Shown one piece after another: positions 1 through 64,000 of a stretch of DNA of 64,000 nucleotides. Location: positions 96,001-160,000 of the forward strand of contig CAWEXO010000013.1 of the NCBI GenBank assembly GCA_963813025.1, written 5' to 3'. The notes under the pieces are model-generated. The model made no database searches, was not told the DNA's origin, and saw only the letters and a list, made by a program, of their open reading frames with translations. Every line of letters begins with the position of its first letter. The first letter of the stretch is position 1. A program made the translations under genes and the position numbers. The DNA is from an uncultured Verrucomicrobiae bacterium. Its GTDB lineage: Bacteria; Verrucomicrobiota; Verrucomicrobiia; Chthoniobacterales; JAFAMB01.

Positions 1-1
1 G

Positions 2-127
2 CGCTCGACTCTGCTGATGCTCGTTGCGGCATTTGCCGGCCGGGAGTTTATCCTCGAGGCGTATCGGCAAGCGATCGGGGCGCGATACCGTTTCTTCAGT
101 TACGGCGATTGCATGTTGATCAGGTGA
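2..127 (+). CDS. queA: S-adenosylmethionine:tRNA ribosyltransferase-isomerase, 3' end (partial)
   Basis: Frame 2 reads [41 protein letters not shown], the QueA C-terminal [12 protein letters not shown] motif. Confidence 0.93.
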
Positions 128-149
128 GACTCCAGCTCGCGCCCAGTCA

Positions 150-626
150 CTAATCTCCTGGCTCGTAGTAGCCGGTCTCCGCCATGGTGAAAACCTTTTG
201 TTGCGGCTTAATGACCCATTTCCCCGTGTCAGGATAAGCGATGACATCGACCAGGCTGTGATCAGCAACGACAAAGTAGGTGAGCTCGCTTTTGCTGGTG
301 TTCAGAATCTGGTGCGCTTCTCCGGGCTTGAACATAATGCTCTGGCCCTCTTCAACGGCCGCCGTGTATTCGGCGCCCCGCACGCTGCCATGGCCTTTAA
401 TGAAAATGTACAACTCCCATTGGGCCGAGTGGGCATGAAATGGAAAGTTAGCCGCACCTGGAGGCAGGCGAAAATACTCGACGTCGAAGGGATGTCCACC
501 GCCCCAGGTGCCAACATCCTTTATCCCTCCTAGAGCCTGGGAAATCGATTGGCGCACGAGATCATACTTTCCGTGTGGCGATCGAACCTCTCGGCCGGGA
601 ATTTCCGAAAGCTTAGCAATTTTCAT
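150..626 (-). CDS. Cupin domain protein
   Basis: FHAHSAQWELY and PGEAHQILN cupin metal motifs, YPDTGK tail. Confidence 0.85.
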   Translation of the reverse strand: MKIAKLSEIPGREVRSPHGKYDLVRQSISQALGGIKDVGTWGGGHPFDVEYFRLPPGAANFPFHAHSAQWELYIFIKGHGSVRGAEYTAAVEEGQSIMFKPGEAHQILNTSKSELTYFVVADHSLVDVIAYPDTGKWVIKPQQKVFTMAETGYYEPGD

Positions 627-859
627 TTAACCTTGATTCTTTCGGCGCACTTTCGGCAGTCGGGATTGCGATAAACACGGATAGTTTTCATTGATAGATG
701 TTAGAGATCTTCATCCGGTCGGCAAAAAAGACGAAGACGAGCAAAGCGGTAAAACGATCGGCTTTCATGCGGCTTGTGTGCCTGGCTTGGCGCTCACCCT
801 TTGGTCATGGCGGGTTGCAACCCGTCCGAATCGAATTTCGGTGTTCAAGGACTTTAGTG

Positions 860-1345
860 TTACCGGCGTTTTATCCGGAAGAAGCGCTGCAACAAATCCC
901 GGCATTCCGCCTCGCGCACGCCGGCCGTAATTTCACAACGATGGTTCAGGGCCGGCATCTGCAATAAATTGATCACGCTTCCGGCTGCGCCGGCTTTGGG
1001 ATCTGCACAGCCGAAAATGACGCGGCGCAGCCTGGCATGGACAATCGCTCCGGCGCACATCGGGCAAGGTTCTTTGGTTATGTAGAGATCGCAATCGATT
1101 AAGCGCCAGTCATCGATCACGCTCTCGGCCTGGGTGATAGCCAGCATTTCCGCATGGGCGGTGGCGTCCCGCAAAGTCCCGACCTGGTTCCAGGCGCGAG
1201 CGATGATCGAGCCGGCGCGAACAATCACCGCGCCGACGGGCACTTCTTGCTGCTTTTCCGCCTTGCGAGCCTGGCGCAGAGCTTCACCGACAAAGTATTG
1301 ATCGCTCGAAAAATCGGGCAGCTCTTCCATCTTTAAGAGGTACAA
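860..1345 (-). CDS. tadA: tRNA adenosine(34) deaminase
   Basis: EVPVGAV, HAE and EPCPMC motifs. The start could be slightly downstream. Confidence 0.93.
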   Translation of the reverse strand: MYLLKMEELPDFSSDQYFVGEALRQARKAEKQQEVPVGAVIVRAGSIIARAWNQVGTLRDATAHAEMLAITQAESVIDDWRLIDCDLYITKEPCPMCAGAIVHARLRRVIFGCADPKAGAAGSVINLLQMPALNHRCEITAGVREAECRDLLQRFFRIKRR

Positions 1346-1357
1346 TATGGCGAAACG

Positions 1358-2017
1358 ATGAGCGCGAAACCAATCCTCGTAGCCGCCTCGGTCCTCTCCG
1401 CCGATTTTACGCAGCTAGGTCACGAATGCGCCCGGCTGGAGACGGCCGGAGCCGATTGGCTGCATCTCGACGTCATGGACGGTCATTTCGTCGATAATAT
1501 CTCCTTCGGGCAGCCGATCATTGAAGCGGTCAAAAAAATCGCCAACGTTCCGCTGGATGCCCATCTGATGATTGAAAGGCCGGATCATTTTTTCCCACGT
1601 TTTGTTGGGTTGGTTAACAATATCACGATCCACGTGGAGCCGTCCTACGATGTCGCGGGCACTTTACGGGGGATAAGAGCAGCCGGCTGCACGGCTGGCC
1701 TGGCCCTGAGCCCACCCACCTCGTTCGCGCACGTTGAACCATACCTCGACGCGATCGATCTGCTGTTGGTCATGACGGTTAATCCGGGCTTTGGCGGCCA
1801 GGCGTTTATTCCTGAGATGATGGCCAAGGTGCGGCAAGCCGTGGCAATCCGGACGGACCGCAACCTTCATTTTCATATCGAGGTCGATGGCGGAATCCAT
1901 CCGGGTACTGCTGAGGTGGCGCGAGCGGCCGGCGCAAATGTCTTGGTCGCCGGGACAGGAGCCTTTAAGGCACGCGAGGCGGCCGTAGCGATTCAGGAGT
2001 TGCGGGGCGCGGCTTGA
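1358..2017 (+). CDS. rpe: Ribulose-phosphate 3-epimerase
   Basis: HLDVMDGHFV, MTVNPGFGGQ and EVDGG motifs. Confidence 0.96.
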   Translation: MSAKPILVAASVLSADFTQLGHECARLETAGADWLHLDVMDGHFVDNISFGQPIIEAVKKIANVPLDAHLMIERPDHFFPRFVGLVNNITIHVEPSYDVAGTLRGIRAAGCTAGLALSPPTSFAHVEPYLDAIDLLLVMTVNPGFGGQAFIPEMMAKVRQAVAIRTDRNLHFHIEVDGGIHPGTAEVARAAGANVLVAGTGAFKAREAAVAIQELRGAA

Positions 2018-2019
2018 GA

Positions 2020-2448
2020 ATGCGGATGTTTTCCGACGATGTTTTGTCAAGGACGGGTGGATTATTCGGGGTATTTCTGATGCTGACTGCCCTGGTCTGG
2101 GGTGGGGTCGTGCCGAGTCACGTTGCAGCGCAGGAAAGCCGGATTCAGAACCGCTTTTTTATTTCCTCTCGCGCTTACCATCATATCGTCGACCGGCACT
2201 GGCCCGACAGCCCTGCACCTGGCGCCGGGAAATTCCTACCGGGAATTAGCCGGAAGGAGCTCTACGCGCTCATCGACGAAGCAACGGCAAATGCCGAGCC
2301 CCGGCTGAACACCAACGGACGGCCCGGCGAGATCTACGAGTATGATTTCCGACGGGTCATCGGCCGCGATATTCGCGGTAATCCGGCCAGTCGTCTGCGG
2401 GTTGTCGTTGGTTCGCGCAATCAAGTGATCACGGCTTTCCCGTTTTAG
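2020..2448 (+). CDS. Secreted small protein resembling a polymorphic-toxin C-terminal nuclease domain
   Basis: Hydrophobic N-terminus ending VAA|QE. The mature part has HIVDRH...GKF...YDFRRVIG.D..G.P...VITAFP. Start uncertain (2014-2026). Confidence 0.6.
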   Translation: MRMFSDDVLSRTGGLFGVFLMLTALVWGGVVPSHVAAQESRIQNRFFISSRAYHHIVDRHWPDSPAPGAGKFLPGISRKELYALIDEATANAEPRLNTNGRPGEIYEYDFRRVIGRDIRGNPASRLRVVVGSRNQVITAFPF

Positions 2449-2500
2449 AAAACATGATGGTTGCCTCACGCGAACCAGCAGCCAACCGGCGGAGCAGTCC

Positions 2501-2942
2501 ATGAAATTGAGCTATCGACTGAACGAAGAGCGGTCCGAGCAGGCGTCGAATATGAGACACGCGGAGGAGGACGAATTTCGCTATGATTTCGCGCTCGGCG
2601 ATTTGCTCCTGGAAGGGTCAGGAACGGATCTCAGTGCCCGGTGGGGTTGGGTACCGCTTCTCGATTTTTTTCTCGTGCCAAACAATCACCCAAGCGTTGG
2701 GGACCGGTAACCCCCGGCAGCGTTTTGAGTTTACGGAATCCGATGCCGTCATTGATTTTCAAATGAAGGGCGGGGAAATCGTGATTTCGGCTTCGTACGC
2801 TCCGGGTGAGATCAGATCTGGACTGGCTGAGTTTCAGCGTCACGTCACCAGATTCGGACAACGTCTTACGAGAGATCTTTTGGCGAAATACCCGGAGCTC
2901 GCCGAGAACGAGTGGTTCAAGACACGGGTGCTGGATCGATAG
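2501..2942 (+). CDS. Putative immunity-like protein, split by one frameshift at the T7 run 2665-2671
   Basis: ORFs 2501..2710 and 2583..2942 join if one T is removed (WGWVPLLDFF-SCQTITQAL...FEFTESDAVIDF). GGAG lies upstream of the ATG and the gene directly follows the toxin-like gene. Confidence 0.55.
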
Positions 2943-2959
2943 AGCGGCTTGAGGGGGCC

Positions 2960-3000
2960 TGAGCAGCATGAGCAGCATGAGCAGCTTGAGCGGCTCGAGC
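2960..3000. repeat. Degenerate 9-bp tandem repeat (GAGCAGCAT)n
   Basis: gagcagcat gagcagcat gagcagctt gagcggctc gagc. Confidence 0.7.
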
Positions 3001-3156
3001 GACCTGAATCGTCGCGCCGGTCCTCGTTGAAGGCGAACTGGCGACAATCTGTGGCGTAGTCGGGAGCTCATTCCCACGCCAATCGCCCGGTGGCGTACTA
3101 CAGATTACCCAAAGTCCGACAGACCCGGGAAGCCTGTACCACTTCTTCCGAAATGA

Positions 3157-3176
3157 GACGGGCATCTTCGCCCGTC
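3157..3176. repeat. REP-like hairpin GACGGGC-atcttc-GCCCGTC
   Basis: Perfect 7-bp stem. It is the partner of the REP interrupted by the IS110 element. Confidence 0.65.
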
Positions 3177-3235
3177 AAAAAAACCTGAGAAGCTGGAAGA
3201 CGTTCTATGGGTTTTCAAGGGGGATTTTGCGCAAA

Positions 3236-4519
3236 TTAATTGCAATTAATTTCTTGGAATCGGAGGACCCAGGAACCGTGTTTGACTTGATTGCGGTGGT
3301 GTAACTCTGGGTTGTACGGTGTTGCGATCTAGCCACATTTTATGGATGATTTTAAGCCAGCGTTGTCCCAGAGCAGCGTAAGGCGTCTGGCATGGGAATG
3401 GTCTTTCGCGCGGTGGGCTTTGTAGTAGATCTGGGCCCAGGCACAGCGCCTAAGACTTTGTTCGGCAAAACAGATGGACGGCGTGACGGAGGTATTGTCA
3501 CAAGCCCAGCGCTGATGGCACTCCCAATGTCTGCCGGAGCGTTTGGTCACTGGTGCAGTGCCTGCGAAGCACTGGAGGTTTTGGGCATCCGCCCTCGAAG
3601 CGTTCCCGATCATCGCCAATCTCGGCTAACAAGCGCGGAGCGAGCTTAGGGCCCAGCGCCAGGTAAGGAGCCGAACAGGTCATGATCGGGATGGGACTGG
3701 AAAAGTTCTTCGATCCGTTTGCGGTACAGTCCAAGCTGGTTTTCAACGGCAAAAAGCATTTCCACCAGACTAAGGGTCAACATGCTTTTGGCGTTAGTCG
3801 GTCGGTTCGCTGCCACAGAACTCGGTGGCTTTGGCAAAGAGTTCCATCCGGCGTGGGCCGCTTTCGTTGCGCCAAAGATGCCGACTATGCAGGAACTTTT
3901 CCCACTGCCGCTTGCCGGCCTTTTCCAGAAGCTGAGGCGTGGGGAAACGCTGCAAAAACATCCAGGCTGAAGGTCGCACTCCAGTCTTCGAAGGCTTCCA
4001 AAGCGTCGGATAGTACTCTGCCAAGGCATGGCGCAACTGATTGATAAAGGCGGTGCGCTGTTCAATGAGCCCGACCTCATCGCGGCAGAGTAGCCGGAGC
4101 TCTTTGATCAGAGGATCCTCCGGACGAAGTGGCTTCCAGTTCTGACCGTCCAGACGCAAGGCGTCGGCAAAACTCCAGGCATCGAGTCGGTCGTCTTTGA
4201 CCCCGCTGGGCGCCTTGCGTTGTCGGTAGGCTTGAGCGCTCTTGGGGTTAAGTGGATAAACCTGCATCCCGGCTTCCAACAGTTGCTCCACGGCCGGCCC
4301 TTGGCTGGTCTCGATCGCAAAAGGAATCGAGCCGTAGGGCTTGATCCGTTCACGGAATTTCTTCCAGCCTAAAGCCGAGTGTTCGATCTCGAAGTCTTCG
4401 ACCACCTTACCTTGGGGGTCGACGACGACGACGGAGTGTTTTTGACTGGCCCAATCTAGTCCACCAAAACCACGGTTTTCTAGCCAACTGCCTGATTCTT
4501 GACTTGGGGGATTATTCAT
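3236..4519 (-). pseudogene. IS110-family transposase with several frameshifts (real decay or assembly error)
   Basis: GLDWASQKH, AIET, KDDRLDA, SLPGAGPKLAPRLLAEIG and AGTAPVTKRSG motifs spread over ORFs 3794..4714, 3646..4080, 3498..3752 and 3329..3619. Confidence 0.88.
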
Positions 4520-4539
4520 CGCTGTAAATGGCCTTTTTT

Positions 4540-4796
4540 TCTGTTGTCGTCGCTTTGCCCTGCCATCCATCGAGCTGATATAGTGGCCTTCTTGAGGCTT
4601 CGTTCTATTAGATGTTGCGGCAAGGGCCTCCGGCTCGCCCGGTAGTCTATTTCCAATCCTCTTGGGGTTAGCAGGCTGACCGTGATCGAGCCGAGGCAGG
4701 ACGTCCGCCGACAATATTTTCGCCCGCGGCGGAGTTATTCACAACCTCGCTTCGCCTGGCTTGGGCGGCCGCTTCGCTCGGTCATGAATAACTCCG
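4540..4796 (-). ncRNA. Predicted IS110 bridge-RNA-like noncoding RNA (element A)
   Basis: Has a 5' 67-nt hairpin and a stem 4626-4637/4687-4697 with an internal loop. A second loop carries ATAGAACG and ATATCAG, which match the donor junction. Boundaries approximate. Confidence 0.65.
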
Positions 4797-4815
4797 AAAC
4801 TGATATCAGCTTGTC

Positions 4816-5924
4816 CTAAGAGATGACCTTCTCCGGATTGAGACTAGTCAAATCATCCGGCACAAAGAGGCCGTCCTTCCGCACCAGCTTGTCGATCGAA
4901 ATAGATTTCGCCTCCGCCGTATTCCGGACGCTGGATACAGACCAAGTCCCAATGAACCTGACTGCGGTTGCCGTTGTCAGCCCGTTCGTACGCTTGTCCC
5001 GGAGTAAAATGGAAGGAGCCGGCAATCTTTTCGTCGAACAGAATGTCTCGCATTGGCTCCCGGATATAGGGATTAAAGCCAAGAGCGAATTCGCCGATGT
5101 ACCGAGCGCCTTCGTCTGAATCCAGAATCGCGTTGAGTCCTTTGTGATTATTTGCGTGGCCTCGATCATTTGCCGTTTTTGAAAGCAAGGCGAACGGAAT
5201 CAAAGGCCGTTCCCTGGTAGACCGTTGGCGCATTGAACTGAATGTGACCTTTAACAGAATCTCGAACCGGCGAGGAAAAAACCTCGCCATCGGGAATATT
5301 GGCCGGCCGCCGCACACGATCGCAGGAATGCCTTTAATGCTGAAGCGAAGATCGGTTCCCGGTCCGATGATTTGGACTTGATCCGTTTTCCATCAAGTTT
5401 TGAGAGCCTCCATGCCGGGATCCATCTTGGAGTAATCGAGTGTGCAAACCTTGAAATACAAATCTTCAAAGGCCTCGGTGCTCATCCCGGCCATTTGCGC
5501 CATCGCCGGCGTCGGCCATCGCAACACGACCCATTTCGTTTTGTTAACCCGATGGTCAACCGCCGGTTGAATCAATTTCATCGCCGAAGCATAATTTCGG
5601 AAGGCACATCCGAAAATTCGGTAATGTTATGGCTGCCCCGGAATCGCGACATACGCATCCATCAAAGCCATTCGGCTTAATTCGTACTCAGCCGTCGTTT
5701 GAAACTGCGCTTCTGGCAGCTCTACGGAGCAGTTCGCGATTGACGATGCCCGACTGCAAATTGACGAAAGGATGCGCTCCTCTTTCGCGCGAAGCGCGCA
5801 CTAGCGCAATAACCATTTCCGGAGGAACATCGAACGCGTCGATCAACACTCGTTCGCCTTTCTGAAGATGGGTAGAAAAACCCGTCAGGACCTCGGCAAG
5901 CTTCGTAAAACGCGGATCAAACAT
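4816..5924 (-). CDS. Aminopeptidase, M29 (AmpS/AmpT) family, with frameshifts
   Basis: [13 protein letters not shown]..., [36 protein letters not shown] and SQVHWDLV across several frames. Confidence 0.88.
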
Positions 5925-5980
5925 AATAGAAATTAGGGATAATCCAGGAACCCGGCATTGCAACTTTGGCAAAGCCGGTC

Positions 5981-6805
5981 CTATTCGCCCCGATACATCT
6001 TTTCCCCGGCGGTTACCCGGAGATCGAGGCGATTCTCTCGAGGCGCGAGCGGGCAGGTAGCATACGGGGTGAACGCGCAAGGCGGGTTGCGAGCCAGGTT
6101 GAAATCCAGGGCGATCATGCCCTCTCTGGGTAAAGGGGCGTCAAGGTAGCGCCCCGCGCCGTAAGTTTCCTTCCCATTGGTGAGATCGGCGAACATAAAA
6201 AAGAGAGACTCAGATGACTCTTGAACAGGGAACAGCTCGCAAGTGCGGCCCTCGCGCTGAAAAACGGCTTTGCCAGGGATCTTTTGTTTCTCCAGTGTTC
6301 CGATCGCCGAAAGAATTTCGATTTCCAGCGGTTCGCGAAAAGGTTGCCAATGTCCTTCGACCAACCAGGATTGATCGATCGGAAAATACTCGAGTCCCCG
6401 AAAGCCAACGCGATCTGCGGCCTGAGAATCTTCGACCCGGATCCCTTTCCTCCCGGCCCGCTCAATGGCGAATAAGCGGGTGGAGCCAAAAGACACTTCG
6501 GTCGCCTCGGGATGCGTATCGTCCAGCAATGCCGCCTCGAGCAGAGGTTTGCCGTCGATCAAAGCATTGGCTTCCGGCCGAAGAACGATATGAAGCGAAC
6601 CGTCGTCGGCCTGGGTAATAGAGCCCAGGCGCGGAGGTCCCACGCTTAATCTCACATTATTATCTGTGGCGGAACCGATCGTATTTTGACCAAGTTTCAA
6701 CCATTCGAGGCCAACCAGGCTGAGCCAGCCACCCGGTGCTTTAAGCTCGGCCAGCCGTTCCGACCGAAGTTGATTGATCCGATCGTTAAAATTGAAATCC
6801 ATCAT
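5981..6805 (-). CDS. DUF1684-like protein
   Basis: [28 protein letters not shown] and [20 protein letters not shown] motifs. Confidence 0.85.
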
Positions 6806-6906
6806 TTTAAACTCAATCTCTCGCCGAACGCACAATTCGACAACTAGGAGCGGGAAGATAAGATCGAATGAAAACAGGCGATAAATGATTGGCGGCAAGG
6901 CTTCAC

Positions 6907-7377
6907 ATGAAAAAGTTGATCGCTCGATCTGAAATTCCAGCGCTGCGTAAACGGTATGCGGGAGGCAGCCTGGTTTTTACGAACGGCTGCTTTGACTTTC
7001 TGCACGTCGGTCACGTCCGATATCTGGCCGCCGCCCGGGAACTAGGGGACGCGTTGGTCGTGGGAGTGAATAGCGACGATTCAGTTCGACAGATCAAAGG
7101 GCCGAATCGTCCACTCAGCGATGAGAACGATCGCGCCGAAGTATTGGCCGGACTCGCTGCCGTGGATCATGTCGTTATTTTCAACGAACCGCGGGTAACG
7201 GCCTTGCTCCGCGAGCTTCGTCCCGAAGTTTACGTCAAAGGTGGAGACTACCGGATAGACACTTTGGATCACGAAGAGGTTCTCGTTTTGCGGGAGCTGG
7301 GCGCTCGCATCGAGCTTTTGCCTTTGGTCGCCGGTAAATCAACAACAGCGTTGATCGAGGCGATTCGACAACTATGA
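6907..7377 (+). CDS. rfaE2: D-glycero-beta-D-manno-heptose 1-phosphate adenylyltransferase (RfaE domain II)
   Basis: FTNGCFDFLHVGH, NSDDSV..KGPNRP, KGGDY and STT motifs. Confidence 0.92.
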   Translation: MKKLIARSEIPALRKRYAGGSLVFTNGCFDFLHVGHVRYLAAARELGDALVVGVNSDDSVRQIKGPNRPLSDENDRAEVLAGLAAVDHVVIFNEPRVTALLRELRPEVYVKGGDYRIDTLDHEEVLVLRELGARIELLPLVAGKSTTALIEAIRQL

Positions 7378-7970
7378 AACAAGTGCTGCGTCTGGGTATT
7401 CTCGGCTCGGGAAAAGGTTCCAATTTCCGGGCAATAATGAAACACATTCTGGACGGCAGGCTTTCCGCCCAATGCCGCCTGCTCATTTCGGATGTGAAAG
7501 ACTCCGGCATCCTGGGATTCGCGCGCGACTACCAGGTGCCGTCACTCTATGTAAAACCGGGACGGTTTCGCACAAAACTAGAGCCGGAGGTAGAGGCTGA
7601 CATTGTGCGCCTCCTGCAGGCCGAAGGAGTCGATCTGGTGGTCCTGGCCGGTTTTATGCGCGTGGTAAAAGAGCCACTTCTCCGAGCTTACCCACGGCGC
7701 ATGATCAATATCCATCCCTCGCTCCTTCCAAAATACCCGGGCCGAGAAGCTTGGAGACAAGCTCTCGCGGCCGGAGAATCAATCACCGGATGTACCGTGC
7801 ATTATGTGACGGAGAAGGTTGATGCCGGGGAAATCATCGCGCAACGAGAGGTACCTATCCATCCGGACGACACTCCGGAAACTTTGCATGCCAGGATCCA
7901 GGAGGCGGAGCACGAGCTACTGCCGGCGGTGATTGCCGAACTTGGCGGGTCGATTGGAGGAACGGGTTGA
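7374..7970 (+). CDS. purN: Phosphoribosylglycinamide formyltransferase
   Basis: SGKGSN, LAGFMR, NIHPSLLP and GCTVHYV..VDAG motifs. Confidence 0.95.
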   Translation: MKQVLRLGILGSGKGSNFRAIMKHILDGRLSAQCRLLISDVKDSGILGFARDYQVPSLYVKPGRFRTKLEPEVEADIVRLLQAEGVDLVVLAGFMRVVKEPLLRAYPRRMINIHPSLLPKYPGREAWRQALAAGESITGCTVHYVTEKVDAGEIIAQREVPIHPDDTPETLHARIQEAEHELLPAVIAELGGSIGGTG

Positions 7971-8198
7971 GAGGTCGCACCTGTTGCGGGCGACGGCGCA
8001 CCAGGATGTAGGAGCTGCAATCTAGGATTTAGGAGTGGATCCCGCATTTCGCATGCACCTGGATTGTTGGAACGCTGGTACCGATAGCATCTACTAGATC
8101 CTATATTCTACATTCTAGCTCCTCAATCCGTCGCGCGGTCCAAGACACTCCGGCTAAACAGCAGCACTTGCCTTTTTCAGACTAGCCATTCAATCTAA

Positions 8199-8543
<345 letters not shown>

Positions 8544-8942
8544 CTAGATCTGGATGACCGGCACGGGATAACGCAGGATCAATTGGCCATCGAGGAGAAT
8601 CTCCACGTGGTGCAATCCGAACTGACGAAACTGGACACCGGTAAACACGTTCACGTTCGTGACGTGACCTTCCAGTTCTTTCAACTCAAAGTCGATTTCT
8701 GAAGCTGCTAAGGTCTCTTCCTCGTCGAGTCCCAATACACGGGAGCCCTGCCGAAACTGCCCAACTCCTCCGCACCACCGGGTCCAAACACACAGTTTAA
8801 AAAGCGACCAAGGCAGCGTGCGGGTTGGAATCACCGTGAGGATACCGACGAGTGTCTGCATCCCGTTCACCTCCTGTCGAACATCTTCACAAAGGACCGA
8901 GGCTTGAAGATCGGGAAGGACAGTTGGCGGTTCGAGCGGCAA
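8544..8942 (-). CDS. Hypothetical protein (DUF6941-like, LCEDVRQE..G motif)
   Basis: 132-aa ORF downstream of gatA with a beta-rich pattern. Confidence 0.65.
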   Translation of the reverse strand: MPLEPPTVLPDLQASVLCEDVRQEVNGMQTLVGILTVIPTRTLPWSLFKLCVWTRWCGGVGQFRQGSRVLGLDEEETLAASEIDFELKELEGHVTNVNVFTGVQFRQFGLHHVEILLDGQLILRYPVPVIQI

Positions 8943-9014
8943 GGAATCCTCAGTTAAAAACCTGTTTTAATATAAATGAATTTCAAAGCCGTTTTGAACC
9001 CTTCTGTCCGCAGG

Positions 9015-10465
9015 TTAAAGGGTGGGCTTTTCCTTGTGCCACCGGGTCGCTTGTTCGTAAGCCGCGGCGATCTGGAGAATCGTTTCTTCTCCCAGAGCAT
9101 CTCCGAGCAACTGAAGGCCAATCGGGAGCCTGCGCCCTTCTACCTCAACAAAGCCGCAGGGGATGCTGATGCCGCAGATACCGGCCATATTCGCGGCCAG
9201 CGTAAAGATATCGGCCAGATACATGCTTAAGGGATCGCTGGTTTTTTCTCCGAGCCGAAATGCCGCTGTTGGCGAGGTGGGGCAGATAATGGCGTCCACT
9301 CGCGAAAATGCCTTGGTGAAATCGTCCCGGATCAGAGTCCGAACTTTCTGCGCTCGCAGGTAATAGGCATCGTAATAGCCGGAACTCAGCACGTAAGTGC
9401 CGAGGATGACCCGGCGTTTTACTTCTGAGCCAAAACCCTCTTCCCGCGTCTTTCCATAGTGGTCGAGGAGTCCGGAAGTGTTCTCGGCGCGAAAACCGTA
9501 ACGCACACCATCGAAGCGAGCGAGATTCGCCGAAGCCTCGGCCGGAGCAATGATGTAGTAGCGTGCTGAGCGCATATTCGGTGTGAGGCAGTGAAATGTC
9601 GATGACCTCGGCGCCTAGCTCGGTAAATTGATCCACCGCGCCGCACACAGCGCGTTCGACGGCAGGATCAAGCCCAGCAATAAAATACTCCTTCGGAAGC
9701 CCGAGTTTCAGACCTTTAACACCTCGATCGAGGAGGCGAGTGAAATCCGGAGTTTTCTCCGCCAGAGACGTTGAGTCCCTCGGATCGTGGCCGGCGATGG
9801 CGTTGAGCAAGAGGGCGGCGTCACGAACGTCCTTCGTGAGGGGACCGATCTGATCGAGCGAGGAGGCGAAGGCAACCAGTCCATAGCGCGAGACCCGGCC
9901 ATAAGTTGGTTTCAGCCCGACGCATCCGCAAAGCGCCGCCGGTTGGCGTATCGATCCTCCGGTGTCGGACGCCGAGCGCGGCGAAAGCTTCATCAGCGGC
10001 AACGATCGCCGCCGAACCACCGCTGGAACCGCCGGGAGTTCTTTCGAGATCCCAGGGATTATGAGTCGGTCCAAACGCCGAGTTCTCGGTCGAACTGCCC
10101 ATGGCAAACTCGTCCATGTTAGTTCGACCAAACGGAACCGCGCCCGCTTCTCGCAGCCGGGCAATGACGGTTGCGTCGAAGGGAGCGACGTAGTCTTCCA
10201 GGATCCTGGAAGCACAGGTGCAGGGATGACCCGCCACGCTGATCACATCCTTGATCGAGATGGGCACTCCGCCAAGCGGCAAGCTGAGATCGGCTTGCTC
10301 GGCTTCGGCGCGTGCCCGGGCGAGATCGTAGGAAAGATAACCATGGACCTTTGAGTCTACCGCTTCGATACGCTTGCCCAAGGCATCAATAACCTCGAGT
10401 GGAGCAACATCCTTCTTCCGGATCAGACCCCGCAATTCATGGACAGTGAGAGACGTCAGTTCCAC
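9015..10465 (-). CDS. gatA: Asp/Glu-tRNA amidotransferase subunit A, two frameshifts
   Basis: [27 protein letters not shown] and YYLRAQKVR across ORFs 9821..10465, 9145..10215 and 9015..9575. Confidence 0.95.
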
Positions 10466-10468
10466 CCG

Positions 10469-10756
10469 CTACTCCACGACCTTGGTTACAACGAAGAGGT
10501 TCTGCGCCTGCCTCGGCGCATTCGCCAAGGCGACCTCGCGGGGCAAGCTTGCCGTTGGAACATCGGGACGAAAAACGTTGAAGATCGGAAAACTGTGCGC
10601 AGTCGGATCAACCTGGTCGACTTCGATCTGATCCAGACGCGCCACATGTTCCAGAACGTGTTCCAGCTGTTTTTGAAAGGTTTGGACTTCCTCCGCTGAC
10701 AAATGAATCCGGGCGAGGTCGGCAACGTACTGAACTTCGAAATGAGTGGCGCTCAC
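10469..10756 (-). CDS. gatC: Asp/Glu-tRNA amidotransferase subunit C
   Basis: VQYVADLARI...PTAH...NVFRPD...LANAP...FVVTKVVE, directly upstream of gatA. GTG start inferred. Confidence 0.92.
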   Translation of the reverse strand: MSATHFEVQYVADLARIHLSAEEVQTFQKQLEHVLEHVARLDQIEVDQVDPTAHSFPIFNVFRPDVPTASLPREVALANAPRQAQNLFVVTKVVE

Positions 10757-10793
10757 CGAGAACAAATGACAGCTGAGTGGATAACAGTCAATA

Positions 10794-10923
10794 GGAGCGG
10801 CGGGAGCGGTGTCAGCGGTGGGAGTAGCTGGGCAGCTTTCCGCTTTCCAACTCCTCAGCTCTGAACTGCTAAACTGTTCAACTACTCCCACCGCTGACAC
10901 CGCTCCCGCCGCTCCCGCCGCTC
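10794..10923. repeat. Long inverted-repeat element (REPIN/MITE-like), copy 1
   Basis: Arms ggagcggcgggagcggtgtcagcggtgggagtag / ctactcccaccgctgacaccgctcccgccgctcc. A second copy lies at 11961-12075. Confidence 0.85.
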
Positions 10924-10968
10924 AAATGACTTGAACCTGTTACCTCCTTAATTGACAATGGGCTCGTC

Positions 10969-11577
10969 ATGTCAGACAGAGAGCCGTTCCTCGATCTGCC
11001 TGAGGGGCAATCGCCATCGCCGGATGAACTGGATACTCAGGTTCAGCGCGCGCAAGAACAATTAATCCAGCTGCGACGGCAGCAGGACACCATTGAAAAA
11101 CAAAAGCGCGAATTGGAAGAGCTCAGCCGTAAGCAGGACGAGCTGGAGCGCGGACGGGCGGAGATGATCGAGAAGCTAAGTCGATCGCAGGTAGTGATAG
11201 AACGCGAGACCTACGAAGCAGAGAAGAGAGTCGAACAACTACGGTCCACCCATTCCAGTTTTGCTCAGCACCTCGATTCGCTGGAAAAGATAAATCCGAA
11301 GGGCTGGGCGAGCAGCGATCTCCATAAAGAGCTCAGCAAAGCCCTGAGTTCGGTCGACGACGCTCGCGCAGAATTCACAAAATCCTTGACGAAAATCAAC
11401 GCCCGTTCCGAAGAAGAAGTCATTGATCCAGTTGACTCGACCAATTTCAACGAATCGTTTGCGCATGCCGATGGGGGTTTTGGCGTCTGGCTGAAACGCG
11501 GCTTTGCCTTTACCCTGCCGCTCCTGATTTTCGGGATTATTGTCCTTCTCCTGTTTTTCTTCGTTCATCCGGTATAG
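10969..11577 (+). CDS. Coiled-coil protein with single C-terminal membrane anchor
   Basis: E/Q/K/R-rich heptads and C-terminal FAFTLPLLIFGIIVLLLFFF. Confidence 0.8.
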   Translation: MSDREPFLDLPEGQSPSPDELDTQVQRAQEQLIQLRRQQDTIEKQKRELEELSRKQDELERGRAEMIEKLSRSQVVIERETYEAEKRVEQLRSTHSSFAQHLDSLEKINPKGWASSDLHKELSKALSSVDDARAEFTKSLTKINARSEEEVIDPVDSTNFNESFAHADGGFGVWLKRGFAFTLPLLIFGIIVLLLFFFVHPV

Positions 11578-11583
11578 CTGGAT

Positions 11584-11961
11584 ATGCCGCCAAGACGCTT
11601 CAGTGGCTCGCCGATTTCGGCACGCAAGGAAGCGCTTTCGAAAGAAGAGGAAGAGATCCGGCGAAAGATGAGAGATCTCGAACGCCTTATCGCTGAAGCG
11701 CCTAAATTAGCTGAGGCTGAACTGGAACGCCAGAAACAGGAGCGAGTGGCCCGGGCATCGACGCGCCGCAGCGCTTTCGATGCGCCGGACGTGCTGCAGG
11801 ACTCCCGGCACGAGGATGATCTGTTCACGGATCGGCCCAGCAGACCGCGCCGGGCACAGCGCCGGGCGGCCCGTACCCGACTGCTCGTGATGTCTGTTGC
11901 CGTGTTGCTCGCAACGGCAGTGGTGCTCTTCCTGGCGCTCCAACTCATCCAGCATTTGTAG
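11584..11961 (+). CDS. Small coiled-coil protein with C-terminal membrane anchor
   Basis: Charged N-terminus and C-terminal LLVMSVAVLLATAVVLFLAL. Starts 6 bp after the preceding gene. Confidence 0.7.
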   Translation: MPPRRFSGSPISARKEALSKEEEEIRRKMRDLERLIAEAPKLAEAELERQKQERVARASTRRSAFDAPDVLQDSRHEDDLFTDRPSRPRRAQRRAARTRLLVMSVAVLLATAVVLFLALQLIQHL

Positions 11962-12075
11962 AAGCGGCGGGAGGTAGCTGGGCAGCTTTCCGCTTTCCAG
12001 CTCCTCAGCTCTGAACTGCTAAACTGTTCAACTACCTCCCGCCGCTGAAACCGCTCCCGCCGCTCCCGCCGCTTC
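11961..12075. repeat. Long inverted-repeat element, copy 2
   Basis: Same loop as 10794-10923 with compensated stem changes. Confidence 0.85.
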
Positions 12076-12083
12076 TGAAACCT

Positions 12084-13253
12084 CTATCTTCCGGAGATCG
12101 CTTGGACGATGAAACCTTTCAGGTACTCGGTCTCAGGCAAATGCGGAAGAATCGGATGATCGAAGGACTGCGACAGCAAGCGGATCAAACGAACATAACG
12201 CTTGGCGTCGACGCTCGCATCGACAATCATTTCCAGGAACATCTCCCGGGACACGTGATGCGAGCAGGAAAAGGTTGCAAGCAGACCGTGCGGTCGCAGC
12301 AGTTGGAGCGCGCGCAGATGGATCTCTTTGTATCCGCGCCAGGCGCCGGACAGGGTGTCCTTGGATCGGGTGAAAGAAGGCGGATCCAGGATAATGAGAC
12401 CGAACCGTTGCTCGCTCTTTGCCAGCTCAGCCAGGTAATCAAAGGCGTTGGCCTCAATGACAGCGACATCCAGCCCGTTTCGCCGTCCATTGGTGCGGAT
12501 GGATTCCGTCAATGGCGCACTGATCTCAACCGCGGTAACGGACGTCGCTCTTGCTCGCGCGCAGAACAGAGCGAATGCCCCCTGGTTTGCGAAGCAGTCG
12601 AGTACGTCCCGATCGCGACTGAGCTGGGCGACGATCCCGTAATTCTCGACCTGGTCGAGATAAAAGCCGGTCTTTTGCCCCTTTAGCAGATCGAGCAGGA
12701 AGGAAACCTCGTCGATCGCGATCGATATTTCACCGGGAGCCTGCCCCGCCAGAACGCCGGTGACTAACTCCAGACCTTCCGCGCGTCGGACGAAGACATC
12801 GTTACGCTCGATAATCGAGTCGGGAGCGAGCGTTTGCTGAATCGCTTGGGTAATGAGGGCTTTGCGACGGTCCATCGCTAGCGTCAATGTTTGGAGGACG
12901 ACATGCGGACCATAGCGGTCGATGATCACGCCGGGAAGCCCGTCGCTTTCACTCCAGACTACACGACAGGCATCCCGAAAAACCGAGAATTCTTCGCGCA
13001 ATTTCATCGCCTGCTCAATCCGCCGCACGAAGAAATCGACGGTCAAATCCTGGCGCTGGCGCGAAAAACGCCGGGCCACAATCTGTGACTTCGGGTTGTA
13101 AATCGCCGAGCCTAACAATCGGTCACGGCTGTCTTTCAACGACACCACATCTCCGGGCTGAGGTTCTCCGAACGTTTTCAGGATCTCGCCGGAGTAAATC
13201 CAATCGTGCCCATGAAACAGCCTGGCCCGCGGCCGGATCACGAGCCCTGCCAT
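12084..13253 (-). CDS. RlmI-like class I SAM-dependent rRNA methyltransferase
   Basis: PUA-like N-terminus, ESDGLPG, GQKTGFYLDQ, LDPPSF, FSCS and PETEYLK. Confidence 0.9.
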   Translation of the reverse strand: MAGLVIRPRARLFHGHDWIYSGEILKTFGEPQPGDVVSLKDSRDRLLGSAIYNPKSQIVARRFSRQRQDLTVDFFVRRIEQAMKLREEFSVFRDACRVVWSESDGLPGVIIDRYGPHVVLQTLTLAMDRRKALITQAIQQTLAPDSIIERNDVFVRRAEGLELVTGVLAGQAPGEISIAIDEVSFLLDLLKGQKTGFYLDQVENYGIVAQLSRDRDVLDCFANQGAFALFCARARATSVTAVEISAPLTESIRTNGRRNGLDVAVIEANAFDYLAELAKSEQRFGLIILDPPSFTRSKDTLSGAWRGYKEIHLRALQLLRPHGLLATFSCSHHVSREMFLEMIVDASVDAKRYVRLIRLLSQSFDHPILPHLPETEYLKGFIVQAISGR

Positions 13254-13311
13254 CGGTGGACTCCTGAAGGTCTTGGTGCATTGCTATCGCGCGACCAATC
13301 CGGGCATGGAC

Positions 13312-13479
13312 GTCGTGGAGTGCGTGCGACTTGTCGCCGCTTTGAGACCGCGCATAGCGCGGCCCTCAACAAAGCGGGTCTCTTCGCGGGGGAACTCGGC
13401 ACTTCGTGGTTCCGTCGTCGGTCTATAACGCGCTCTGCACGGATCCTAAAACGGCGACAAGTCGCACGCACTCCACGAC
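13312..13479. repeat. REP doublet with ~30-bp arms
   Basis: gtcgtggagtgcgtgcgacttgtcgccgcttt ... aaaacggcgacaagtcgcacgcactccacgac. Confidence 0.88.
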
Positions 13480-13520
13480 ACGCAGCTGATCGGGTGAGAT
13501 CTGGATGCTGATACTCCCGC

Positions 13521-14720
13521 TCAAGAAAAAAGAAATTCGTCTGCTGGCTCGGGGTGCCGCGAGAATGGAGCAGGGACATCCTGTTCAGGATACTCAAAAA
13601 TCTTGCCCTCGTAATTTCGAATCACGATTTTCTCGTGATCATGATAGAGGACGTAGCCTGGATTGATCGGTACTTTTCCGCCGCCGCCCGGGGCATCGAT
13701 GACGAATTGCGGGACGGCGTAGCCGGTGGTATGGCCACGCAGCGACTCGATGATTTCTAATCCTTTCGCGACCGAGGTGCGCAGGTGCGCTGAGCCGTGG
13801 ATCAAGTCGCACTGATAGATGTAGTACGGCCGCACCCGGCAGATGAGTAGCTTCTGCACCAACGTCTTCATGACCGCCGGATCGTCATTCACGCCTTTCA
13901 GAAGAACGCTCTGGTTTCCGAGCGGTATGCCGTGATTGGCCAGTCGTTCAGAGCGCCTCGCGAACTTCCGAGGTCAGTTCGCGCGGATGGTTCACATGCA
14001 CGCTCATCCAGAGCGGATGAAACCGTTGCAGCATCCGGCACAGTTCCGGCGTGATCCGTTGAGGCAGAAAAATCGGCACGCGGGTGCCGATCCGAAGAAA
14101 CTCGATATGTTCGATCGAGCGCAGCCGCTCAAGGATAGCGCGGAGCTTGTCGTCGGAGAAAAGCAGAGCGTCGCCGCCGGAAAGGAGGACGTCGCGCACC
14201 TCGCGTGTGGGTCTCCAGATAGCGATACGCTTCTTCGAAATCGGTGTGCAGTTCCTGCTCGCCGGCACCGCTCACCACGCGGCTGCGGGTACAGTAACGG
14301 CAATAGGAAGCGCATCGGTCGGTCACCAGAAAAAGTACGCGGTCAGGATAGCGATGCACGAGCCCGGGTACCGGCATGTGCGAGTCTTCACCGCACGGGA
14401 TCAGCCATCTCGCCAGGGGAATGAACGGCCTCGCCCGCAAGCGGGATGACTTGGCGGCGGATCGGGCAATTAGGGTCGTGCGGATCGATGAGGTTAAAAA
14501 AATGGGGCGTAATGGCCAGGGCCAGTTTGTGGCCTGAGAGCAGCACACCGGCGCGTTCTTCGCGAGACAAGACGAGCTTTTGCTCGAGTTGCGCGAGATT
14601 GGTGACGCGGTTTTTGAGTTGCCACTTCCAATCGTTCCAGAGAGCGGATTCGACCTCGGGCCAGAAGCCTGGGGCGTGAGAGATAAACCGTTTTTGATCA
14701 GTATCAGCAAAGCTTTGCAT
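13521..14720 (-). CDS. kamA: KamA-family radical SAM protein (lysine 2,3-aminomutase-like), frameshifted
   Basis: [29 protein letters not shown] and [10 protein letters not shown] across frames. Confidence 0.88.
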
Positions 14721-14894
14721 GTCAAGTTGACCAGTTGGTTAAATTAAAGGGCGCTCTTTGATTGTCAATGGAACCTCAAATATCGCTTTCTTCCATGGGC
14801 AAGGTGTTGAACTGTCTGCGATCGAATGGCGGTCAAGGTTGTGGCGGCCGATTAGCTGCCAGATCCACCGGTTAGACGAAATTTTTTTCGTTTT

Positions 14895-16334
14895 ATGAGA
14901 TTTTTCTTGAGGGGTCTGGCTCTGCTGAGTGGATGCGCACTCAGTTTTTTCTTTCCGATTGATCATCTGGTTGCCCAGGCTCCGTCTCCGAACACGTTTA
15001 AAGACTTGGTTCATCAGCTGAATCAGGCTTACGAAGATGTCTACGACCGCGTTGCTCCCGCGGTCGTAGTTATCGACGTCACGAAGGCCGAGACGCCAGA
15101 AAACGGCAATAACCCATTGGACGGGTTTGATTTTTTCTTCCACGGCGGGCCGCCGGGCGATGAGGGCGATCAACCGGACCAGAGCGAAGGCTCAGGATTT
15201 TTTGTGCGGCCCGACGGTTATGTTTTGACCAATACTCACGTGATCGACGGGGCGGACAAGATCCAGGTCAAACTCAAAGATGGACGCTCTTTTCCAGCCA
15301 AACTTGTCGGGGCCGACGATCGGACCGATGTGGCGGTGCTCAAAATCGAGGCAACCGGGGTTCCCTCTGTACAGTTGGCTGACAGCGACGAGGTGCGGGT
15401 CGGTCAGATCGTCTGCGCGATCGGCGCACCTTACAAGTTTGAGTACTCTTTTACGGCCGGCGTGGTCAGCGCAAAAGGCCGCAATGAATTGCTCGCCGAT
15501 AAATACGAGGATTACATCCAGACCGATGCGGCGATTAATCCCGGTAACAGCGGTGGTCCGCTCTGCGACATCGACGGCAAGGTCATCGGGATGAATACTT
15601 TGATTCACGGCTTGAATCGGGGGCTGGGTTTCGCGATTTCGAGTAATCTCGCACGCCAGATCAGCGACCAGTTGATTGCGTCCGGCAAAATCACGCGACC
15701 CTGGCTTGGTATTATCATCGAGTCGGTCAATCCCGAGAATCGGGCAAACATTTTCAAGGGTATGGGGCGCGGGGTGGTTGTGCGAACCATCCAGGCAGAT
15801 ACTCCCGCCGCGCGGAGCGATCTGCGCCCCGCCGACGTGATTACTGAAGTCGACGGGATCCCTGTGAGCTCCGCCCGCGAACTGCAGCGGGAGGTTCTCA
15901 AGAAAAAAATTGGTGATCAGGTGAATCTCGGGATCTGGCGGAATGGAAAAAAAATCAATGTGCTGGTAAAAACCGAGGAGCTGCCCAGCGAAGATCGACG
16001 ACTGGCAACCGGGGCGACACCTCCGGCCACCCCGGGAAATACTTCAGGCAATACTTACGGGTTGCGGGTCCAGGAAGTAACTCCGGCTATTAAGCACGAG
16101 TTCGGGCTGAAATCAGACACTGGTATAGTGGTTGTCGGAGTCGCCCCGAACAGCCCGGCCGCTGCCGCGGATATTCAACCAGGTGATCTGATCACCGAGG
16201 TGGGCCGAACGCCCGTTGGTAGTCTGGCGCAGTTCGAGCAAGCCTTGTCCGGCCAAATCGGAAAGCCTACCTTGCTCCTTTTGCTTGATCGCAAAGGCGT
16301 TAAAACCTATTCGATCGTGAAGTCCGCGAAGTAG
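14895..16334 (+). CDS. DegP/HtrA (Do) family serine protease with two PDZ domains
   Basis: GSGF, TNTHV and IQTDAAINPGNSGGPL motifs, plus a signal peptide. Confidence 0.93.
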   Translation: MRFFLRGLALLSGCALSFFFPIDHLVAQAPSPNTFKDLVHQLNQAYEDVYDRVAPAVVVIDVTKAETPENGNNPLDGFDFFFHGGPPGDEGDQPDQSEGSGFFVRPDGYVLTNTHVIDGADKIQVKLKDGRSFPAKLVGADDRTDVAVLKIEATGVPSVQLADSDEVRVGQIVCAIGAPYKFEYSFTAGVVSAKGRNELLADKYEDYIQTDAAINPGNSGGPLCDIDGKVIGMNTLIHGLNRGLGFAISSNLARQISDQLIASGKITRPWLGIIIESVNPENRANIFKGMGRGVVVRTIQADTPAARSDLRPADVITEVDGIPVSSARELQREVLKKKIGDQVNLGIWRNGKKINVLVKTEELPSEDRRLATGATPPATPGNTSGNTYGLRVQEVTPAIKHEFGLKSDTGIVVVGVAPNSPAAAADIQPGDLITEVGRTPVGSLAQFEQALSGQIGKPTLLLLLDRKGVKTYSIVKSAK

Positions 16335-16401
16335 AAAGTCCGGTCTTGCCGGAGCGCCCGTCCTCACTTTCAATCTTGCGTGGCTGAGATCGACCGCGCG
16401 C

Positions 16402-17046
16402 ATGACAAAGTCCAGGAGAAGAATCAATGAGATCGGGCGTTCCCAGCAGCTGCGCGTTGTCGAGGCTCTAAAAAAAAGCCAGGGACTTTCGGTCACCGAA
16501 CTCCAAACGCGGCTCGGACTCAGTTATATGGGCACAAAGCAGCACTGCGCAGCTTTGGAGCGCCAAGGGCTGGTCGATACTTGGAGGCGCCCAAAACCGA
16601 TCGGTCGTCCGGAGATGATTTATCGACTTACGAAGAAGGCGCAGAGCTTATTTCCACAATCCAGCAACGACGCGACGATCGAGCTCCTGCGGGCGGCCAA
16701 GCGGCTATACGGACCAGCTGCTCCCGAAAAGCTTCTGTACTCGTTATTTGCTGCCAAGGCGGATGTTTACCGCAAGTTGCTATCGCAGAATGGCCTGCCT
16801 GAGAGGATGAAGGCTTTGGTGCGCCAGCGCGAAACGGAAGGATATCTCTGCGATTTTTTGGAAGAGCCGGATTTGGCAATCGTCCAATTTCATTCTCCGT
16901 TGTTTGACTTAATCGAGGCGTTTCCCCTGGTGCGGCGACTGGAGCATGAACTGCTGGAAAAAGCGTTGGGGGTATCCCTCAACCGCGAGGAACAGACGGC
17001 TTCGGGACTTTATCGCTGCCAATTTTCGGTGATTGTCGGGACGTAG
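16402..17046 (+). CDS. Winged-HTH transcriptional regulator (SufR/ArsR-like)
   Basis: HTH region followed by GRPEMIYRLT..A...FP. Confidence 0.82.
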   Translation: MTKSRRRINEIGRSQQLRVVEALKKSQGLSVTELQTRLGLSYMGTKQHCAALERQGLVDTWRRPKPIGRPEMIYRLTKKAQSLFPQSSNDATIELLRAAKRLYGPAAPEKLLYSLFAAKADVYRKLLSQNGLPERMKALVRQRETEGYLCDFLEEPDLAIVQFHSPLFDLIEAFPLVRRLEHELLEKALGVSLNREEQTASGLYRCQFSVIVGT

Positions 17047-17086
17047 CTTCGCCGAAGGCTCCTCCTTCGCTAAAGCTTCGGCGGAC
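17043..17086. repeat. REP-like element (cgccgaag..cttcgctaaagcttcggcgg)
   Basis: cgccgaag/cttcggcg inverted arms. Confidence 0.6.
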
Positions 17087-17124
17087 GCGTCAGATGAATG
17101 CATTGTCCTGCAACACCCGAGGTC

Positions 17125-17225
17125 GGTAGGCGCAAGCTGCAGGGCAAGCTCCTGCTTGACCAATTTGATCACGAGATGACTTGCTCAAATGGTCAAGCGG
17201 GAGCTTGCCCGGGATTGCCCCTACC
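17125..17225. repeat. GGTAGG...CCTACC-type REP doublet
   Basis: gggcaagctcctgcttgacca / tggtcaagcgggagcttgccc arms bounded by ggtagg and cctacc. Confidence 0.8.
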
Positions 17226-17351
17226 GGCCTTGGGTATTGCGAGACAACCTCTAAATTCTCGCCCTACGGGCAAGCGGCGTTTGTCAAGCAAGGACAAACG
17301 CCATTTTTCAGGTTGCCAACCCCGATGGAAAGGGTATTTTCCCGGCTCCTT

Positions 17352-17561
17352 ATGCCAAAGTCGATTGCCAGACGCAAAACCAAGAAGGCCGTTGCCAAAC
17401 GTTTCAAGGTAACCGGTACCGGCAAAATCTTGCGCAGCCAGTCGACCCGCCGGCATCTCTTGGCTTCCAAGAGCGCAAAGCGCAAACGCCAACTTGCGAA
17501 GGCTGCCCTGGTCGACAGAACCGACGAGGCTAGAGTGAAAGATAATCTGCCATTCGGCTAA
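17352..17561 (+). CDS. rpmI: 50S ribosomal protein L35
   Basis: KTKKAVAKRFKVTGTGK, RRHLL..KSAKRKR. Confidence 0.95.
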   Translation: MPKSIARRKTKKAVAKRFKVTGTGKILRSQSTRRHLLASKSAKRKRQLAKAALVDRTDEARVKDNLPFG

Positions 17562-17687
17562 GCCGGGTGCGGTACCGGTTTTCCACCTGTCCTGGTTTTG
17601 CCGGGATCACGGGATGAGCGAGGTCGGAAAACTGAACTCAAACAACGGCTCTCCCAAGGAGGACCTGCCTGAGGCAGGACATGATCC

Positions 17688-18059
17688 ATGCCAAGAGCGA
17701 CGAATGCTCGCGCCAGTCGAGAACGGCGCAAAAGAATTCTCGAAAAAGCCAGAGGTTATCGGGGTCGCCGGTCAAAGCTTTTCCGTTACGCCAAGGACGC
17801 CACGATGAAGGCCCAGTATTGGGCATATCGTGATCGCAAGACCCGGAAAAGAACGTTTCGCAACCTCTGGGTACAGCGGATCAACGCTGCGTGCCGTCAC
17901 TTAGGTACGACCTACAGCCGGTTTATCGAAGGGCTGGCCGCCGCCGGCATTCAGATCGATCGAAAGATCCTGGCGGATTTAGCCGTGCAAGACGAGGCGG
18001 CCTTCAAGGCTATCGCCGAGCAGGCGCTAGCTGCTCGAGAAAAGAAAAAAGCAGCCTAG
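17688..18059 (+). CDS. rplT: 50S ribosomal protein L20
   Basis: AYRDRK, FRNLWVQRINAA and IDRKILADLAV. Confidence 0.96.
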   Translation: MPRATNARASRERRKRILEKARGYRGRRSKLFRYAKDATMKAQYWAYRDRKTRKRTFRNLWVQRINAACRHLGTTYSRFIEGLAAAGIQIDRKILADLAVQDEAAFKAIAEQALAAREKKKAA

Positions 18060-18134
18060 AATTGTGTCCGCGAGGTGAGACGCACGGCCTGGTGCGTCTG
18101 CTTCCGGAAGCAGACGAGTACGTTTGCGTCACGA

Positions 18135-19151
18135 ATGGAACAGAAGCTTGCGCAACTGAGGACAGAGGGGCTGGCAGAGATTCTTCGCGCCCAGACTGCG
18201 GCAGCTCTCGACCTCGCCCGAGTAAAGTATCTGGGGCGATCCGGCGAGGTTTCCCAGATTGGGGAAAGCATGCGTAATGTCGCCAAAGAGGAACGGCCGA
18301 TTCTAGGAAAACTGCTGAATGAGGTGAGAGCCACCCTGAACGCAGCAGTCGAGCGAAAAAGCGCCGAATTCGAAGCCGAACGGGATGTGAAGGATCTCGC
18401 TTCCATCGACGAGAGCTTGCCAGGGAAGCCAATGACCGTTGGCGCTCTGCATCCGCTCACGATCCTGCAGGAGAGGTCCATCGAGGTTTTGCGCCGGCTC
18501 GGGTTTGCCCTGGCCGACGGACCGGATATTGAGACGGAATGGAACTGTTTCGATGCTCTGAATACCCCCCCGAACCATCCCGCGCGAAACGAATCTGACA
18601 CTTTCTATTTGCCCGATGGACGCTTGCTGCGCAGCCATACCTCGACGGTGCAGATTCGGACCATGCTCGCGGCCAAACCTCCGATCCGGGTGATCGGGCC
18701 CGGAGCGGCTTATCGACGGGACGAAGTTGACGCGACTCACCTCAGTCAGTTCAATCAGCTGGAAGGGTTGTACGTCGATCAAACGGTGAGTGTGGTCGAC
18801 CTCAAAGGTACGTTGGAATATTTTGTGCACGAGCTGCTAGGGGAACAGGCGGAAACTCGCATGCGGCCGCACTTTTTTCCTTTCACCGAGCCCAGCTTCG
18901 AAATGGATGTGCGGATACCGGGAGTCAATGCGGGTCAATGGATGGAACTGCTGGGATGTGGCATGGTCCATCCAGCAGTATTTGAGCAGGTTAACGGCAA
19001 ACGGGGCGATTCGGCCTATGCTCCAGAGAGCTGGACCGGCTTCGCCTTTGGTATGGGACTGGATCGGCTTGCGATGACCTTGTTTGAGCTTCCGGACATT
19101 CGTCTTCTGGTGGAAAACGATGAGCGTTTTCTCGCGCAGTTCGCCTCATGA
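18135..19151 (+). CDS. pheS: Phenylalanine--tRNA ligase alpha subunit
   Basis: HPAR..DTFY, RSHTSTVQ, FPFTEPS and GFAFGMGLDR. Confidence 0.96.
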   Translation: MEQKLAQLRTEGLAEILRAQTAAALDLARVKYLGRSGEVSQIGESMRNVAKEERPILGKLLNEVRATLNAAVERKSAEFEAERDVKDLASIDESLPGKPMTVGALHPLTILQERSIEVLRRLGFALADGPDIETEWNCFDALNTPPNHPARNESDTFYLPDGRLLRSHTSTVQIRTMLAAKPPIRVIGPGAAYRRDEVDATHLSQFNQLEGLYVDQTVSVVDLKGTLEYFVHELLGEQAETRMRPHFFPFTEPSFEMDVRIPGVNAGQWMELLGCGMVHPAVFEQVNGKRGDSAYAPESWTGFAFGMGLDRLAMTLFELPDIRLLVENDERFLAQFAS

Positions 19152-21499
19152 AAATCTCTTTGCGCTGGTTGCGGGAATTTTTCCCGCATGAACTCGGCCC
19201 GGAACCCATCGCGAATGCCTTGATCAATACCGGCGTCGAAGTCGCGGGAACCAGCCGGGCGGGTGTCAATGTCGAAAAAATCATCGTTGCCCAGATTGCT
19301 TCCGTCGAGCCACATCCGAATGCCGACCGGTTGAGCGTCTGTCTCGTAAACGATGGAAGCGACCAGCTCCGCCAGATTGTATGCGGGGCCACGAACTTCC
19401 AAGTATCGGATAAAGTCCCCTTAGCCTTGCCCGGAGCAGTTCTACCGAATGCGTTGCGCATCAGAAATAGCAAGATCCGCGGAGTGCAGTCAGAGGGCAT
19501 GCTTTGCAGTGCGCGCGAACTCGATCTCGCGGAAGACGCCGCCGGGCTTTTGATCCTTTCACCGGATGCGGTGATCGGTGAACCGCTCGCCTCTCTTTAC
19601 CCCGAAGACACGATTCTAGACCTGGAGATTACTCCGGATCGCCCCGATTTGTTGAGCTATCACGGAATCGCGCGTGAACTCTCGGCGATCTTTTCTCTGC
19701 CGGCCGAAATCAAGCTCCCGCATGTCCCGGAACCAAGCGACTGGGTGCGAGACCCGGCGCTCGTCAGGATCGAGGACCGGCAGGCGTGCCCATTCATTGC
19801 TTTTCGTGAGATTCGCGAAATCCGGGTAGGAGCAAGCCCGGAATGGCTGCGAAGACGCCTTGAGGCCTCCGGCGTCCGCGCCATCAACAATATCGTTGAC
19901 GCGACAAATTACGTGATGCTGGAAACGGGCAAACCACTTCACGCCTATGATCTGGAAGCGGTCGACGGCGGCATTCAGGTTCGATTTGCCCGGTCGGGCG
20001 AAAGCCTTGTTGCCCTGGACGGAAAGACCTACGAGCTGACTCCTGAGCAACTCGTCATAGCTGACGCCCAAAAGCTTCTTGGCCTTGGCGGTGTGATGGG
20101 CGGCGACGCTACTGGGGTGTCCGAACGGACTCGGAGCATTCTCCTCGAAAGCGCGTTGTTCTCCCCTCCGTTGATACGCCGGATGTCGCGGGGCTTAAGT
20201 CTGCTCTCTGAGGCGAGCTACCGATTTGAGCGCGGTGTCGATCCACGTTCCGCTGTACCCGCCTCGCAACGATGCGCTGAATTAATCCTTCAACTGGCCG
20301 CGGGACAGATCGACGAGGCTCTGCGGGTGGACGGTGCCGAAGCCGGACCCCGGCAATCCATCCGTCTGCGCCCAATCCGTTGTGTGCAGGTTTTGGGCAC
20401 GGCCGACGCGGATCCCGATAAAATCCTCCCGAGAATTGGTCTGCAAAAGCTCGGACCGGAGACATGGCTGGTGCCAAGTTACCGTCTCGATCTCCGAGAA
20501 GAAATTGACCTGATCGAGGAAGTTTGCCGGATCTACGGCATCGAGAAGGTGGCGGGACGCACTGTCGGCGCCGCGACGCCAAGCTCTCCTACGGACCGCG
20601 AGCATGACCGACGAATGGAGTTACGCCGAAAGCTGGTCGGGTTTGGCCTCTTCGAGGCGAAGACATTGGCTTTTATCGATGAGCCTGCACTCGCCCAGGC
20701 CTTCCGCCCGGCGATTGAGCCTTTCCGGTTGAGAAATCCTCTCGCCGAAGATCAGAACATTCTCCGGCCCTCGCTGATTCCGGGCCTGATTCGGGCGGCC
20801 GAGCGCAACTTCCAACGCAGTTCAAACAGCGTTCGCCTATTCGAGCTGGGCAAAGTATTTCAGAAGTCCAAGGTTGAAGAACGCATGCTGCTTGGAATGA
20901 TTGTCTCCGGCCAGGCAAAGCCGAGGACCTGGGACGGGCCGCCGGTTGTTTACGACTTTTTCGGGCTCAAAGGATTGATCACGGCGATAACCAACGCGGA
21001 AACAAATCTTGAGAGGTCCGATCCAACCGATTTTCTGGCGCTGATCTGCCGGGTATCCCTGGCAAATGGTACCTCGATCGGGTACGCCGGCCAGGTCCGG
21101 CCGGCGCTGGCAAAGGATCTGGGGGCGCGCGACGGCATTTTTGTCGCGGAGCTTGACTTCGAGGCGCTTCCGAGAAAGGCGGCTTTCTCTTTCCGGCCGC
21201 TTGATCGTTATCCGGCTGTCACGCGAGACGTGGCTTTCTTGATCGATGAGAAGGTCCCGTTTGCCTCTGTCCGAGAACTTCTTCAGTCGGCTCAGGAGCC
21301 GTTGCTCGTTGCTATCGACCTATTCGATTTTTTTGTTGACCCCGAAGGCCGGAAAGTTCCTCCCGGCCAAAAATCTCTGGCCTTGAGTTTGACTTATCGC
21401 TCGCCGGACCGAACGTTGACCCAGGACGAAGTCAATGCCGGCCATCAGCGTCTGAAAAGCTTGCTGGTGGCTCATCTTAAGGCGAGACTCCGCGAATAG
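19148..21499 (+). CDS. pheT: Phenylalanine--tRNA ligase beta subunit
   Basis: HPNADRL, IVCGA, GMLCS, RFERGVD and DLIEEV, plus an FDX-ACB C-terminus. Confidence 0.96.
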   Translation: MKISLRWLREFFPHELGPEPIANALINTGVEVAGTSRAGVNVEKIIVAQIASVEPHPNADRLSVCLVNDGSDQLRQIVCGATNFQVSDKVPLALPGAVLPNALRIRNSKIRGVQSEGMLCSARELDLAEDAAGLLILSPDAVIGEPLASLYPEDTILDLEITPDRPDLLSYHGIARELSAIFSLPAEIKLPHVPEPSDWVRDPALVRIEDRQACPFIAFREIREIRVGASPEWLRRRLEASGVRAINNIVDATNYVMLETGKPLHAYDLEAVDGGIQVRFARSGESLVALDGKTYELTPEQLVIADAQKLLGLGGVMGGDATGVSERTRSILLESALFSPPLIRRMSRGLSLLSEASYRFERGVDPRSAVPASQRCAELILQLAAGQIDEALRVDGAEAGPRQSIRLRPIRCVQVLGTADADPDKILPRIGLQKLGPETWLVPSYRLDLREEIDLIEEVCRIYGIEKVAGRTVGAATPSSPTDREHDRRMELRRKLVGFGLFEAKTLAFIDEPALAQAFRPAIEPFRLRNPLAEDQNILRPSLIPGLIRAAERNFQRSSNSVRLFELGKVFQKSKVEERMLLGMIVSGQAKPRTWDGPPVVYDFFGLKGLITAITNAETNLERSDPTDFLALICRVSLANGTSIGYAGQVRPALAKDLGARDGIFVAELDFEALPRKAAFSFRPLDRYPAVTRDVAFLIDEKVPFASVRELLQSAQEPLLVAIDLFDFFVDPEGRKVPPGQKSLALSLTYRSPDRTLTQDEVNAGHQRLKSLLVAHLKARLRE

Positions 21500-21520
21500 T
21501 TCTTTCCAGCTTTTTTGAGT

Positions 21521-21700
21521 TTGCCCTGCGGTGTTCGGGATTTTAGGCCAATGCCCCAGACCCGATATAACGATCCCAGGAGGCTAGGTCGAGCGTGACT
21601 ATATGACAGGCCTTGATTGGAAGTCAGCATTACGCCGACGGTTATCCACCCTTGTGCTCAAGGGAATGGGAGCTTCGCCTGAACGGCATTGTCGGGGCAA
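21521..21700 (+). ncRNA. ssrS: Probable 6S RNA
   Basis: 180 nt. The 5' ttgccctgcggtgttcggg pairs with the 3' cctgaacggcattgtcggggcaa as a closing stem with bulges. Lies just downstream of pheT, a known 6S context. Confidence 0.72.
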
Positions 21701-21869
21701 TCTCTTCTCTGGATGATTTCTGGTTGATATTTAGCAGAGCCAAGTATTGCTCCCGCTGCTCTCTGTTTGCTAATCTTTCGATTGTCGCGCTTTGCACGAC
21801 CGCGAAGTGAGACGGTTGTCGCCGGTTTTAAACAGTATCACCCATCAGTCTCTTTTCGGACAAACAGTT

Positions 21870-22118
21870 ATGCTACACATTCTCTGGTCAATCATCGTTG
21901 GCTTCATCGTTGGATGGATCGCGAAGTCGATAATGCACATCCATCTGGGTTTTGTTCTGACGGCCTTGCTTGGCATCATCGGGTCCATCATTGGAGGCCT
22001 TATCGCCCGGCTTTGGTCGAAACCGGCCGAGGGCTCGGCATTCCATCCCGGCGGAATTATTATGTCGGTTATCGGAGCGCTGATCCTTCTGTTTATCGTC
22101 CGCCTGGTAACCGGTTAG
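21870..22118 (+). CDS. GlsB/YeaQ/YmgE (transglycosylase-associated) membrane protein
   Basis: IIVGFIVGWIA...LGIIGSIIGG...SVIGALILL. Confidence 0.88.
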   Translation: MLHILWSIIVGFIVGWIAKSIMHIHLGFVLTALLGIIGSIIGGLIARLWSKPAEGSAFHPGGIIMSVIGALILLFIVRLVTG

Positions 22119-22453
22119 CCCGGTGGCCAGGCCAGCGCTCGTCCCCCGAGCAGATGCACATGGAGGTGCGGCACTGTTTCTCCGCCATTCCGTCCATTAT
22201 TGATCACCAGGCGATAACCGCTTTGCTCAATGCCAAGCGTTCCGGCAAGACTTTTTGCGGTCAAAAGGAGCTTTCCCAATAACCGTTCATCGTTATTTGA
22301 GGCGGCCGCCAAGCGCGAAACCGGGCGCTTCGGCACAATCAGGACATGGACCGGTGCCTGCGGATTGACATCGTGGAATGCGAGCACTTCATCGTCTTCG
22401 AAGGCAATCTTTGCCGGTATCTCGCGTGCAATGATTTTCTCGAAGAGTGTCAT
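22115..22453 (-). CDS. hinT: Histidine triad nucleotide-binding protein
   Basis: FHDVNPQAPVHVL and HLHVHLLGGR...WPPG. Confidence 0.92.
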   Translation of the reverse strand: MTLFEKIIAREIPAKIAFEDDEVLAFHDVNPQAPVHVLIVPKRPVSRLAAASNNDERLLGKLLLTAKSLAGTLGIEQSGYRLVINNGRNGGETVPHLHVHLLGGRALAWPPG

Positions 22454-22610
22454 CGGATTGTCAGTAAGACAGGCTCGGGGCCGTTGAGTCGGAGAAATTC
22501 CACTCGGACAAACCCGATGATTTCGTTGCGGCAGCCGCACATCCGTGGCAGGCGGATCGGCTTGGTCCGGTCCTGGTAGCGCAGTACTGGCAGATGTTCC
22601 TTAAGTGCGA

Positions 22611-23102
22611 TCACGGAACGAAGAGGTCAGGTTGTTGTGCGCTCCTTTTGGTCTTTCTTTCCAGCGATTCAATCTCGTGGATGAATTCGCCGATATCCTG
22701 AAACTGCCGATAAACCGATGCGTAGCGAATGTAAGCGACATCGTCAAGCGAGTGAAGCCGTTCCATCACACGGATGCCGATCGCGCTGCTCGGGACTTCG
22801 CTGTCATGTGTCTGCTCGATTTCCTGGATGATTTCTTCGGCGGCACGCTCTATCGCGTCATAACTCACCGGACGCTTCTCGCAAGCCTTGACAATCCCGT
22901 TTAAGAGCTTTTGCCGGTCGAACGGCTCATGGCGTCCATCCCGCTTGATCACCCGGATATCCCGGCGTTCGATCTCTTCGTAAGTGGTGAAGCGGTATTG
23001 GCATGCAAGACACTCGCGCCGGCGTCGAATCGCTGAACCACCCTTGGCAGAGCGCGAGTCTATCACCTTGTCCTCTAGATTTCCGCATTTAGGACACCGC
23101 AT
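22611..23102 (-). CDS. nrdR: Transcriptional repressor NrdR
   Basis: MRCPKC, RRRRECLAC..RFTTYE, ATP cone and AYIRYASVY. Confidence 0.96.
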   Translation of the reverse strand: MRCPKCGNLEDKVIDSRSAKGGSAIRRRRECLACQYRFTTYEEIERRDIRVIKRDGRHEPFDRQKLLNGIVKACEKRPVSYDAIERAAEEIIQEIEQTHDSEVPSSAIGIRVMERLHSLDDVAYIRYASVYRQFQDIGEFIHEIESLERKTKRSAQQPDLFVP

Positions 23103-23228
23103 CCGAGTGGTCGACGAACAACCACAAGATATTGTGTTTGGGTTTTTGCAAAATACAAGAACAAGTTTTGGGGTATGCATAGGACATGTCGGACCTGCAG
23201 GACCTCTTCGACCTCTGGGAAGGAAGCG

Positions 23229-24707
23229 CTAGCCCGCTTGCTCACGTGCGCGGTTCTCGAAACGGGTAAACTCTTTGATAAACGTCAGCCCGACATCTCC
23301 AGTCGGACCGTTGCGCTGCTTCGCGATGATGAGTTCCGCTTCGCCCGCTTTATCCTGCTTGGCTTCTTCGTCCAGTTCGTAGTACTCGGGGCGGACAAGA
23401 AGACCGACTACATCGGCATCCTGCTCAATTGATCCAGACTCCCGGAGATCACTGAGACGCGGACGCCCACCTTCCTTGGCGCGCGTGTCGGGTTGACGAT
23501 TCAGCTGGGCGATGACAATGATTGGTATACTCAGCTCTTTGGCCAGAGCTTTCACTCCGCCCGAGATCTCGGAAATCTCAAGTTGGCGATTGTCTTGCGC
23601 GCGCCGGCTCGTCGAACGGAGCAGCTGGAGGTAATCGACGACAAGCAGCTGGATATCATATTGCGATTTCAGGCGTCGCGCTTTCGCGCGCAACTCGATC
23701 ACACTCAGACCGGGCGTATCGTCGATATATAGCTTGGCGGCGGCAAGTTTAGCTGCCGCATTCGTGAGGTTTGGAAAGTCGCGCTCGGCCAGAAACCCAT
23801 TGCGCACGCGTTGCAAGTTGACTCTCGCTCGGGAACAGAGCAAGCGCTGAACCAATTGCTGGCTGCTCATCTCCAGGCTGAAGACCGCTACCGCCTTTCC
23901 GATATCCAGCGAGACGTGCTCCGCGATATTCATCGCCAGCGCGGTCTTTCCCATGCTCGGGCGAGCCGCAATGACAATCATTTCGGCCGGATGCATGCCG
24001 CTCGTCATCCGGTCGAGCTCGATAAAGCCGGTGGGCAAACCGGTAACCGAGCCGCGGTTTTCATACAGTTTCTCGATCTGCTCGATCGCTTCCATTACGA
24101 GATCCTTGGTAGGAGTAATCTCGGTTTTGACGTGTTCGCCCGTGATCGCGAAGATCTCGCGCTCGGCGCTATCGAGCAGTGGCTCCAGCTCTTCTTGATT
24201 CTCGTAGCACTGGCTGGAAAGGGAATTGCAGGTGAGAATCAGGCGGCGCAAAATATACTTTTCGCGGACAATCTCGATGTAATAGCTGGCGTTGGCGGCT
24301 GTCGGGATGAAGCTGTAGAGCTCATTGAGGTATTCGACTCCACCGATATCCTCCAGCTGTCCTCGGTCTTTGAGACTTTGTCGGAGCGTGACAAAGTCGA
24401 TTGGTTTGCTCTTGTCCCCAAACTCCAGCACCAGGTCGTAAACGATCCGATGGGCCGGAAGGTAGAAAGCATCGGAGGGCAGACGCAGGATGCACACGTC
24501 GGCTACGTCGCGCGGCGCGAGAAGCAGGGAGCAGAGGACGCCCTTTTCGCCATCCTCGCTGAACGGAAGAGATCGAGGTACTTCTTTGCCGGTGAAAACC
24601 GTGTGAGTACTTTGTGAGTAACTCGTTTTCGCTTCCGCAGTGGCCGTCCCTTGCAGCGTGAAGGGTTTCTCAGAAGGTTGCACAAAACCTTGAGAACCTT
24701 TGGCCAT
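23229..24707 (-). CDS. dnaB: Replicative DNA helicase
   Basis: AARPSMGKT, DYLQL, SDLRESGSIEQDAD and KQRNGPTG. No intein. Confidence 0.97.
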   Translation of the reverse strand: MAKGSQGFVQPSEKPFTLQGTATAEAKTSYSQSTHTVFTGKEVPRSLPFSEDGEKGVLCSLLLAPRDVADVCILRLPSDAFYLPAHRIVYDLVLEFGDKSKPIDFVTLRQSLKDRGQLEDIGGVEYLNELYSFIPTAANASYYIEIVREKYILRRLILTCNSLSSQCYENQEELEPLLDSAEREIFAITGEHVKTEITPTKDLVMEAIEQIEKLYENRGSVTGLPTGFIELDRMTSGMHPAEMIVIAARPSMGKTALAMNIAEHVSLDIGKAVAVFSLEMSSQQLVQRLLCSRARVNLQRVRNGFLAERDFPNLTNAAAKLAAAKLYIDDTPGLSVIELRAKARRLKSQYDIQLLVVDYLQLLRSTSRRAQDNRQLEISEISGGVKALAKELSIPIIVIAQLNRQPDTRAKEGGRPRLSDLRESGSIEQDADVVGLLVRPEYYELDEEAKQDKAGEAELIIAKQRNGPTGDVGLTFIKEFTRFENRAREQAG

Positions 24708-24713
24708 TCCTGA

Positions 24714-25247
24714 TCACGTCGAACTTTTGGTCTTCTTTCTCGTTTTTGTTTTGACGGCGCTCTCCTGCGTCGGTTCTTCGGCCGGTCTCAACGTGTGCGC
24801 CTGAACATTGATCTTCAGCGTCGCACTAACGTCGTGATGCAACCGAATCGGAATTTCCTGTTCACCGGTTTCTTTGATCGCTCGGTCCAACTGGATGCGG
24901 TGTCGATCCACCGTGATGCCGGTTTCAGCAAGCAGCGCTTCTTCGAGGTCTTTGGCGGTGACGGAACCGAAAGCTTTCCCGGTCTCACCCGTCTCGAGAC
25001 GAAATTGCAAAGTGGTCTTGTTGATCTTGCGGGCGATTTCCTGCGCTTCATTCAACTCGCGCGCCTCCCGTTCGGCCCGCTGCGCCTTGAGTGTCGTCAG
25101 GTTCCTCAGATTCCCCGCAGTGACTTCGTAGGCTTTAGCCCGCGGGATCAGAAAGTTACGAGCGAAACCTTTGCGCACCTTCACGATGTCCGCTTCCGCT
25201 CCTAAGCCGGGAATACTTTCTCTGAGAATAATTTCGGTAAAAGCCAT
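24714..25247 (-). CDS. rplI: 50S ribosomal protein L9
   Basis: VKVRKGFARNFLIP and GKAFGSVT. Confidence 0.95.
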   Translation of the reverse strand: MAFTEIILRESIPGLGAEADIVKVRKGFARNFLIPRAKAYEVTAGNLRNLTTLKAQRAEREARELNEAQEIARKINKTTLQFRLETGETGKAFGSVTAKDLEEALLAETGITVDRHRIQLDRAIKETGEQEIPIRLHHDVSATLKINVQAHTLRPAEEPTQESAVKTKTRKKTKSST

Positions 25248-25280
25248 GTCAGTGCGCTTCGAGTTGGGAGGGGACAGATA

Positions 25281-25634
25281 CTATCGCCGGTTTTGAGTGT
25301 CAAGCGAACCGCTATCCAATCCGTCGCTCAACTCTTTGAGCGCGGTTTCGCGGTCAGGATAAATCTGAAAAACCTGATCGAGCTTCGCGATCTCGAACAC
25401 CATGCGAACGTTCTCCCGCAGACTGGTGAGGCCGATTCTTCCGCCATATTGGCGCGCCCGTTGCAGCGCGTCGATGAAGATAGCAATCCCCGAGCTATCC
25501 ACGTAGGTCACCTCGGAGAGGTCGATGACTATAGGGTTGCTTCGGTTATCGAGCAGCGGGTCAAGCTGGGCCATGACTTTTGGCTTCTCGTTCAGATCAA
25601 TTTCACCGCTGAGATGCAACACATGAGCAGCCAT
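25281..25634 (-). CDS. STAS-domain anti-sigma-factor antagonist
   Basis: LSGEID and DLSEVTYVDSSG. Confidence 0.9.
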   Translation of the reverse strand: MAAHVLHLSGEIDLNEKPKVMAQLDPLLDNRSNPIVIDLSEVTYVDSSGIAIFIDALQRARQYGGRIGLTSLRENVRMVFEIAKLDQVFQIYPDRETALKELSDGLDSGSLDTQNRR

Positions 25635-25676
25635 GAAAACGCCCCGAACTTAGCAGCCCCTTTTACGCCAGCAACG

Positions 25677-26261
25677 TCATTCCCCCGAACCAACTTCGGG
25701 AGCAAGCGCTTCTTCTCCTTCTTCCGGTGCGAATTTGCGTCTGCGCTTGTTGGCTGGAAGCGGTGAGAGGGTCATGCTGATACTTTTGCCCATCAATTTC
25801 GGTTCCATCTCGACCTGACCCATAGAGGTAAGGTCGTTTTTCAAGCGCTGCATCAGACCGTACCCCAGCTCCTTGTGCGTCATCTCGCGGCCGCGAAACT
25901 GGAGTTGCGCCTTTACCTTATTGCCTTTGTCCAGAAACTCCTCAGCATGCCGAACTTTAATCAAATAGTCGTGCGGGTCGATGTTAACCCGAAATTTGAT
26001 TTCCTTCAGTTTCGAAGAGACCGATTTCCGGTCTTTGTCCTGCTTGGAAAGGTCGTAACGATACTTTCCAAAATCGACAATCTTACATACCGGCGGGTTG
26101 GCGGTTGGCGCGACTTCGACGAGGTCAAGCCCAAGCGACTGGGCCCGGCGCAAGGCGTCCTGTATCTTCATGATGCCCAACTGCTCGTTGGTTGCACCCA
26201 GAATCACGCGAACTTCGCGTGAACGAATTCGACCGTTGACTCGAATCTGCTGTTGCTGAAT
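25677..26261 (-). CDS. infC: Translation initiation factor IF-3, ATT start
   Basis: LDLVEVAP..PPVCKI and FRGRE. The frame extends upstream to ATT (26261) IQQQQIRVNGRIR with GAGGAG 8 nt before it. Confidence 0.94.
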   Translation of the reverse strand: MQQQQIRVNGRIRSREVRVILGATNEQLGIMKIQDALRRAQSLGLDLVEVAPTANPPVCKIVDFGKYRYDLSKQDKDRKSVSSKLKEIKFRVNIDPHDYLIKVRHAEEFLDKGNKVKAQLQFRGREMTHKELGYGLMQRLKNDLTSMGQVEMEPKLMGKSISMTLSPLPANKRRRKFAPEEGEEALAPEVGSGE

Positions 26262-26309
26262 AGATTTTTCTCCTCAATCAAGAGTGCTCTCGAGAGCCAA
26301 AGACCGCAC

Positions 26310-28187
26310 TCAGTCAAGTTGCCGTTCCACAATTTCGTTTTGGACTCTCTCTACAAATTGCGACACACGAATGGCTCCCTCTTCACCGTTTTTCCGGCTG
26401 CGTACCGCGACTTCACCTGCCGCTTCTTCTCGTGCCCCGAGGACCAACATATAGGGGACCTTCGCAAGCTGAGCAAGGCGAATCTTGGCACCGATTTTGT
26501 CGGCACTTTCGTCGAGCCTTACGCGTACTTTGGAGGCATTTAACAGTTCCTCGACCTGTCGAGCAAACGAAAGATGCTTGCTGGAGATCGGCAAAATCCG
26601 GACCTGCTCGGGAGCTAACCAGAGCGGGAATGCCCCGGCAAAGTGCTCGATCAACACGCCGCAAAACCGTTCCAGAGACCCTAAGGGCGCCCGATGGATC
26701 ATAATCGGGCGCTCAGCCACGTTTTCGGAGGAGGTGTACTTGAGGTCGAATCGTTCCGGCAAATTGTAGTCAACCTGCACCGTGCCGAGCTGCCACTGTC
26801 GTCCAATCGCGTCCTTCACCATGAAATCCATTTTCGGACCGTAGAAAGCGGCCTCGCCGATTTCCTCGACGAACGGCAGCTGCACGCTTCTTCCGGCCCG
26901 GCGGAGCGCCTCTTCGGCCCGGTCCCACATCTCCCCCGCGCCGACGTACTTGGTCGCGTCCGGATCACGTAACCCGAGCCGGGCTTTGAAATCGGTCAGA
27001 CCGAGAGTACGCAAAACCTTCAAACCCAGATCAAAACACTGATAAATCTCGTTTTCCAGCTGTTCTCCGGTGCAGAAGATGTGACCATCATCCTGGGTGA
27101 ATCCGCGGACCCTGGTCATACCGCCCAATTCACCGGACTGTTCCCAGCGATAGACGGTCCCGAACTCCGACAAACGGATCGGCAGATCCCGATAGGAATA
27201 CGGTTCCGAAGCGTAGATCTTGATGTGCATCGGACAGTTCATGGGCTTGAGCAGGTATCCGCTCAGTTCACCTGCCTGCAGACGATTGGCCAGTTCGGCA
27301 CAGGAGCAGCCTTCCCCGGCGAGGGTCGCGAGTTCTTCCGGTTCAATTAGAGGCGGGAACTGCGATTCTCGATAATAGGGATAGTGGCCCGACGTTCGAA
27401 AAAGATCGAGATGTCCGATATGCGGCGTAAAAACCTCGCGGTAGCCCTGCTTCGCGAGTTCCTCCGAGATGAATGTCTGCAGCTCTTTGCGGATGATCGC
27501 TCCATTTGGCTTCCACAACACCAGACCCTGGCCCACTTGCTCGTCGATCTGGAAAAGCCCAAGATCACGTCCGAGCCGGCGATGATCACGCCGCTTTGCT
27601 TCCTCCAGTCTGTGAAAATAGCGCTCGAGCTCGGCCTCTGTTCCAAAGGACGTGCCGTACACCCGCTGCAGCTGCGGATTACGAGCGTCACCCTTGAAGT
27701 AGGCGCTGGCGACATTGGTGAGGCGGAACGCGCCGATGTTCCCGGTTCTCGGAACGTGTGGTCCGGCGCAGAGATCTTGGAAATCGCCGTTCCGGTAAAG
27801 GGAGATCTCCTCGTTTTCTGGTATGCTCTTAAGAATCTCGAGTTTGTATTTGCTCGGTTGAGAGCGATAGCCGAGCGATCCAAGCCGTCCTTCTTCGGCC
27901 AAACGCACTGCCTCGGCACGGGAAACAACGAGCCGCTCAAAGGGTTCGTCAGCACGCACCACCTTGTTCATCTCCGTCTCGATTTGGGAGAAGTCCTCGG
28001 GCGAAATCCGGTGAGCCAATTCCAGATCGTAGTAAAACCCATTTTCCACTGGTGGTCCGGCCGCAAATTGAGCGTCAGGCCAGATCCGAAGAATCGCGGT
28101 CGCCAGGACGTGAGCGCTGGAGTGCCTCAGCGTCTCCAGCTCTGACATGGCTCGACGCTCTTCGAGAGATTTCCGGTTGTCCGCCAT
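26310..28187 (-). CDS. thrS: Threonine--tRNA ligase
   Basis: RHSSAH, DLCAGPH, KPMNCP, RVRGFTQDD and AAFYGPK. Confidence 0.97.
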   Translation of the reverse strand: MADNRKSLEERRAMSELETLRHSSAHVLATAILRIWPDAQFAAGPPVENGFYYDLELAHRISPEDFSQIETEMNKVVRADEPFERLVVSRAEAVRLAEEGRLGSLGYRSQPSKYKLEILKSIPENEEISLYRNGDFQDLCAGPHVPRTGNIGAFRLTNVASAYFKGDARNPQLQRVYGTSFGTEAELERYFHRLEEAKRRDHRRLGRDLGLFQIDEQVGQGLVLWKPNGAIIRKELQTFISEELAKQGYREVFTPHIGHLDLFRTSGHYPYYRESQFPPLIEPEELATLAGEGCSCAELANRLQAGELSGYLLKPMNCPMHIKIYASEPYSYRDLPIRLSEFGTVYRWEQSGELGGMTRVRGFTQDDGHIFCTGEQLENEIYQCFDLGLKVLRTLGLTDFKARLGLRDPDATKYVGAGEMWDRAEEALRRAGRSVQLPFVEEIGEAAFYGPKMDFMVKDAIGRQWQLGTVQVDYNLPERFDLKYTSSENVAERPIMIHRAPLGSLERFCGVLIEHFAGAFPLWLAPEQVRILPISSKHLSFARQVEELLNASKVRVRLDESADKIGAKIRLAQLAKVPYMLVLGAREEAAGEVAVRSRKNGEEGAIRVSQFVERVQNEIVERQLD

Positions 28188-28278
28188 GCGGCGGACGTTA
28201 CACGACGGAGTCGGGTGCGACAACTTTCCATCCGAGCCGGTCGAGCTATAGTGCGTTGAGATTTTCGGTCCAGGAAAA

Positions 28279-29325
28279 ATGCCAATGAACGAAACAGATG
28301 TCGCGATTTTTGGTGCCAGCGGTTATTCAGGCGAAGAGCTGCTTCGGCTGCTGGTGCGGCATCCGGGCGCCCGAATCCGCTACCTGACATCGCGACATCA
28401 CGCCGGCAAAACAGTGGCGGCAGTCTTTCCCTGGGTGGATGAGCGCACGCCGGTGGGACAGCTTCGGTTTGTCGAGCCGGATATCGCAAAAATAGCCGGC
28501 GATGGTGTCCGGATCGCGTTCCTGGCCTTGCCACATGGGGCAGCGGCGGAGCATGCGGCAAAGTTGCTGGCTGCCGGCTTCAGGACGATCGATTTAAGCG
28601 CTGATTTTCGCCTGAAATCGTTGTCTGTTTACCAGGAATTTTACGGAAACGAGCACCCGGCGCCGGAGCTTTTGGGAAAGGCCGTCTATGGACTTCCGGA
28701 GCTCTATCGGGAAGCGATTAAGGGCGCCGATCTGGTGGCATGCCCTGGTTGCTATCCCACGAGCATTCTTTTGCCTTTGGTGCCTCTGGTTCGACAACGC
28801 CTCATTCGCCCCGAAACAGCGATCGTTTTCAGCCTGAGCGGGGTGAGTGGCGCTGGGCGCAAAGCGGAAATTGCCCTACTCTTTGTTGAGTGCAACGAGA
28901 GTGTCCGGGCCTACGGTTTGCCCCGGCATCGCCATCTCTCAGAAATCGAGCAGGAGCTGTCCTTCGCGGCCGGGCGTCCCGTCCAGATCCAGTTCGCGCC
29001 TCACTTGGTGCCGATCAGCCGAGGCATCCTGACAACGATTCATGTGGAACCGGAAGGAAAGATCACTGAAGAGCAGCTGACGGCAGCTTTCCGCGATGCC
29101 TATGGTGAAGAACGTTTTGTCCGGCTGCTCGGGCCTGGAAAATTCCCAGATGTCAAACACGTCGCGTTCAATAACCGGCTCGATATCGGTTGGCAAGTGG
29201 ACCCGCGAACGGGCAAGGTTATTGTCCTATCCGCCGAGGACAATTTGGTGAAAGGCGCGGCGGGACAGGCGGTGCAATGTCTCAACATCATGCAGGGTTG
29301 GGATGAGGACGAGGGGCTGGGGTGA
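28279..29325 (+). CDS. argC: N-acetyl-gamma-glutamyl-phosphate reductase
   Basis: GASGYSG, PGCYPT, SGVSGAG and DNLVKGAAGQA. Confidence 0.96.
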   Translation: MPMNETDVAIFGASGYSGEELLRLLVRHPGARIRYLTSRHHAGKTVAAVFPWVDERTPVGQLRFVEPDIAKIAGDGVRIAFLALPHGAAAEHAAKLLAAGFRTIDLSADFRLKSLSVYQEFYGNEHPAPELLGKAVYGLPELYREAIKGADLVACPGCYPTSILLPLVPLVRQRLIRPETAIVFSLSGVSGAGRKAEIALLFVECNESVRAYGLPRHRHLSEIEQELSFAAGRPVQIQFAPHLVPISRGILTTIHVEPEGKITEEQLTAAFRDAYGEERFVRLLGPGKFPDVKHVAFNNRLDIGWQVDPRTGKVIVLSAEDNLVKGAAGQAVQCLNIMQGWDEDEGLG

Positions 29326-29464
29326 GGAGTTGGGTGGTGTTCAGGAGTTCAGGAACCCAGGAGGGTCGCGTCGCAAAGTCTTACACCCAGCGAGGCGAGC
29401 TGAGATCGCGCGAGGTGACTCCTTAGCTCCTGAACCCCTGCGACTCCTCCAACTCCTGAACTCC
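29326..29464. repeat. Inverted arrays of an ~8-bp unit (GGAGTTCA / TGAACTCC)
   Basis: gttcaggagttcagg ... ctcctgaacccc ... ctcctgaactcc. Confidence 0.65.
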
Positions 29465-29508
29465 ACAAAATTGGCTCGGCATCCTGCCGGTTGGTGCGCT
29501 ATCAAAGG

Positions 29509-30738
29509 ATGCTCGCCACAGACATGGAATTACAAGTGTCAGAGATCAATGGAGGAATCACCGCGCCGATTGGTTTCCAAGCGGCGGCAACGTCGTGTGG
29601 CATCAAGACCAGCAATTCCGAGCGTGGCGATCTCGGACTGATTGTTTCGGATTTCCCGGCTGTCGGAGCCGGGACCTTCACCACAAACAAAATCAAGGCG
29701 GCGCCTGTCCGGGTCTCTGCGGCCCATCTTCGTTCAAGCGACACGAGGGCGATCCTAGTCAACAGCGGCAACGCCAACGCTTGCACGGGTTCAACTGGCA
29801 TCCTGAATGCGAAACGAAGTGCCGCCCTCGTCGCTCGCGAGCTGAAGGTTCGTGACAAACAGGTGCTGGTTTGTTCGACCGGCCGGATCGGACCGCAATT
29901 GCCAATGGAGAAAATCGAATCGGCGATTCCCGGCCTGGTGGCGAACTTGAGCCGGGATGCAGGCAGGTCCGTAGCGCGGGCGATGATGACCAGCGATACG
30001 TTCGAAAAGGAGATCGCCGTGCAAATCCGACTGGATGAGAAGACGGTTCGGATTGGCGGGATTGCTAAGGGCGCAGGAATGATCAACCCGGAGATGGCGA
30101 CCATGCTCTGCTTCGTCACCACCGATGCGGCAATCGCCAAGAAAGATCTTCAGCGGGTGTTCTTGACGAGCATCGAACAGTCTTTCAATTGCATCACAAT
30201 CGATGGAGACATGAGCACCAATGACACCGCGATCTGCCTGGCCAATGCACAATCCGGCATCGAAACCCTGACGCCTGACGGGGAAGGCTTTGGTCAATTT
30301 TCCGAGGCGCTCAATTTTGTGACGCGCCAGCTCGCCCGAATGATTGTGGAGGATGGTGAAGGAGTGACGAAATTCGTTGAGGTGCATGTGAAAGGTGCAG
30401 CCACTTATCAGGATGCCCGCAAAGCGGCTGAAGCCGTGGCTAATTCCCAGCTCGTCAAATGTGCCTGGTACGGCGAAGATCCGAATTGGGGCCGAATCAT
30501 GGACGCCGTTGGTTACTCGTCCGCTAAGGTTCGCGAGGAAATGACCGATATTTTCTTCAACGGTGTGGTGGCGGCGGAACACGGGATGGCCAGTCCCACC
30601 CCCCCTGACAAGCTCCAGGAAATCCTGCGTAACCAAAAATTTACCGTGACCATTGACCTCCATCTGGGCTCAGCCGAATACAAGGTATTTACGACCGACC
30701 TTACGCCGGAATACGTCAGGTTGAACATGGGTGAATAA
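29509..30738 (+). CDS. argJ: Ornithine acetyltransferase / N-acetylglutamate synthase
   Basis: NSGNANACTG, KGAGMINPEMATML, DGDMSTND and DGEG.TK. Confidence 0.96.
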   Translation: MLATDMELQVSEINGGITAPIGFQAAATSCGIKTSNSERGDLGLIVSDFPAVGAGTFTTNKIKAAPVRVSAAHLRSSDTRAILVNSGNANACTGSTGILNAKRSAALVARELKVRDKQVLVCSTGRIGPQLPMEKIESAIPGLVANLSRDAGRSVARAMMTSDTFEKEIAVQIRLDEKTVRIGGIAKGAGMINPEMATMLCFVTTDAAIAKKDLQRVFLTSIEQSFNCITIDGDMSTNDTAICLANAQSGIETLTPDGEGFGQFSEALNFVTRQLARMIVEDGEGVTKFVEVHVKGAATYQDARKAAEAVANSQLVKCAWYGEDPNWGRIMDAVGYSSAKVREEMTDIFFNGVVAAEHGMASPTPPDKLQEILRNQKFTVTIDLHLGSAEYKVFTTDLTPEYVRLNMGE

Positions 30739-31630
30739 ATGGAATGAGGAGCTGATGCAGAGTCGATCGAGCGCTGAGCGAGCGGAGGCTTTGTTGGAAG
30801 CATTGCCCTTCATCCAGCGATTCCGCGGCGTGATCTTTGTGATCAAGTACGGCGGCAGTGCGATGGAGGACGATCACCTCATCGAGCGTCTGCTGAAAGA
30901 CGTCGTATTTTTGGAGGCGGTCGGCATTAATCCAGTGCTGGTGCACGGCGGCGGGAAAGCGATTTCGCAGCGCATGCGCGAATCCGGCCTGACTCCGCGA
31001 TTTGTCGGTGGACTTCGGGTCACCGATAAGACCTCGATAAAGATCGTGACCGATGTCCTGGACGGCGTCATTCGTCCTCGGATCGTGGCGACCATGGAGG
31101 AGTTTGGAGGCAAAGCGATCGGAATATCGGGCCGCGACGTGTTTGTGGCCGGGAAACTGGGTCCGCAGAGCGATGGCAAAGCGATGGTAGACATCGGCTT
31201 TGTTGGAGAAGTGATTTCCCTTGGACTGGAGAAGGTGGAGGCTGCTCTGCGGGCGGAATGTGTTCCAGTGATCTCGCCAATTGCTCAATCGCGGGATGGG
31301 CTCATTCTGAATGTAAATGCGGACATTGCGGCTGGTGCCATGGCTGGGGCGTTGAAAGCTGTGAAGATGATCTATGTGAGCGATGTGCTCGGAGTAATGC
31401 GGGATGTCAAAGATCCTGAATCATTGATTCCGACAGTCAGCCGTCAGGACGCGACCCACTTGATTGAAAAAGGGATCATCGAGGGCGGTATGATCCCCAA
31501 GGTGCACTCAGCAATCACCGCGTTAAATCACGGGGTTGGCAAGGTACACCTGATCGATGGACGGATTCCTCATGCTCTGCTGCTTGAGGTCTTTACCGCC
31601 GACGGTATCGGCACCGAGATCGTCGCGTGA
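30731..31630 (+). CDS. argB: Acetylglutamate kinase
   Basis: KYGG, VHGGG, GLRVTD, NVNAD and GGMIPK. Confidence 0.96.
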   Translation: MNKWNEELMQSRSSAERAEALLEALPFIQRFRGVIFVIKYGGSAMEDDHLIERLLKDVVFLEAVGINPVLVHGGGKAISQRMRESGLTPRFVGGLRVTDKTSIKIVTDVLDGVIRPRIVATMEEFGGKAIGISGRDVFVAGKLGPQSDGKAMVDIGFVGEVISLGLEKVEAALRAECVPVISPIAQSRDGLILNVNADIAAGAMAGALKAVKMIYVSDVLGVMRDVKDPESLIPTVSRQDATHLIEKGIIEGGMIPKVHSAITALNHGVGKVHLIDGRIPHALLLEVFTADGIGTEIVA

Positions 31631-31814
31631 ATCCCTCAGCACCTCCAGCTCGCGGCGCGGGTATTTTTTTGTGGTGGGCGCCTGGAGGCCGCCTTGGTTG
31701 ATAAGGCGTGAATTTAGAGCCCGTGATCTAATAGATCGAGAGGAGGGAAGCAATACTTAAGTTAATGCTTATTTCAGACCAAGGAGCTCATCCCTACGGC
31801 TCCTCGTCTACGCT

Positions 31815-33140
31815 TTACGAAAACTGCGGCAGCCACGCCTTCTGGGCGGCCAACATTTCGTCCACCATGCTCCGGATCTGGTCGAGGGTACAAATCGCTC
31901 CAGTCAGCGGATCGAGCATGACAGCATGGTAGACGGCTCCCCGGTCCCCGGTCAGAGCAGCTTCAACGACCAATTCCTGAACATTAATGCTTGTGCGATT
32001 CAAAGCGGCCAGCTGAGTCGGCACTGAGCCGATCCTCGTCGGCTGTATCCCGTTGGCATCCACCAAACAGGGAACCTCCACACAGCAACCGGCGGGCAGA
32101 TTATCAATCAGACCGTCATTTGGCACATTACCGTTGATGCGCGTGGGCTTGTTCGTCTCGATCGCTTCCATGATGTATGAGCCGTACTCATGACTGCGGG
32201 CCGTGGCAAGTTCCGCGGAACTGATTGAGGCAAATTCCTGATCGAACCGCTGTTGCCTTTCGTAACAATGCCTCAGGTATCCTCCCGTGCGCCCAAAATC
32301 GAACCATCCGTCCGATCTGTTTTTGAATTTCGGAACCAGATCCTCGGCGATCATCTTCTCCGATTTCCGAAAATACGGTCCGTACTCGCTGGCGTGTCCG
32401 CTGGATTCGGTGACAAAATAGCCGAAGTGTTTCATCAATTCGATCCGAACGGGCTCAGCACCATAAATGTCCGGATTCTCAATAGCCTGCCAGATCTTCG
32501 GATAGAGGTCTTCTTTGCCGCGTCGAAACTCCAGGAAGAAAGACTGATGGTTGATACCGGCGCAAAGGAAAGAAACCTCCTCATAGGGGACTTGTGCCCA
32601 AGAAGCCAGCATCTCGCTCGTGCCTTGCACGCTGTGGCAGAGGCCGACATGCGGTTGCCCGGTTCCGGCGTCGATCGCCCAGCAGTTAGCCGCCATAGGA
32701 TTGACGTAGTTGAGCAGCAACGCTTCCGGAGCCTGTTTGGACAGATCGAGCGCCAGATTGCTAAACACCGGGATGGAGCGGAGGGCTCGGAAAACGCCGC
32801 CTGGGCCGAGGGTGTCGCCGACGCACTGCCCTACGCCATACTTCTGGGGAATCTCGATATCAGTCCTGTAGGCAGCCAAGCCGCCTTGCTGAAAGGTAGT
32901 AATGACGTAATCCGCGCCTTTGACGGCTTCGCGTTGCTCCTGGGTAGCCACTAGCTGAGCCGAAGTGTGCAGTTGATCGATTTGCGATTGAACGATCTGA
33001 CGGGATTGTTCCAATCGCTGGGCGTCCACATCCATCAAGGCAATCGTGCTATCTTGCAGGCTCGACGTCAGCAGGATGTCGTTACATAGCCTTTGGGTAA
33101 ACACGAGACTGCCGGAACCAACAAAAGTAATCTTCGGCAT
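31815..33140 (-). CDS. melA: GH4 NAD+-dependent alpha-galactosidase
   Basis: KITFVGSGS, GDTLGPGG, NYVNPM, GLCHSVQ, AGINH and TESSGH. Confidence 0.9.
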   Translation of the reverse strand: MPKITFVGSGSLVFTQRLCNDILLTSSLQDSTIALMDVDAQRLEQSRQIVQSQIDQLHTSAQLVATQEQREAVKGADYVITTFQQGGLAAYRTDIEIPQKYGVGQCVGDTLGPGGVFRALRSIPVFSNLALDLSKQAPEALLLNYVNPMAANCWAIDAGTGQPHVGLCHSVQGTSEMLASWAQVPYEEVSFLCAGINHQSFFLEFRRGKEDLYPKIWQAIENPDIYGAEPVRIELMKHFGYFVTESSGHASEYGPYFRKSEKMIAEDLVPKFKNRSDGWFDFGRTGGYLRHCYERQQRFDQEFASISSAELATARSHEYGSYIMEAIETNKPTRINGNVPNDGLIDNLPAGCCVEVPCLVDANGIQPTRIGSVPTQLAALNRTSINVQELVVEAALTGDRGAVYHAVMLDPLTGAICTLDQIRSMVDEMLAAQKAWLPQFS

Positions 33141-33266
33141 GGGGTTGGAATTGGATTAATCGCGAATCCCGTTCTGGCCGCAACGGCTTTTTCCGAACTT
33201 TTCTGTTTTTTACTCCACGATCGGTTCTTGTCGCCGGGGAAGGCTCGCATTACGTTCGCGGCTTCC

Positions 33267-34532
33267 ATGAAAGAACTGAGCACGCGCGAGTTGTTCGCAG
33301 AATACGTCGTTCCGAGCTACGGCCGTTACGAAACTGTATTCACACATGGTCAGGGCGCTCGAGTCTGGGACGAGGATGGCAAGGAATACCTCGACTTTGG
33401 CGCCGGCATCGCCGTCTCTATCCTTGGTCACAATCATCCGGCGATCGTGTCGGCGATCGAGCGACAGGCTCGTACCTTGATCCACACCTCAAACCTCTAT
33501 TATACCCGTCCGCAAGGGGAGCTGGCCCAGCGGCTGATCGAACTGGTCGAAGTGCCTGGCAAAATCTTCTTTTCGAATAGTGGCGCGGAGGCCAACGAAG
33601 CGGCGATCAAGCTTGCGCGCAGATTCGGAAGCGTCACGGCAGGAAACAAGTCGGACTCGTCGCGTTACGAGATACTTACCTTTGAAGGGTCTTTCCATGG
33701 CCGGACGATGGCCGGCATTTCGGCTACGGCACAAACCAAGGTCAAAACGGGTTTTGGCCCTCTCCTGACCGGCTTTCGTCATCTGCCTTTTAATGATTTG
33801 GCGGCAGTAGAGCAGGCCATTTCCGCGGAAACCGTCGGCGTCCTTCTGGAAGCAGTTCAGGGAGAAGGCGGCATCCATCCGGCGCGCGCCGAGTTTTTGC
33901 GAGGTCTGCGCCGGCTCTGTGATGAGCGCGGACTCCTGCTGATGTTCGACGAAATTCAATGTGGCATGGGACGGCTGGGAAATTTTTGCGGCTGGAAGAC
34001 GATTGCACCCGACGTGGTTCCCGATTGCGTCAGCTGGGCGAAAGGTATTGGCGGCGGCTTTCCGCTGGGCGCAACCTGGATCAGAAAGACGCCGGTGCGT
34101 TCGAACCCGGAAAATGTTCTCTGCGATCTTCTTGGCCCGGGCTCGCACGGAACAACTTACGGGGGCGCACCGCTGGCGTGTGCGGTATCGTTGGCCGTCC
34201 TCTCAACGATTGAGCGAGAAAAATTGTTGACGCGAGCAAGTGACCTTGGTCGGCGCCTGATACTACAGTTGACTGGTTTGCCTGGCGTACGCGAAGTTCG
34301 TGGATTGGGTTTGATGCTTGGGATCGATTTGGACGGAGCGCCGCCACCGGCGGGGGCTGAGAGCATTGCGCAAACGGTGGTGAAACGCCTGATGAAAGAC
34401 GGTCTGCTGACCGTTCCGGCTGGCTCGGCGGTCATCCGGCTCCTGCCCCCTCTGAATGTCACCGACACGGAGGTCGATCGCGCTCTGGCGATTCTCGCGC
34501 GCACCCTGGGAAACCCTTTGCGGCCTGACTGA
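33267..34532 (+). CDS. argD: Acetylornithine aminotransferase
   Basis: NSGAEANE, FHGRT, DEIQCG, AKGIGGGFP and HGTTYGG. Confidence 0.92.
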   Translation: MKELSTRELFAEYVVPSYGRYETVFTHGQGARVWDEDGKEYLDFGAGIAVSILGHNHPAIVSAIERQARTLIHTSNLYYTRPQGELAQRLIELVEVPGKIFFSNSGAEANEAAIKLARRFGSVTAGNKSDSSRYEILTFEGSFHGRTMAGISATAQTKVKTGFGPLLTGFRHLPFNDLAAVEQAISAETVGVLLEAVQGEGGIHPARAEFLRGLRRLCDERGLLLMFDEIQCGMGRLGNFCGWKTIAPDVVPDCVSWAKGIGGGFPLGATWIRKTPVRSNPENVLCDLLGPGSHGTTYGGAPLACAVSLAVLSTIEREKLLTRASDLGRRLILQLTGLPGVREVRGLGLMLGIDLDGAPPPAGAESIAQTVVKRLMKDGLLTVPAGSAVIRLLPPLNVTDTEVDRALAILARTLGNPLRPD

Positions 34533-34538
34533 CTGAGC

Positions 34539-35438
34539 GTGAAGCATTTTCTTTCGATCGAACAGTTGAGTCGAGAGGAGCTCCTGGCACTCCTCAGTTC
34601 GACCGGCCACTTCAAGGCAAGTCGCGGGAAGAACACTCAGCGCCCACTTGCGGAAACGACGTGGGCGCTTCTTTTCAGCAAGCCATCGACGCGGACCAGG
34701 GTAAGCTTCGAGACGGGGCTCCGCGAGCTTGGCGCCGGCGTGATGTTCCTTTCCCAGAACGACATTCAATTGGGCCGCGGCGAACCAATCATCGACACTG
34801 CGCGTGTTCTGGGCAGGCTGGTGCAAGGCGCGGTGATCCGGACGTTCGATCAGAAAGACCTTGAAATTTTCGCCCGGCATAGCGGCATTCCGACAATCAA
34901 TGCGCTCACCGATGACGAGCATCCCTGTCAGATCGTGGCTGATCTGTTCACCATTCTGGAGAAACGCGGGACCCTGGATGGCTTGAAAGTGTGCTTTGTC
35001 GGAGACGGCGATTGCAACGTAGCGCGTTCTTGGATCTGGGCGGCCGAGCGAATTGGGTTCGAACTGCGGATTGCCGCTCCCCAAGATTACCAGCCGCCGC
35101 GCGCATTTCGGGACCGGCTAACTAGTGCAGCGATCCAGTTCTTCACCGATCCAGCTGCCGCCGCCGAGGGCGCTTCCGTGCTCTACACGGATGTGTGGGT
35201 GAGTATGGGTAAAGAGTTAGAAGGTGCGAAGCGGCTTGCGGATCTCGCCAACTTTCAAATAAACCGCAGTCTGCTCGAGCGCGCCGATCGAGATGTTCTC
35301 GTGCTGCATTGTTTACCGGCTTATCGAGGAAAGGAAATCACCGAAGAAGTTCTGGAAGCGCACGCCCAAACAATCTTTGATCAGGCGGAAAACCGGCTGC
35401 ACGCGCAGAAAGCGATCGTGGTTGCCTGCACTGGGTGA
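34539..35438 (+). CDS. argF: Ornithine carbamoyltransferase
   Basis: STRTR, HPCQ, YTDVWVSMG and HCLP. Confidence 0.96.
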   Translation: MKHFLSIEQLSREELLALLSSTGHFKASRGKNTQRPLAETTWALLFSKPSTRTRVSFETGLRELGAGVMFLSQNDIQLGRGEPIIDTARVLGRLVQGAVIRTFDQKDLEIFARHSGIPTINALTDDEHPCQIVADLFTILEKRGTLDGLKVCFVGDGDCNVARSWIWAAERIGFELRIAAPQDYQPPRAFRDRLTSAAIQFFTDPAAAAEGASVLYTDVWVSMGKELEGAKRLADLANFQINRSLLERADRDVLVLHCLPAYRGKEITEEVLEAHAQTIFDQAENRLHAQKAIVVACTG

Positions 35439-35508
35439 CGGGCGCGCGCAGGCGCTGGGGGTGAAGCGAGAACTTAGAGATTTCTCGGAGTGTCTTTGGC
35501 CCTGTGCT

Positions 35509-35626
35509 GGTAGGGCGAGAACTCGTTTGAGCCTTCGGCGAAGACTTGTTCGAGCCGGACGCAGGAGTTGCCACGTCCAACACCCGGCTCAAACAAGTTC
35601 TCGCTTGGCGCTCGAATGAATTTTCG
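35509..35626. repeat. GGTAGGGC-type compound REP whose last arm is interrupted by IS110 element B (continues at 37311-37318)
   Basis: Arms at 35509-35533 and 35537-35558 are mirrored by 35584-35604 and by 35610-35626 + CCCTACC (37312-37318). The rejoined arm matches 20/24 nt. Confidence 0.78.
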
Positions 35627-35637
35627 TATAGCAAGTC

Positions 35638-35970
35638 CGGAGTTATTCAGCAAGCTGTGGTCGGAGGCCCTACCGGTCGGAGCTCCAGCTTGTGAATAAC
35701 TCCGCCCGGAGAAAAGAAAGCTTTGGAAAAAAGAAAGGGTTTTCTTTGCCAAGGGCAGTCGGGCAAAATCCCCCGCTGCCCACGCGAAGAAGGACGCGCC
35801 GGCTGGCTACGAATAGGATTTTCGGGTCCGCGAGATCTTTAGGGCAGAGTTTCGAGCCAGCCGGTCGCGCTTTGATTCGTCACAACGAATACTCTAGTTG
35901 AGGTCGAGCACTTCACACTTCGACGACTTAACTATACGGATTTCGGACGGCCAAAGCCAAGCGGCTTTTT
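35638..35970 (+). ncRNA. Predicted IS110 bridge-RNA-like noncoding RNA (element B)
   Basis: Has a 5' 67-nt hairpin. The stem 35799-35808/35855-35864 encloses ATTTTCG and TAGGGCAG (target matches). ATACT and CTATACG match the donor. A hairpin plus T-run follows at 35953-35971. Confidence 0.68.
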
Positions 35971-36004
35971 TCGCGCTGGGTAAAACCAGAAAAAAGGAGC
36001 AAGC

Positions 36005-37279
36005 ATGAACCGATCAAATCCGTTTCCGGTCCCAGATCCCCATTATATGGTCAGCGTGGGAATCGATTGGGCTGATAAAGAACACGCTGTCTGTCAACGC
36101 TCTGGTCCGGAGGGAGGATGCCGGACATTCCAGCTGGGCGCCGATCCCGTTTCGGTTCGGACCTGGCTCGAAGAGCTCAAAAGCTTGGCTGGTCCGCAGG
36201 GGCGGGTGGCCATTGGTTTTGAACAAAATCGGGGAGCACTCTTTGAAATGCTTCGCACCCAGGGAGACTGGATCGACCTCTATCCGCTCAATCCTTTGAG
36301 TTTAAGCGAATACCGCAAGGTCTTCTTTACTAGTGGCGCCAAGGATGACCCCCTCGACAGCCAATTGATCGAAGAGCTCGTTGATCACCATCGGGATCGG
36401 CTCCGGCTTTATCAACCCCCGGAGCCGGTAGTGCGGGAACTGGATTTGCTCGGTCAGCACCGACGCAAAGCCGTCGAGGCCTCCGTGGTGTGCGAAAACC
36501 AACTCACCAGCTTACTCAAAGTCTACTATCCGCTGGCCCTGGAGGTCCTCGACGATCTGGACACGACCCTGGCACTACATTTTTTGAAACGCTGGCCGAC
36601 CCTGCAGAGTTTAAAAAAAGCCAAGTCCCAGACCCTGCGCTCCTTTTTCTATCAACACCACAGCCGGAGCCAAAGCTTGATTGAGGAGCGGCTGGAAAAG
36701 ATCGCTCGGGCCCAAACCGTCACCGAGGATCGTTCTCTGCTGGAGCCCTCCGTGCTGAGTTGCAAGTGTTTGGTCAGTCAATTGTTGCCGCTGCGAGATT
36801 CCATCAAGGCTTTTGACAAAGCCATCCACACTCTGTTTGCCAAACATCCCGATCGGCACATTTTTGAAAGTCTGCCCGGAGCCGGCCCGCAATTAGCCCC
36901 GCGCTTGTTGGTGGCTTTTGGCTCCAATCGGCAGGCTTTTGCCCAAGCCCTGGAGGTACAGAAAAAAAGCGGAATCGCTCCGGTCCAAGTGCGCAGCGGC
37001 CAAACCAAAAGCGTCCAGCGGCGGCGCTTTCGCTCCAAATTCCTGTGCCAGAGCTTCCACGAATTCGCGGCTCATTCCATTCCTTATTCCCAATGGGCCA
37101 AGCTCTATTATCAAGAGCAAATGGCCCGCGGTAAGTCCCACCACACTGCCGTGCGCGCCTTGGCCTTTAAATGGATCCGCGTCATCTTCCGGCTCTGGCA
37201 GGACCGCACCCCTTATGACGAAGAGCGCTACCTCCAAGTCCTCAAAAAACGCCACTCACCAATCGGTGAAAAACTTTAA
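36005..37279 (+). CDS. IS110-family transposase/recombinase
   Basis: VGIDWADKEH, GFE, KDDPLDS, SLPGAGPQLAPRLL, SGIAPVQVRSG and VRALAFKW. Confidence 0.94.
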   Translation: MNRSNPFPVPDPHYMVSVGIDWADKEHAVCQRSGPEGGCRTFQLGADPVSVRTWLEELKSLAGPQGRVAIGFEQNRGALFEMLRTQGDWIDLYPLNPLSLSEYRKVFFTSGAKDDPLDSQLIEELVDHHRDRLRLYQPPEPVVRELDLLGQHRRKAVEASVVCENQLTSLLKVYYPLALEVLDDLDTTLALHFLKRWPTLQSLKKAKSQTLRSFFYQHHSRSQSLIEERLEKIARAQTVTEDRSLLEPSVLSCKCLVSQLLPLRDSIKAFDKAIHTLFAKHPDRHIFESLPGAGPQLAPRLLVAFGSNRQAFAQALEVQKKSGIAPVQVRSGQTKSVQRRRFRSKFLCQSFHEFAAHSIPYSQWAKLYYQEQMARGKSHHTAVRALAFKWIRVIFRLWQDRTPYDEERYLQVLKKRHSPIGEKL

Positions 37280-37466
37280 CTTTTTCCCTTGCCAGACCTG
37301 CTCAGATACTGCCCTACCGACCCAAGTCCATAGATTACGTTGCGAGACAGCTTCTGAATTTTCGTCCTCCCAGTCGTGGACCAGCAGACCTTCCATCGGC
37401 CTTTTCTCTTTGGTTGCAAAAGAGCCGGGGGTCCGCCACTAGTTGTACCTTTATTTATCAAAATTT

Positions 37467-39551
37467 ATGATTTTGCCCTCCTTGGCGGTGTCCTTCTTAT
37501 ACAAAACGGGTGTTTGGATAGCCCTTCTTTGTGCGCTCCTCGGGTTAGGCGCCGCTTATGGAGTGATTCGGTTTATCCTGTTCCAATCGCCCGGCAACGA
37601 GCGGATGCGCCAGATCGCCAGTGCGATTGAGGAGGGGGCCAAAGCGTATCTGAACCGCCAGATCCGAACCATCAGCGGTATTGCCGTCGTAATTTTCATC
37701 ATACTGATTTTTGCCAAAGATTGGTTCACCGCTTGCGGCTTTTTGATTGGTGCGGCCTGCTCGATGGCGGCGGGTTACATCGGGATGCGCGTGGCCGTCA
37801 TCACGAATTGCCGAACGGCGCAAGCCGCCAGCCGATCGAAGCAAAGCGCGTTGCGCGTCGCCTTCAATGGTGGCGCAGTAACCGGGTTGCTCGTCGTTGC
37901 TCTGGCGCTTCTTTCCGTCGGATTGTTTTTCCTAGTGGGTCAAGCGGCTTTCGGGAAGGAGCACGCCGTCAATAGCCTCGTCGGACTTGCCCTTGGCGCG
38001 AGTTTGATCAGCGTTTTCGCGCGTCTGGGAGGCGGTATTTACACCAAGGCAGCCGACGTCGGGGCCGACCTTGTCGGCAAGATCGAGTGCAACCTCGAAG
38101 AGGACGATCCGCGAAACCCAGCCACGATTGCGGACAATGTCGGGGACAATGTCGGAGACTGCGCGGGAATGGCCGCCGACGTTTTTGAAACCTACGCTGT
38201 CAGTATAATCGGAGCGATCCTGGTTGGGCTGCTGACGCTGCCGAATACGCCGGAAGCGGTGATTTACCCGTTTCTCTTAGGCGGGATTTCCGTCATTGGG
38301 GCCGTTCTGGGGATTCTCTACGTTAATTTCCGTCAAGCAACTCCGACTCAGGTACTCATTGAGGCGGTTTGTGCCAGCGGGTTGGTTTCGGCAATTCTTT
38401 ACTGGCCGGCGACAATGTGGCTCTTCCCGCACACGCTTCGGGCAGGAGACAAGGTCTACGAGCCCCACGAGCTCTACTTCGCTGCTTTGGTTGGACTGGC
38501 GATGACTGGCATCATCGTCGGCATTACTAACTACTACACTTCCACTTCCTTCAATCCGGTCCGCAAGATTGCCCGAGCCTCCGAGACTGGCCACGCGACC
38601 AACATTATCGCTGGCCTGGCGATCGGCCAGCATGCGACGGCTCTTCCTGTACTCTTCATTGGGTTGGCTATCATGCTGAGTTATTTTCTTGGCGGCCTGT
38701 ATGGTATTGCGGTGGCCGTTATGAGCATGCTCTCGATGGCGGGGATTATCATCTCGCTGGACGCATTTGGACCAATCACCGACAACGCGGGGGGTGTTGC
38801 CGTGATGAGTGATTTACCAAAGGAAACGCGAACCATCACGGACGCCCTGGACGCCGTTGGCAATACGATGAAAGCGGTGACCAAGGGGTACGCCATTGCC
38901 TCGGCGGGGTTGGCGGCGCTAGTCCTGTTTGGTTCCTATGTCGCTGAGTTACGCACTCATTTCGCCGGCACCGGCACCCACCAATTGGCGCCGAATGAAT
39001 TCTCGTTGGAGCGGCCCGAGATCATCATCGGGCTGTTTTTCGGGGGATTGCTGCCCTTTTTGTTCACCGCTTTTAGTATGGATGCGGTGGGGAAGGCGGC
39101 TGGAGCCGTGGTTAAAGAGGTGCGCCGCCAGCTGAAAGTGAAACCTGGTATCCTGAACGGAACAGAGTCACCGGAATACGGTGCCTGCGTTGATATTGTA
39201 ACACGGGCTGCCCTCCACGAAATGATTGTGCCGGCGCTATTGCCGGTCGTCTTCGTGATCGTGGCGAGCTGCTTCGGCCACGTGGTTCTAGGCGGGATGC
39301 TGGTCGGCACGATCGTCACCGGCCTGTTTGTGGCGATCTCCATGACCTCGAGTGGCGGAGCCTGGGACAATGCAAAGAAGTTCATCGAAGAAGGCAACTA
39401 CGGAGGAAAAGGCTCGCCGGCGCATCAGGCCGCGGTGACCGGCGATACGGTCGGCGATCCTTACAAGGATACCGCCGGCCCCGCTATTAACCCGATGATC
39501 AAGGTCGCGAACATTCTGGCAATTCTCATCGTTCCGATTATTTTTCGCTAA
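37467..39551 (+). CDS. hppA: Membrane-integral pyrophosphatase, predicted K+-independent H+-PPase
   Basis: [30 protein letters not shown] and [11 protein letters not shown]. Confidence 0.94.
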
Positions 39552-39586
39552 CCGCTTGCACGCGAATCCCTTTCTTTAGAGCCGGC

Positions 39587-40798
39587 ATGAAGACCCTCCT
39601 GCTTACCAACGAGTATCCCCCTTTTATCTATGGAGGGGCGGGTGTCCACGTCGATTATTTAAGTCGTGAGCTAGCCAGAATAATGGATGTCGACGTGCGC
39701 GCTTTTGGTAGTCAGAAGATCGACGAACCTCAGCTGAGGGTCCGCGGCTATCCGCTCGATCCGGCGCGGTTCAAATCGCCGAAAAACCTTGCCTCAGTTT
39801 TCGGAGCGGTGCGCCGGTGTATCGACTTCAATACAGACGGAATCGATGCGGACGTTGTCCATTGCCATACCTGGTACACGCATTTCGGCGGAGTCCTGGC
39901 GAAGCTGAATTATGGCATACCCCTGGTAATCACGATTCATTCGCTCGAACCATTGCGGCCCTGGAAACGCGAGCAACTCGGTCACGGTTACGATTTCAGC
40001 ACCTGGATCGAGAGGACCGCCATTGAAATGGCCGATGCGGTCATCGCGGTTTCGCATGGCACCAAGGACGATGTGCTCCGGCTCTTCAACGTTCCCGCGG
40101 ACAGAATCAAAATTGTCTTCAATGGGATTGATCCGGATGAATACCGGCCCGTGAAAGAGGACGACGAACTCCGCAAAAATGGGGTAGATCCGAACCGGCC
40201 TTATGTGCTCTTTGTCGGCCGAATCGCTCGCCAGAAAGGGATCATCCATCTGGTGCGGGCCATTCAATATTTGGATCCGGGTTTTCCAGTGGTGCTTTGC
40301 GCGGGCGCTCCCGACACTCCCGAAATCGCGCAGGAAATGAAGGACGCTGTCGATGAAGCCAAAACAAAACGCGCCGACGTGATCTGGATTGAGCAAATGT
40401 TGCCTAAAGCGGCGATGATCCAGTTTTATTCGCATGCCGGAGTTTTTTGCTGTCCATCGATCTACGAGCCGTTTGGCATCATTAATCTTGAGGCAATGGC
40501 CTGCGAAACTTCTGTCGTGGCCAGCGCCGTAGGAGGGATCAAGGAAGTCGTGGTCGACGGTGAGACGGGGTTTCTTGTTCCCGTCGAACAAATGAAAGAT
40601 AGCCCGTTTGAGCCACTCGATCCGGATAAATTCTCCCGCGATCTTGCCGCCCGGCTAAACCAATTGATGGCCGATACCGCTTTGCGGGAACGGTTCGGAA
40701 AAGCCGGTCGCCAACGGGCCGTCGAGAAGTTCAGTTGGAGCAGGATTGCGTCCGAAACCAAAGAGCTTTATAGGCAGCTGATTGGCCAGAAGCGCTAA
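39587..40798 (+). CDS. glgA: Glycogen synthase-like GT4 (Corynebacterium-type GlgA/GlgM)
   Basis: EYPP..YGGAGVHV, HTWY, HSLEPLRPWKREQLG and YEPFGIINLEAMAC. Confidence 0.88.
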   Translation: MKTLLLTNEYPPFIYGGAGVHVDYLSRELARIMDVDVRAFGSQKIDEPQLRVRGYPLDPARFKSPKNLASVFGAVRRCIDFNTDGIDADVVHCHTWYTHFGGVLAKLNYGIPLVITIHSLEPLRPWKREQLGHGYDFSTWIERTAIEMADAVIAVSHGTKDDVLRLFNVPADRIKIVFNGIDPDEYRPVKEDDELRKNGVDPNRPYVLFVGRIARQKGIIHLVRAIQYLDPGFPVVLCAGAPDTPEIAQEMKDAVDEAKTKRADVIWIEQMLPKAAMIQFYSHAGVFCCPSIYEPFGIINLEAMACETSVVASAVGGIKEVVVDGETGFLVPVEQMKDSPFEPLDPDKFSRDLAARLNQLMADTALRERFGKAGRQRAVEKFSWSRIASETKELYRQLIGQKR

Positions 40799-41076
40799 GA
40801 CTAGGTTAGTGGCAGGTCTTGGAAATGCGCGCGACTCGTCGCCGCTTTCAGACCGCGCGGAGCGCGGCGTAAACCTGCCCGGAAGAAAGCTGGAGCCGCA
40901 TCAACGGCGCAGATTAGGTCGGAGCAGCGTCGCGCGGCACCCTCTTCATGGGAGAGCCGAACGCCACCGTGCGCGATTGCCAGCGGGCCCTTCCCAATTA
41001 CCTTCCGCCGCCGAAACCGCTTCATCCGCTCCTACCGCTCAAATGACTGAGACCTGTTCCATGCTAAACTGCCACC

Positions 41077-42198
41077 ATGTTTGTTGACCGGATCAAGATT
41101 CACGCGAAAGCGGGCGATGGCGGTGACGGCTGCGTGAGTTTCCGGCGAGAAAAATTTGTGCCGAAAGGCGGCCCCGATGGCGGCGACGGTGGGCGTGGAG
41201 GCGATATCTATCTCTTGCCGGACCTACATACCGACAATCTAGTCGATTTCTATTATCAGCCTTTGCTTCGATCCAAGCGGGGCGCGCACGGGATGGGTAA
41301 GAACATGTACGGCAAAGCTGGTAAAGACGCCGTGTATAAGGTCCCGGTCGGAACGGTGATTTATCGGATTCCGCAGCAGCCGATTCACCCGCCTGCCGCC
41401 GATGATACGGACTCCGAACCGCGAAAAGTTGCTCCGGTTCTGCCGGCAGATTGCGAGTTCGTGGCTGACTTGGTCAATCCGGGCGAGCCTTTTCTGCTCT
41501 GCCGGGGCGGCGAAGGAGGAAAGGGAAACACGCATTTCAAGAGTTCCCGAAACCGGGCGCCGCGCCAATTTACTGAGGGCGAACCAGCGGAAGAGGGACA
41601 CTTTCTGCTTGAGCTCCGGACGATTGCCGATGCCGGCTTGGTCGGGTATCCGAATGCCGGCAAGTCTACCCTGCTCACCCGCGTGTCGGCCGCCCGGCCG
41701 AAGATCGCTCCGTATCCTTTCACCACCTTGAACCCGACCATCGGTGTGGTGGAATTCGATGGGTTTGCCCGAGCGACCATCGCCGACATTCCAGGACTGA
41801 TTGAGGGAGCTCATCGGAATGTCGGTCTTGGGCATGAATTCCTGCGCCATATCGTTCGTTGTAAAGTCCTTTTATTTGTTCTTGATATGGCCGGCAGCGA
41901 TGGCCGTGATCCGCTCGAAGACCTCGGCTCGCTGCGACGCGAGCTGGATCTCTATGATCCTGCATTGGGGCGTCGACCCTGGATGATCGTTGCTAACAAA
42001 ATGGACCTGCCTGGTTCTGAAGAAAATCTGGCGATTTTGCGCAGACGTTTCTCCAATCGGCAGATCATTGCTATGTCAGCAGAAAAAGGTAACGGACTCG
42101 ATCTTTTCCGTGAAGCGCTCCGGACGCAGTTATTTGCGGGCCAACCTGATCATCTACATCGAATTCCAAAGGACTCTGGTATCCATTGTCTTCCGTGA
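41077..42198 (+). CDS. obgE: GTPase Obg
   Basis: GGPDGGDGGRGG, GYPNAGKST, YPFTTL, DIPG and NKMD. Confidence 0.96.
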   Translation: MFVDRIKIHAKAGDGGDGCVSFRREKFVPKGGPDGGDGGRGGDIYLLPDLHTDNLVDFYYQPLLRSKRGAHGMGKNMYGKAGKDAVYKVPVGTVIYRIPQQPIHPPAADDTDSEPRKVAPVLPADCEFVADLVNPGEPFLLCRGGEGGKGNTHFKSSRNRAPRQFTEGEPAEEGHFLLELRTIADAGLVGYPNAGKSTLLTRVSAARPKIAPYPFTTLNPTIGVVEFDGFARATIADIPGLIEGAHRNVGLGHEFLRHIVRCKVLLFVLDMAGSDGRDPLEDLGSLRRELDLYDPALGRRPWMIVANKMDLPGSEENLAILRRRFSNRQIIAMSAEKGNGLDLFREALRTQLFAGQPDHLHRIPKDSGIHCLP

Positions 42199-43343
42199 AG
42201 CCTTTGGTGGCCAGCTATTGCACGTTTTTCCTCAAACGCGAGATGCTCCACATTTACCGGCAGGTCAGTGGTCTGCGGCGCTGCGACACCTTCGTAATCA
42301 CGAAACATCGGCAAAACCCCGAAATTTATCCGTTTCCCGATCTGGAGATTCTCCCGCCGAAACGATTCAAGTTCTGGGAACGTGCCTACCGAAGATACCT
42401 AAGGCGCGAGCCGCCGCTGGTGTATCGAGGAGAATTTGAGAGCATGCGCCGTATTCTCATCCGGCGAGACCCGGACTTACTCCACGTCTATTTCGGAAAC
42501 ACCGGGGTCCATCTGCTTCCGTTGCTTGAGGCTTGGGATCGTCCGGTAGTAGTCTCCTTCCACGGGGTGGACGTGCAGACGCGGCCGAGAGAACGCAACT
42601 ATTTGTCGCGGCTGCAACGCCTCTTCCAGGTTGTGCGGCTTGCCTTGGTCCGCAGCAAGTCGCTCGGCGATCGCTTGATCGAGATTGGTTGTGATCCGAC
42701 CAAGATCCGCTTGAACCGAACCGGGATACCACTCGAAAACTTTCCTTATCAGGCGCGCCAACCGCCCGTGGACGGTCAGTGGTGTCTCGTTCAAGCCTCC
42801 CGGCTCATTGAAAAAAAAGGTTTGTTCACAACGTTGCGCGCCTTTGCCACCTTCCGGGACACTCATCCAAAGGCCAGACTCTTCTTTGCTGGAGAGGGTC
42901 CGCTGCGGTCCGGGCTGGAAACGCGTGTTCGGGAAATGGGTTTGACGCGGAACGTTTTCTTCACCGGCTTCCTTGCTCAACCGCAGCTGCGCGATTTGTT
43001 CAAGAGCGCCCACATCTTTGTTCATCCAAGCGAGACGACGGCGGATCAAAACCGCGAAGGCGTGCCAAACTCCATGTTGGAGGCGATGGCCACCGGCCTG
43101 CCGGTAGTGGCGACCCGCCACGGCGGCATTCCCGAAGCGGTCATTCACGGAACAAGCGGCCTTTTGGTGGCGGAGCGTGACGATACCGCGTTGGCTGCCG
43201 CCCTGCTGACGATGGCGGGCGACCTGAGCCGTTGGCGGGAAATGGGCGTAACCGCTTTCCGGGATGTTGCCGCCAATTTCAGCTGCCCGCGACAGGTTGC
43301 CAACCTTGAGGACTGCTACTTCGAAGCATTGCAGAAGACGTAG
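42186..43343 (+). CDS. Family 4 glycosyltransferase (WcaL-like)
   Basis: SFHGVD, RLIEKKG and EGVPNSMLEAMATGLPVV. TTG start uncertain. Confidence 0.88.
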   Translation: MSSVKPLVASYCTFFLKREMLHIYRQVSGLRRCDTFVITKHRQNPEIYPFPDLEILPPKRFKFWERAYRRYLRREPPLVYRGEFESMRRILIRRDPDLLHVYFGNTGVHLLPLLEAWDRPVVVSFHGVDVQTRPRERNYLSRLQRLFQVVRLALVRSKSLGDRLIEIGCDPTKIRLNRTGIPLENFPYQARQPPVDGQWCLVQASRLIEKKGLFTTLRAFATFRDTHPKARLFFAGEGPLRSGLETRVREMGLTRNVFFTGFLAQPQLRDLFKSAHIFVHPSETTADQNREGVPNSMLEAMATGLPVVATRHGGIPEAVIHGTSGLLVAERDDTALAAALLTMAGDLSRWREMGVTAFRDVAANFSCPRQVANLEDCYFEALQKT

Positions 43344-43399
43344 GAGCCTTTTTATTTTCGCCGACCGGCACGGGACTTTCCTTTACCGAGCTGCCCCGC

Positions 43400-43741
43400 T
43401 TAGCGGTTGGCGTCCGCAGGGGGATCCAGGCGAAAGATCGTCTCCCCTGGACGCATCAGATCCAGTTTATCGCGCGCAATCAATTCGATGTAACCGGGAT
43501 CATTCTGCAACAAGTTCAATTGTCGAGTTCGCCTATCGAGGAGCGATCGTTCCTGGTTAACTTGTTCGCGCAGGGATTGTAAGGCGAGTTGTTCTTTTTG
43601 CTGATCTCGCACCAAAGGAAGAAACCAGCAGGTGATCAGAATCAGCGCCGCCAGAAAGACCAGGAAGTAGAGAGCGCGATTGAGAAGCGAATGAAACCAA
43701 TCGTCGCGTGAATCATCAAACTCCTGGTAAACCGATCTCAC
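43400..43741 (-). CDS. Septum formation initiator (FtsB/DivIC family)
   Basis: TM helix plus coiled coil, IELIARDKL.L.RPGE. Lies downstream of eno. Confidence 0.85.
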   Translation of the reverse strand: MRSVYQEFDDSRDDWFHSLLNRALYFLVFLAALILITCWFLPLVRDQQKEQLALQSLREQVNQERSLLDRRTRQLNLLQNDPGYIELIARDKLDLMRPGETIFRLDPPADANR

Positions 43742-45028
<1,287 letters not shown>

Positions 45029-45031
45029 TCA

Positions 45032-46894
45032 CTATTGGTTCGAATGACCCGCTTCCTGCAGGCTCTGCTTTGCGTTGACGGGATAGGCCGAGATCGAAAC
45101 AACTTCGACTTCCTCGCTGCCGGTTTCATTTGGTAGCTCCACGAGTTCGCCAATCTTTTTGCCCAGAAGCGCCTGGCCGATCGCCGTCAGGTAGGAAACG
45201 ATGTGCTGCTCAGGGTTGCCGTCCCATGCTCCCAAAATACTGTAGACTTGGACCGAACCGGTTCGCCGGTTCCGGAGTTTGACTACGGTCCCAATCGACA
45301 CTTGCGAATCATCGACGTTCGCGAAATTAGTGCCCCGCGCGCGAGCAAGCATCTGCTCGAGCTCCGCTTTACGCCGCATCAGGACTGTTTGCATCTCCTT
45401 GGCCGCTTTAAACTCAAAATTCTCCCGAAGATCGCCGTAGGAGCGGGCAACGCCGATCTCGCGCGTATTTTCCGGGATCTTTTTGGAGACAAGGTCATCG
45501 TACTCAGCTTTCCTCTTTTCCAGACTCGCCCAGGAAACGATGAGCGCCTCGTCGCGCCGTTCGGAATCCCCGGTGAGCAGGAACTGCAGATCCGGATTGA
45601 CTTTGATCATTCGAGCCATGAGCGAGCGTTTGTTCAATTCCTCGAATGCGGGAGTGAGCATCATCCTCCGCATGAGGTCACGGCATTCACCCGGTGTCGC
45701 GGTGACCAATAGGTCGGAGATCAAATCACGATCGTCGATCAGCAAATCATGGACTTTCGAACTGCGGCGGACTTCACTGAACTGGTCGCGTTCGAGCGCG
45801 CTGAGGCATGCGGTAAGCAGCTCTGGCCCAAGCAAATCGGGGAACTGGGTGGCGCCTCGTTCCTTGCTCAGCCAGTAAAGAACGTCCGATGAGACCGAGT
45901 GCTCTTTGATTGTGCGATTCAACAGCTGATGCAGTTCTTCGGTCTTGCCGTGTTCGACCAGAACTTTGGCGATCTCGCCGACTGCGCGATAGTTCACTGA
46001 CTGGAGGAGATCGAGCAGCAGCGAATCCCAGCGATCGGGAAAAGCGCGAGGCACTTCGCTGAGGAGCCGGCGGTATTTGGTCGCGGCAATCTGACCGAGA
46101 ATCTTATCAAGCCGCCGTTCGTGCTCGCGCAACGCGGCAACAACAGAGTAATCAGCGTTGACCGAGGAGGGGTGCCGGGCGGCCAACTCCTCTTTCACGA
46201 TCAAAATCTCGAAGCTCTGGGCGGGGTGGAGTCGCAGATTGCGGGCGGCGACATTCTCGGCTTGAGTGACCAGAGTCTGGATCTGTTCCGGCGAGAAGCT
46301 GTCCTCGTTTTTCAAGACCTGTTCCAGCAGGACCTCTTGTTGCTTTAGTTGACGAGCTCCCTGGAAACGCTCGATCAATTCGTCGGCAAAGGAGACACTC
46401 TGGTCGCGGGCGATGATCGGCTCGGTCTTTTTGGCTGGAATACTGACCCGGCCACTTTTCCGCACTGTTTTGCGCGCATTCTCCCACCATTTTTTGAAAT
46501 CAGCCTCCGGAACGATATCGGGGGCCAGAGCCTTCTGGAGTTGATCTTGCGTCACCTTACCGCCGAAACTCTCAATCGCCTGCAAGACTAGTCCGGTCGG
46601 ATCAGTTCGCGCCAAGTCCCGCAACGCCTCGGGATGCTTTGCCTTGCGAACCAGAAAATGGTCCGGCGCAAGTGGTTGCACGGCCTCGGCGGCATAGGAA
46701 AGCTGCATGGAATGTTCTCTTTTTTCCTGAAAATCGATAACGATTTGGTTGAGCAGCAAATTCCAGCTCCGGACCTGACCGAACCCCCAGCTTTTGTGTA
46801 AAACGTAAGTCTCTGGCGACAGACTCTCGATCTGGGCGGCGGTTTTTGAGGTGATTTTACCGGAGTCGACCAGGTTCTGAAGTTCTGCGTCCAT
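45032..46894 (-). CDS. greA: Long GreA/GreB-family elongation factor with ~460-aa N-terminal extension
   Basis: C-terminal ARSYGDLRENFEF...VSIGT...ILG.W...SYL..IGQALLG. Confidence 0.88.
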   Translation of the reverse strand: MDAELQNLVDSGKITSKTAAQIESLSPETYVLHKSWGFGQVRSWNLLLNQIVIDFQEKREHSMQLSYAAEAVQPLAPDHFLVRKAKHPEALRDLARTDPTGLVLQAIESFGGKVTQDQLQKALAPDIVPEADFKKWWENARKTVRKSGRVSIPAKKTEPIIARDQSVSFADELIERFQGARQLKQQEVLLEQVLKNEDSFSPEQIQTLVTQAENVAARNLRLHPAQSFEILIVKEELAARHPSSVNADYSVVAALREHERRLDKILGQIAATKYRRLLSEVPRAFPDRWDSLLLDLLQSVNYRAVGEIAKVLVEHGKTEELHQLLNRTIKEHSVSSDVLYWLSKERGATQFPDLLGPELLTACLSALERDQFSEVRRSSKVHDLLIDDRDLISDLLVTATPGECRDLMRRMMLTPAFEELNKRSLMARMIKVNPDLQFLLTGDSERRDEALIVSWASLEKRKAEYDDLVSKKIPENTREIGVARSYGDLRENFEFKAAKEMQTVLMRRKAELEQMLARARGTNFANVDDSQVSIGTVVKLRNRRTGSVQVYSILGAWDGNPEQHIVSYLTAIGQALLGKKIGELVELPNETGSEEVEVVSISAYPVNAKQSLQEAGHSNQ

Positions 46895-47096
46895 AGGGAA
46901 GTTTGAACATAGAGAAGAGAGACGGTGTCGCCACCGAAAACTCCGGGCGGACCAAATTTGTTTCCGGGTTCCCGGCTGGCAAATCTCGGATCGGAGAATC
47001 CCCGACTCGGGACGCGGAACTCGCACCCGGAGAGCGCGGCGCGCCATTTCCGATTGACCCAAAAATATGGGCATCGTACCGTGCGCGGCTTTGAAA

Positions 47097-48155
47097 ATGG
47101 CGAACTTTCTTCTTTCCCGGAGTCGAATCACTGGTCTGATCGGGGTTGTTTTTCTTACATCGGGCGGCGCAATTTTGAGCGAGCCGGCTCAGGCCGATCC
47201 GATCAGCGAGCTCCGGTCGATCTCGGTGTTTAAGAATGCTGATTTGAATAGACTTGCTGCCGGCGAAGTTTTGGCGTCCCGCGGTCCGGCCATGAATTTC
47301 AGTCGTGGCCTGGCGGTGGAATCGGCTTTTGTCATTCGCGCTCCGGTGCAGCGGGCGGTGATGCTCCAGCAACAGTGGAATCCGACGCGCCATTCGGAAT
47401 TGCGAACCTACATACAACAAGATATCTCCGCGCGTCCGTCGCCGGCCGATTTTCAAAGATTGGCGAGCGCACCCTCGAGTGCTGCCGTGCGCGCCTTCGC
47501 CGAAGCGACCAGCCGTCTGCCGGGAGACATGTCCAAGCTTCAGCTCAGCGCGGCCGAGGCAAAGTCCTACAGCGGCGGTGCGGCAGGCGGCGGGGGCAGT
47601 ACGCCGGCATCAGTGGTCGCTTTCTGGTCGAGGATTTTAGCGGCGAGAGCCCAAGCATATCTTTCCGGTGGATTTGCCGCGCAACCTCCTTATGAGACAA
47701 GCAGCGGGACGATCCGGGTTTCCGATGACGCCACGCGGCTGCTGCGCGAAGATCCTGGGGTGCGATCACTGTTTGGTTCTTTCATCAGCAGCGCCGGGAT
47801 TGGCGATAGTCGAGGTTCTTTGTCACCGAGCATTTATTGGCAAATGTTCGATGCGGAAGGATTGGCGGCGGTGAACCTCGGGGCGTTTTATTCCAAACCG
47901 TCCGGAGACGCGATCCAAGCGGCTGATGTACAGTATTATTCAAGCGGCGGTTTCTACACGGCTCTGACGTTTTACCAATTCTGGCCGGTTACCATTGGTG
48001 GGCAAAGCGCCTCGCTGGTGTGGCGTTCTGACCTGATCTCGTCAGCTGGGCTGGATCTGCGCGGGGTCGAACGCATGGGGGCAGGCGCCGCAGCCATGCG
48101 CGAGGTGCAAAAGGGCGTAAAGGCATTTTTGAGAGACAACGGCCGGCCTAGATAA
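47097..48155 (+). CDS. Secreted hypothetical protein
   Basis: Signal-peptide-like N-terminus (…PAQA|DP). First gene of a same-strand four-gene run. Confidence 0.75.
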   Translation: MANFLLSRSRITGLIGVVFLTSGGAILSEPAQADPISELRSISVFKNADLNRLAAGEVLASRGPAMNFSRGLAVESAFVIRAPVQRAVMLQQQWNPTRHSELRTYIQQDISARPSPADFQRLASAPSSAAVRAFAEATSRLPGDMSKLQLSAAEAKSYSGGAAGGGGSTPASVVAFWSRILAARAQAYLSGGFAAQPPYETSSGTIRVSDDATRLLREDPGVRSLFGSFISSAGIGDSRGSLSPSIYWQMFDAEGLAAVNLGAFYSKPSGDAIQAADVQYYSSGGFYTALTFYQFWPVTIGGQSASLVWRSDLISSAGLDLRGVERMGAGAAAMREVQKGVKAFLRDNGRPR

Positions 48156-48171
48156 AATGGTTTGGTGATCA

Positions 48172-49134
48172 ATGAACCAGGCGATCAGAGGATGCGATTT
48201 TCGACCAGACGCCAGCCGCGGCCGATGGTTCCTCTGCGGATTCCTCGCCTTCCTGGTCACCGCGACGAGCACGGTGCACGGCGCCCCGGTTTTCGACACG
48301 ACGCCGAGCAATTCCAATTCGGCATCGGCTTTGTCTTGGGATGTTGAAGGAGACGCCTCTTTTGTCGGGTCCGGTGAAATCAATCGGGCCAGCCGCAGCT
48401 TTGGTGATATTTCAGAAATTGAAGCGTCCTTCGGCGCGATCTCCTCGTACCAGCTGACGGACAAATTTCTCCTTCGCCTTGGTGCTGAATGGGAGCGGTT
48501 TTCGTTTGATCCTGACCGCTCAGCGCCGGTCCCGGAAACTCTGGAAGATGTAAACCTGGTCTTGGGTGCTGATATTCAGGTCACGCCGGCTATCTTGATG
48601 CGGATCGACTTTCGCCCCGGTCTTTACGGTGAGTTTTCCCAGCTTTCGACCGGCAGCTTTTTTATGCCTATCCAGATTGGAGGCTCGTACTTTGTCAGTC
48701 CCCAGCTTTTGTTTGTTGCGGGCATCGGCATCAACTATGAGAACGATCTGCCGGTCTTTCCCGCGATCGGGGTGCGGTGGCAGGCAACCCCGAAATTTCT
48801 GGTCGACTTGGTTCTGCCCAAGCCGAGCCTCGATTACCAGCTCACCGACAAACTCACCGCTTTTCTCGGAGCGAATTTGCTTGGGGCGACGTTCCGGGTA
48901 GGAAACCGTTATGGTCGGGATACTGGCATCCGACAGATCGATCACGGCGTTCTCGAGTACACCGAAATTCGAGCGGGAGGAGGAGTAACATGGAAAGTCA
49001 ATCGTATCGTTAACTTCAGTGTAGAAGGCGGCTGCGTACCGTATCGAAGGTTCGATTTCAACAGAGCGGATTTCAAAATCCTGTCGACCGATATTGCTCC
49101 CTATATACAGATCGCCTTTTCGGCGAAGTTCTGA
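48172..49134 (+). CDS. Outer-membrane beta-barrel protein (DUF6268-like)
   Basis: Signal peptide, amphipathic beta strands, FPAIGVRW and a C-terminal F. Confidence 0.78.
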   Translation: MNQAIRGCDFRPDASRGRWFLCGFLAFLVTATSTVHGAPVFDTTPSNSNSASALSWDVEGDASFVGSGEINRASRSFGDISEIEASFGAISSYQLTDKFLLRLGAEWERFSFDPDRSAPVPETLEDVNLVLGADIQVTPAILMRIDFRPGLYGEFSQLSTGSFFMPIQIGGSYFVSPQLLFVAGIGINYENDLPVFPAIGVRWQATPKFLVDLVLPKPSLDYQLTDKLTAFLGANLLGATFRVGNRYGRDTGIRQIDHGVLEYTEIRAGGGVTWKVNRIVNFSVEGGCVPYRRFDFNRADFKILSTDIAPYIQIAFSAKF

Positions 49135-49164
49135 TGTCGTAGATTATCACGGCTTTTCCACGGC

Positions 49165-50130
49165 ATGACTGATCCGGCGATTTTGCTACACGATCTCTCC
49201 AAGACGTTCGGGAAAACTGTGGCCGTGGATCGGCTCTCGATGGCGATTGGGCAGGGAGAAATATTTGGTTTCCTCGGCGCGAATGGCGCCGGGAAGACGA
49301 CAACTATCCGGATGCTCTGCGGTTTGACGGCGGCGAGTCGAGGCAGTGGATCCATCTTCGGCCTCGATATTTTCAGGGATCGTTTTCGGATCCGCTCGCG
49401 GTTCGGTTACGTGCCGCAGCGCTTCAGCCTTTACCAGGACCTGACAGTGCTGGAAAACATGCGTTTTTTCGGGGGCGCGTATGGGGTGCCAGTGACCCGT
49501 CTCCGGGAACGGATCACCCATCTGATGGGTGAGTTTGACCTCACCTCCAAACGAGACGCTCGGGCCGGCAGCTTGTCGGGGGGATATAAACAGCTGTTGT
49601 CGATCGCCTGTTCACTCATTCATCAGCCTGCATTACTCTTTCTGGACGAACCGACCGCCGGTCTGGATCCGGTGCATCGCCAATACATTTGGGATCTGCT
49701 CTACGAATTGAGCCAGGACGGTGCCACGATCTTTGTGACGACGCACTACATGGATGAAGCCGAGCGCTGCACTGATGTGGGGTTTATCCAGGGCGGTCGG
49801 CTCCTCGCGAAAGGTTCTCCGCTGGATTTGAAAAACCGTCTGCATGGTAAGCTGCTCGAAGTGCACGTCGAGCCGGTGATGGAGGCGATCGCGGCGTTGC
49901 GCGCTGTTCCCGGCGTCTACGGGGTGGAGTTGCGGAGTGGGCGGCTCCGGCTGCAAGCACACAATCCGGAAGCATTGCTGGGTCAGTGGCTCGAGCACTG
50001 GCCATATGCGCATCTTTGCTGGATGGGCTATGCCTGGGTCGAGCCGGACATGGAGGATGTCTTCATGGCTTATTCTCTCGGAAATTACCAGGCGATTGGC
50101 GCGCCGGCGGAGCAAGGGGCCACACGATGA
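49165..50130 (+). CDS. ABC transporter ATP-binding protein (YbhF-like)
   Basis: GANGAGKTT, LSGG, LDEPT and THY. Confidence 0.93.
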   Translation: MTDPAILLHDLSKTFGKTVAVDRLSMAIGQGEIFGFLGANGAGKTTTIRMLCGLTAASRGSGSIFGLDIFRDRFRIRSRFGYVPQRFSLYQDLTVLENMRFFGGAYGVPVTRLRERITHLMGEFDLTSKRDARAGSLSGGYKQLLSIACSLIHQPALLFLDEPTAGLDPVHRQYIWDLLYELSQDGATIFVTTHYMDEAERCTDVGFIQGGRLLAKGSPLDLKNRLHGKLLEVHVEPVMEAIAALRAVPGVYGVELRSGRLRLQAHNPEALLGQWLEHWPYAHLCWMGYAWVEPDMEDVFMAYSLGNYQAIGAPAEQGATR

Positions 50131-51320
50131 AGTTTCGTCTGCGCTGGAGCGCGATTACCACGATAGCGTACAAGGAATTCATTCATGTCTGGCGGGACCG
50201 GCGGGTGTTGCTTTCGATTATCATTCTCCCGCCCTTTTTTACGTTGGTGTTTGGGCACGCTTTTGAGGATACCGGTCCGCACGACATTCCGGCGCTTTTG
50301 TACGATGCAGACAAGTCTAGCGACAGCCAGCAATTGATCGATTTGTTGCGCGCCAAAGGCATTTTCGTGTGGCGCGATTGGAATGGCCCGGAAAAAAATG
50401 GGCATGTCAACCTGCTAAAAAACAGGGCGAGCGTCGCGATCATTATTCCGAAAGGCTGGAGCAACGGTCTTCATAATGGAGATCCGATCCCGGTCCAAGT
50501 TGTCCTCGATGGCACGGACACGAATACTGCTCCGGAGATCCAGGGAACCATCCAGGAAGTACTCGGCGACTTCCAGATGAAGTCGCGGGAGAATATGATC
50601 GATACGCTGCCGGACGAGGTTTTCGAAATGGGTCGCAAGCTACCCGAGAGTGTTCGAAACGAGTTTGGATCCGCCATGACTCCATGGACTCTTCAAAGCA
50701 AGATTCTTTACAATCCAGAGAGGAAATTCATCGATTTCATCATGCCCGGGATTGTCGGCCTGATTCTGCAACTTCTGACGGTCACTCTGATCGCCAGCAC
50801 CATCACTCAGGAACGCGAGGTCGGAACATTGTCGCAGTTGATCGTAACACCCCTTCGACAGACGGAGATTGTGATCGGAAAGGTGCTTCCCTATCTCGTT
50901 ATTTCCTTGCTGCTGATCGCAGGTACGATTGTGCTCAGCCATTGGCATTTCGGCGTACGATTCCGGCAGCCGTTCACCCTGGCTTTGGTTTGCTTTCTCT
51001 TTCTGCTGTGCTCGCTCGGGCTGGGGCTGCTGATCTCGGCGTTTTCCAAAACACAGACACAAGCTATTCAGTTCTCGCTTTTTGTGCTCCTTCCGATTTT
51101 CCTGTTGTCTGGCGCGTTCGCTCCGCTCGATCAGTTGCCGCGCACAGTCCAACTCTTCGCTCAACTCTTTCCTTTAACGCATTTTTGCCGGGCCTTTCGC
51201 CTGACAAATCTCTATAATGCGCCGATTTCTTTCATTGTTGTTGATCTTGTGTTTCTGACATTTGGGGCGCTTGCCACAGGGGCCGCGGCGGCATTCTTGC
51301 TGCGCTCGGCGGATGACTAG
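50127..51320 (+). CDS. ABC-2 type permease (YbhS/R-like)
   Basis: KEF...RDRR, ILYNP, ITQERE.GT, GKVLPY and LSGAF.P. Confidence 0.92.
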   Translation: MKFRLRWSAITTIAYKEFIHVWRDRRVLLSIIILPPFFTLVFGHAFEDTGPHDIPALLYDADKSSDSQQLIDLLRAKGIFVWRDWNGPEKNGHVNLLKNRASVAIIIPKGWSNGLHNGDPIPVQVVLDGTDTNTAPEIQGTIQEVLGDFQMKSRENMIDTLPDEVFEMGRKLPESVRNEFGSAMTPWTLQSKILYNPERKFIDFIMPGIVGLILQLLTVTLIASTITQEREVGTLSQLIVTPLRQTEIVIGKVLPYLVISLLLIAGTIVLSHWHFGVRFRQPFTLALVCFLFLLCSLGLGLLISAFSKTQTQAIQFSLFVLLPIFLLSGAFAPLDQLPRTVQLFAQLFPLTHFCRAFRLTNLYNAPISFIVVDLVFLTFGALATGAAAAFLLRSADD

Positions 51321-52443
51321 TGCCTAATTGCGTAAGTTAGTTATATGTATGGCGACTTTCCCCTGATGTACCTGGGATTTGGTCCATTCGAAGGGAGCCG
51401 CATTGTTATTGTAGTTCTTGATGAAGGTGTCGATGGCGTTGCGCAGCTCTGCCACGCTGGTGAAGTTTGCCCCCTGGAGGGCTTGGCGGCTCAAGATACT
51501 AAACCAGATCTCAATCTGGTTGAGCCAAGAAGCGTGGGTTGGAGTGAAATGAAAATGCACATTGGGGTGAGCCTTCAACCAGCGATCTTGCTTTGGCTTA
51601 TGGGTCGCAAGGTTGTCTAAGACCACATGAATTTCTTTGTCGAGATTTCCGGCAACTACCTGGTTCATAAACTCCAGGAATTCCCGTCGGCGCTGGCGCC
51701 GGTAATGACCAGCCTGCACTTGGCCGCTGGCAATGTTGAGGGCGGCAAAGAGAGTGGAGGTGCCATGGCGCTTGTACTCGTGGCTAAAACCCGTCAGCGC
51801 CCTGCCATTGGGCAAGCGAATCCAACCTTGGGCTCTTTCCAGGGCTTGAATGGCTGGTTTTTCATCAATGGCCAAGATGAGCGCATTCTGGGGCGGATTG
51901 AGATAAAGACCGACAATGTCAGCGGCCTTGCGCACAAACTCCGGATCGGTGGAAATGCACCAGCTGCGGCGCCGTTCCAATTCAATGCCTTGTTGGCGCA
52001 AAATGCGCCAGACTTGATCGGAGGAAACATCGGCCAGACTCTGCGCCAGCAGTCGCCCATTCCAGCGCCCGTAGCCCGCCGGTGGATCTTCATCCAGCAG
52101 CGCCAAGACCCGCTTGACCGTCATTTGATCATACTTGGCCGGCTTTCCACTGCGTGGCGCGTCTTCCAAGCCAGCCAGGCCTTGGCGCACAAAGCGCCGC
52201 CGCCATTTACTCACCGTCACCTCGGGAATGCGCAGGCTCTTGGCAATCGCACGTCCACTCAAGCCCGCTGCCGCCTTCAAGATAATCTGACTCCTGACCT
52301 TGAGCCGGTGTTCGACCCGTTGCGCTCGACTCCAACCCTCCAAGAGCTTGCGGTTTTCCACAGAAAGTTTGATGCGACCCGTTGCCATCCATCCAACAAA
52401 TCATAATTTTTCATAAATATAAAGAACTAAAGCAACTAAGTAC
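51320..52443 (-). mobile_element. IS630-family element with imperfect ~32-bp TIRs and TA duplication
   Basis: CTAG at 51317-51320 and 52443-52446. Left end gtgcctaattgcgtaagttagttatatgtatg versus reverse complement of right end gtacttagttgctttagttctttatatttatg. Confidence 0.88.
51324..52388 (-). CDS. IS630-family DDE transposase
   Basis: DEK, YKRHGT, LDN..TH and SWLNQIE.WF. Confidence 0.95.
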   Translation of the reverse strand: MATGRIKLSVENRKLLEGWSRAQRVEHRLKVRSQIILKAAAGLSGRAIAKSLRIPEVTVSKWRRRFVRQGLAGLEDAPRSGKPAKYDQMTVKRVLALLDEDPPAGYGRWNGRLLAQSLADVSSDQVWRILRQQGIELERRRSWCISTDPEFVRKAADIVGLYLNPPQNALILAIDEKPAIQALERAQGWIRLPNGRALTGFSHEYKRHGTSTLFAALNIASGQVQAGHYRRQRRREFLEFMNQVVAGNLDKEIHVVLDNLATHKPKQDRWLKAHPNVHFHFTPTHASWLNQIEIWFSILSRQALQGANFTSVAELRNAIDTFIKNYNNNAAPFEWTKSQVHQGKVAIHITNLRN

Positions 52444-52553
52444 TAGTCGGCATTGCTCGCAGATCCTTGAAGATTTCCGAGCGATGCAGAATTTGAGTTC
52501 GACGGAAAGGCCGGCTGGTTGAACCTTAGCGGGAATTCATTACTGATCTGGTT

Positions 52554-54239
52554 TTGAGCACCTCCGCTTTGCAGAACACGTCGGTCTGGTTGGCGTTACG
52601 CAACCGCGTTTTTACGGGTCTCTGGACGGTAAGCGTCATCTCGGGTTGCTGCATCGCTGCCCACGACACGGCGGCCACGTGGCTGATGAATGAATTGGGG
52701 GCGTCGCCCTTTTTGCTCTCGCTCATGGCGACGAGCGCCTCGTTGCCATTTTTTCTTCTCACGCTGCCCGCCGGCGCGTTTGCCGATCTGACAAATCGGC
52801 GAACACTTTTTGTCGTCAGTTATCTGTGGCTCGCGGCCGCCGCCGGACTTCTGGCGATCTGCACCTGGCTGAAGGTGGTTTCACCGTGGTTGATCCTGAC
52901 AACAGTTTTCTTGTTGGGTGTTGGCTTCGCCATCAATGCTCCCGTATGGGCTTCGGTCATTCCGGATATTGTTCGTCGCCGTGAACTGGCTTCCGCCGTC
53001 ACTCTCGGCGGAGTGCAGATGAACCTGGCGGGGATCATCGGCCCTGCGATCGGCGGTTTTCTGCTGTCATTTATCGGACCCGGCACCCTGTTTTTTTTCA
53101 ACTCGGTCGCGTTTCTCATTGCGGCCGGAACGATCGCGCGACGTTATCGCGATCGGCGGCGGCCTGCCGTCCATCTCGAGAATTTCCTGGAATCTTTTGC
53201 GACGGTCGCCCGCTACATTCGCTACACCCAGGGTATGCAGGTTATCGCGGCGCGAAACGCGATTTTCGCGTTCTTTATCTCGGTAGTTCCGGCGCTTGTT
53301 CCGGTGATCGCGTTCCATCGCCTCAATCTGCGGGCGAGCGAGCTGGGCATCGTCTTTACCGGTTTGGGAGTCGGCTCTTTGCTGGGAGCGACGGTCGTTC
53401 TGCCTTACTCCCGCGCCCGAGCGTCGCCGAACGCTTTAACGATCTTTGCCGGGATGATTCTCGTCGTGGTTTACCTCCTCTTGGAACTGGTGCGAGATGG
53501 CCGGGTATTTCCCTTGGTGGCGGTACTGGCGGGAATGAGCTGGGCGGTTTCGGCGACGGAGTTGTGGGTAGCCGGGCAACGAGCCATGCCGGCCTGGGCG
53601 CGCGGGCGGATGAACGCGGTCCATATGATGGTGTCTCAAGGGGGTGTGGCCCTGGGCGGTGTGATCTGGGGCTGGTCGGCGAATTCTTTGGGAATCGATC
53701 GAACCCTGCTCGGTGGGACCGTCCTGCTTTTTGCCAGCCTGCTTCTGGCGCTGCCATTATCGATCAATTTCGCCCAGCAACTTCAACTGGAACCGGCACC
53801 TCTCAGAGCACAACACGATTTTCCGGCTGAACCCGCGCTGCACGAAGGTCCGGTGGCAGTAACGATTGAGTTCAACATTCCACCGGAAAATCGCGAAAAA
53901 TTCCTGGAGATCATCGAAAAGGTGCGTCTGATTTTTCTCCGGAACGGAGCTTTTTCTTATCGCGTAGACGAAAACCTCGAAACGCCCGGCCGTTTTCGAA
54001 CAGAGATGTACGTCAGTTCATGGGCGGAGCATCTTCGGCAGCATGCGCGCATTACTCGCGAGGAAAATGATCTCTTTACAAGCATGTGGGCCCTGCACGT
54101 TGACGGCGTTGAGCCGTTAGTTCGGCATTATGTTGCCGCCAATCGCTCGGCGACGCCGCTCCTGTTCGGACATCCGAAATCAGGAGAGAGCGGCGCGACA
54201 GCAAAGGGAAACGGGGAGAGGAGTTCGGACAATCCTTGA
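52554..54239 (+). CDS. MFS transporter with C-terminal soluble domain (MFS_3/DUF894 type)
   Basis: About 12 TM segments, LPAGAFAD..NRR, and C-terminal GPVAVTIE...SWAEHLRQH. Confidence 0.88.
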   Translation: MSTSALQNTSVWLALRNRVFTGLWTVSVISGCCIAAHDTAATWLMNELGASPFLLSLMATSASLPFFLLTLPAGAFADLTNRRTLFVVSYLWLAAAAGLLAICTWLKVVSPWLILTTVFLLGVGFAINAPVWASVIPDIVRRRELASAVTLGGVQMNLAGIIGPAIGGFLLSFIGPGTLFFFNSVAFLIAAGTIARRYRDRRRPAVHLENFLESFATVARYIRYTQGMQVIAARNAIFAFFISVVPALVPVIAFHRLNLRASELGIVFTGLGVGSLLGATVVLPYSRARASPNALTIFAGMILVVVYLLLELVRDGRVFPLVAVLAGMSWAVSATELWVAGQRAMPAWARGRMNAVHMMVSQGGVALGGVIWGWSANSLGIDRTLLGGTVLLFASLLLALPLSINFAQQLQLEPAPLRAQHDFPAEPALHEGPVAVTIEFNIPPENREKFLEIIEKVRLIFLRNGAFSYRVDENLETPGRFRTEMYVSSWAEHLRQHARITREENDLFTSMWALHVDGVEPLVRHYVAANRSATPLLFGHPKSGESGATAKGNGERSSDNP

Positions 54240-54290
54240 TTGAAAGATGCCGCCGGAAGCTCCGCGAACTCCTCACGTCAAAAAAGCGGC

Positions 54291-55861
54291 CTACATCCGC
54301 AGTTCCTGATTGTTGGTTCCATCGAGAATCAGGAATTTTTCGTGGTGGTAGGTGGGATCTGTGCGGAAAGTCAGGCGGCCGGTATATTTGCGCTCGATTT
54401 CCACGAGCAGATCTTCGTCTTCGGTTCGGAGCCGGTTCAAGACTTCCGGGTGGACGATGACCCGCACGTCATGCACGTCCTGGTTTTTGCGCATGACGGT
54501 ATGCAGGGCGCGCTGGATTTCCACGCTCATGGTCATCGGGCTTTTCACAACTCCCGCGGCCATGGCAATAGGGGCAGGCAACAAACATCGAGCCGCTGAG
54601 ACTTTCCTGCGCGCGCTGCCGCGTCATTTCCATCAGGCCGAGAGCGGAAATCGGGAGGACGTGCGTTTTGGCTTTGTCGCGTTTCAAGGCGGTCCTTCAT
54701 CCGGTTGTAGACGAGTCTGCTGGTCCTTCCGGTTTTTCATGTCGATGAAATCGCCGATGATCAACCCGCCGATGTTGCGCAGCCGCAGCTGGCGCGCGAT
54801 TTCGTCCGCCGCTTCGAGATTGGTCTGCAGGATCGTCTTCTCGACGTCCTTGCCGCCTTTGTTGCGGCCGGTATTCACGTCGATGGCGATGAGCGCTTCG
54901 GTTTCGTCGATGACGATGTAGCCGCCGCACTTGAGCCAGACCTGGCGATGAAAGGCGTCGTCGATTTGCTTTTGCACGCCGAACCTTTCGAAGATCGGTG
55001 TCGGTTCGGTGTAATGAAAGATTCGATTTCGCGAGCGCTTGGAAATCTGCCCGACGAGCGACTGCATGCGTTCGACCGCACCGGCGTCATCGCAATAGAC
55101 AGCGTCGATTTCGTCGGTCAGAAAATCGCGCACGGTGCGTTCGATCAGGTCCGGCTCCTGAAAAAGCACGGCCGGCGCGGGCTCGGTCTTGAATAGCCTC
55201 TTCGATGTGTCGCCATTGTTCGAGCAGGAGGCCGAGGTCGCGCACGAAATAGCGGGCGCGCTGGCCTTCGCCGACGGTGCGGATGATGACGCCCATGCCC
55301 TCGGGGATATCGAGCTTCTGCAGGATTGTGCGCAGCCGCTCGCGCTCTTTCGGATCTTCGATTTTGCGCGAGATGCCGCTCTGGTCGCTGTGGGGCATGA
55401 GGACGAGATAACGTCCCGCGAGACTGATATTCGTCGTGATGCGCGGGCCCTTGTTGCTGATCGGCCCTTTCGTGACCTGCACGATGACTTCGGAGCCAAC
55501 CGGGTAGATCTCGGGCATGTCTTTGGCGGTGATCTTCTTCGTTGGCTTCGCGTTCGTTGCCGGTTGACTTCTTCGACGCCGCTATCGAGGCCCGGGAGTG
55601 CATCCCAGAAATGGAGAAAGGCGTTTTTCTCGAAGCCGATGTCGACGAACATGGCTTTCAGCCCATGCTCGATATTTTTGACTTTGCCTTTGAAGATGCT
55701 GCCGACGATGTTCCGATCGGTGTCGCGTTCGATGTTATATTCTTCGAGCACGCCGTCCTCGAGAAGGGCGACGCGCTCGTTCGAGTTTTTCGCAGCTGAT
55801 GATGAGTTGATTGCCCGTCTTTTTGGATTAGCCCCAGAAATTGCTTAACTTTTTCCAGCAT
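54291..55861 (-). CDS. rng: Rne/Rng-family ribonuclease, several frameshifts
   Basis: AMFVDIGFEKNAFLH, KGPRITT, IDVNTG, LRNIGG.I..DFIDM and CPYC.G across frames. Confidence 0.92.
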
Positions 55862-55895
55862 TGTACAGATTCCAAAAGAAAGTCCTGGTTTCCGG

Positions 55896-58156
55896 TCAGA
55901 AGAACAGGAAGTGTTTTTTCTTTGGTTGTTGATTTGGTTGCTGCGGCGATTGCTGGTTGCCTGTTCCGGTTTCGGCTTGTCTCCGGAAAAAATCGAAAAA
56001 GCTGTCGCCGCTGTGCTTGAGCCGGTTCGGGCTCGCGATGGTGGTTGATGAGTGTCCGCTTCCGCGCGGATATCCGGTTCTTCCTGGTGCGATCGGGAAG
56101 CATGGTGGGGAGGATTGGCGTGCCGTCGGAGACGTGGTCGGACGTTTCCTGGTCGACCGAAGCGTAATTGCGCTGGGGTACCGTGTTGTCTTTGAAGTTA
56201 ATCGCTTCGACAGGTTTAAAATTGCCGATCGCCGGATCCATCGGTTGTGGTCCGGGGTCATAGCCATGTGTCGAGACCGAGTGTTTCTTCGAGGATCTTC
56301 GAGGCCAGAGGCGCGGCAACGCCTCCGCCGGCTTTGCCGCCCTGAACCAGCACCGCCAAGGCGATCTTCGGGTGGTCATAAGGAGCGAAGGCGACGAACC
56401 AAGTATGATCATCTTTTTTTCCATCCCGCCAGAATTGAGCAGTTCCGGTTTTTCCGGCAACCTCGACTCCGGGAACCTGGGCTTTTCTCCGGTGCCGTCA
56501 GGTGCATTAACCACTCCCACATTCCTTTTCGCACCATCTCGATTTGTTCTTTGGACAAGATATTATCTTTCATCAGGTCGCCTCGGATTTTCGGCGGCCG
56601 GCGCACGATGTCCCGTCCGGCTGCTGAACCTGGTAGATCAGGCTTGGCTGGTAGGCTATTCCGCCATTTGCAACAGTCGCAGCAACCATCGCCATCTGGA
56701 GCGGACTTGCAAGAACGTAGCCTTGCCCAATGGAGGTATTAGCGGTCTGACCCTGGGTCCATTTTTCATTCTTGTTGATCTCCAGCCACTTCGGCGATGG
56801 TAGAATCCCGGGATCCTCGCCGCTGAGCTCGATCCCGGAAACCTGCCCCAATCCAAGAGTTGCTCCGACCTTGTCGATTGCATCAATCCCGGCGGCATTG
56901 CCATATTGGTAAAAATAGGCGTCACAAGAGTTCTTGATGGCCTCGACCAGAGTTTGCGGGCCATGATGACCACCTTTTTCCGCGATCCAGCAGCGCATGT
57001 AGGTGTTGCCATAGGTGACGCCCCCTGAGCAATAGAAGGCTGCTTTGGCGAGGCCGCGCGTCAAACCGGCCAGGGCCACGACAATTTTGTATGTTGACCC
57101 CGGGGCATAGGCGCTGATTGCCCGGTTGGTCAATGGGTCGGCATCGGCGTCTTTGATGCTCGCCCAATCAGCTGCCGAAATCGACGGGATAAACTTATTG
57201 GGATCAAATGAAGGCACCGATGCCATCGCCAGGATCTGGCCGTTATTCGGATCAACGACCACGCAAGCGCCTCTCCCGACCGATCGCATCGCGCGTTCGA
57301 CGATGTATTGGATCCGCGCATCGATCGTCAGGAAAACATTGGATCCGGGGTGGGATGAATGACTTCCTTGTCTCCTTCATACTGGTTTTTTGCGTTCTTC
57401 TTGATGATCCGTTTGCCGGGTTTGCCACGAAGTTCGTCATCCATGAAATACTCGATGTTGGTTCGGCCCTGCACATCGGGTTCATAGAAAGTAAAGTCTC
57501 GTATGTCGGGAAGTTTGTTGATGTCCTTGGGCGCGCCCGACATAGCCCAGAATCTGAGCGGCCAAAGCGTTGTAAACGTATTTGCGCACCGGCTTAACAT
57601 TGACCTGGACGCCAGGCAACCCGAGATCTTTTTCCGCAAACTTCGAAAAAGTAGCGAAGTCGAGATCTTCGCGATACGTGAAGGGCACCAGGTTATTGTT
57701 GCGAAAGTGTGCCCGGAGCCGTTGCGCATTGTACGGTTCCGCGACTTTGAGTTCCTGCAACCGAGGAACGATCGTCCGATCAACGATCTGTACGATATCG
57801 GGTTCCTTGCGATCGCGCAGATTGCCGAAAGAATCTTTGGCGTTGAACTCCAGCATCGGAGGTTCGCCAAATTGCTTTTTGTAACCGCTTACGAGGTCGG
57901 GCAGATAAAAGTCGACTTCATAGCTCGGCCGATTCGTCACCAGCACGACTCCGTTGCGATCCTTAATGTCTCCGCGCACGGCGGGGATTCGCACGGTGAC
58001 CTCCGAACTGCCCTGTATCCGGCTGCGGAAAGTACTATAAAGTTTAACCTGGACGAACCACAGCCGGACGCCCAGGGCCACTAGTGCCAGGACCATGAAG
58101 CCGGCCAGAAAAAGGATTCGGAAGTCGAGGATTGAGGGCTTCGAAACGCGGGCCAT
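55896..58156 (-). CDS. mrdA: Penicillin-binding protein 2, several frameshifts
   Basis: PAVRGDIKDRNG, PGSTYK (SxxK), SCD and SIGQG. Follows mreD. The 3' end is approximate. Confidence 0.88.
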
Positions 58157-58236
58157 AAACGGTTAGCCAACTCGGATTTCGGGGGGCGTCCTGTTGGCTG
58201 CCGCCCAGCGGCAGGAACCCTCCACCAGCCGCTGCA

Positions 58237-58785
58237 TCAGCGAACACTTCCACTTAACCCGGGCCGGTAATTCAGCCAATGGGAGAGCGGCGTGAGAATA
58301 AAAAATACACACGGGTTGAGGAAGATCGAGAGAAGGCCAGGGCCAAAAATCCGCCATAGTATAACGTCACTAATAAAAAATTCACGTCGCGCAAAACTCA
58401 AAATCGCATATTCCGCAATCAAAATGACCGGCGTGAACAAGGCGCTCAGTTCCGCCAGCCAGAAATGAATTACCCAGCGATTGCGCAAGAAAAGAGGGCG
58501 AAATCCGTGCATGACCAAGCCCGGTAAGAACCAGATGAGCACCGACGTCCCTAAGGGAAAATCGCTGCGGGCCGGGTCGGGAAGGACCAGCAGGTCCTTA
58601 AGGAGACCAGTGAAAAGGGTAATACCCAGCACCAGCGGAAACGGGAAAGCGAGACAACTGTAAAAGTAGATCGCCGGCACGAGAAGGATTGACGCTCCTT
58701 TGAGCAATAAGAGGGGTGGTACGAATCGTTGGAACAGAAAAAAAACAAAGGTCAGAAAAAGAATCGCCGCGAAAAACCTGATCAT
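58237..58785 (-). CDS. mreD: Rod shape-determining protein MreD-like membrane protein
   Basis: Hydrophobic 182 aa with GLLKDL, between mreC and mrdA. Confidence 0.7.
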   Translation of the reverse strand: MIRFFAAILFLTFVFFLFQRFVPPLLLLKGASILLVPAIYFYSCLAFPFPLVLGITLFTGLLKDLLVLPDPARSDFPLGTSVLIWFLPGLVMHGFRPLFLRNRWVIHFWLAELSALFTPVILIAEYAILSFARREFFISDVILWRIFGPGLLSIFLNPCVFFILTPLSHWLNYRPGLSGSVR

Positions 58786-59585
58786 CGTCCGCCCCGGATA
58801 ACAAAGACATCCTTGATGTCGGCCAAATCAACTGCTGGAGTGACCGTGGCGACTCCCTCGAGCTCTTTGACCGCGAAATCTTTCACCACTCCAACCAGGA
58901 CGCCGGAAGGAAATACTCCGCCTCTTCCCGCCGTTACGACACGCATTCCAGGCTTGATGTTCGCGGTCTTGCTGAGAAAACGGATACGAAGATCGGGGGC
59001 GTAATTGGAGGAAACCGGCGTTCCGCTAATGATGCCTTTTTCCTGTGTCCCTTCGATTTCGACGGAGACTCGCAAGCTCTCGTCGGAAATCAGCAGGACC
59101 CGGGAGATATCGCGGCTGACGCCAGTCAGTTTGCCGACCAGACCGGCTTCGGTTACGACAGCCATATCAGTCGCGAGTTCGTCCCGGGCGCCTCGATCAA
59201 TCGTACAGGTGTTCCACCAGGTCGCATTGTCCCGTGAGATGATCTCGGCTGGCGCTAGCTGGAAAGGGGATTGCTCCTGGAATCCGAGAGCGCGATTAAG
59301 CCGGTTGACTTCTCCCTCCAGGTTTTCAGAAGAGCATTCGTGGCGCGTAGCTGTTCGTTCTCGCGGCGCAGCCGCCGATTTTCGGCTTCCAGCACATCGT
59401 GCCGGCGCAGGCTTCCGCTGACGCCGCCAATCCGCTCCTGGACAAGTGCGCCTGCCCGCAAAACAGGGGAGATCGCTTGGAGAAGGCCGTTCTGCATGTG
59501 TTGTTTCAACGATTTTGGCAGCAGCAAAACAGCCGCTGCCAAGAAGCAAGAAGACGCCGAGGGCAATGATGTTACTGCTCCTCAT
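58782..59585 (-). CDS. mreC: Rod shape-determining protein MreC, frameshifted
   Basis: Coiled coil (ENRRLRRENEQL), IDRG, GLVGK and VVTAG.GGVFPSG. Confidence 0.9.
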   Translation of the reverse strand: MRSSNIIALGVFLLLGSGCFAAAKIVETTHAERPSPSDLPCFAGRRTCPGADWRRQRKPAPARCAGSRKSAAAPRERTATRHECSSENLEGEVNRLNRALGFQEQSPFQLAPAEIISRDNATWWNTCTIDRGARDELATDMAVVTEAGLVGKLTGVSRDISRVLLISDESLRVSVEIEGTQEKGIISGTPVSSNYAPDLRIRFLSKTANIKPGMRVVTAGRGGVFPSGVLVGVVKDFAVKELEGVATVTPAVDLADIKDVFVIRGGR

Positions 59586-59599
59586 GAGAGGGCCGCTTT

Positions 59600-60634
<1,035 letters not shown>

Positions 60635-60844
60635 TCAAAGTCTACCTGATTTATTCTGTTGCCGTTTCAATCCCAGCCTCTAGCGGGTAAATCGTTTGCC
60701 GGCCCCTTGGCTCCGCGTTCAGGCCTGGGTCGGTAGAAGCCCTTGTATCTAGGTAGGCGTATGGTCATCGTCAAGGAAACATCGAAGCTTTGTGACTGGA
60801 CCGTCAATTGACTGAGCCCTGATCTGCTGCTCAGATCTCTAGCC

Positions 60845-61324
60845 ATGCTGATGGTTGGGATTATTACGATTTCGGATCGGGCGGCGGGGGGTACCTATGA
60901 GGATCTCAGCGGGCCGGCTCTGGCGGCCGTTGTCCGAAAATACGGCTGGGAGGTTCAGGCCGAGGCGCTGGTACCGGATGAGCTGGAGTCCATCCAGTCA
61001 GCAGTGCGATCTTTTGCCGCGCAGGGCTGCCAGCTTATCCTCACGACAGGCGGTACGGGGATTGCCCGGCGTGACATCACGCCTGAAGCAATACGTGGCA
61101 TTATGAGGGTCGAATTGCCGGGCTTCGGCGAGGTGATGCGCGCCGAGTCCATGAAGCTGACCCCGAATGCGATCTTGTCACGGAACCTGGCTGCTGTCGT
61201 GGATCAGGCTTTGGTCATTGCCTTGCCTGGCAAACCGCAAGGTGCTCTCGATTGCCTGAGCTTTGTGGCGGCGGCGATACCGCACGCCGCGAAAGTCGCG
61301 GCTGAGCTCCCGACGTCGTGCTAG
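60845..61324 (+). CDS. mog: Molybdopterin adenylyltransferase (MogA/MoaB family)
   Basis: ISDRA...YEDLSG, TTGGTG..RDITPEA and LPGKP. Confidence 0.9.
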   Translation: MLMVGIITISDRAAGGTYEDLSGPALAAVVRKYGWEVQAEALVPDELESIQSAVRSFAAQGCQLILTTGGTGIARRDITPEAIRGIMRVELPGFGEVMRAESMKLTPNAILSRNLAAVVDQALVIALPGKPQGALDCLSFVAAAIPHAAKVAAELPTSC

Positions 61325-61332
61325 CCGGTGGG

Positions 61333-61383
61333 AGTGCCAGTGCCAATGTCAGTGTCAGTGTCAGTGTCAGTGCCAGTGTCAGT
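61333..61383 (+). repeat. Hexamer tandem repeat (CAGTGY)n
   Basis: agtgcc agtgcc aatgtc agtgtc agtgtc agtgtc agtgcc agtgtc agt. Confidence 0.9.
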
Positions 61384-61496
61384 CGGCTTATCGGACTTTG
61401 ACGCCAGTCCCCGAAGGGACTTCAGGACTCAGCGTCAGTGGAGCAGATCGATCTTGCCGTTGCAGAGCGCCCGTAGGCCGTGAATCGTGTCAGGCG

Positions 61497-62369
61497 AGCG
61501 TCAATGCACCGCCCTTCTGGAAGAAGGCCCTGGGCATTCTCGGAACCGTTTTCCTGCTCACCTACCTCACGGATCTGGTCGGGGCCGCCGTTGTCAGCGC
61601 TTTGGGCTGGGTCGGCTGCCAGCTGTTGCATCTTCCTTACCTCCTTTCGATTCCGCTTTGGTTTTCGGGTTACCTTTTTATTTACAACGTCGATAAAGTT
61701 TATCTGGACCCGGCGGACTCGGTGAACGTGCCACGGCGGGTTCAATGGGCAACGGTTTTACGACAAGTTCGCTTTGTTCTGATCGGGCTTTCCATTCTGG
61801 TACTCGCCAGCTGGCCCCTGCTTCAGGGACAGTGGTGGTTAAGCTTGGCGGTTTTCGGGCTTGGCGGCGCCCTTATTTTCTACTCACGGCCAATTCCCTG
61901 GCTCGGTTACCGAGTGAAGGATCTGCCGTTTGTGAAATCGCTTCTGGTCCCTCTGGTTATCGCGGCGGCGCTGATCGGTTTACCACTTCTGGAAAACCGC
62001 CGAATGCCGGGGCGCAGAGAACTTTTGGTTTTTTGCTGGTGTCTGGTCGTGCTGGCGATCAACAACTTGGTTTTCGATTATCGCGATATTGTCGGTAACC
62101 GGCTGCAGCGGACGCACACTCTGGCCTCTCAGTTGGGACCAATGGGCACCCGGCGTTTGTTTGGCGCACTGTGTTTTTGTCTTTTGACACTCACGACCGC
62201 GCTGGCTCTTGATAGAATCACGACCGCCGCGATGCCGCTGGTCTTGTTCTTCGGCTGTGGCTTTCTGGGCGTCGCCCTGTGTACCGCGAGAGATCCGCTC
62301 GTGTTGAGCCTGGCGGCTGATTTCCTCCTGTTTGCTCCCGCTATTGCGGAGCTGACCCGACATCATTGA
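61497..62369 (+). CDS. UbiA-family prenyltransferase-like membrane protein (start uncertain)
   Basis: YNVDK..DPADSVNVPRR and FDYRDIVGN motifs, about 8 TM segments. Confidence 0.65.
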   Translation, partial: SVNAPPFWKKALGILGTVFLLTYLTDLVGAAVVSALGWVGCQLLHLPYLLSIPLWFSGYLFIYNVDKVYLDPADSVNVPRRVQWATVLRQVRFVLIGLSILVLASWPLLQGQWWLSLAVFGLGGALIFYSRPIPWLGYRVKDLPFVKSLLVPLVIAAALIGLPLLENRRMPGRRELLVFCWCLVVLAINNLVFDYRDIVGNRLQRTHTLASQLGPMGTRRLFGALCFCLLTLTTALALDRITTAAMPLVLFFGCGFLGVALCTARDPLVLSLAADFLLFAPAIAELTRHH

Positions 62370-62453
62370 CACCAGCACTGAACCCTGACGCTGACACTGA
62401 CACTGTCACTGTCACTGTCACTGGCACTGGCACTGTCACTGGCACTGTCACTG
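62367..62453 (-). repeat. Hexamer tandem repeat (CACTGN)n, inverted relative to 61333-61383
   Basis: ctgaca/ctgtca/ctggca units. Confidence 0.9.
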
Positions 62454-62502
62454 CCCCCCGCTCGCCGCTTGCGCTCAATTTTGCCGCGCCCTAAGATAGA
62501 CC

Positions 62503-63504
62503 GTGGAAGATCACTTCGGGCACCGCATCGATTATCTCCGTGTTTCCATTACAGATCGTTGCAACGAGCGGTGCCAGTATTGTATGCCGCAAGAGCTGCA
62601 GGAATGGCTCCCGCACACCGAAATTTTGACCTATGACGAGATCGCTCGGCTGTGTCAGGTCGCCGCTGGATTGGGCGTGCGGAAACTGCGCGTAACCGGA
62701 GGCGAACCGCTGACTCGCCGGGAGGTCTTGACGCTTTTTCAGCTGTTGAGCGAGATCAAAGGCATAGAAGAAATCGGCTTATCGACCAACGGATCGCTTT
62801 TAGGGAAAGAGGTTCGGCCTGGTACAACGATGGCTGAGGCGCTCCGTGGGTTTAAAATCAACAGCGTCAATATTTCCCTGGATACCCTTAATCCGGTCAA
62901 ATATCAACAGATCACCGGGCGCGATTTTCTGGAGCGAACACTGACCGGTATTCGCGCCGCCCAACGCGCCGGGTTTTCGCAAATCAAGTTGAATGCTGTG
63001 CTGATGCGGCATCGCAACGAAGACGATCTCGGGCGATTGGTGGAGTTTGCCCGCCGCGAAAAGCTGCTTCTGCGGTTTATTGAATTGATGCCGGTGACGA
63101 CAACGGAGGTTCTCACTGAGGAGAATTTCCTGCCCATCGCCGAGGCCCGCCGCGCGATTGAGAAACAGTTTGGCGACCTGGCGCCCGATCCCGATTTTCG
63201 AACCAATGGCCCGGCGATCTATCATCGGTTTCGTGATTACCCACAGAGAGTTGGTTTTATCGGCGCGATGACCAACCTTCATTTTTGCGAATCGTGCAAC
63301 AAGCTTCGGCTGACCTGTGACGGTAAGCTGCGACCGTGTTTGGGAAGTCACCTCGAGTTTGATATCAAGGCTCCTCTCCGGGCCGGCGCGACTGATGGAG
63401 AGTTGCGACGGTTTTTTTTGCAAGTGGTAGATCGCAAACCGCAACAGCACGATTTCCGGGACAACTATCAGCCAGGGCGAAAGATGGTAGCGATCGGAGG
63501 CTAG
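62503..63504 (+). CDS. moaA: GTP 3',8-cyclase
   Basis: CNERCQYC, TGGEP, FCESCNKLRL..DG...PCL and C-terminal IGG. Confidence 0.96.
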   Translation: MEDHFGHRIDYLRVSITDRCNERCQYCMPQELQEWLPHTEILTYDEIARLCQVAAGLGVRKLRVTGGEPLTRREVLTLFQLLSEIKGIEEIGLSTNGSLLGKEVRPGTTMAEALRGFKINSVNISLDTLNPVKYQQITGRDFLERTLTGIRAAQRAGFSQIKLNAVLMRHRNEDDLGRLVEFARREKLLLRFIELMPVTTTEVLTEENFLPIAEARRAIEKQFGDLAPDPDFRTNGPAIYHRFRDYPQRVGFIGAMTNLHFCESCNKLRLTCDGKLRPCLGSHLEFDIKAPLRAGATDGELRRFFLQVVDRKPQQHDFRDNYQPGRKMVAIGG

Positions 63505-63513
63505 AACTGCGCG

Positions 63514-63972
63514 ATGGGAGATAAGCTGACGCACGTCACGCCGGACGGCCGCGTCCAAATGGTCGATGTTTCGTCCAAGCCGCTCGTTCATCGGGTGGCC
63601 GTGGCGGAAGGATCGCTCACGATGCAGACTGCGACCCGAGCGCTGATCAGCGCTCACCAGATCGCCAAAGGCAATGTGCTGGCCACGGCGCAGATTGCCG
63701 CCATTCAAGCGATCAAACGCACCGATGAACTTATCCCGCTCTGCCATACGCTCCCGGTGCAACACGTTGAGCTCGATTTTGCGGAAAGCTCCTCCGGCTT
63801 GACCATTCGTTGCCGGGTAACGACGATCGCCGGCACGGGAGTGGAGATGGAAGCCCTCACCGGGGTGTGCATTGCCGCCCTGACAATCTATGACATGTGC
63901 AAGGCGGTAGATCAATCGATGGTTATCGGCTCCGTCCGCCTGATCTCAAAGACCAAAGAAACCGCCTCATAA
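63514..63972 (+). CDS. moaC: Cyclic pyranopterin monophosphate synthase
   Basis: MVDVSSK, LIPLCH, GVEMEAL and YDMCKAVD. Confidence 0.96.
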   Translation: MGDKLTHVTPDGRVQMVDVSSKPLVHRVAVAEGSLTMQTATRALISAHQIAKGNVLATAQIAAIQAIKRTDELIPLCHTLPVQHVELDFAESSSGLTIRCRVTTIAGTGVEMEALTGVCIAALTIYDMCKAVDQSMVIGSVRLISKTKETAS

Positions 63973-64000
63973 AAACCCTTATCCGGCCTGTTCTCTTTGT

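What the first reader, a model, noticed from the sequence alone, without database searches (positions are those of the whole stretch)
3187..4818. IS110 element A: ends, REP target and donor-binding guides can be reconstructed
Seen (minus strand): the left junction is GGACAAG-CT-GATATC and the right junction is ATAGAACGT-CT-TCCAGC. The empty site GACAAGC-TTCCA-GCTTCTC is a REP hairpin. In the 5' noncoding region, ATAGAACG (4608-4601) is identical to the right end (3208-3201). ATATCAG (4581-4575) is the reverse complement of core plus left end. The two flank a small inner hairpin (gcct-caaga-aggc). The following CT also pairs with the target-derived AG, like a handshake guide. The circle junction gives TTGAAA-N17-(TGn)TATCAG. 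Target loop: TGGAA (4655-4651) matches the right flank, but the left guide (CAGCCTGCT) matches only GCT. Knowledge: this is the IS621-type bridge RNA architecture with a CT core.
Basis: partly seen in the sequence, partly recalled or inferred. Interest (0 to 1): 0.72.

Follow-up and report, generated by a model that had tools for sequence, protein, structure and literature searches.

The report
Jumping gene using a neighbour's guide
This is an RNA-guided jumping gene of a known kind whose ends and RNA are easy to read, but it sits in a repeated DNA hairpin that its own guide does not spell, most likely because the guide RNA of a related jumping gene in the same cell put it there.

Summary
A 1,612-bp IS110 element (4809-3198, minus strand) with an IS621-type bridge RNA and CT core. 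The ends, donor guides, REP site and junction -35 box are confirmed. Across 60 related insertion sites in 43 genomes or records, the left donor guide matches in 58 and the right in 60, and the RNA fold shows compensatory changes in 22 of 28 pairs. In relatives the right target guide has a fixed register, and TGGAA is 3 nt out of it. Read in register, the loop predicts CAGCCTG-CT-ATTTC, not the occupied GGACAAG-CT-TCCAG: 2.5 of 12, the worst of 60 sites (53 score 9 or more). A second element in this genome sits in the same REP against its own guide. In another genome a copy sits in the target of a co-resident element (11 of 12). Donor ends barely vary in the clade, so I favour mobilisation in trans by a REP-targeting relative (0.55). 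Such a guide exists in a related genome but was not found in this 80%-complete assembly. The recombinase gene carries 10 one-base indels.

The parts
3198..4809 (-). IS110 element, 1,612 bp, CT core at both ends (4809-4808 and 3199-3198)
   Evidence: related contigs from 4 of 4 public runs leave the stretch at 4810
4810..4816 (-). Left target flank GGACAAG, left arm of a REP hairpin; abuts the stop codon (4818-4816) of the upstream M29 aminopeptidase frame
3185..3197 (-). Right target flank beginning TCCAG, loop and right arm of the REP
3124..3140 (-). Second, empty REP of the composite repeat (ACAGG-CT-TCC type)
4800..4807 (-). Left end = right donor (GATAT); gives the -10-like hexamer TATCAG (4805-4800) on the circle
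4731..4795 (-). Probable 5' stem-loop of the left end (inverted arms AGTTATTCA / TGAATAACT)
   Evidence: read from the sequence; both arms recur in relatives; covariation not counted
4669..4677 (-). Left target guide AGCCTG-CT-A, 2 nt shorter than usual; does not match the occupied site
   Evidence: only 31-nt loop among 92 distinct loops
4655..4669 (-). Inner stem-loop of the target-binding loop, with one C-A mismatch
4647..4654 (-). Right target guide in register, GGAAAT-AG, predicts CT-ATTTC
   Evidence: register scan
4645..4646 (-). Target-loop handshake bases AC, complementary to donor GT (3201-3200)
   Evidence: 47 of 48 and 35 of 48 Watson-Crick pairs in relatives
4601..4608 (-). Left donor guide ATAGAACG
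4586..4598 (-). Inner stem-loop of the donor-binding loop
   Evidence: 27-31 compensatory changes at three of its four pairs
4573..4581 (-). Right donor guide ATATCAG (4581-4575) and donor-loop handshake CT (4574-4573; only the C covaries)
3236..4519 (-). IS110 recombinase gene (DEDD RuvC domain plus Transposase_20 domain), broken by 10 one-base indels between about 4004 and 3324
   Evidence: PF01548 E 1.4e-29, PF02371 E 5.1e-5; indels against three intact relatives
3200..3218 (-). Right end: -35-like TTGAAA (3218-3213) and left donor ATAGAACGT (3208-3200)

Best explanation
An IS621-type bridge-recombinase element. Shown by sequence: the left end encodes a bridge RNA whose donor loop reads the joined ends ATAGAACGT-CT-GATAT, and whose target loop, in the register used by all relatives, reads about CAGCCTG-CT-ATTTC. 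Inferred from IS621 and ISPpu10: the element forms a circle, the junction makes a promoter, and a recombinase tetramer joins donor and target at CT. Inferred for this copy: it was not placed by its own target loop. Donor ends are nearly the same across the clade while target loops differ, so a co-resident relative whose loop reads the REP (ACAGG/ACAAG-CT-TCCAG) acted on this element's circle in trans. It did so either as a whole foreign bridge RNA or as the target-loop half of a two-RNA complex. The likely helper is the sister lineage whose two surviving right ends in this genome also abut TCCAG and whose 5' end is missing from the assembly.
For: Own-loop score 2.5 of 12, lowest of 60 sites; 53 of 60 score 9 or more, against 1.7% of 5,409 foreign pairs. 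The best-fitting foreign loop (10 of 12) is the REP-reading loop of G120, whose elements sit at AGCATAGG-CT-TCCAG, one of them (L080) with the same two donor ends as this element. In G000, 4 of 8 right ends of the clade are followed by TCCAG, which follows 0.24% of CT sites. One of them, L022, has the same loop as two sisters that sit in their cognate GGTGCATC-CT-TTCTT sites (1,637 of 1,653 bases identical to L164), yet lies in the REP (5 of 12), so guide change after insertion cannot explain it. L022 alone of the three has G at donor -2, the base that an AC-type handshake takes in 7 of 7 relatives. In G612, L131 fits neither of its two own loops (4.5 of 12) but fits the loop of co-resident L155/L178 (11 of 12; recombinases about 59% identical), and that loop is cognate at L239. 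All 3 sites failing on both arms are in genomes with several loop types (3 of 16 against 0 of 43, Fisher p 0.017). The own predicted target has 0 perfect and 3 near-perfect sites in G000, at chance level, whereas two other resident loops have 9 and 16 perfect sites. The mechanism is allowed: target and donor loops of one IS621 complex come from two RNA molecules (PMC11208158, passages), and co-expressed bridge RNAs cross-react in E. coli (10.64898/2026.04.29.721476, passages).
Against: No REP-reading loop of this clade was found in G000: 7 model hits, none with that guide; the assembly is 80% complete. The helper is therefore inferred for this genome and seen directly only for L131. The own guides look oddly REP-like out of register: a 7-mer and a 5-mer match the commonest REP, which 0.06% of random guides and 0 of 91 other loops do (the test was post hoc). 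The left guide is 2 nt short and the region is error-rich. The Fisher test is biased, because co-resident loops were searched in only some genomes and kin are not independent. The L022 donor G is one base among about 15 differences. Cross-reactivity has been shown for one recombinase with two RNAs, not for different recombinases.
Confidence: 0.55

Rival explanations
1. The element inserted with a REP-matching loop of its own, and the loop changed afterwards (decay, template switching, miscopying from REP DNA) or is wrong in the assembly.
For: Only 31-nt loop among 92; C-A mismatch in the inner stem; 10 indels in the gene and a frameshifted neighbour gene; both guides share words with the REP (7-mer and 5-mer, 0.06% of random guides); the nearest resident relative (L017) also abuts TCCAG.
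Against: 13 edits separate these guides from the known REP-reading guides, the top of the 8-13 range over 89 loops, while the conserved bases around them are intact. The closest relatives in the tree (L083, L121; weak support, 88/81) sit at TCCCT sites. It does not explain L022 or L131.
Confidence: 0.25
2. One reading: this loop itself reads the REP through TGGAA in a shifted register plus GCT, helped by the hairpin, and might then also have placed L022 and the two other TCCAG ends.
For: TGGAA is an exact complement of T-TCCA (4.4% by chance); it is the only complete loop in the assembly with any likeness to the REP; a target hairpin raises ISPpu10 activity (10.64898/2026.03.19.712850, passages).
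Against: The register is fixed in 53 cognate sites; the first T belongs to the inner stem; the left guide scores 2.5 of 7. In ISPpu10 the right guide is stringent, and 10 of 11 variants that kept the hairpin but lost pairing were dead.
Confidence: 0.1
3. Off-target or half-match insertion with no foreign guide, or a flank reshuffled by later recombination.
For: Half-match and unassigned insertions occur with IS621 (10.64898/2026.08.31.748434, sections 8-9); L155 sits in a donor-like site; L022's left flank shares 5 of 8 bases with its left donor guide.
Against: The two flanks rebuild one intact REP composite, so they were not reshuffled. Neither arm matches own target or donor guides in register. 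Four ends next to the same 5-mer are not expected from scattered off-targets.
Confidence: 0.1

Closest known systems
IS621 bridge recombinase (IS110 group; Durrant 2024 PMC11208160 and Hiraizumi 2024 PMC11208158, passages read)
   Same: Long left end with bridge RNA before the gene, two loops with inner stem-loops, CT core in the right guides, left guides identical to the top strand and right guides complementary, handshake bases, REP target; best solved-structure match (8wt6, E 1.6e-16).
   Different: Distant protein (about 405-415 aa in intact relatives against 328 in the solved chain). The left donor guide covers positions -9 to -3 (7 nt in 58 of 60) and does not run into the core. The right target guide pairs over 7 nt. 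This copy does not match its own target loop, and its gene is broken.
ISPpu10 and ISPpu9 of Pseudomonas putida (10.64898/2026.03.19.712850; PMC12288879; passages read)
   Same: CT core, REP hairpin target, junction promoter (ISPpu10); two related elements share one REP target.
   Different: ISPpu10 is described as reading its REP with its own guides; here the resident guide does not read the site.
Bridge RNA cross-reactivity in TRADE editing (10.64898/2026.04.29.721476, passages read)
   Same: A donor goes to the target of another bridge RNA that shares the CT core.
   Different: Engineered, one recombinase with two RNAs. Here it is natural, between different elements with 51-59% identical recombinases, and inferred from genomes only.
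Half-match recombination (10.64898/2026.08.31.748434, abstract and sections 8-9 read)
   Same: Explains insertions that do not match the target loop; excision needs only the donor loop.
   Different: Predicts a match to one arm of the element's own RNA; this site matches neither arm but matches both arms of a relative's loop.

Membership tests
IS110 family, IS110 (IS621-like) group | DEDD RuvC-like domain plus Transposase_20 domain | tested here: met
   PF01548 E 1.4e-29 and PF02371 E 5.1e-5, both over cut-off; profile of relatives matches IS621 and ISCro4 chains
IS110 family, IS110 (IS621-like) group | Long non-coding left end, short right end, core dinucleotide at both junctions | tested here: met
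   about 290 nt before the start, 38 nt after the stop, CT at both ends
Bridge RNA | Two internal loops, each with an inner stem-loop, supported by covariation | tested here: met
   22 of 28 pairs with compensatory changes in 71 sequences; no Rfam family in the window
Bridge RNA | Donor loop matches the joined ends | tested here: met
   8/8 and 7/7 here; 58 of 60 and 60 of 60 in the set; the C5 paralog changes guide and end together
Bridge RNA | Target loop covaries with insertion sites across the clade | tested here: met
   53 of 60 sites score 9 or more of 12; null 1.7% of 5,409
Bridge RNA | Target loop of this copy matches its own insertion site | tested here: not met
   2.5 of 12, lowest of 60; this bears on how the copy arrived, not on family membership
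Bridge RNA | Handshake guides | tested here: met
   target loop +1/+2 against donor -1/-2: 47 and 35 of 48; donor loop +1 against target -1: 44 of 48; +2 no signal, 12 of 48
IS110 family, IS110 (IS621-like) group | Junction promoter on the circle | tested here: inconclusive
   -35 box conserved at 16-18 nt; this element's -10 lacks the final T; activity not testable
IS110 family, IS110 (IS621-like) group | Intact, active recombinase; circular intermediate; expressed RNA | not testable with these tools
   10 one-base indels, decay or assembly error not resolved; only contigs of relatives were laid

The most novel reading that the evidence does not exclude
Co-resident IS110 elements of one clade share a nearly fixed donor code and so move each other to each other's targets in nature, even with recombinases only 51-59% identical. 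An incoming element whose guide has no target in the new host can land in a safe REP by borrowing a resident's target loop. This element, L022 and L131 would be three such footprints.
Probability: 0.5. Interest if true: 0.65.

Novelty: new member of a known kind. Interest (0 to 1): 0.5.

Why it matters
The element itself is one more bridge recombinase. The mismatch is the point. If natural bridge RNAs are borrowed between different elements, insertion sites cannot always be predicted from an element's own guide. Orthologs sharing a CT core and donor code would not be orthogonal, which matters for editing strains that already carry IS110s. Elements could also survive host switches before their guide is retuned. 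The clade offers named pairs for a direct test.

Tried and rejected
Rfam: 0 matches in the window. An exact-pattern scan of metagenome contigs for this target loop gave 1 match in an unrelated context, so no second carrier of the loop was found there. Sequencing runs: 24 listed, none holding half the words, no RNA holder listed. The 4 laid runs are contigs of relatives and cannot test this strain's loop, its frameshifts or circles. A phylum-wide protein search gave matches in 2 of 401 genomes at a strict cut-off, no new loci. Other IS110 groups in G000 (33 hits examined) did not show CT-TCCAG at their approximate ends. No repeated motif resembling the own left guide precedes CT-RTTTYY sites (1,217 sites). 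I checked whether L131 carries the matching loop in cis: it has two loops and neither fits. The promoter scan covered only the right end in its genomic form and found none. L140's right junction was mis-picked (cognate); it is in the 60 but was dropped. One search's covariation counts also leave out L001, L022 and L131 and keep one row per loop (48 of 59). The first scoring forced a core match and under-scored some sites; one search replaces it.

Full report
Observation. The element runs from the CT at 4809-4808 to the CT at 3199-3198 on the minus strand, 1,612 bp. It encodes an IS110 recombinase (PF01548 E 1.4e-29, PF02371 E 5.1e-5). A profile of 12 intact relatives matches only IS621 and ISCro4 among solved structures. 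The gene has 10 one-base indels against each of three intact relatives. Five of them are also seen as differences in related public contigs, and the upstream aminopeptidase is frameshifted too, so decay and assembly noise cannot be told apart. There is no second copy in G000.

Boundaries and site. The left end CT-GATATCAG recurs with different flanks in relatives. Contigs from 4 of 4 laid runs leave the stretch at 4810 (2, 2, 6 and 4 contigs). The rebuilt empty site belongs to a genome-wide composite repeat with two hairpin types (17 and 30 copies of the core motifs; 47 by a looser pattern). An empty paralog of the C11 relative's site shows the same CT crossover.

The RNA. I collected relatives; record titles are mostly Verrucomicrobiota and Planctomycetota. 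An alignment of 71 distinct bridge RNAs folds into two internal loops with inner stem-loops; 22 of 28 pairs show compensatory changes. Among 91 sites with a left flank, 60 in 43 genomes or records had both flanks. The left donor guide matches 7 of 7 in 58 of 60 and 8 of 8 in 37 of 60; the right donor guide matches 5 of 5 in 60 of 60. Donor ends are nearly fixed: AGAGAAC in 46, ATAGAAC in 7, ATAGAAA in 4 of the 60. Handshake bases covary at three of four positions (47, 35 and 44 of 48; the fourth 12 of 48, p 0.65, one row per loop, without L001, L022, L131, L140). A -35 box lies 16-18 nt before the -10 position on the computed circles (mean 4.43 of 6 in 49 elements against 1.9-2.9 when shifted); this element's -10 lacks the final T found in 32 of 49.

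The target loop. In relatives the loop is 33-34 nt (89 of 92) and predicts the site: 53 of 60 sites score 9 or more of 12, against 1.7% of 5,409 foreign pairs. The right guide ends in the AG that pairs with the core; matches average 6.49 of 7 in that register and 1.45-1.77 in five others. Read this way, this element's guides are AGCCTG-CT and GGAAAT-AG, which predict about CAGCCTG-CT-ATTTC. The occupied site scores 2.5, the lowest of 60. TGGAA is 3 nt out of register and uses a stem base; such a match arises in 197 of 4,508 non-cognate pairs. The predicted target is not enriched in G000 (0 perfect, 3 near-perfect, shuffle median 1 and maximum 7), unlike the targets of two other resident loops (9 and 16 perfect); the C5 paralog's target is also not enriched (0 and 2).

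Who placed it. Four of 8 right ends of this clade in G000 are followed by TCCAG: this element, L022, the 5'-truncated C11 relative (83% identical) and a remnant on C5. TCCAG follows 0.24% of CT sites. L022 shares its loop with two sisters in cognate sites but lies in the REP, and alone has G at donor -2. A relative in G120 has a loop that reads this REP (10 of 12 for both this site and L022's) and sits in AGCATAGG-CT-TCCAG; its shortened copy L080 has the same two donor ends. The clearest case is in G612: L131 fits neither of its two loops (4.5) but fits the loop of co-resident L155/L178 at 11 of 12, a loop that is cognate at L239; the two recombinases are about 59% identical. The three double failures all lie in genomes with several loop types (3 of 16 against 0 of 43, p 0.017), a biased comparison because only some genomes were searched whole.

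Against this reading. No REP-reading loop of the clade is in the G000 assembly (7 model hits; pattern search; completeness 80%). The guides here share a 7-mer and a 5-mer with the commonest REP, out of register or at the wrong arm; 0.06% of random guides and 0 of 91 other loops do so (a post hoc test). With the 2-nt-short left guide, this keeps open that the loop was altered after insertion, although it is 13 edits from the known REP guides. In a tree of 22 rows over 281 bases, the element groups with L083, L121 and the C11 relative with weak support.

Known background. From passages read: target and donor loops in one IS621 complex come from two RNA molecules, and split loops work (PMC11208158). 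Natural target motifs mostly fit their loops with 0-2 mismatches, and the RNA works in trans (PMC11208160). Co-expressed bridge RNAs cross-react unless cores differ (10.64898/2026.04.29.721476). Elements lacking the 5' region suggest RNA supply in trans (10.64898/2026.08.14.744561). Target-loop-only RNA is the main species for CazIS110-1 (10.1101/2025.10.25.684509). ISPpu9 and ISPpu10 share a REP target (PMC12288879). The hairpin aids but does not replace pairing (10.64898/2026.03.19.712850, abstract and passages). Half-match insertion: abstract and sections 8-9 of 10.64898/2026.08.31.748434. Six searches listed no paper whose title, abstract start or read passages report natural cross-targeting between different IS110 elements. 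The library lacks most subscription papers, and I read no supplements; the site tables of PMC11208160 and the closed bioRxiv supplements may bear on this.

Verdict. The anatomy is confirmed and ordinary for the IS110 group. The target-loop reading is corrected. The mismatch is best explained by a borrowed guide (0.55), with post-insertion guide change (0.25), shifted-register reading (0.1) and unguided off-target insertion (0.1) as rivals.

Noticed in passing
L134, L136, L137, L182 (G616); L130, L131 (G612); L144: Relatives with two or three tandem target-binding loops before one donor loop; different G616 copies fit different loops of the array.
   Followed up: partly
L028 (G000 C3:83k) and G000 C5:277k: A resident IS110 targets the end of another multicopy insertion sequence (TACACAA-CT-TTTGA, 16 perfect sites); an empty copy of that site lies in the IS that interrupts the C5 paralog.
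   Followed up: partly
G000 C13:491527-491692 (L264): Orphan bridge RNA fragment with no recombinase gene; an internal deletion fuses the 5' stem to the left guide, while the donor loop is nearly intact.
   Followed up: partly
G000 C11:72143-73620 (L017): The closest resident relative lacks its 5' end; the left half of its REP site lies a few hundred bases upstream in inverted orientation, which suggests a rearrangement or misassembly.
   Followed up: partly
L040 (G219), L036 (G206): Left guides that share 10 and 7 bases with the other strand of the same REP; L040 sits after AGCTGGAAG, so the hairpin may be targeted in both orientations.
   Followed up: no
G047: L015, L019, L062, L065: Three loop variants differing at 2-3 bases in one genome; L062's left flank fits L065's guide better (5.5 of 7) than its own (3.5 of 7).
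   Followed up: partly
L155 (G612): Sits after a donor-like sequence rather than its target, a possible natural half-match insertion.
   Followed up: no
L080 (G120): Internally deleted element of about half a kilobase with intact ends in the REP site.
   Followed up: no
window 4816-5980 (minus): M29 aminopeptidase frame broken by several frameshifts; its stop codon abuts the REP.
   Followed up: partly
G000, 40 PF01548 matches: The genome holds at least four other multicopy IS110/IS1111-type groups; an unexplained motif AGTTGG-CT-RTTTYY occurs 53 times.
   Followed up: no

What the first reader, a model, noticed from the sequence alone, without database searches (positions are those of the whole stretch)
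4730..4796. Same 67-nt hairpin module at the 5' end of two divergent IS110 elements
Seen: both elements begin, 11 nt inside the left end and just after the predicted -10 box, with CGGAGTTATTCA-N43-TGAATAACTCCG (4796-4730 minus and 35638-35704 plus). Both read TTGTGAATAACTCCGCC on the 3' side. The 12-bp arms and the 43-nt spacer length are identical, whereas the spacers, guide loops, cores and transposases are very different. Each spacer holds its own 8-nt direct repeat (GCGAAGCG x2 and GGTCGGAG x2). In element B it also contains GCCCTACC, a copy of the target flank. Inference: a conserved extra RNA domain, or a DNA-level inverted binding site for a host or recombinase factor, that may define an IS110 sub-lineage. 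I do not recognise it from the published bridge or seek RNA models.
Basis: partly seen in the sequence, partly recalled or inferred. Interest (0 to 1): 0.8.

Follow-up and report, generated by a model that had tools for sequence, protein, structure and literature searches.

The report
Invariant 5' hairpin of bridge RNAs
The shared 67-base hairpin is the first stem-loop of the guide ("bridge") RNA of two jumping genes, a known part of such RNAs, but here enlarged and with a base that has stayed letter-for-letter the same across a large, old branch of the family.

Summary
CGGAGTTATTCA-N43-TGAATAACTCCG lies 11 nt inside the left end of two IS110 elements whose recombinases are about 30% identical.

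It is neither a REP nor a new guide loop. It sits in the position of the published 5' stem-loop of IS110 bridge RNAs: just after the -10-like box and upstream of a target-binding loop and a donor-binding loop, which I located by their matches to flanks and ends.

Three things differ from the published account:
- It is twice as long as the IS621/IS622 stem-loop.
- Its 11-12 bp base is invariant, whereas published 5' stem-loops are called sequence-diverse.
- On a recombinase tree it looks ancestral to a large clade of ~420-aa enzymes and was later replaced in a derived subclade.

Compensatory changes and a G·U excess over A·C (42 against 8) support pairing in the sense RNA. The "target copy" GCCCTACC consists mostly of family-conserved apex letters and is absent from relatives with the same target.

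Two observations remain open. A related hairpin occurs in IS256-like and IS3-like elements. The conserved core also reads as a DnaA box (TTATTCACA) on the bottom strand of the 3' arm.

The parts
35625..35632 (+). Element B left junction: core CG (35625-35626) plus the -10-like TATAGC (35627-35632), which is also the right donor half-site
   Evidence: Alignment of 11 copies and about 190 empty REP sites. CTATACG at 35932-35938 is complementary to CGTATAG (read).
35638..35704 (+). Element B 5' stem-loop: arms 35638-35649 and 35693-35704, a 7-bp extension CAAGCTG/CAGCTTG, and an apex containing GGTCGGAG x2 and GCCCTACC
   Evidence: Fold -35.9 kcal/mol, z = -5.8. Model R1 scores 61.5 bits on the sense strand and 41.4 on the antisense.
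35753..35781 (+). [quoted passage not shown]
   Evidence: MFE fold; not studied further.
35796..35870 (+). Element B target-binding loop: left guide GGATTTTCG (35816-35824) and right guide plus handshake TAGGGCAG (35840-35847)
   Evidence: The left guide matches left flank GAATTTTCG at 8 of 9 positions. TAGGGCAG is the reverse complement of CTGCCCTA at the right junction. Relatives L043, L070 and L115 carry AGGTTTTCG in this loop and AGGTTTTCG in their flank.
35872..35960 (+). Element B donor-binding loop (limits approximate): ATACT at 35889-35893 matches the right end, CTATACG at 35932-35938 matches the left end
   Evidence: Read. The left donor match is only 5 nt and is weak.
36005..37279 (+). 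Element B recombinase, 424 aa
   Evidence: PF01548 1.8e-20 and PF02371 1.2e-08. NF033542 'IS110 family RNA-guided transposase', 148.9 bits against a cut-off of 140. Distant from ISCro4 and IS621 in the PDB, E 1.5e-06 and 7e-06.
37289..37318 (+). Element B right end: -35-like TTGCCA (37289-37294), end ...GATACTG (to 37311), then right target CCCTACC (37312-37318)
   Evidence: If the ends are joined, TTGCCA lies 17 nt before TATAGC (by reading, not by a tool).
4802..4809 (-). Element A left junction: core CT (4809-4808) and the -10-like GATATC (4807-4802)
   Evidence: Homology to L073, L069 and L075 begins at 4811/4810. ATATCAGCT at 4581-4573 is complementary to AGCTGATAT.
4730..4796 (-). Element A 5' stem-loop: the same 12-bp arms, extension UGACC/GGUUG, and symmetric GA/GA and GAA/GAA internal loops
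   Evidence: Fold -35.4 kcal/mol, z = -6.7, against -28.6 for the other strand. R1 scores 65.9 bits sense and 32.7 antisense.
4620..4703 (-). Element A target-binding loop (left guide region 4681-4671, right guide region 4654-4645). It matches A's present flanks poorly.
   Evidence: Fold. In the relative L069 the same loop matches its flank at 13 of 14 positions, and AAGGGAAGAC matches the right junction GTCTTCCCTT.
4555..4625 (-). Element A donor-binding loop: ATAGAACG (4608-4601) matches the right end, ATATCAGCT (4581-4573) matches the left end
3198..4714 (-). Element A recombinase gene in pieces (frames 3794-4714 and 3329-3619) and the right end at about 3200, with core CT at 3199-3198
   Evidence: Homology to relatives ends at 3188-3198.

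Best explanation
The hairpin is the 5' stem-loop domain of the bridge RNA of an old IS110 clade.

How it is made. Transcription starts a few bases after the -10-like TATAG box, which is also the right donor half-site. A -35 is supplied by the right end when the element circularises. The first 67 nt fold into a long irregular hairpin with four parts:
- an invariant 11-12 bp base, GGAGUUAUUCA/UGAAUAACUCC;
- a 4-8 bp extension that covaries;
- symmetric purine-rich internal loops;
- a GC-rich apical stem with a C-rich loop.

What it does. By analogy with IS621 and IS622, it is an accessory handle that raises the recombinase's affinity for the RNA and/or protects the 5' end. It is not a guide.

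What the invariance implies. The frozen core (GUU.U.CA paired with UG.A.AAC, plus an unvarying G just above it) suggests that something reads the sequence itself and not only the helix.

Shown here: position, linkage to IS110, RNA-type pairing, and the phylogenetic pattern. Inferred: the transcription start, the binding or stability role, and the existence of a sequence-specific reader.
For: Position:
- The hairpin lies 11 nt inside the left end in both elements, directly after the -10-like box.
- Separate target and donor loops lie downstream. B: left guide 8 of 9, right guide 8 nt, right donor guide 7 nt. L069: 13 of 14 and 10 nt. The left guide changes together with the flank between B and L043/L070/L115.

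Literature:
- Deleting the 5' stem-loop lowers binding and slightly lowers recombination (PMC11208158, passages; 10.1101/2025.05.14.653916, passages).

Linkage to IS110:
- Own genome: 14 loci hit by model R1. 13 lie upstream of a PF01548 match on the same strand; the 14th is a copy cut inside the target-binding loop.
- Public genomes: 36 exact-arm loci. 18 have the recombinase downstream, 10 are cut by a contig end within 220 nt, 6 are left-end remnants, 1 (L067) has only a -10-like box upstream, and 1 looks like chance.

Pairing (A4, 41 sequences):
- 92.3% of cells pair, against 29-46% when the partner is slid. 12 of 17 pairs change on both sides. 0 of 500 shuffles reach the observed values.
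- G·U 42 against A·C 8.
- The sense strand folds better.

Phylogeny:
- Of 72 recombinase-selected metagenome loci with enough upstream DNA, 2 have exact arms, 16 have variant arms and 54 have other 5' hairpins.
- On the tree the arms occur in all 7 A-clade rows and in the basal B groups. A derived clade of 43 rows has none.
Against: - No RNA data: no RNA run was listed, so the transcript and its 5' end are inferred.
- The published 5' stem-loops are short (34 nt), sequence-diverse and thought to make no specific contacts, so a recombinase-specific reading of the invariant core goes beyond the analogy.
- A related hairpin (R1 31-41 bits) sits inside IS256-like and IS3-like elements in genomes without an A/B-clade recombinase. 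That argues against a function tied to the bridge recombinase.
- The G above the base helix never varies (41 of 41) while its partner does (U 22, C 13, G 6). Pairing alone does not explain this.
- The variant arms in A4 were picked by likeness to the palindromic arms, which favours pairing somewhat.
- One intact element (G174) has a base helix with its outer 3-4 pairs broken.
Confidence: 0.7

Rival explanations
1. Dual coding with a host-factor site. The conserved core is a DnaA box in the duplex DNA of the left end: the bottom strand of the 3' arm reads TTATTCACA. The RNA helix simply has to stay complementary to it. DnaA bound there would gate transcription of the bridge RNA and recombinase, or recombination itself, to the replication state. 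The Tn5/IS50 end is a precedent. This can hold together with the RNA stem-loop reading.
For: - The consensus is TTWTNCACA, with TTATNCACA and TTTTCCACA as box classes (PMC5835720, passages). Tn5 ends carry a DnaA site (PMC3347997, passages).
- Column by column, the 3' side keeps box positions 1-4 and 6-8 in 34-41 of 41 rows and position 9 in 30 of 41. The 5' side keeps position 8 in 13 of 41 and position 9 in 5 of 41. The constraint is therefore one-sided, as expected for a box and not for a helix.
- The IS256/IS3-linked variant reads TTATCCA(C/T)(A/G) on one arm and TTACCCACA on the other.
- Left ends of the 54 relatives without the arms hold 16 TT[AGT]TNCACA words in 12 loci. Shuffles give 1.8, and the 66 kb of their ORFs hold 2.
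- In the own genome 13 of 52 strict boxes lie in the hairpins.
Against: - No binding data.
- No cluster of boxes marking an origin was found near dnaA or anywhere in this 80%-complete assembly, so the organism's own box preference is unknown.
- The match was noticed after the fact, among many possible known motifs.
- Bridge recombination works in vitro and in human cells without bacterial host factors (PMC11208158, passages; 10.1101/2025.05.14.653916, passages).
- The sense-strand word UGUGRAWAA could equally be an RNA signal.
Confidence: 0.2
2. A portable insertion-sequence end module unrelated to bridge recombination. A hairpin placed just inside an element's end, reading inward, is used by several IS families. 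It could act as an RNase III-type processing site, a 5' or 3' end protector, or a barrier against read-in from outside. The IS110 clade would merely have it at the head of its RNA.
For: - The related hairpin has the same arms at 9 of 11 positions and the same inner CGGAGGC...GCCGGAGC words as B-type.
- In G185 (3 copies) it lies between the terminal inverted repeat and the stop codon of an IS256-like gene (PF00872, E 1.7e-147).
- In G026 and G200 it lies in the tail of IS3-like orfB (rve and rve_3).
- Those genomes have no A/B-clade recombinase: two have no match and two have only weak partial hits (E about 1e-12) from other IS110 subfamilies.

Against: - Only 8 such copies in 4 genomes were examined, and all share one arm variant, so this may be one lineage or one capture event.
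- No U-tract follows the hairpin, so it is not an intrinsic terminator: 0 terminator-like sites were found.
- No processing data.
Confidence: 0.15
3. A DNA-level inverted repeat bound by the recombinase or another protein as part of donor recognition, with no role for RNA folding.
For: The palindrome is perfect and invariant. The 5' arm starts only 12 bp from the crossover point.
Against: - Arm spacing varies from 36 to 53 nt.
- Outer pairs change on both sides (GG/CC to AA/TT, GA/TC, GC/GC and others).
- Wobble pairs are allowed on the sense strand only, 42 against 8.
- The extension stem covaries with no sequence conservation.
Confidence: 0.05
4. An ordinary REP or a chance palindrome scattered independently of IS110.
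For: 1 of 36 public exact matches (L051) has no -10-like box and no IS context. By my arithmetic, about 0.7 chance matches are expected in 596 Gb. Four lone 11-mer arms exist in the own genome.
Against: All 14 model hits in the own genome lie in IS110 left ends. The genome's real REP-like repeat (about 190 copies) is a different sequence and is B's target.
Confidence: 0.01

Closest known systems
5' stem-loop of the IS621/IS622 bridge RNA (Durrant 2024 PMC11208160; Hiraizumi 2024 PMC11208158; Perry 2025 preprint 10.1101/2025.05.14.653916; passages read)
   Same: [quoted passage not shown] It carries no guides, and its structure is conserved across orthologues.
   Different: It is 67 nt or more, against 34 nt. 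Its base of 11-12 bp is invariant between recombinases about 30% identical, whereas the published statement is that the sequences are diverse. It has symmetric purine-rich internal loops and a conserved C-rich apex. About 90 nt of extra linker with two small hairpins precede the target-binding loop, so the whole RNA is about 350 nt against 177 nt.
DnaA binding site in the Tn5/IS50 end (PMC3347997, passages) and the DnaA box consensus TTWTNCACA (PMC5835720, passages)
   Same: A nine-base word fitting the consensus lies close to the end of an insertion sequence.
   Different: Here the word lies in a palindrome that is also an RNA helix, 67-78 nt inside the end. No binding has been shown. The Tn5 site lies within the transposase-binding end itself.
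REP-type palindromic repeats as IS110 targets (ISPpu9 and ISPpu10; PMC12288879 and 10.64898/2026.03.19.712850, abstracts seen)
   Same: Element B inserts at one fixed point of a REP-like palindromic repeat.
   Different: The hairpin in question is inside the element, not in the target.

Membership tests
IS110-group bridge RNA, 5' stem-loop | [quoted passage not shown] | tested here: met
   The hairpin starts 5 nt after TATAGC (B) and GATATC (A). The right end of B carries TTGCCA 17 nt from TATAGC once the ends are joined (the spacing is by reading). The promoter scan did not call TATAGC because it lacks the final T.
IS110-group bridge RNA, 5' stem-loop | Followed by a target-binding loop and a donor-binding loop whose sides match the flanks and the element ends | tested here: met
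   B: 8 of 9, 8 nt, 7 nt and a weak 5 nt. L069: 13 of 14 and 10 nt. Guide and flank change together in L043, L070 and L115. A's guides fit its present site poorly.
IS110-group bridge RNA, 5' stem-loop | Encoded by an element with a DEDD RuvC-like domain plus a Tnp-domain recombinase | tested here: met
   PF01548 and PF02371; NF033542 above its cut-off.
IS110-group bridge RNA, 5' stem-loop | Helix conserved by covariation | tested here: met
   12 of 17 pairs change on both sides, 92.3% of cells pair, and 0 of 500 shuffles reach this. The caveat on how the rows were chosen is stated in the report.
IS110-group bridge RNA, 5' stem-loop | Sequence diverse among orthologues (as published) | tested here: not met
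   Arms are identical in 36 public loci spanning several phyla and in A and B. Four pairs never vary in 41 rows. This is a difference from the published description, not a reason to exclude membership.
IS110-group bridge RNA, 5' stem-loop | Transcribed as part of the RNA | not testable with these tools
   No RNA run was listed for this stretch.
DnaA box | Nine-base word fitting TTWTNCACA | tested here: met
   TTATTCACA lies on the bottom strand of the 3' arm in A and B. Column counts are and enrichment.
DnaA box | Bound by DnaA; the same word used at the organism's origin | tested here: inconclusive
   No window of 600 nt holds more than 2 boxes with at most 1 mismatch. Only single boxes lie near dnaA (C13:171759). 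The assembly is 80% complete. Binding cannot be tested here.
REP element | Many intergenic copies independent of mobile-element genes | tested here: not met
   14 of 14 own-genome hits lie in IS110 left ends.
Kink-turn | Asymmetric three-base bulge followed by tandem sheared G·A pairs | tested here: not met
   The predicted loops are symmetric (2x2 GA/GA and 3x3 GAA/GAA in A). Tandem G·A pairs are possible but the bulge is absent. This rests on fold prediction only.
Rfam families | Match to any curated covariance model | tested here: not met
   0 matches at gathering score in the window. Only chance-level microRNA-type hits appear at E up to 10.

The most novel reading that the evidence does not exclude
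The frozen core of the hairpin is a DnaA box written into an RNA helix. A large IS110 clade, and IS256-like and IS3-like elements carrying the same hairpin, would then recruit the replication initiator DnaA to their ends. That would tie expression of the guide RNA and recombinase, or recombination itself, to the cell's replication state. The need to keep both the box and the RNA pairing would explain why the arms have not changed while the enzymes diverged to 30% identity.
Probability: 0.17. Interest if true: 0.8.

Novelty: new variant of a known kind. Interest (0 to 1): 0.5.

Why it matters
The 5' stem-loop is the least understood part of bridge RNAs. It is invisible in the cryo-EM maps, nearly dispensable in IS621 and IS622, and described as variable in sequence.

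A large clade in which its base is invariant, and where the same hairpin turns up in other insertion-sequence families, points to a sequence-specific partner that current models do not include. That partner could be the recombinase, a host protein such as DnaA, or an RNase.

The question is directly testable by flipping the base pairs, which keeps the helix but changes the sequence. The answer could matter for engineering bridge recombinases from this clade, and for understanding how such elements are held in check in their hosts.

Tried and rejected
- Hairpin as the target-binding loop or a third guide loop: rejected. The guides lie downstream. B's 10-nt identity to the target (GCCCTACCGG) is built from family-conserved GCC and CGG plus 4 free letters. 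Relatives with the same right target CCCTACC (L043, L115) have other apices, and L069's apex does not contain its target.
- Rfam: nothing at gathering score, and only chance-level hits at E up to 10.
- RNA evidence: no RNA holder was listed.
- Earlier findings of this scan: nothing on this place or sequence. The word search gave only other bridge-RNA reports, which were not used.
- The search for related loci with the 12-row alignment A2 failed because no stretch was conserved enough. It was repeated with the 6-row A3, so the unbiased sample covers the B side only.
- Origin-type clusters of DnaA boxes: none found.
- The 3-mismatch pattern scan of 401 genomes gave mostly chance matches, and the reversed control also hit. 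Only hits with a -10-like box, an IS gene or inner-motif likeness were kept.
- Kink-turn reading of the purine loops: not met.
- No structure or complex prediction was run, because the tools do not model protein with RNA.

Full report
**What is there.** The motif CGGAGTTATTCA-N43-TGAATAACTCCG occurs at window 4730-4796 (minus strand) and 35638-35704 (plus strand). The pattern matched twice in the window, and none of 100 shuffles reached that number. Each copy precedes an IS110-family gene.
- Element B has an intact 424-aa recombinase at 36005-37279: PF01548 and PF02371, NF033542.
- Element A's gene is split between frames (3794-4714 and 3329-3619).
- A and B are 28.8% identical over 219 aa. 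A's intact relative L073 is 32.8% identical to B over 390 aa.
- B is only distantly related to the solved ISCro4 and IS621 enzymes (E 1.5e-06 and 7e-06).

**Ends and targets.** The window's genome (16 contigs, 4.4 Mb, 80% complete) holds 12 exact hairpins, 11 in B copies and one in A.

Aligning the B copies with about 190 empty copies of a REP-like palindromic repeat fixes the junctions:
- left junction: ...AATTTTCG|TATAGCAAGTC|CGGAG...
- right junction: ...TTGCCAGACCTGCTCAGATACTG|CCCTACC
- empty site: ...AATTTTCGCCCTACC...

For A, homology to three relatives runs from window 4811/4810 to 3188-3198. When B's ends are joined, a TTGCCA in the right end lies 17 nt before TATAGC. This is by my reading, and it matches the junction promoter described for IS621 (PMC11208160, passages).

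**Where the guides are.** Downstream of the hairpin, B has a long stem at 35796-35870. Its internal loop carries GGATTTTCG, which matches the left flank GAATTTTCG at 8 of 9 positions. It also carries TAGGGCAG, the reverse complement of CTGCCCTA at the right junction. This is the strand logic published for the left and right target guides and the handshake bases.

A second stem-loop (about 35872-35960) carries CTATACG, complementary to the left end CGTATAG, and a weaker ATACT match to the right end.

Two comparisons confirm the assignment:
- In B's relatives L043, L070 and L115 the first loop reads AGGTTTTCG, and so does their flank.
- In A's relative L069 the first loop matches the left flank at 13 of 14 positions, and AAGGGAAGAC matches the right junction GTCTTCCCTT.

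A's own guides fit its present site poorly. A is also the copy with the broken gene. [quoted passage not shown] Hiraizumi et al. report four things about the 5' stem-loop (PMC11208158, passages):
- it is invisible in the map;
- deleting it lowers RNA binding and slightly lowers recombination;
- it probably makes no specific contacts;

In IS622 it spans positions 1-34, and including it slightly raises activity (preprint 10.1101/2025.05.14.653916, passages). The hairpin here is the positional counterpart of that element. It is that element, but not a standard version of it.

**Linkage to IS110.** A covariance model of the hairpin (R1) finds 14 loci in the own genome:
- 11 in B copies (10 full and one cut inside the target-binding loop);
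- one in A;
- an A-like remnant at C5:279192;
- a variant at C3:82916.

Thirteen of the 14 lie upstream of a PF01548 match on the same strand. The other IS110 subfamilies in the genome, which make up the rest of the 40 PF01548 matches, lack the hairpin.

An exact-arm scan of one genome per species returned 36 loci, mostly Verrucomicrobiota MAGs but also Acidobacteriota, Methylococcaceae, Solirubrobacterales, Binatia and Akkermansia bins. They divide as follows:
- 18 have an A- or B-type recombinase downstream in the right orientation;
- 10 are cut by a contig end within 220 nt;
- 6 are left-end remnants;
- L067 has only a -10-like box upstream;
- L051 looks like chance, and by my arithmetic about 0.7 chance matches are expected in 596 Gb.

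**Pairing.** In the exact-arm set the stem continues for 4-8 bp with covariation. Column pair 15-68 is AU in 17 rows and GC in 10. Pair 16-67 is GC 11, CG 7, UG 2 and AU 1.

To see the arms vary, I took 80 metagenome loci chosen by recombinase similarity alone. Of the 72 with at least 330 nt upstream, 2 have exact arms, 16 have variant arms that keep GTT[AG]T, and 54 have other 5' hairpins. The variant arms include AGAG/CTCT, GAAG/CTTC, AAAG/CTTT, GCAG/CTGC, GGCG/CGCC, GTCG/CGAC and GTTGTTCA/TGAACAAC. TTAA/TTAA and AATCA/TGATT occur elsewhere.

On the combined alignment A4 (41 rows):
- 92.3% of cells pair, against 29-46% when the partner is slid by 1-3 columns;
- 12 of 17 pairs change on both sides;
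- no shuffle out of 500 reaches the observed values;
- four pairs never vary (G-C, U-A, U-A and A-U);
- G·U occurs 42 times and A·C 8 times;
- the sense strand folds better than the antisense, -35.4 against -28.6 kcal/mol for A and -35.9 against -33.4 for B.

One caveat applies. The variant rows were picked by likeness to the palindromic arms, which favours pairing somewhat, although it does not favour double changes.

**Phylogeny.** The tree has 86 recombinases (quick IQ-TREE, LG+G4) and is rooted on two other IS110 proteins of the same genome. The arms appear in all 7 A-clade rows and in the basal groups on the B side. A derived clade of 43 rows (support 90) has none, and at least 7 changes are needed overall.

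The simplest reading is that the hairpin is ancestral to the whole clade of about 420-aa recombinases and was later replaced. Within the replaced clade the 5' hairpins keep a conserved apex and a variable base, the opposite of the pattern here.

The "8-nt direct repeats" are the two strands of symmetric purine-rich internal loops. They change together as repeats: GCGAAG x2 in A, GCGGAG x2 in L075, GTGAAG x2 in L066, and CGGAG x2 in B-type hairpins.

The apex usually ends in CCMA|GCC (CCCAAGCC or CCCTAGCC). B's GCCCTACCGG does equal 10 nt of its target. However, it consists of conserved GCC and CGG plus four free letters, and L043 and L115, which have the same right target, lack it. I therefore reject it as a guide at the family level. 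A role peculiar to B is not excluded.

**What does not fit a purely bridge-RNA role.** A clearly related hairpin scores 31-41 bits with R1. It has arms GGAGTTAYCCA/TGGRTAACTCC and the same inner words CGGAGGC...GCCGGAGC. It occurs in four genomes in which a recombinase profile search found either no match or only weak partial hits (E about 1e-12) from other IS110 subfamilies:
- In G185 it lies inside three copies of an IS256-like element, between the terminal repeat and the stop codon (PF00872, E 1.7e-147).
- In G026 and G200 it lies in the tail of IS3-like orfB.

The G just above the base helix is also invariant (41 of 41) while its partner varies.

The 3' side, read on the bottom strand, is TTATTCACA. 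This fits the DnaA box consensus TTWTNCACA (PMC5835720, passages). The IS256/IS3 variant reads TTATCCA(C/T)(A/G) and TTACCCACA.

Left ends of the 54 arm-less relatives hold 16 words of the form TT[AGT]TNCACA. Shuffles give 1.8, and their ORFs hold 2. Tn5 ends carry a DnaA site (PMC3347997, passages).

No origin-like cluster of boxes could be found in this incomplete assembly. The DnaA idea therefore stays a lead.

**Verdict.** [quoted passage not shown] Its likely role is as an affinity or stability handle. The frozen sequence, and its presence in other IS families, point to an unidentified sequence-specific reader. I rate it a new variant of a known kind, of moderate interest.

Noticed in passing
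window 35490-35626 and 37312-37345; own genome, about 190 copies: Element B inserts at one fixed point of a REP-like palindromic repeat of about 130 nt (arms GGCCCTGTGCCGGTAGGGCGA... / ...TCGCCCTACCGGCACAGGGCC). The pattern search listed 193 matches, a few of which are IS right junctions.
   Followed up: partly
own genome C1:207908, C11:84453 and C13:92683 copies of B (loci L002, L007, L008): 3 of 11 B copies carry a 13-nt tandem duplication, CGTATAGCAAGTC, at the very left end, bounded by CG on each side. One possible origin is insertion of a circle into the left end of a resident copy followed by recombination, but this was not tested.
   Followed up: no
window 35625-35626 and 37310-37311: The core differs between the two junctions in all B copies: CG on the left, as in the empty target, and TG on the right. 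One copy has TA. The right target guide carries the TG version.
   Followed up: no
L049:2440-2660 and L078 (same MAG); own genome L002:1370-1600: There are left-end-only copies without a recombinase. L049 and L078 both stop at GCGCGCCGGCTG, the 5' half of the target-binding-loop stem, and in L049 this is followed by CCCTACC. The own-genome copy at C1:207908 stops inside the target-binding loop. These may be deletion derivatives that used a pseudo right end.
   Followed up: partly
L109-L111 (G185), L113 and L112 (G026), L083 (G200), L114 (G223): A hairpin of the same family occurs inside IS256-like and IS3-like elements, next to a weak rve-like ORF, and in two places of unknown context.
   Followed up: partly
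L131, L138, L150, L157, L160, L162, L167 and others, 200-380 nt upstream of the recombinase gene: Left ends of relatives that lack the arms carry a tandem word, CTGTGGAAATGTG(G/A)AAAA, and sometimes its complement further on. This is the same UGUGRAWAA / TTWTNCACA theme.
   Followed up: partly
window 3198-4810: Element A has a recombinase gene broken over frames. It sits directly after the stop codon of an upstream gene that I take to be a peptidase (not checked by any search), and its target guides fit the present flanks poorly. It is probably a decayed copy at a non-cognate site.
   Followed up: partly
own genome C13:491550; C11:82665: A lone 3' arm followed by an A-type target-binding loop (a fragment of a third A-like element), and a lone 5' arm inside a REP copy just beyond the right end of a B copy.
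   Followed up: no
own genome C13:19313, C13:353225, C13:452704 (loci L021, L020, L025): A third subfamily on the A side has a diverged hairpin (CCATAGTTATGCA...TACATAACTTGG; R1 about 24 bits), followed by a second GTTGTTAATAACTCC word.
   Followed up: no
window 61324-61383 and 62385-62466; 10794-10915 and 11963-12108: Inverted arrays of (GTCAGT/GCCAGT)n about 1 kb apart, and paired GC-rich palindromes about 1.15 kb apart. Unrelated to the finding.
   Followed up: no
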